25,261 bases of DNA from Tortispora ganteri. Lineage: Eukaryota. The notes below the pieces were generated by a model. It was given only the letters and a program-made list of their open reading frames with translations. It searched no databases and was not told the origin of the DNA. The position numbers and the translations under genes are program-made. Positions 1-25,261 of the stretch are shown piece by piece (positions within the stretch are counted from its first letter, which is position 1; each line of letters opens with the position of its first letter). Where the stretch lies: contig PPNB01000028.1 of NCBI GenBank assembly GCA_003707115.1, positions 62,001 through 87,261 on the forward strand, read 5' to 3'.

Positions 1-1
1 A

Positions 2-103
2 CTCAAAATGAACATCAATCGCGATGCGCTAGAAAGAGGTCTAGAAGCGAGACCCACACTAGAAGAGTTCAAAAAGTCGACGATTTTTCGCGATCTCAAT
101 TGA
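2..103 (+). CDS. 3' end of a probable RPEL-repeat protein (partial, runs off the window start)
   Basis: Frame 2 is open from the window edge to TGA at 101-103: LKMNINRDALERGLEARPTLEEFKKSTIFRDLN*. LERGLEARPTLEEF..I resembles the RPEL motif (LxxxLxxRPxxEELxxxxI). Convergent with the next gene. Confidence 0.6.
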   Translation, partial: LKMNINRDALERGLEARPTLEEFKKSTIFRDLN

Positions 104-147
104 TTTGGCAGTAAATTGGTACCTATGGCCGCATTATTAGTAATAAT

Positions 148-169
148 ATCCTGTAAAATCCTGTAAAAT
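148..169. repeat. Short tandem duplication (ATCCTGTAAA)x2 in a convergent terminator region
   Basis: atcctgtaaa atcctgtaaa at, read directly. Confidence 0.8.
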
Positions 170-196
170 ATATTGAAACATTGATTATTCAGTTAT

Positions 197-1156
197 TTAA
201 ATTCCATCGTACTCGTTCTCATACCATTCTTCTTCGTTCTCCTCATCGTCTGATATTTCAAGAACGCGTCCTCCAATTGCAACATGCTGCGTATCAATCG
301 ACAATGCTTCCAGCGCGTATTTCAGCATAAGCCGACTCAATTGTAATGATCTGTTTAGATGCTCATCAAATCTTTTCATATCTTCAATAATGACCGTATT
401 ATCAAAATCGATCTCGTTCATATTCTCATTGAGACTGCCAAGGTCCGGCAGATCCACTTCATTAGATGCTAACAGTGATCGCAAATCGTCAATTTCTTTT
501 TGTTGTTTGCGCACTTTTTTGGCCAAAGAATTATTCAATGTGGCCAATGATGAATTAGATAACTCCAAATCAAGTATTTTACGGTTAAGTCGCTCTCTGT
601 TTGCGCCACTAAGCCCTGTGCCACTATTGAGCTTTCGTTCGAGCTTTTCGTGCGGCTCTGAACGATCTAGGCTTTTTTGATCGTTAACTCGCTTCATACC
701 CGGTTGCTGCAAGTGTGGATCCGCCTCCAAATAGTCTGCCCGCAGACTGCTGGTGGTTGGACTCTGCTGATTGTGTTGAATTTGCTGATTATGCTGTGAT
801 GGTGGTTGTGGTTGTCTTGCCACGTTCGGACTCATGACTGGCGCCATTGCCAGTTTTGGCGTGCCTGGTTTGGATGAAAGCGTCCGTTGAATATGCGGCG
901 AGCCTCTTGAATGATTTAGTTTCTTTTCGGACGGCGGAGAAGATGCGCCTGATGCGTCCGCACCATATATGAATAACTTAGATGGCATATGCTTTAATTG
1001 TGGTGATTTGCTACGTGGAACATGACACTCATCGCCCGGCGAATGCATAGGGGACCGTAATGGCTGTTTCAGTTTCGGACTCGTAGGTAATTTTAGTTTT
1101 GGGTAAGCTTGAGGCTGGCTTACACCAAAATGCGGGACATCATCACTCTTATTCAT
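197..1156 (-). CDS. Uncharacterised fungal protein: S/P/Q-rich disordered N-terminus, C-terminal coiled coil, acidic tail
   Basis: 319-aa ATG ORF. ERLNRKILDLELSNSSLATLNNSL..KQQKEI and GGRVL resemble a conserved ascomycete hypothetical family (from memory). Confidence 0.8.
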   Translation of the reverse strand: MNKSDDVPHFGVSQPQAYPKLKLPTSPKLKQPLRSPMHSPGDECHVPRSKSPQLKHMPSKLFIYGADASGASSPPSEKKLNHSRGSPHIQRTLSSKPGTPKLAMAPVMSPNVARQPQPPSQHNQQIQHNQQSPTTSSLRADYLEADPHLQQPGMKRVNDQKSLDRSEPHEKLERKLNSGTGLSGANRERLNRKILDLELSNSSLATLNNSLAKKVRKQQKEIDDLRSLLASNEVDLPDLGSLNENMNEIDFDNTVIIEDMKRFDEHLNRSLQLSRLMLKYALEALSIDTQHVAIGGRVLEISDDEENEEEWYENEYDGI

Positions 1157-1256
1157 CGTCTCGGCGCGACAACAATGTCATTAGACCAGTTATGCGAAGA
1201 AAGGTCGTTACATGCGCGTACATTTTAACTTGACCCAGGCGCCCTCACAACCCTAT

Positions 1257-2823
1257 CTCATCGGCAACTGCTTGCTACATTCTGATCCTGTCTTGTCCTG
1301 ACCGTGTATCAATACTAATATAGTCTCAACGTATTTAGCAAAATATTATTAGTTCCTCGTATAGTTTATATGTTGATATTAGTGTTATGTATACAGTATC
1401 GCACGTACTGGTGCCGCAGGCTTTGACCTTCACCACTAAACATCGAGATCAGTACAACCGGAGTAGTCGGGACAGCGATAGACAGCCCTGAAACCGCAAT
1501 AACACTATCGCATCCCGGATTATCTGTTGCGCCTAATCTCCTTTTTAATTCATTTCAGAAACCGGGCACATCGCTAGTAATTTCGGAGCCCTACACGGAA
1601 CAACCGATCGAAATAAGTATTGGAGGTCCAGGGATTCCCCTTTCGTTGACAGGTGCCGTACTTGCAACCAATCGGAGCCGATAGGCTAAAGCTTACCAAT
1701 ATATAACCAATAACGGCAATTGATTTACTATAACAGCACATAACTCTAATTGCGATATTGCTGTGTTCTTTCACTTCTCTCATGATTCTTAACCGAGCTC
1801 ATTCGCTCTTTCCTTCCTCTTTCTATTCTGACTTCTTATCCAAATCTTTCGATATCTCACTTATTGTCTAATTGTTCCTTAGTATATCGACATGGTGTCA
1901 CAATCATCTGCAATCACCACTAAGCACACCGCTTCTTCGCAACAGTAAGTAAATTTTACAATCATATCTAAGACTCCACCATTCCCGGGGCATCGCCGTA
2001 CTTTGCTCATCGCATCAGATCTCTTGGTGACCCGCTTCCAACTTCGTACGCTGTTTGCATGTTGCTTTCCTCCCTCTGTGGAATTTTGCATTAGTACATC
2101 GCTATTTACTTCTTTTTATTTTTGTATTGTTGTTGTCTGCCTTGCCAACTGGTTTCGCGTCCAAAAAGTCCGCCTCTTTTCGACCGTAAACTACCCAGTT
2201 ACTTCTTTTTTCGATCGGAACTGGCCTTTTGATCCAAGCTACATACACACTCCCCATCTCGCTACCCGAACTTTACGCCACCTGCACATCTGTTCAACCT
2301 GATTTACCAACATTCACTTCCTTGCACTTTTCCGTGTCCTTCCTGCACTAGCCTTTTTTTTTACGAAAAACTCCCTATACTCTCTCGCGGATCGTCGTCA
2401 CCTCTCGGCCAACAGGTCTCATCGACTTCCCAATGCGGCAACCTTTCTTTGATTAACCTTATTTTGGTCCCACATAACCGGTTCCCGGGAATCTAAGCCC
2501 ATCATCGATCCCCATGATTTGCTATCGATGCGGTTACTCTGCACAACAGAATTTCGGAAAACTGTCTGGTGTGCATCGAATAGTTCCATTGGCAGAAAAG
2601 AGTGTGCGGATCGCTGTCATAAGATCATCCTGTCTTATCTTGCAGTATTGGTTCCGGCAAGAAGTATCACTAGCGCTCTCCTTTCCACTTATCCGAACAT
2701 CCGGGGTACACTTGTGTTGCTGGTTTAGAGTTTATATGCCGCACAATAATGGTTGCCAGCCTGTTTAGCGTTAGGCCTTGCTTTCCTCCTTCATGTTACG
2801 ATGCCCATATCACGTGCTCATCG
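1257..2823 (+). promoter_or_regulatory. Four PAC-core motifs (CTCATCG) in the long region upstream of the DOT6-like gene
   Basis: CTCATCG at 1257, 2006 (GCTCATCGC, full PAC), 2418 and 2817. A TCACGTG E-box at 2810-2816 abuts the last one. Confidence 0.55.
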
Positions 2824-3259
2824 GCTTAACTGATTCTCACGTTGCGCGCGCAGTGTTTGCACCTGCACCTCGGATTGCAATGTGTTACCGATAGATTTGC
2901 TAAATTCTATTGTGAAATTCTAAACCGCTCTTGCCGAGATTAGCGATAGCTATTATTGCTTTGCCTTAGTTCTGACAAAAAAACCCTTCGCAGGAACTAA
3001 ATGCCATTGAAACTCTATCAGCCGCATTATTCCACGCACATATGTCCAAAAATGGAAATATTGTGCTCGAATCTGTGTATACCTTTTCGGACGTTAATGA
3101 GTAAATTACTCGGCACCACTCGCACCATCTTGCTAGTATATATTGAAGAAGGACTCAAGACGAACCTTTCAACGCAACGTGACATACACTCGGCGATAGT
3201 GGTATAGACGCACAATTTGTTTCCTCTGAGAGGGCAACCGGCAACCTGCGTACAAAGCA

Positions 3260-4180
3260 ATGGAGATCTCGACATCTATTTCATTCCCGCTGATTTCTAA
3301 CCATTCCTTTAGATATGTTGATTCTTCTCATTTCAAACGACAAAAAACCCGCACCCCTAGAAACCCGACTAGTTGGGACCCTCACGATGACATCCTTTTG
3401 CGCCATTTGAAGGAGCAGCTGAAGCTGGGCTGGAAAGAAATCGCAAGCCATTTTGTAAATAGAACGCCAAATGCATGCCAATTTCGTTGGCGCAGACTCA
3501 TGTCTGGTTCTCTCCGACTTTCCTGTCCGCCAGTCTCTTCGCCTCCTGAAGCCATTCTTCAGGAACTTGGACATTCGGTCAGGGACCTGACTACCAACTC
3601 GTATGGTACAGGTGATCTCGCGGCAGTCACTTCTAACAGACCCAGCACTTCTCGCATCAAGCAGCTTCCACCAAGTCTTTTGGAGACGCAGTTATTGCAG
3701 CAGAGTTCAGAACTCCAGCCCAAAGACAGCAGCGCTGTCTCGAAAGAATCGCCCAGATCCTGGTCAATTGAAGAGGACGAAGTGATTCGCAGGGCTGATT
3801 TAAGAATAGACGAGATATCTGTTTTGCTGCCCAACCGCACAGAGAAGGAGATCCGCGCCCGTATAGAGATCAACGGGTCACTTGCTTTCAACAACCGAGC
3901 TGGCACCAGTACTGCACCCGGTATGGTCGAAAGAAGTACGTCACCGGCCAATTCTGTAGGATCGGCGCCTTCAATTACTAGCGGTGGCACGCGCCCAAGT
4001 ATCGGGAGCAGCGAGTCGTCCAAGTCCACTTCACCTAGACTTCCATGCGAACAACGCGTTTTGCCGCCACCTATATGCCAGCTCCCTTCACCTCCTGGAC
4101 GGGCGTATCCGCAATTGCCTCCAATGAAGGTAATGCTGGACAAAGACGAGCTGCATTCGCTCCCCCCTTCATTCACGTAA
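3260..4180 (+). CDS. DOT6: Myb/SANT transcription factor, Dot6/Tod6 (PAC-binding) family
   Basis: SWDPHDDILLRHLKEQLKLGWKEIASHFVNRTPNACQFRWRRL is the Dot6/Tod6 Myb signature. A second degenerate Myb repeat is present: SWSIEEDEVI..LLPNRTEKEIRARI. Confidence 0.88.
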   Translation: MEISTSISFPLISNHSFRYVDSSHFKRQKTRTPRNPTSWDPHDDILLRHLKEQLKLGWKEIASHFVNRTPNACQFRWRRLMSGSLRLSCPPVSSPPEAILQELGHSVRDLTTNSYGTGDLAAVTSNRPSTSRIKQLPPSLLETQLLQQSSELQPKDSSAVSKESPRSWSIEEDEVIRRADLRIDEISVLLPNRTEKEIRARIEINGSLAFNNRAGTSTAPGMVERSTSPANSVGSAPSITSGGTRPSIGSSESSKSTSPRLPCEQRVLPPPICQLPSPPGRAYPQLPPMKVMLDKDELHSLPPSFT

Positions 4181-4764
4181 GAAACCATGACAATCAGCAA
4201 TGCATACACATGTATCACAGCCTAGAATTTGCGTGATCTGCGGGCCATACTGACCGATATTCGAACATATTTTTTTGACACTTTTTTCTTTTGATTTCAT
4301 TTTATGGATTATCTCCTGGGGTAAACGCATCGCACTGTAAGCAGTATTGTAAGATTAAAGTTCACCATGCTCAATTTTAAGTTGTGCTGCGTTTTGCTAA
4401 CGCCAGTGCAAGCAAGAGTATGTCTAATGCTAACCGAAAGTTTACCAAAAAATGAAACCTAAGAAACATTTACCTTGAATTGTCAATGATTTACTGTGCA
4501 AAACGCCAAAGTATCAGCGTTTCGTTCTCTACGTGATCGTACGATCGCTCAAGTAATACTCAGTTGCTATGGCAATTTACAGACAATAACGTTGAAGCCA
4601 AGTTACGGCTTTAACGTTTTCTCCCTGTTGGACCCTTGACCAGCTTTGATAGCTTGGCAGGTCTACATGTCTTGGACATTCAAGTGTATATAGAGTTTTC
4701 ATGTGTTATCTATCTACTAATACAGACGCAATACTACATCCTGAACTAATCACAGAATACCCTG

Positions 4765-4771
4765 TTACCCG
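4765..4771 (+). promoter_or_regulatory. Reb1-type site (TTACCCG)
   Basis: Exact TTACCCG, about 460 bp upstream of the cNMP/F-box gene ATG. Confidence 0.35.
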
Positions 4772-5230
4772 TATATAGTATTGTAGCCGCCAGCAACTTT
4801 ACAGAACTTTAAATTACATTTTGTCCAATAACAACCTCTTTTGCAGTCTTGATACTCTATTGGACAGAACACCCTCGCCCTTCCCTTAACCTAACCACCC
4901 CCCACCTTGCCTTTACAGCTAATCTGCTTTATTGATCGTCTTATAAGAGCCGCTTGAGAGCGCTAGCCGCTTTCTCCAACCATCTACCTTCAAGTGAATC
5001 TATTTTTTAAAATCTTTGTATTGATAAAAATCGGTCTGTCCAACAACCACAATCGCCTCCTTTCTCTGCGCTCCAGCGCCGCTCTGGTCATTACCAGGTT
5101 TATTTGATTCAGCAGTCGACCCATTCTCTGAACATCTACTACCTTCCAACACCTACTCGTGAATGGTCCTTGCCTTGATTCTGCTCATTGTAATTTTACT
5201 TCTGGTTTCGTCTCTCTCCATAAGAAAAAT

Positions 5231-8206
5231 ATGCGTTCTGATTCCGGACGAAGAGGGCCTAGAAAGTCGCATACTAGGGGCTATTCTAACACCACTTCCA
5301 CGTATGATCGACACTCTATAGGCATTAATTCAAACGCCTACTACCGCCCTACAGACCCAGGCTCAGGTTCTGTCAAATCGCGCAGAAGCTCTTCAGATCC
5401 TAAACTATACGCCCCGATAAGACCTTCACCACTATCTACTGCTTCCAATGGCATGCCCCTGGAGATATTCGAAAGAATATCAGAATTTCCCCTCTTCAAA
5501 TCCGCCCCTGAGTCTTTTCTACTCGAAGTCGCAGGAAAACTCAGACCCCATCAGGCTGGTCCTGGCGACTCAATCATTATAGAAGGCACTGAGGCAAAAG
5601 CTATGTATTGGATAGTCCGAGGCTCAGTATCCGTCTCTTCTCGTGACGGTGAAAGTATATATTCCACTTTACAACCTGGCTCTTTCTTCGGTGAAATTGG
5701 AATTTTGTTTAACTGCCCAAGAACCGCCACCGTTTCTGCACAGTCTCGCTGCCTACTGGTTGTCCTTACTGCAGAAGCCCTTCATTCAATCCTGCCATCC
5801 TATCCGGACGTCGAGAAATCGCTTCGAAATGAAGCTGAAGTTCGACTTGTACTCACTCAAAAATTTAAAGACAGGAAAAAAGGCCGCTTGAGCTCTGACA
5901 TAAATTCTTCCTCTGCGACAGATTCCAATGATGGTCCTCATCAAGCCACCTTAGCTAAAGTATCTTCGTTCACAGACTCAGAAATACCAGGCAAGCCTAT
6001 ATTTTTGCATGTTTCTCAGGTGACGAGCAGACTAAAAGAATCGCCTTTGTTTAGTCACCTTCCTGACGACGCTTTACACTCGCTGGCTTTGGCAGTAGAG
6101 CCTCGAAGATTTGGTCCCTTTGAAGTGATCCTTCAAGAAGGAACAAGAGGCCAAGCAATATATTTCATCACTGATGGCGAGGTTGAAGTAATTCGTCAAG
6201 GGCTTCTTAAGGCTCTCTCGAGACTTGGTCCAAACACTTATGTTGGTGAAATCGGTTTCTTAGACATGTCCCGCACACGTACCGCAACTGTGCGCACGAT
6301 TTCTGACGTACAGTGCCTATGTCTTTCTAGAAATGCTCTCAATAAAGTCCTTGATAAATACCCTGCCTTGCAAGCGCAAATTCAAGAAACTGCACACTCT
6401 CGCTTACAGGCTTTAATATCTGAAAATAATTCTCAAGCTCTTGAGGGTATACCACCTCAGGAAATGCTTTTGGCTCGAGAATCAGCGTCTTCTCCATCTG
6501 ATTATTCCTTAGGAGTATTACCAGAGCATGAAGAACTTTCGCCAACCGCTATTCCAGCTGACCCCGGCAACATGCCTGAAAATCAAATTCCAGAGGCTGA
6601 CTTAGGGCCTACAGACACATGCACGGTCACTATAAAACGGCCATTTACTGTTGTAGAGCCTGCATCAATACCGCTTGATCCGGATCCATATATCAATGTT
6701 TCTGGTTCAAATGATGCGCAAGATGTGACAAAGACCCGGACACCAGGTCGTCGATCCAGCTTAGCCCCGAAAACAGATGACAATGAGCAAGACTCATCGA
6801 CTAAAGATAGGCCTGAAGAGCGCGATATCATGATGGCTGACAATTCAGATGTTTCAACTATAGATACTCAATCTTCCGAAAGTGTACCTCTTCTCTACAA
6901 CTCTGCGTTTAGTATGAGCGGTGATATTAAACAGGAGGAACAGTCTTTTTTCTATGAGAGATCTGGGTCAGTGTTTTCCGTGGTTGATAATGTTACTTTT
7001 TCAAAACGGCCTAGGCTTATTAATTCGTTCTCATCAATGACCAAAGACATCGATATGCATTCTAACCAGCCTTTGATTAATTCAAATTTATTAGTACTGG
7101 CAAAGATTTTCTCGCACTTGCCCCTATTGGATAAGATCAGGAAGCAAAGAGTATGCAGGACGTGGAAAAAAGTCCTTCTGACAGCTCCAGAAGTTGTGGA
7201 AGTTCTTGACTTGTCTCCTTATAACACAGTCGTTTACGACACGATAATACCACACGTTGTTACATTTATGAATGGACGAAAACCTCGTTACATTGATATA
7301 TCTAACTGCTTCCATCTTTCTGATGCAGGATTTAGAATGCTAGCATCTAATTGCATTGGACCAGCAACAATAGTGCTGAAAATGAAATCAGTATGGGATA
7401 TTAGTGGAAGTGCAATCACAGAAATTGCAGCCAAAGCCCGAGGACTAGCTATCGAAGAACTTGATTTCTCAAACTGCCGCAAGATTGGCGACAGCAGTCT
7501 TGCAAGAATAATTGGATGGAATTATCCTGGGCTTCTTGCTGGACTGGAAGGCAAGAAGGGTCAAGACCGGATAGAACTATTAGAACAGCTTGCTGCCGAA
7601 TCAGAGGAAGCTGGCATTGGGTTTCTTGGCTGCACTAGCCTGCGACGTCTCACGTTATCATACTGCAAACATATATCAGACAGATCTATGCATCATATAT
7701 CACTTCATGCTTCTCATCGTCTGGAGCATTTGGATCTTACGAGATGCACCACTATTACGGACCATGGATTTGGATACTGGGCTATGAAACCGTTTCCGAA
7801 CCTGCGAAGCATATGTTTGTCCGATTGTACGTTCCTGACGGACAATGCGATAGTTTCTCTGGCAGGCGCTGCTAAGAATCTTGAGCATCTGAACTTGAAT
7901 TTCTGTTGTGCGCTCTCGGATGTAGCAGTTGAAGTATTAGCGCTCGGATGCAGTAACCTGAAGTCACTGAATCTGTCATTTTGTGGATCGGCGGTCTCCG
8001 ATAGCAGTTTGAAAACGGTTGCCTTACACTTGCTTAACTTAGAGTACCTGAGCGTACGAGGCTGTGTACGCGTTACCGGTATTGGTGTTGACACAATCCT
8101 AGGAGGCTGTATTATGTTAAAAAAGTTCAATGTGTCTCAATGTCGGAACTTGTCGACATACAACAAGGACCTGGCGAAGAGACAAGGAGTTGAAATGATT
8201 TTTTGA
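5231..8206 (+). CDS. Protein with two cyclic-nucleotide-binding domains, an F-box and leucine-rich repeats (probable ATG start 5231, 991 aa)
   Basis: CNB1 has FGEIGILFNCPRTATV and CNB2 has VGEIGFLDMSRTRTATV. F-box: LAKIFSHLPLLDKIRKQRVCRTWKKVL. Cys-containing LRRs such as LxLSYCKHISD, LDLTRCTTITD, LNLNFCCALSD. The track's GTG start at 5159 is less likely. Confidence 0.9.
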   Translation: MRSDSGRRGPRKSHTRGYSNTTSTYDRHSIGINSNAYYRPTDPGSGSVKSRRSSSDPKLYAPIRPSPLSTASNGMPLEIFERISEFPLFKSAPESFLLEVAGKLRPHQAGPGDSIIIEGTEAKAMYWIVRGSVSVSSRDGESIYSTLQPGSFFGEIGILFNCPRTATVSAQSRCLLVVLTAEALHSILPSYPDVEKSLRNEAEVRLVLTQKFKDRKKGRLSSDINSSSATDSNDGPHQATLAKVSSFTDSEIPGKPIFLHVSQVTSRLKESPLFSHLPDDALHSLALAVEPRRFGPFEVILQEGTRGQAIYFITDGEVEVIRQGLLKALSRLGPNTYVGEIGFLDMSRTRTATVRTISDVQCLCLSRNALNKVLDKYPALQAQIQETAHSRLQALISENNSQALEGIPPQEMLLARESASSPSDYSLGVLPEHEELSPTAIPADPGNMPENQIPEADLGPTDTCTVTIKRPFTVVEPASIPLDPDPYINVSGSNDAQDVTKTRTPGRRSSLAPKTDDNEQDSSTKDRPEERDIMMADNSDVSTIDTQSSESVPLLYNSAFSMSGDIKQEEQSFFYERSGSVFSVVDNVTFSKRPRLINSFSSMTKDIDMHSNQPLINSNLLVLAKIFSHLPLLDKIRKQRVCRTWKKVLLTAPEVVEVLDLSPYNTVVYDTIIPHVVTFMNGRKPRYIDISNCFHLSDAGFRMLASNCIGPATIVLKMKSVWDISGSAITEIAAKARGLAIEELDFSNCRKIGDSSLARIIGWNYPGLLAGLEGKKGQDRIELLEQLAAESEEAGIGFLGCTSLRRLTLSYCKHISDRSMHHISLHASHRLEHLDLTRCTTITDHGFGYWAMKPFPNLRSICLSDCTFLTDNAIVSLAGAAKNLEHLNLNFCCALSDVAVEVLALGCSNLKSLNLSFCGSAVSDSSLKTVALHLLNLEYLSVRGCVRVTGIGVDTILGGCIMLKKFNVSQCRNLSTYNKDLAKRQGVEMIF

Positions 8207-8318
8207 TAACTTTTTATTGGCGGAATTTTTTCTTTTATTATTTTCCACTTGGGACTTGTTCCGTGAAGCAACAGTTAAATGACTTATGTATTCTACAAAT
8301 TGCTTCATACCAAAGTAG

Positions 8319-8813
8319 TCAGATTCCCTTAAGGGCGATAACACCAATAGCTGCCTGCGAGATGTCGGAAATATTCTGCATACTTGCCGGTAATTTATAT
8401 AGTTTCCGTAGTTTTTCAATGTCTGAGGAGTAGTATGACGTGAGAGTGAAATCTTGTTCTGGTAGCGCATCGAGAAGAGACGGGGTGTCGAGGTCAGCTG
8501 TGCGGATAGCTGCCATAACAGTTGAAGTTTCGGATATTCCAAATGTTTTTAAAGACGATGAAATATTTGAGTTAGGTGATAAACAAAAGAGGATCTCTGA
8601 AGAAATTGATTTTGTTACTTTAGCGTTGTTCTTGTCGGCTATGAGTGCTTTCGTTATAGCTGCAAGTAGTACGTCTAGAGAAGGTAAATTGTTCAAATCA
8701 ACAAGTGCCCATGATTCTCCATTTTCGTACAAGTCATTCCTGATATTTGTAGGAAAATTCGTTAATATTCGTATATCTATCGATGTCTTTAGCGCGGATA
8801 TTGTATAGATCAT
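8319..8813 (-). CDS. CGI121: EKC/KEOPS complex subunit Cgi121
   Basis: TKSISSEILFCLSPNSNISSSLKTFGIS and IEKLRKLYKL..AIGVIALKG match the Cgi121/TPRKB pattern. Confidence 0.9.
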   Translation of the reverse strand: MIYTISALKTSIDIRILTNFPTNIRNDLYENGESWALVDLNNLPSLDVLLAAITKALIADKNNAKVTKSISSEILFCLSPNSNISSSLKTFGISETSTVMAAIRTADLDTPSLLDALPEQDFTLTSYYSSDIEKLRKLYKLPASMQNISDISQAAIGVIALKGI

Positions 8814-8963
8814 TATATTGCTGGTTGGTTAAGTCGAAAAGTCTAAACGTGCCAATGGAGGAAGGCTGCCAAAATCAGTACAACCGATGTAGTCTACACA
8901 CCATCATACAAAAAAATTCATCATTAAACATTACTTTTTTTCTGCTTCCTTAGTTTCTCACGA

Positions 8964-9776
8964 CTACTTGCGTCTCCGAGCCTGAGACTGCGTCGCGGAG
9001 CATGAGGGGCAGTACCAGATACCTTGTGGCGGCGCTTTCAGGCCAACACAGCCGTAATGAAACCATTCAAAATAGCAATCCGGGTTATCACATGCAATCA
9101 TGTCGCCATAAGATACTTGCTGACATACACAGTAAACTTGCGCATCTTTCTCTTCGTCTTCATCGTCTCCAGCTTTAACTCTAGAGGTGTCTCCACCAGC
9201 AGTCGTAGATGAGGCGCCGTACGGTGTCCGTCTCTCGATCATCCCTGGCAATTTATCAATCTCAGAAGTCCGCTTTGTTCTGGGTCCTAATTTCTTTGTC
9301 GGCTTTGGCGTCTCTGACACCGCGGGGGACGCTAATCGCCGTGACGCCGGCGCAGGTGAATCCTCAGTATCAAGTTCTGACAACAGTTCATCAGGTGTAG
9401 CAAACGATATAGGCTCTCCAGAGAGCACTCCATCGTTCTGCAGTTTCCGTATCTCGTCATCAATTCTTTTCACGTGCTTGCTAATTAAAACTTTGGCCTT
9501 TTGCGCCAGTTCAATTTTGCTATCTTGCATCTCAATAGCCGCCTTTAGGTCCGCTTCAATTTTTGGGTAAGACGACGACTCCTTCGGATTATCTGCCAGT
9601 GATCCGTGTGCGCGAATAAACTTATGTATCTGTGCGTCTCGTTGTTCCGCTCTTTTGTACGCCGTGTACTGCGCAACGTCTTTGCTCGCAAGTTCTTCCA
9701 TTATATGTGCAATCTCCGCAGGTAAGTTCGCCGCCGTTTCAGTCACAAACGTTTCCAGCACGTATGCTGCATCCAT
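8964..9776 (-). CDS. YNG2: ING-family PHD-finger chromatin protein (NuA4 subunit Yng2-like)
   Basis: N-terminal ING domain ([14 protein letters not shown]) and PHD finger [40 protein letters not shown]. Confidence 0.85.
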
Positions 9777-9881
9777 TTCCCGTGCCCTGCAATTATATAC
9801 TGGCTTTTCGATAGTTTTGCCACTGGTTCTGTAGCTAAATAGTGCAGATGTTGGTGGTGTTGCAATTCTTCTGACTTAAAG

Positions 9882-9889
9882 TTACCCGG
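9882..9889 (+). promoter_or_regulatory. Reb1-type site (TTACCCGG) in the YNG2/MRT4 divergent promoter
   Basis: Exact TTACCCGG. Confidence 0.5.
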
Positions 9890-9991
9890 ACGGCAACATA
9901 TGCTATCGTGAACCAGTACGAGACGGCGTTCATGCACTCCTGAGTCGCTAACAAGAAAAATATGCCACGTAGTGAAGCATTACTAAATTGC

Positions 9992-10003
9992 AAAATTTTT
10001 TCA
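9992..10003 (-). promoter_or_regulatory. RRPE element upstream of MRT4
   Basis: AAAATTTTTTCA (TGAAAAAATTTT on the minus strand), about 160 bp upstream of a ribosome-biogenesis gene. Confidence 0.7.
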
Positions 10004-10164
10004 CGTATTAATGTTTGTCTTGCGATACCTTTAGCGCTGTGATGCTTGCAAACGAGATTTATCAGATCTGCTAGTTTAATCCGTGCGGCTGTTAAAGTTT
10101 TGGAAGTAAATATATTTTTTTTCTCTGCTCGAGCAGACCCTGTACAAAGATATAATACTGCAAC

Positions 10165-10857
10165 ATGCCTAAAAGCAAGAGAGCGAAAGTGGTGTCTTTG
10201 ACGAAAACAGACAAAAAGGGCAAGGAGAACAAAGAGAGAATATTCAATGAAATTAGAGATGCAATAGACCAGTATGCATATATCTGGGTGTTCAGCGTTG
10301 ATAACATGCGAAATACTTTTGTGAAAGACATCAGATCAGACTGGGTTGGTAGCAAGATTTTTATGAGTAAAAGCAAAGTGATGGCTAAAGCGCTCGGAAG
10401 TACGCCAGAAGAAGAGTATGCAGATAATGTGCATGAACTAGCAGAGCAGATCAAAGGTGAAGTTGGTCTACTTTTCACGGACGAGAAAGTCGATGTAGTG
10501 AAGGAATATTTTGAGTCTTTTTCGAAACTCGATTTTGCACGCGCCGGCACCAAGAGCAATATTGATTTCACAATTCCTGAAGGAGTTGTGTATTCTCGCG
10601 GCGGACAGATTCCTTATGAGGATGACATACCATTAGCGCACATGCTAGAGCCCACGATCCGACAACTGGGCGCGCCAACTCGATTCAAAGACGGTAAAGT
10701 GTTCTTAGACCAACCATATGAGGTATGCAAATCAGGACAGGTGCTTGATAGTCGCCAGACTAGACTGTTGAAACAGTTTGGTGTTGTCAGTGCAGAATTC
10801 AAAATAATGCTTAAGGCTTTCTATGACAAGGCTGCCCAGAAAACAGAAATCTTATAG
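10165..10857 (+). CDS. MRT4: Ribosome assembly factor Mrt4 (uL10/P0 paralogue)
   Basis: MPKSKRAKVVSLTKTDKKGKENKE, NMRNTF, VMAKALG, GEVGLLFTD, QTRLLKQFG. Confidence 0.96.
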   Translation: MPKSKRAKVVSLTKTDKKGKENKERIFNEIRDAIDQYAYIWVFSVDNMRNTFVKDIRSDWVGSKIFMSKSKVMAKALGSTPEEEYADNVHELAEQIKGEVGLLFTDEKVDVVKEYFESFSKLDFARAGTKSNIDFTIPEGVVYSRGGQIPYEDDIPLAHMLEPTIRQLGAPTRFKDGKVFLDQPYEVCKSGQVLDSRQTRLLKQFGVVSAEFKIMLKAFYDKAAQKTEIL

Positions 10858-10867
10858 GTAGCGAGAA

Positions 10868-11737
10868 TTAATACTTTCTTGGACGTTTAGACTCTATTTC
10901 GCCATCCATATCAGCGTAGCTCCTTCTAGATCGAGGATCTATAGGTTTTGGAGCATCGTAAGAGACTTCTGCACCGTAGAGTGAGGAGAAATCCGGTTCC
11001 TGATACTGTTGTTGCGGCCGTTGTTCGTACTGTCTGTCGTACTGTCTGTCGTATTGGCGATCGTAAGGATTTCTATAATGCTGAGGCTCGATTTGCGACC
11101 TTCTTTGGTCAAGAACGGATTTAGGCAGTCTTGGGGGTCTGAACTGTCGACCGAGCAGGATATCTTTAGTGTAGTGTCTGCCACCGAGTCCACCACCTAG
11201 ACGGCGTGGTTTCCAGTCATTGATGACACGTGCGCGCTCGTAGTCGACGAGGACGGGGCGGTCGAGAACTTTTGTTCCATTATGCGTTCTTACGGCTGTA
11301 TCTGCTGATGAAGGGTGTTCAAATACAATAAACGCGTAACCGCGCGAAGGGTTGTCTGGTTTGTGAGTATTGCGTATCAGCTTGATCGAGACTATATCAC
11401 CACAGTCCGAGAAAGCATTACGCAGATCTGATTCAGTGGCCGAGTAGGAAAGTCTAGATACAATAACTGTTGATGCTGGATCTGTAGAAGAATCTGCGCT
11501 TTTGAAAGGGTCATATTCTGCAGCTTGACGAGATTCGTCTAGCTTGTGTTTCTCGCTCTTTGTGATTTGGCGTGACGGTGTAGTTGACTTGTGCGCATCG
11601 AGTAACGAAACCAGACTTGATATACCTGAAATTTCTTTTGTCTTTCTGTTTTTAAGACTTGTATCAATAGGTGGCAGCTGTTTTAGCGGCGGTCCTGGCT
11701 GAAAGAGAAGTTCTATGTCTTTTGGCAGATTTTCCAT
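10868..11737 (-). CDS. SNP1: U1 snRNP 70K protein
   Basis: N-terminal LP..I..LF.P.PPL motif, an RRM with SRGYAFIVF, and VLVDYERARVINDWKPRRLGGGLGGR. Confidence 0.93.
   Translation of the reverse strand: MENLPKDIELLFQPGPPLKQLPPIDTSLKNRKTKEISGISSLVSLLDAHKSTTPSRQITKSEKHKLDESRQAAEYDPFKSADSSTDPASTVIVSRLSYSATESDLRNAFSDCGDIVSIKLIRNTHKPDNPSRGYAFIVFEHPSSADTAVRTHNGTKVLDRPVLVDYERARVINDWKPRRLGGGLGGRHYTKDILLGRQFRPPRLPKSVLDQRRSQIEPQHYRNPYDRQYDRQYDRQYEQRPQQQYQEPDFSSLYGAEVSYDAPKPIDPRSRRSYADMDGEIESKRPRKY
11027..11065 (-). repeat. In-frame 12-bp coding repeat in SNP1 (YDRQ x3)
   Basis: gtactgtctgtc twice plus a degenerate third copy, encoding YDRQYDRQYDRQY. Confidence 0.8.
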
Positions 11738-11818
11738 AGGTGAAGGTGGGTATGAAAGGTAAAGGTGAAGGAGGGAGATGAAGCTTGTTTGTCAAGGAAC
11801 ACTTAGTTTTCGACAAAC

Positions 11819-12310
11819 ATGAATCCACAAAATCTCAAGGGTCTTAAAGCCGAATTTGTAAATAAACTATTCCAAAATAAATTGAAAGGCAGTGTCAAGG
11901 TCCATGATGCAAATCTACTTACAGTCAGGTTCTTTCCTCTGAAAGTCATGCGACCAAAGATCATGAACTATACCAAATCTATTCCAGCAATTGTACCATA
12001 TTTTGGACGTAAATCTGAAGTAGGTCAATTCTACAGATCATCAGCAGTAGCACGGTCAAAATTACGCAAAGTACTTAGATCAAGGTTCTGTCATTTCTAT
12101 AATGCTGACTCGTCAGCGCAGCCAGGCATCTACGTCCTACGGATCAACAGCATCATCAAACTCCGCTCAACAGCAGAACTCGACTCAGAAATAAAGAGTT
12201 TCATGGACGCTGCTAAGAAATTATCAAATGAACCAAAACAAGATACAACTTCCGACAAAGATATAGAAATGCAGCACCTAATTCGCAAAATACAAACAGG
12301 TCAATTATGA
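11819..12310 (+). CDS. Basic 163-aa hypothetical protein, possibly similar to the bacterial RNase P protein (RnpA)
   Basis: ATG ORF that fills the gap between SNP1 and MRPL51. SAVARSKLRKVLRSRF..GIYVLRI..STAELDSEI resembles the RnpA RNR helix, beta4 and alpha3. The gene is likely real; the product call is tentative. Confidence 0.6.
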   Translation: MNPQNLKGLKAEFVNKLFQNKLKGSVKVHDANLLTVRFFPLKVMRPKIMNYTKSIPAIVPYFGRKSEVGQFYRSSAVARSKLRKVLRSRFCHFYNADSSAQPGIYVLRINSIIKLRSTAELDSEIKSFMDAAKKLSNEPKQDTTSDKDIEMQHLIRKIQTGQL

Positions 12311-12324
12311 TCTCTCGCATATAC

Positions 12325-12336
12325 CCCTAACCCTAA
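12325..12336 (-). promoter_or_regulatory. (TTAGGG)2, a Tbf1/telobox-type site in the short MRPL51 promoter
   Basis: CCCTAACCCTAA read directly; contains AACCCTAA, matching the Tbf1 consensus ARCCCTAA. Confidence 0.5.
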
Positions 12337-12402
12337 TAATTTTCTTCCTTGACCCACCTCGCTATAATTGCACTTTCACACACTCCTTTAGACGCCAAAA
12401 CT

Positions 12403-12831
12403 ATGCCGCTTAAACCCGTCAAGGCTGTATCGATCGCCAGAAACGGCTATAAGAAGTTTGTCATTCCGTGCAAGCGACTGACGTTCCAATACTGCAACTG
12501 GGGCGGTAGCTCGGCCGGCATGAGAGACTTCATCTCGACCCATCTCAAGTCATTCGCTGCCGAAAACCCTTCAACGCATTTCCAGATAGTTCGCAAGAAA
12601 GGTCACCCTACAATAAGAGGCGAGTATATAAATGGAAGAGAAAAGGTAATATGCACGAGAAATATGAATACAAAGGAGATCCTCCAAAAGGCTAATCTGC
12701 TTAAAGCTTCCAGCGGTGAAAAACTCTCCAGAACCTCTATAAACCGTCCAGTAAAATCACTGAACCCGTCCGTTCGTGGTATCTGGTCTCCTCTGCACGC
12801 TACGCTACAAAGACCGATCTACAAGATATAA
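12403..12831 (+). CDS. MRPL51: Mitochondrial ribosomal protein mL43 (MrpL51), ATG start 12403, 142 aa
   Basis: ARNG..KFVIPCKRLTFQYCNWGGSSAGMRDF, HPTIRGEYINGREKVIC, VKSLNPSVRGIWSPLH. Confidence 0.94.
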   Translation: MPLKPVKAVSIARNGYKKFVIPCKRLTFQYCNWGGSSAGMRDFISTHLKSFAAENPSTHFQIVRKKGHPTIRGEYINGREKVICTRNMNTKEILQKANLLKASSGEKLSRTSINRPVKSLNPSVRGIWSPLHATLQRPIYKI

Positions 12832-12854
12832 TGACAATGACAACTTCTCAATTA

Positions 12855-14519
12855 TTATGACTCCGTAAACGTTTTAAGAAAACTCAGTAGATTCTTCTCT
12901 CCCTTATTATTATTGCTTCCTGTATTGCCTGGTAACTGATCATTGTCATGGTTATACATGCCTCCGTTCAGCGGCACCGGTTCAGTGCTTTCGTTCCATC
13001 TCTGTATGGACGCTGCATTGTAGCCGTACTCGCTCTGTGGCTTAACAGGCGCTGGTCTCTCCATATACCCTGGCTGCGGCCCCGGTGAACATGTACTTCC
13101 ACGCATACTATGCACACTATACATGCCAGGAGTGCCACTTCCATTACCGAAATTCGTAAACTGGTATGCTTCCGGTGTCACGCTGTCTGACTCTGCGTAC
13201 TGGTACACTGCAGGCGTTCCGGCCGCGTGCGTTCCCGAACTATAGTGGTACTGGTGAGTCATGGACATGGCCATGTCATTGCTATAGCTGGCGTCCGGCG
13301 CGAAAGTAAACTCAGACCGAAGTCCATTCATGTGATTATCTGGAGTTTTCGCCAGTAGTGTGTTCAGCAGCTTCTTTGAGTTCTTCGTAATCGCGCTAGA
13401 CCGTCTTAAAGCCGCAGATGGCATAGGTGGCGGAGCTTCTGGCGACGCCAGGAGATGCGATAACAAGCTGCTTGCATCTGGTGCAGAATAACTAGGCGCA
13501 GATAGGTTGTACTTTGCTGTGACTGGTTCTACGGGAGCCCCATTACTACTTTGCAAGGTGCCATCGTCTAGTTTGAGCATTTCCACCTGACGGTTAATAT
13601 CGATAGGTGAAGGAGAATCGGTGATATCCTTCAATTCCTTTGAGGCATTCGCACTAGACCCGTGAATGAGGTTTAGTAAAGCCTTTTCATCAGAGTTATG
13701 CGTGTCAATGTCATTTGTCGAAGATTTCAGCATACTGAGAAGAGTAGCCGATTTATCTTTATCTGCGTAACTGCGATCAGACTTCTTCTTCTTGTCGGAC
13801 TTATTTTCAGTCTTTGAGGCTATAAACTTCAGCAATGGGGGTGTAAACCGGGAGAGAGCGGAGTCTTTGCCTCTGGGCACGAGTTGCGCCAAGTCAGCCA
13901 ATCGGAACCAGCCGACTGCGGATATTTCTTTGCGAGTTTGTGGTTGGAATGAAGTATTTGCGTCGACTCCAACGACTATGTAAAGCCGTGTACTGCGGCC
14001 GCGCAAATTTAGATCAATGTAGTCTTCTTTCTTGAGGTAGGGTGATATGTCAAACCCGATTTCCTCTTTGACTTCACGGATTGCGCATTCGTGGTCAGGC
14101 TCATCTTTGTTGATTTTACCTTTGGGGAAAGCCCAGCTAGAAGACTTGTTCCAGCCTTTGACAAGCAACGCCTGTCGCATGTCTGGAGTGAGGATTATAG
14201 CGCCACGCACGGGGACGGAAGCCTTGTAGGCCATGAAGTGGAGGTAGGCGTCTTTCGTTTTGTTACCCAGATGCGAGAGACCGGGGCATTTCTGCAAGGT
14301 GAGGGAACAGAACGCTTTGAAGTCGAGTTTTCGAAGTTTAGGATTCTGTTCGCGAGCAAAATCAAGGTAGAACCAATGTGCTTCTTCTATGAGGAAACCT
14401 ACGCGCTCAACTGATTGAATTTCTTCTGCAGGCGTATTGACGACGAATCTGGCCCAAAGGTCGTCGAGGACTTCGTTGAACGAGCATTGTTCATATGAGA
14501 ATGAACTAATCAGTGACAT
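12855..14519 (-). CDS. DCP2: mRNA decapping enzyme catalytic subunit
   Basis: Box A (LDDLWARFVVNTP..EEAHWFYLDF), Nudix box (FPKGKINKDEPDHECAIREVKEEIGFD), PQTRKEIS, and a disordered tail with LLxxL helical motifs. Confidence 0.95.
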   Translation of the reverse strand: MSLISSFSYEQCSFNEVLDDLWARFVVNTPAEEIQSVERVGFLIEEAHWFYLDFAREQNPKLRKLDFKAFCSLTLQKCPGLSHLGNKTKDAYLHFMAYKASVPVRGAIILTPDMRQALLVKGWNKSSSWAFPKGKINKDEPDHECAIREVKEEIGFDISPYLKKEDYIDLNLRGRSTRLYIVVGVDANTSFQPQTRKEISAVGWFRLADLAQLVPRGKDSALSRFTPPLLKFIASKTENKSDKKKKSDRSYADKDKSATLLSMLKSSTNDIDTHNSDEKALLNLIHGSSANASKELKDITDSPSPIDINRQVEMLKLDDGTLQSSNGAPVEPVTAKYNLSAPSYSAPDASSLLSHLLASPEAPPPMPSAALRRSSAITKNSKKLLNTLLAKTPDNHMNGLRSEFTFAPDASYSNDMAMSMTHQYHYSSGTHAAGTPAVYQYAESDSVTPEAYQFTNFGNGSGTPGMYSVHSMRGSTCSPGPQPGYMERPAPVKPQSEYGYNAASIQRWNESTEPVPLNGGMYNHDNDQLPGNTGSNNNKGEKNLLSFLKTFTES

Positions 14520-14973
14520 GAGAAGCTCGTTTGCTCATTTAACTAGGATTAGCGTGAGAAAATTGGCAAAAATAGTAATCCAGAGATAGTCAGTATTTTA
14601 AGCGTAAAGGCAAGGAGGTTGCGAAAAAAGGTGACTTAGCGATGGGAGATGTGACGTATAGCTGTGATTGGCTGTATTTGTGTCGCCCCTTGTCATCATA
14701 GAACGATTGCCTTTACACCATTACCAGCCTCTGAGCCTTACCAAGTATTCAGAATTTAAACACAGACAATCATGCGCTAGCATACAAGCAACTGCTGGTA
14801 TGACAGCGCTCGGTTGTGGGCGCAACGATGCCCAGCGGCTCTAACTGATGAGTTCGTAGCAGAATAAGGTTTAGTTGTTCACAAGCCTTAAGCTTGATAT
14901 ATATATATATACCTTCAGACCGCCTCACTGTTTCTGTAAGTCTCTGTGCAAAGATTGTCATTGTTATTTTAGT

Positions 14974-15630
14974 ATGGGAGGAATACTCAGTAAGTTTGTT
15001 GTGGGCTATGTAAGTGCATTTTATCTGCGGCAACACAATAACAAGGATCAGCGACTAACTGTGCTTATAGGCGGCTAAGAAGACGATCGGCGAGTGGGGT
15101 GGAGAAGACCCGTATTTCGAGGAAGTAAGTATATAGTAAGCAGTGTCAGACACTATTTACTAACTATACAGGTTGTGAATTCAAACGGCGTCAAGACAAA
15201 GCGCTCAAAAGGTGTGCCAACTGGTGTATCAGAGTATGATGCCAAGATCCTTAAAAAGGCGCGCAGACGGTCATGGTGGCTAGATATGGGATTCAACTTA
15301 GGATGTGGCAGATTCGGATGGACAGCAATTATAGGAATTCTGCCACTTGTTGGCGATATCATTAATGCGTGGCTCAGTTGGAAATTTATCACGCTTTGCG
15401 AGAAAGTGAACGGAGGCCTACCTGCCGACATCAAATCAAAAATGGTCATAAATGTCCTCATTGACATTGGTCTCGGTTTGATTCCGTTGTTAGGCACAAT
15501 TTTTTCGGCTGTGTACAAATGCAACTCTAGAAACTGCCTAATACTGGAGAAGCATTTGCTGCGCCGTGTTGGTCAGCTTCAGCCGGGTGTAAAGGTGTCT
15601 AATCAAGCAGAAACTCAAAAGCTGCGTTAG
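14974..15630 (+). CDS. DUF4112-family membrane protein, three exons: join(14974..15009,15071..15124,15172..15630), 182 aa
   Basis: Intron 1 (15010-15070): GTAAGT..GACTAAC..TAG. Intron 2 (15125-15171): GTAAGT..TACTAAC..CAG. Both are phase 0. Spliced N-terminus MGGILSKFVVGYAAKKTIGEWGGEDPYFEEVV; domain motifs RFGWTAIIGILPLVGD and GLIPLLG..YKCNSRN. Confidence 0.88.
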
Positions 15631-16567
15631 TAATATCTCTGTTTGAGCATGCATAACAAAGTTTATCGTTAGATTCGTTGCGAGTTTTCCACTCTGTAGG
15701 CGGATCAACTGTAATACCGTCTTTCCATGCATCTGGGTCGTTGTATATTTGTGCTTTACACAATCGGCAGGTTTTTGTCGATTCATCGCCAGTAGTCACA
15801 GGTTTAAGTTTTTCTGCTGTACGTACAACCGTAGAAACGATCGACGGGAACCCTTCACTGATATCTTCAAAGTATTTCTGTACAAGTTGACTAATGTCCA
15901 TTGATCTGACGGTGTTCGGTAGCGCGGGTTTGGGCACTACTAGACGCTCAAGTTCTGGCGACTGCAGCCGCAGTAGATCAAAAATCTCTGTGCGATGTAG
16001 GTCTGCTAGGGGACACAGTCTGTCTATGAGATGCGGCACCTGACTGCCGCGGCCGCGTGCGGTCAACGCCAGCACATTCTCAGCAAGACCCGTCATAGAG
16101 GAGCCGTATACGATATGGTCGCAGTGAGCTTCTTTGGCAAGCCGAGGAAGTGCATGTGCATGCACTGCTGTGTTTATTATGTCAGCCTTGTCTGCAAGTG
16201 TGGTGATCTTTGCCGGATCAAGGTACTCGGTCAGAGAGCAGGAGTATGTCTGGAGATCCAAATGAAGTGGCGGCATTTCCGCGGTCACAACAATCAATAA
16301 CACTAGTCTAAATCCTGCACGACCATGTATACGTATCTGAGAATCATGTAGATGTTTGACAGCACTCAATAAAGCCAAAGAGCTTGCACTATAGGAAATC
16401 GCAAGACCGAGTATCGGTACAGGCTGGTTTGTCTTATAGTTGACCTTAAACGCTTCAAGTCGTTTTCTGACCTTTCCATGTACATAATGCAAAAAGCAAT
16501 CTTTACATAGCGCCTGATCACGACACGTGTAAGTTGGCGTAGAGGAGCAACGAGCACAAACTGTCAT
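15599..16567 (-). CDS. NCS2: Cytoplasmic tRNA 2-thiolation protein 2 (Ctu2/Ncs2)
   Basis: N-terminal CxxC..CxxCF, degenerate PP-loop (SYSASSLALL), SMTGLAENVLALTARGRG, FPSIVSTVVRTAEKL, C-terminal CxxC..LCYAC. Confidence 0.9.
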   Translation of the reverse strand: MTVCARCSSTPTYTCRDQALCKDCFLHYVHGKVRKRLEAFKVNYKTNQPVPILGLAISYSASSLALLSAVKHLHDSQIRIHGRAGFRLVLLIVVTAEMPPLHLDLQTYSCSLTEYLDPAKITTLADKADIINTAVHAHALPRLAKEAHCDHIVYGSSMTGLAENVLALTARGRGSQVPHLIDRLCPLADLHRTEIFDLLRLQSPELERLVVPKPALPNTVRSMDISQLVQKYFEDISEGFPSIVSTVVRTAEKLKPVTTGDESTKTCRLCKAQIYNDPDAWKDGITVDPPTEWKTRNESNDKLCYACSNRDITNAAFEFLLD

Positions 16568-16648
16568 TTGATCTGATCGCTAGGTGGATGTGAAAAATAG
16601 CGAAAAGTTGTCTTGGGAGTAAAGTGAAAAAACTCAGACAGAGACAAG

Positions 16649-16987
16649 ATGTCAGTAGGTGTACCGGTTACATTGCTGAATGAGGCAGAAGGACACATAA
16701 TAAGTGTGGAATTAGTATCTGGGCAGATTTTACGTGGTAAACTGCTTGAAGTTGAAGATAATATGAATATTCAGCTCGAAAACGTCACATCTACAGCCCG
16801 AAACGGCAAGGTTTCACATATGGAGAAGGTATATGTGCGTGGGTCAAATATCCGCTTCTTTTCAATCCCGGAAATTCTCAGGCATGCCCCAATGCTCACA
16901 AATAAAACAAAAAGAGATCAGGGACTGGGGATGGTTCGTGGTAAAGTCACTGTACAGAGATCGCAAGGCGATCGTGCCACTAGGTAA
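16649..16987 (+). CDS. SMD3: Spliceosomal Sm core protein D3
   Basis: MSVGVPVTLLNEAEGHII..EDNMNIQL..VYVRGSNIRFF.IP..L.HAPM. Confidence 0.96.
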   Translation: MSVGVPVTLLNEAEGHIISVELVSGQILRGKLLEVEDNMNIQLENVTSTARNGKVSHMEKVYVRGSNIRFFSIPEILRHAPMLTNKTKRDQGLGMVRGKVTVQRSQGDRATR

Positions 16988-17098
16988 GGTATAAATATAA
17001 CTAATGCGCTTCTTAGTGTTGTGTACCGTACCATTTGTTATTAGTCCCTTGGGATATCCATACCACTTTTCCGTCATCATTTTCCCAGAACTAGCTTT

Positions 17099-17698
17099 AT
17101 GTCTCAAGTGATAGTCATTACTGGCGAGGCTTCGTCGATCGAAGCTATTGTCAATGTAATTGGCGATCCGTGTAGACTTAAAAACAAATATTTCGATATC
17201 GAGGTCACCCTCGTCTATGACGTGTGGGACAACGACACTGCCGCTTCCGCATGGTACGATATGCTTATGCAGAGTGGCGGCCTGGAAGAAATTGTACCTC
17301 ACGTAGCGGCATTCCTACACGTTTATTCGGGTGCAAACGCAAAATCGCGCGCTCGTGTGTACACAGAAGTCGCTGCGAAATGCCAAGAACTTAATGACAA
17401 CATGCTCTTCCTCGCAATGGATGTCACCGATATTTGCAATACAGATAACACAGAACCTGAAGATGATGAAGAATTGTCGTCGTATGGATTATACTCAATT
17501 AATTCGCTCAGTGAACTCACTCAAACCTTAGAAACGTTCCCTTGGAACGGGATCCAGAGACCAGAACACGACGATATTGACATAATCGCATTGTCACAAG
17601 AAATGCAAGACATACGCAATGACCAGACCATGTCTCTCGAAGCGAAAAAACTACGAGCCGATGATATTATTAGAAGATTAGATCGCTCATATTATTAG
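17099..17698 (+). CDS. IRC6: Irc6/p34 (adaptin-binding) family-like protein, shortened
   Basis: KNKYFDIEVTLVYD resembles the Irc6/AAGAB (T/N)KYY..V....D motif; L..TLETFPW; C-terminal helical region ending MSLEAKKLRADDII. Confidence 0.65.
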   Translation: MSQVIVITGEASSIEAIVNVIGDPCRLKNKYFDIEVTLVYDVWDNDTAASAWYDMLMQSGGLEEIVPHVAAFLHVYSGANAKSRARVYTEVAAKCQELNDNMLFLAMDVTDICNTDNTEPEDDEELSSYGLYSINSLSELTQTLETFPWNGIQRPEHDDIDIIALSQEMQDIRNDQTMSLEAKKLRADDIIRRLDRSYY

Positions 17699-17787
17699 AT
17701 TAATGCTCGTTGATGAAAATCATGCACGGAGCTACTGTCTTTTTTTTTTTTTTTGGTGGGGTTGTGGCAGTGGTTTATCACTTTTCG

Positions 17788-18405
17788 TTATGCGCGTCTT
17801 TTGCCTTGTTTTTTGTACACCCTTTTGCGCTGATGAACCATATGCATGAACAAAAAGTAGAAGCCTGGAATATAAATGGCAACAACACCAATTCTGAACA
17901 AGTATGTCAGACTGCCACCGCCGAAGATAGCAGCTGCTCGCCATAGCACAATATTTTCACCCGCAACACCTGTTGGGTATAGCACATAAAATAGGGTGTA
18001 CCGCAGCCATACTATCCATCTGGGGACTTGTTCTGGCCACAGCAGATTTACTGCGTAGTATAAATACCTATTTGTCTCAGTGAAAGACCATGCAGCGACC
18101 ATTGCTACAAATGCATAAGCCCCGATACCGCTTGTCACTGAGGAGGGATATAAGTACATGGTCAACCACACTACTACGAGTCGTGAAAATACTTGCAGAC
18201 CAACAGTAGCAATATCTGCACGCACCCATCCTAGTGCAGCATGTATTATTTCAAGTACCGCACCTGTCTGAATCACTCTCACGTAGTCTATCAACTCTTC
18301 GGCCGCGAACTCTGCGCTAATACGAGTGAAAACCACCAGTCGACACAGAATCGAAAGCCATAGTACCGTCGACAATACATTATACACAACCAAATATTTC
18401 TTCAT
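17788..18405 (-). CDS. PHS1: Very-long-chain 3-hydroxyacyl-CoA dehydratase (PTPLA family)
   Basis: YLVVYN, IQTGAVLEIIHAALGWVR, QVFSRL, AWSFTETNRYLYY, WLRYTLFYVLYPTGVAGE, HM..QRKR; multiple transmembrane segments. Confidence 0.94.
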   Translation of the reverse strand: MKKYLVVYNVLSTVLWLSILCRLVVFTRISAEFAAEELIDYVRVIQTGAVLEIIHAALGWVRADIATVGLQVFSRLVVVWLTMYLYPSSVTSGIGAYAFVAMVAAWSFTETNRYLYYAVNLLWPEQVPRWIVWLRYTLFYVLYPTGVAGENIVLWRAAAIFGGGSLTYLFRIGVVAIYIPGFYFLFMHMVHQRKRVYKKQGKRRA

Positions 18406-18644
18406 GGCTCTATTACCCTACAGTCAGATATATAAAATGATTATATGAAATAACAGACGTTCAGGACCAAATATTTCAGGTCAGGCAGGCAGGATGTTGG
18501 TGTAGATGGTAAGGGGAAACAAACACCCAGATGATGACCTACCTCGCTCCCACTTTAAGGGGAGGCGCGGGTGGCCACCCTCATACGAAAATGGAGGGAA
18601 CTTCCACTACGAGCCAAACAAAAGGGAACATATAAGCAACCGTC

Positions 18645-19307
18645 CTACTCGGTCTTTTTGTTGCTCTTCTGCGCCTCCTCAAATGCCTCTTTGAATTTGT
18701 TGGCATTCTCAGAATTGCCAAATCGAATAGCAAACGTGTGTGCCTCAGGTTCGCCTTCTGAAATATCCGCGGGACATGTATACACCCAGCTTCGGTCTGA
18801 TCCCACATTAGGCTTCAGTGTCATCTCAGGGTACACAAAGTGGTTAGCACAGACTTTCAGCGTCTTGTCTCTTCTCATTAAAAGTCGAACCTTGCCCGTC
18901 TTCTTGTGCTTTAACAGTCTAACGTCACCAGTACCGCGTTCCTTCCATTGGCCCCCTTCCTCGGCGTCAAATCTGAAAAGTTTCGCTCGCATCTTAAATA
19001 TCGCTTCCTCATCCTCCTCGTTCGTCTTCACTTCTACCTTCTCAAGATTTACAAGTGGCTCAAAGTGTACGTCAGCCTCCTCTTCATCAGCTTTCTCCTC
19101 TTTGTCTTCCTTCTCTTCTTTCTCTTCTTTCTCTTCATCCTTTTCTTCCTTCTTAGGCTTCGCTCCGCCAAACATAGAGAACACACTGCCCATCGCAGCC
19201 TTGCCCTTCTCTTCAACGACCTTCACCTCCTCTCCGGCGGCCTCTATGACTTTCTCAACGTCTTTCTTGATCGTCTCACCAATAGTACTCTCTTTGCTCT
19301 CGCTCAT
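18645..19307 (-). CDS. YRB1: Ran-binding protein 1 (RanBP1)
   Basis: [65 protein letters not shown]. Confidence 0.96.
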
Positions 19308-19364
19308 GTTGTCGTGTGTCGCTCTAAGTTTGGTTCTCTCGCTCCTTCCAAAACTTTCCTAAAG

Positions 19365-19372
19365 CCGGGTAA
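19365..19372 (-). promoter_or_regulatory. Reb1-type site (CCGGGTAA) upstream of YRB1
   Basis: Exact CCGGGTAA, about 60 bp upstream of the YRB1 ATG. Confidence 0.5.
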
Positions 19373-19543
19373 ACCCTTACAACCACTAATAACAAAACTA
19401 CCAATGTCCATGTATATTGTACTTACTGTACAAACAGAAAAAACACAAAAAAGAATGAATGCGAAAAACATTGATATAAATAGCCTCTACGCGGCACCCT
19501 TATGTTTAGGCTCTCAATAGCCTTCAGCGCGGAACAATTACCG

Positions 19544-22234
19544 TTACTTCCACCATCTCGGGCAGACCTTGCACGTCTCTGGCTTCTTGGGCTGCTTACC
19601 CATAACAAGCTTCTTCGCTTGTTCCTGGCATTCGCGTAATCGTTGTCCAATCCATCCATCGAACTTGCTCATATCTTTCCATTCCCGCCATGCAGCTTCC
19701 TTGACCTCGGCTACTCTCAACTTCATTTGTTCCGCACTTTTCCTACCGTAAAACTCTAGCCCTCGCGACAATCGTTTGAAAGCTACATCGCAGTATCCTA
19801 CCGCTGCTCGCCCGTACACATTCGACGAAGACTTCGCTACCTTGTAACCTTCGGTTATTGCGTCTTTACTCTTCGTCAGAATACCTGACCCGATTATCTG
19901 GGCTTCGGCAAGCATATCAGCACTCTTCTGCTCAATAATTGGTTTCCATCGACGCCAACTTGATGCCCCTGCTGATGCTAACTCTGCACACCAGTACTTC
20001 GTGGTTTGCTGTCTCTCTATGGAAGTCTCTTTCATTTGTTGCACTTTCGATTTCACTATAACCTTCCATTTCTCGTAAAGAGCAGCAGCATGCTTTTGCC
20101 CAGTTATAACCTGTGGCCTAGCGTATTCCTGCACCTTGCCCAATAGATCCGCAATTTTTTGCGTTTGATGCTCATAGAATTTGTTGGCTTTTTGAAAAGT
20201 TTCACAAACAACCTCTGGTGCATTTGTTGGCTGGTCCATAGGTGTAATCATCGGTGCATTCGCGCTTGTTGTCGCTTTTGAGTAGTATGAACCAGCATAT
20301 CTACTCATAGCATCACAGTACTCGCCGACTATCTCTTTGATATTATACTTCGAGATTAGATTCCATGACGATTCCTCGATAGCAATAATCAGTGTGCTAA
20401 TTGTATCCATGATATAAGTTGCAACAATACCCAGCTTCGAAATCGGTAAATTCAATAAGCCTGAAAATCCTTCGGTGATCTGGTTAAGAGTACTTCCTTC
20501 TGGTTTGTTTGCAGATTCTGTTAATGCTTTGATACCATTCACTTTTTGATCAATGCTGCAAGATTTCAACACAAATGGTTTACAACTGTCGATTTTGGAT
20601 TTCATCAGTACTGAGACACAATACCCATGCAGATTGTGGTCCAGAGGTTTCTGAGTTCTTATTAGAATCAGCTGATATGCTTTCAAGGTCACTGATACAG
20701 CCATCGTGATAGCGTTGTTGTCTGGAGTAAATGTAACTGCGCTAGCTTTCATTCCACATGCGGGCGGCATTTGACATCCATGAACTCTAACGAACAGTTT
20801 ATCCTCATCAATGGCATATACTGATATTGGTGACTTTGCATCATTTGATGTCCTGCAAGATAGATTCTCGGTCTCTCTTATGATTCTCTTGGCTTTTCCG
20901 TAAACATAAGCATTGGTTAGCTTCTCGAGAAAGATGTCAAATATCTCAGGACTCATTTCAGGTACCTTTTTGGCACCTGAAGCCCATCTATCTTCAATTA
21001 GCTTGACTTCAGCCTTGTCACAATCTCTTTGCACAACTCTATTGCTGGGCTTTGTAAGATCGGTTGATGTTTTAACCAGGGCCGTGCTAGTTTCAACGAT
21101 AGCCTTTTCCGCGACAGTATTAACTAGCGAGTTTGAAACATCCTTTCTCAAAATCAGGCTTGTATTGACGGAGGTGTATATAATATCTGTACTTTCGGCA
21201 TGCATTGCCGAAATTTCGCGAAAGTTTTGATACATTCTTGCGGAGTACAAGATCAGCATCAAGGAAACGAATATGGCGGAAGCGGTAAGGTAGAGAAAAT
21301 TTCCATTTATTCTGTTGTGAGTTTCATGTGTTTTGGCCTGAGCGCTTTTCACTGGTACGCCAATAGAATCATCTGAAGGTTTATTAGGATTGTCTGAAAG
21401 AGTGCTATTCGAAAGGACAGAACTCGAAGAAGTACTCTCTACTGGTGTCAGCATATGCTTCAAAATCCTATTAAGCATTCGGTTAGGGAGCTGCATAAAC
21501 AAAGAAAAAGTAATTGGAAATCTAGCGGCGACTGTCAGGTCGATTTTTGCTGATTGCGAGTTATCGATTTCTATGCAAGTATAGACTGAATCCGAGAGGA
21601 GGGGAATCGCAGATAGAGAATCAATGTCTTCATATAATGATACGCACAAAGTCGGCACATCTGATTCAGCTTGAGAAAGGTTCGGCTTGTCTCCTATGAT
21701 AATGATTTTCAACTGGGGATTGGACTCGACGAAAACGAGTTTGGTTTGGGAGACTTCGGCAACAGAAAGAAGTTTTGCCTTTGTACGGTCAAGAATCGCT
21801 GTAGTATCTGCAAAGCTTAGACTAAGAGGTTCAATTGCAACCTTAATGGTGTTTGGAAGCATTTCTGAAGCAATTACGTATCGCAGCGAGTTCCACACAG
21901 GACGAGAGTTGGGCTGGTCTAGTATTGCGAGTTTCTGTTGAATCTGGGGAGACACTGGAGCAATGATCTTCCTCAAAGAAGCGGATGTCAATTGCGGCAA
22001 AATAGCAAAAGTTGATATGGAAGATTCTAGGTCAATTTCTGGCATCTGCAGACCTACAAGATCAACAGATTCAGACATTTCGTCTGTAGTTATACTCATT
22101 ATTGATCTGGTGACTAGTTCGAAATCATCAGCAGACGACTGCTGTGAATAGTTGCCTTCATCTGAATCAGATAAGTTCACAGACCAAAGACTTCCGTTCT
22201 CACTAATACTGTCTTCACTTTTCCGTCTTTCCAT
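19544..22234 (-). CDS. Large uncharacterised single-pass membrane protein (probable ATG start 22234, 896 aa)
   Basis: 2.7-kb ORF with an acidic Ser-rich N-terminus, one clear transmembrane segment (FLYLTASAIFVSLMLILYSA, about 21240-21299), a Cys-containing region and long amphipathic helices at the C-terminus. Confidence 0.85.
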   Translation of the reverse strand: MERRKSEDSISENGSLWSVNLSDSDEGNYSQQSSADDFELVTRSIMSITTDEMSESVDLVGLQMPEIDLESSISTFAILPQLTSASLRKIIAPVSPQIQQKLAILDQPNSRPVWNSLRYVIASEMLPNTIKVAIEPLSLSFADTTAILDRTKAKLLSVAEVSQTKLVFVESNPQLKIIIIGDKPNLSQAESDVPTLCVSLYEDIDSLSAIPLLSDSVYTCIEIDNSQSAKIDLTVAARFPITFSLFMQLPNRMLNRILKHMLTPVESTSSSSVLSNSTLSDNPNKPSDDSIGVPVKSAQAKTHETHNRINGNFLYLTASAIFVSLMLILYSARMYQNFREISAMHAESTDIIYTSVNTSLILRKDVSNSLVNTVAEKAIVETSTALVKTSTDLTKPSNRVVQRDCDKAEVKLIEDRWASGAKKVPEMSPEIFDIFLEKLTNAYVYGKAKRIIRETENLSCRTSNDAKSPISVYAIDEDKLFVRVHGCQMPPACGMKASAVTFTPDNNAITMAVSVTLKAYQLILIRTQKPLDHNLHGYCVSVLMKSKIDSCKPFVLKSCSIDQKVNGIKALTESANKPEGSTLNQITEGFSGLLNLPISKLGIVATYIMDTISTLIIAIEESSWNLISKYNIKEIVGEYCDAMSRYAGSYYSKATTSANAPMITPMDQPTNAPEVVCETFQKANKFYEHQTQKIADLLGKVQEYARPQVITGQKHAAALYEKWKVIVKSKVQQMKETSIERQQTTKYWCAELASAGASSWRRWKPIIEQKSADMLAEAQIIGSGILTKSKDAITEGYKVAKSSSNVYGRAAVGYCDVAFKRLSRGLEFYGRKSAEQMKLRVAEVKEAAWREWKDMSKFDGWIGQRLRECQEQAKKLVMGKQPKKPETCKVCPRWWK

Positions 22235-23192
22235 AATTGAATCAAAAATATGAAAAGAATAATGGTATAAATTCTTGGTTCTTGTCACTAGTGGTGGCGT
22301 GGGATAAATTACTTGCTATCATAATCTCTCTAATCTTTGGGAGAAACAAACTGTTGCTATGTGAAAGATTACCATTTTTGGAAAATAACATTTTGGTTAA
22401 TTGAACCTGCTTGACGGTGTTTTATGAGTATTAGTGCTCGTTAATTGGCGGTGCTCTTAAAAATCTGCTTTTTAACGTTTTTTACTATATACTGTTTCTC
22501 TAAAGTTGTTAGGCCCTGATTAATAGTTTTTGCGTGTTACCACATACAAAAAGTATTATGAAAAGTACTACAAAGCAATACAAAACCTTATATCTTATTC
22601 CTTCATTTCGCATCCTCTTGATTCAATGGCTCCCATAATTTTATTGTAGATAGCTAAAAGTATTCGCACTGTCTTTAACACATATATTTTTAGTATTATC
22701 GTCTCTTACACTTGCCCGTCAATGCCTGTCATGTTTACCATACACTTCTATAGAGCAGATAAGCCGTATGGCCTATAAAGTGATCCGCAAAAATTAAAGT
22801 TTACAGTTTATTCAATTCTCCGATCATAAACGAATACCGCTGTTACTTCGTCAGATGAATTTAGCGACTAATTATGCGAAATTGAAAATATAATGTAGAT
22901 TTTTTGTGCCTAATTTACTGTTTGTGCTTGGATATTGTCTGCACAGAAACTTGCATAATTGTGAGAAATATAAAGTTAGACTTTAGAGATATCAATGCAA
23001 ACTAACTTTAATAAAATCTGGCATTAGCATCCTCATACACTTAGAAGCTCTACTTGATGGTTTTTTTGTTATTGACCTATCACAACACTTGATATTGTCA
23101 GATTCATATAACAGTAGTCTTTATTGTCGTCGTATCGTACATTATTACTTCAAGTGTTGCAAAATCAGAAAGTGCGAATACTCCTTCAGAAA

Positions 23193-24683
23193 CTATGCTG
23201 TCCATCCACCCACAACTTCAACCCATTCGCTCAAACAAGAGCCTTCTTTACCTTCAACTTCCTTAACGTCTGTATCACATACGCAGCGACATCCTACACC
23301 GTTCTCTCGCTCGGGGTCAACGTTATCCCAGTATTCATCTTCTTCTAGCACATCACGGTTCGTAGGATCGCCAAAAAAGTATGGCTGCCGCGGAAGCTGC
23401 AAACCAGGCGCATTCGCAGGACAGTGTTGAATAGTCGTGTGTCTGTATCCAATGTCTCTAAAATAATGCACTTGCGAAGGCGATAAAAACAGACCAGTTG
23501 CGAGAGAATGCACTGGAGCATCGCCCCAGCGCTCATTCCAAAACCCTCCTGAAAGGTCTAACGCTTCAAAATAGTCATTGTATTCTTTTGAACGGAAAAA
23601 ATCAAGCCGAGCAATCTCAAAATTAGACCAGAAATGACACATATTATACCGCTCTCCGTTCATAGTCTCCAGATTGCTCTTGTCCTTCTTCCGCTTGTCG
23701 TCATCACTAGCCAAAATGTCATCGGGAAGCGTCTTCTCAGTATCTGAGTCCTTATCCTTCGCAAGAAACATTTCCCACATCCCCTTGCTTGTTATATTGT
23801 TGGCTTGCTTGAACCCAGACGTGTAGCGAAATAAGTTCGGAACTGTCTCTTCAAGTTCCGTGATGGCAATAGTAAACCCGTAGACCTTGTTGTGCTGTTC
23901 CATATAAATAAACGGGTCATACGTAATGTCGCAAAAGTATTTAACGTCCGGCTCAACTCTCCAGTACCAGTCGTACTTCTGCAGCAGCGGATGCTTGTAA
24001 AACCGTCCAGAGTAAAAACGGCACATATGGTGGTATGACGCCATACCACCATACATAATATTACGGTCGCCTTGCGCAGCAATACCTTCTTTGACTTCAT
24101 CTTCCTTGGCCCAAGAAGGGAACTCCCACAAGTCTTTACCGATAACACCAAACTGCACGGCACCAGAAGTGTAGTTCATAACTGTCCGGCGGAACTTGCG
24201 ACTAAATCGCTCGTCGTTCAGAAAAACGTACGGATAATGGAACCATCTGTTGAAATGGCGCTCTATGCTTTTAATAGAGTCCACTACCCCATCGATTTCA
24301 GAGTTTCTAGCGAGAATTACAAGAGCTGCATTTGCTCGTGGAGCAGATACGTCAGGTTCAACGCAGCCAACAAAAAACGGTCGATCAATTTTCGAGTTTA
24401 TGGCGCGGACTTGCGGAGGGCTCCTGCCAATAGGCAGCACGAATCCAGAATTTGTGCTGCAGAAAAACATAAAAGCAATAACAGTGAGTATAATAACGCT
24501 AATTAGAGATATAACGAGGCCCAATGGGATTGATATGCACTGCGTAATTCGAATTCTGCGGTTCATGTTCAGCTTTACCTTATTAACAAGTCGCGTTCGG
24601 AATTTTTCTTTGGCGCTAGACGGCTTGGCGCTCCATTTCGCGTGCGCCAACGGTGAACTTTTCCTCGATTTCGATGCGATCAT
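23193..24683 (-). CDS. KTR5: GT15 (KRE2/MNT1 family) mannosyltransferase, Ktr5/Ktr7-like
   Basis: Type II anchor; ANAALVILARNSE, SIERHFNRWFHYPYVFLND, SYHHMCRFYSG, YWRVEP, YNMCHFWSNFEI, ERWGDAPVH, GCRC. The paralogue assignment and start codon (possibly the later MNRRIRI) are uncertain. Confidence 0.85.
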   Translation of the reverse strand: MIASKSRKSSPLAHAKWSAKPSSAKEKFRTRLVNKVKLNMNRRIRITQCISIPLGLVISLISVIILTVIAFMFFCSTNSGFVLPIGRSPPQVRAINSKIDRPFFVGCVEPDVSAPRANAALVILARNSEIDGVVDSIKSIERHFNRWFHYPYVFLNDERFSRKFRRTVMNYTSGAVQFGVIGKDLWEFPSWAKEDEVKEGIAAQGDRNIMYGGMASYHHMCRFYSGRFYKHPLLQKYDWYWRVEPDVKYFCDITYDPFIYMEQHNKVYGFTIAITELEETVPNLFRYTSGFKQANNITSKGMWEMFLAKDKDSDTEKTLPDDILASDDDKRKKDKSNLETMNGERYNMCHFWSNFEIARLDFFRSKEYNDYFEALDLSGGFWNERWGDAPVHSLATGLFLSPSQVHYFRDIGYRHTTIQHCPANAPGLQLPRQPYFFGDPTNRDVLEEDEYWDNVDPERENGVGCRCVCDTDVKEVEGKEGSCLSEWVEVVGGWTA

Positions 24684-25170
24684 TTTAAATATTATAAGAT
24701 AACAGTGTCAGAGTATAATGTACAAGCGAAGACGAGGCAAAAGAAGCCGAGAAAATGAGTGACAGACGAGGTATATCTAATAATCTGGATAACGCGCGTT
24801 AGTGTATATATCTATGTATGTTAACTAGAAGTTTCGGCGTGAACGTGGATGGTCAATAGAAGAAGTGCGGATCGACGGGCGAAACAGGCTCTAGTTTCAA
24901 AAAAGAGGAAAAAAAGCCAGGGTCCAGATTCTCTTATAGAAGCAAACGCCTTCAGCGGAATTTTTTTTTTTTTCTGAAGAGATTGCCCCGGATAAATTCT
25001 GGTAATTAGCGAAAATAACGGAAAACAAAAAATTAACAAGCAGAAAAAAGAGCGACAGTGGATCGAATCAACGCTCTTTGTTATTTCTGGGTGGTCGGAC
25101 TTATTTCTGTTTGTTCGGAGGTCTAAATGTTTTTTTGAACGAAGAATATGGGCACAAATCGGGACCAATG

Positions 25171-25177
25171 CGGGTAA
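25171..25177 (-). promoter_or_regulatory. Reb1-type site (CGGGTAA)
   Basis: Exact 7-mer in the intergenic region upstream of the KTR gene. Confidence 0.3.
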
Positions 25178-25261
25178 ATTCAGACCACTTTGGCAACCAT
25201 ACAATACCAAAAACAGATCTATTTAAAATGTTGCCTTTTATTGGCTTGTTTATTTGCGTTT

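Follow-up and report, generated by a model that had tools for sequence, protein, structure and literature searches.

The protein side of organellar RNase P has few described members. According to the available text of PMC3790967, a protein has been identified for RNA-based organellar RNase P in one case only, that of Rpm2, the proteins of the other fungal mitochondrial enzymes are unidentified and additional proteins may be required, and the mitochondrial RNase P RNAs of budding yeasts are highly degenerate. The same source agrees with the background given in an earlier note on the DNA studied here, which had stated that yeast mitochondria can encode an RNase P RNA (RPM1) and that Rpm2 is its partner in S. 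cerevisiae. In the portions available of two sources, RPM2 is absent outside S. cerevisiae and its close relatives (PMC3790967, PMC6097661). As far as these sources go, the confinement of RPM2 to the relatives of S. cerevisiae, together with the lack of other identified proteins, leaves the role of protein partner vacant in the remaining fungi. A precedent is found in the green alga O. tauri, where a nuclear bacterial-type RNase P protein complements an E. coli rnpA(ts) strain (PMC4919922, available text), i.e., a eukaryote can keep such a protein in its nucleus for organellar ribozymes. The helicase Hera provides a precedent of another kind, as its putative RNase P motif proved dispensable according to the text available (PMC2566870). 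No description of a fungal RnpA was found in the literature searched.

Here a 163-aa open reading frame (ORF) of a budding yeast is compared with these systems. The reading that we favour takes the ORF as a real gene whose product, an RnpA-type protein of high divergence, serves a mitochondrial RNase P ribozyme, and we give this reading a probability of about one half. The resemblance to bacterial RnpA (PF00825; structures 1a6f, 1d6t, 1nz0, and 3q1q) lies in a small and strongly basic protein with a collinear order of elements, among them a basic helix 2 (A-V-x-R followed by K/R), a hydrophobic strand with YVL, and a further helix that is amphipathic. It differs from bacterial RnpA in falling below the thresholds of the curated profiles, in having RSK for RNR, in lacking the RxG element as well as the Asp of strand 4, in insertions at residues 40–55 and 91–102 and an additional helix within a tail of 25 residues, and in being encoded by a nuclear, eukaryotic gene away from rpmH. 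The O. tauri protein is, by its description in the available text, recognisably bacterial-like, whereas the yeast ORF is beyond profile detection (PMC4919922). With Rpm2, a 105-kDa protein of S. cerevisiae, the ORF would share the proposed role as partner of an mtDNA-encoded RNase P RNA; the two are unrelated in size and sequence, and Rpm2 is, as far as the sources cited above extend, restricted to S. cerevisiae and its relatives (PMC3790967, PMC6097661).

The locus and its coding potential

The window, i.e., the whole stretch of 25,261 nucleotides analysed here, comes from the nuclear genome of a budding yeast, and scans for tRNAs and Rfam families gave no match in it. The ORF and the genes around it are:

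10165–10857, + strand, Mrt4-type gene (Pfam)
10868..11737, - strand, SNP1 / U1-70K, divergent neighbour (U1snRNP70_N 1.8e-13; RRM_1 4.5e-17)
11819..12310, + strand, the candidate ORF, 163 aa and stop, ATG to TGA, candidate diverged RnpA-type protein
12403..12831, + strand, mL43 (MRPL51 type), mitoribosomal, downstream of the ORF on the same strand (PF05047 E 6.6e-19)
12855–14519, - strand, DCP2 (Pfam)
15599–16567, - strand, NCS2/CTU2 (Pfam)

The start codons of SNP1 and the ORF are divergent with 81 bases between them (11738–11818), and the ORF fills the 665-base gap between SNP1 and mL43. The mitoribosomal gene that the earlier note had placed directly downstream is indeed there: mL43 begins 92 bases after the end of the ORF and is matched to S. 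cerevisiae mitoribosome chains (3j6b_4, E 2e-43; 5mrc_4, E 4.5e-43) and to a Neurospora mitoribosome chain (E 5.5e-36). The locus is very compact, with only 23 bases (12832–12854) from the stop of mL43 to the convergent stop of DCP2. In S. cerevisiae SNP1 is adjoined by YIL060W, and an identification of the ORF with YIL060W on the grounds of SNP1 synteny was dropped, since the available text describes YIL060W as a doubtful, genus-restricted ORF of a few Saccharomyces species (bioRxiv 10.1101/2023.03.09.531963). The Puf3-type motif TGTANATA occurs seven times in the window against 3.3 expected and was set aside as a regulatory sign; the copy at 11857–11864 was left unused because it lies inside the ORF and does not have a 3′ UTR position. 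Elsewhere in the window, a 991-aa protein (5231–8206, + strand) has two cyclic-nucleotide-binding domains (E 1.6e-37) and, towards its C-terminus, leucine-rich repeats, a pairing that is uncommon in budding yeast. Pfam gave no family at E ≤ 0.001 for ORFs of 895 aa (19544–22234, - strand), 318 aa (197–1156, - strand), and 199 aa (17099–17698, + strand).

The ORF is probably a real coding gene. A codon-frame log-likelihood trained on 15 neighbouring genes, each left out in turn when scored, gives the ORF 0.191 bits/codon, within the range of these genes (0.131–0.438), and its five other frames are negative. Either the specificity of the test is incomplete or the strand assignment at one place merits a second look, as a 209-aa ORF (3559–4188, - strand) antisense to a Myb-domain gene (3260–4180, + strand) has a gene-like 0.217 bits/codon. 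The window holds 18 ORFs of at least 120 aa, and only two of them overlap another, both antisense to it; the candidate overlaps none. Over 4501 bases the window was compared with two public DNA assemblies, which may share a single origin or be the data from which the window was taken. They depart from it at five positions (12007, 12702, 13758, 14138, and 14157; one A>C and four T>C) and show no indels. Only one of these changes falls within the ORF in the second assembly, 12007 A>C, and it is synonymous, with Gly encoded by GGA and GGC alike. No RNA run covering this region was listed. The recognition value of the ORF in the ESM Atlas is 3097, a value reached by 9 of 100 shuffled or reversed sequences.

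The product is the small, very basic protein that the earlier note described, with 163 aa, a pI of 10.2, and 30 Lys and Arg against 13 Asp and Glu. Its core, residues 1–138, has a pI of 10.4 and 26 Lys and Arg against 9 Asp and Glu, and the size and charge of RnpA, a strongly basic domain of about 110–140 aa, are thus found in the ORF. A presequence is not evident in the Lys-rich N-terminus because of the low hydrophobic moment (0.15–0.40) and the presence of E12, which agrees with the caveat raised earlier that there is no obvious long presequence.

Comparison of the protein with RnpA

The ORF may instead encode a lineage-restricted small basic protein of no RnpA ancestry, e.g., a fast-evolving mitoribosomal, nucleolar, or RNA-binding protein, with a likeness to RnpA that arose by convergence or chance. 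We regard this as unlikely, and it is weighed here along with the evidence from each kind of comparison.

Standard homology searches are part of the evidence in favour of such an unrelated protein. Neither Pfam nor NCBIfam has a family for the ORF at E ≤ 10, and the match to the Pfam family Ribonuclease_P (PF00825) by which the earlier note had proposed to check its claim was not obtained even at this threshold. The profile of Rpm2 (PF08579, large PPR-type) and the Pfam families Pop5/Rpp14, Pop4, Rpr2, Pop7, and Pop8 were likewise unmatched by the 163-aa ORF at E ≤ 10, and none of the latter families is among the Atlas neighbours listed. A phmmer search of the PDB returned only a collagenase (E 0.75), a library of 5.8 billion clusters gave no relative at E ≤ 0.01 or at E ≤ 10 among 44 candidates, and 61 pattern matches in metagenome contigs included no relative. 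The one phmmer match among 1.84 billion representatives (E 8e-4), a 1626-aa tandem-repeat protein, was rejected as spurious with 0 matched stretches. An orthologue was not found in any library searched; as four out of four tested proteins of this yeast's genome are absent from a 15-billion collection, such blanks say little on the gene content of sister species.

With the ORF as query 121 Pseudomonadota genomes gave 15 weak matches (E 0.04–0.75, few candidates being scored per genome), and 0 of the 15 lay at the mapped rnpA position of the same genomes, which again is in favour of an unrelated basic protein. With an alpha-like RnpA profile, the PDB yields every one of its 11 distinct RnpA sequences (E 1e-12 to 2e-24), whose bacterial sources differ widely. 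Bacterial RnpA is trivially found by profile while the ORF is not, and the ORF is therefore far outside the diversity of bacterial RnpA. Among proteins of at least 210 aa the RnpA profile had 352 matches. Of these, 120 were listed, and they resemble long bacterial forms except for one nematode-labelled record; no usable fungal sequence was among them. The nematode-labelled record (Ditylenchus destructor, 375 aa, P0075) carries L34 and RnpA domains, i.e., the bacterial rpmH-rnpA order as one protein, and is likely to represent bacterial DNA in that assembly.

More sensitive alignment gave a different result for the two halves of the protein. The RnpA profile used was made from 50 sequences of the domain taken out of Pseudomonadota genomes, and all positive evidence for RnpA comes from the one yeast sequence. 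With hmmsearch --max, residues 75–98 were placed on model positions 52–75, which is the AVxRNRIKR helix, with 4.6 bits and a per-sequence E of 0.0017, a score matched by 32 of 3001 shuffles; hhalign placed residues 75–125 on model positions 56–104 (P 0.015) with a probability of only 3%, as would be expected of an unrelated protein. A model-global profile alignment of our own design, tolerant of insertions in the ORF, gave a modest z of 2.3–3.3 for the whole domain, where held-out true RnpA sequences gave 4.2–24; this z was reached by one to two of 47 natural decoy windows and the raw score by none of the 47. Helix 2, strand 4, and helix 3, which make up the C half (residues 73–140), gave z 4.4–5.0 in the comparison with shuffles and z 3.7–4.5 when the natural decoys were added. 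The C-half score was reached by 0 of 1000 shuffles, its z and raw score by 0 of 87 windows from the 15 neighbouring yeast proteins and the score by 0 of 74 bacterial flank windows, i.e., by none of 161 decoys in all, figures that are somewhat optimistic because the split into halves was chosen after the local match had been seen. The reversed ORF gave z -0.7 to 0.4 with the C-half profile, and the C-half signal persisted with disjoint subsets of RnpA (20 alpha-like sequences, z 3.4–3.9; the other 30, z 2.5–3.1). Control profiles of L34 and YidD, small proteins of the same loci, gave z -0.1 to 1.0 with the ORF. A C half that scores above all 161 decoys and above two basic-protein controls argues against an unrelated basic protein. 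For the N half (helix 1 and strands 1–3, the leader-binding cleft) there was no RnpA profile signal (z -0.5 to 1.6), its score being equalled by 28 to 682 of 500–1000 shuffles, and an N half that is not RnpA-like is what an unrelated protein would have. At the level of sequence, helix 2, strand 4, and helix 3 are recognisably RnpA-like, beyond chance. The earlier note had seen the RnpA pattern from end to end, and of this the C-terminal half has held while the N-terminal half has not.

The Atlas places the whole ORF protein among RnpA clusters, and residues 1–138 alone give the same list of neighbours. PF00825 is carried by 28 of the 30 nearest clusters, to be read against a calibration in which one third of shuffled proteins get 10 out of 10 matches of the same family. 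The first cluster is a eukaryotic one from Zoopagomycota (77 members, hypothetical proteins with a 254-aa representative, 82% of members with PF00825). Its score is 0.91, where 0.9 is reached by a tenth or fewer of shuffled proteins, and 172 of 256 features are shared, where at least 170 are found for 9 of 10 same-family first matches but for only 1–2 of 10 chance or distant ones. It is followed by two RnpA clusters of candidate-phyla bacteria and by a 136-aa Ascomycota cluster without a name (0.89). The Zoopagomycota proteins are thus fungal and nearest to the ORF; they differ in being mostly recognised by PF00825, as the ORF is not, and the two are compared by language-model features only. 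The rates for shuffled proteins are in favour of an unrelated basic protein, whereas the 172 shared features and the predominance of RnpA among the neighbours, rather than ribosomal or other basic families, speak against it.

The elements of the ORF and the RnpA elements to which they would correspond are, all on the + strand:

11843..11875, LKAEFVNKLFQ (residues 9–19), proposed helix 1, placed by the collinear MAFFT alignment only; the leader-binding cleft side in RnpA
11891..11935, SVKVHD (25–30) to LLTVRFF (33–39), proposed strands 1 and 2; strands in the AF2 models, profile signal absent
11987..12013, AIVPYFGRK (57–65), proposed strand 3, with K65 in the invariant K column of a 47-row alignment
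12041..12088, SAVARSKLRKVLRSRF (75–90), RNR-like basic helix 2, aligned by hmmsearch --max and hhalign
12125..12145, GIYVLRI (103–109), proposed strand 4, with YVL aligned to the DYVLIAR strand
12167..12214, STAELDSEIKSFMDAA (117–132), proposed helix 3; helix 118–137 in both AF2 runs and part of the C-half match
12233..12307, polar tail (139–163), with an extra helix 146–160 predicted in both AF2 runs and no RnpA counterpart

The peptides quoted in the earlier note were all found at the positions that it implied, and the B. subtilis RnpA strings that it gave for comparison are correct by the 1a6f alignment. The end-to-end collinearity speaks against an unrelated protein, but it is a weak argument because it comes from the MAFFT alignment, and MAFFT yields a collinear order regardless. 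Identity to RnpA is 12–21% in the 47-row alignment, and no RnpA row of the alignment covers residues 139–163. Nine RnpA columns are invariant or nearly so; four of them are kept in the ORF (K65, A76, R79, and V106), and in one the replacement is conservative, with K84 where the family has R. The RxG element is lost, with A57 for the near-invariant R and V59 for the near-invariant G, and the near-invariant Asp of strand 4 is absent. In helix 2, A76, V77, and R79 are kept, N is replaced by S80 and two R by K81 and K84; the divergence of RNR to RSK that had been noted earlier is thus seen at R79, S80, and K81. The strict RNR motif (A-V-x-R-N-R-x-K/R-R) is not present while the basic character is kept, and the ORF is not filed under PF00825 because of this motif and the negative profile test. 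The loss of key near-invariant residues fits an unrelated basic protein, as does the case of Hera, a putative RNase P motif that, in the text available, turned out to be dispensable (PMC2566870).

The single-sequence AlphaFold model has a pLDDT of 40 and is unusable, and RnpA is absent among the 50 fold-search matches listed; the secondary structure predicted in this model comes in the order helix, strand, strand, …, helix, strand, helix, which counts in favour of RnpA. In an AF2 model seeded with the RnpA alignment the pLDDT is 79.7 and the elements are ordered as in RnpA, with one more helix at the C-terminus, and with Foldseek RnpA chains come out on top (6d1r, E 0.01, TM 0.72 on the target, rmsd 2.9). 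The seeded run is circular as the alignment imposes the fold, and it indicates compatibility with RnpA only. The helix 1 region is helical in both runs (residues 3–19 in the single-sequence and 11–18 in the MSA-guided one), and both predict strands 1 and 2 (24–30 and 33–38; 26–30 and 34–40, respectively) and strand 4 (105–109; 103–109).

Taken as a whole the identification with RnpA proposed in the earlier note stands in part: it is backed by the Atlas neighbours and by a C half that scores above decoys, L34, and YidD, and it is not backed by Pfam or NCBIfam at E ≤ 10. The protein probably works like RnpA and it may descend from RnpA. Common descent with RnpA, the fold of the N half, mitochondrial location, an RNA partner, and activity are all matters that we infer only.

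Function, remaining alternatives, and meaning

A protein derived from RnpA may also have been repurposed, e.g., as a chaperone of RNA in mitochondria or a factor in assembly or processing, with RNase P using Rpm2-type or other proteins. The loss of the RNR Asn and of the strand-4 Asp would agree with this, as would the extra C-terminal helix that is predicted and the degenerate RNase P RNAs of budding yeasts, in which, going by the available text, the classical contact sites for RnpA may be gone (PMC3790967). Nothing is directly contrary to such a repurposing; it requires the same unproven homology plus a change of function, and the basic residues of helix 2 are retained, so that we consider it improbable. 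Very improbable is a chance open frame or young unselected gene in the SNP1-mL43 spacer that makes no functional protein: the failure to find homologues in any library searched, the gene-like score of the antisense ORF at 3559–4188 and the doubtful, genus-restricted YIL060W beside SNP1 in S. cerevisiae (bioRxiv 10.1101/2023.03.09.531963, available text) are what it has in its favour, and it is opposed by an ORF that stands alone in a window where overlaps are few and antisense, and that fills its gap, by a codon score in the range of genes with all other frames negative, by the Atlas recognition value, and by a sole assembly difference that is synonymous.

If the ORF encodes a diverged RnpA-type protein, as we favour, it would be imported into mitochondria, where the basic helix at residues 75–90 (A76, R79, K81, R83, K84, R87, and R89) would bind the RNase P RNA encoded in the mtDNA at its catalytic core. 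The 5′ leader of mitochondrial pre-tRNAs would be held, as in bacterial RnpA, in a cleft that the sheet forms together with the N-terminal helix. In this way the affinity for substrate and Mg2+ might be raised for a ribozyme that would be unable to work alone.

It is tempting to extend this to budding yeasts outside the Rpm2 clade and perhaps to a wider part of the Ascomycota. In these, an endosymbiont-derived RnpA that profiles do not detect would still be in use as the protein subunit of a two-part mitochondrial RNase P of bacterial type, and the 136-aa Ascomycota cluster of the Atlas would belong to the same family. We put this forward tentatively and with somewhat less than even confidence.

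The evidence is suggestive only, and a candidate RnpA could explain tRNA trimming in the mitochondria of these yeasts. If the reading for budding yeasts is true, the long-missing protein partner of the fungal mitochondrial rnpB RNAs would have been identified. Should the ORF prove to function as RnpA, the mitochondrial RNase P of fungi would be an enzyme of bacterial type that has been kept since endosymbiosis. It would also follow that RnpA can diverge so far that Pfam misses it, and its apparent absence from eukaryotes may then be an artefact of detection.
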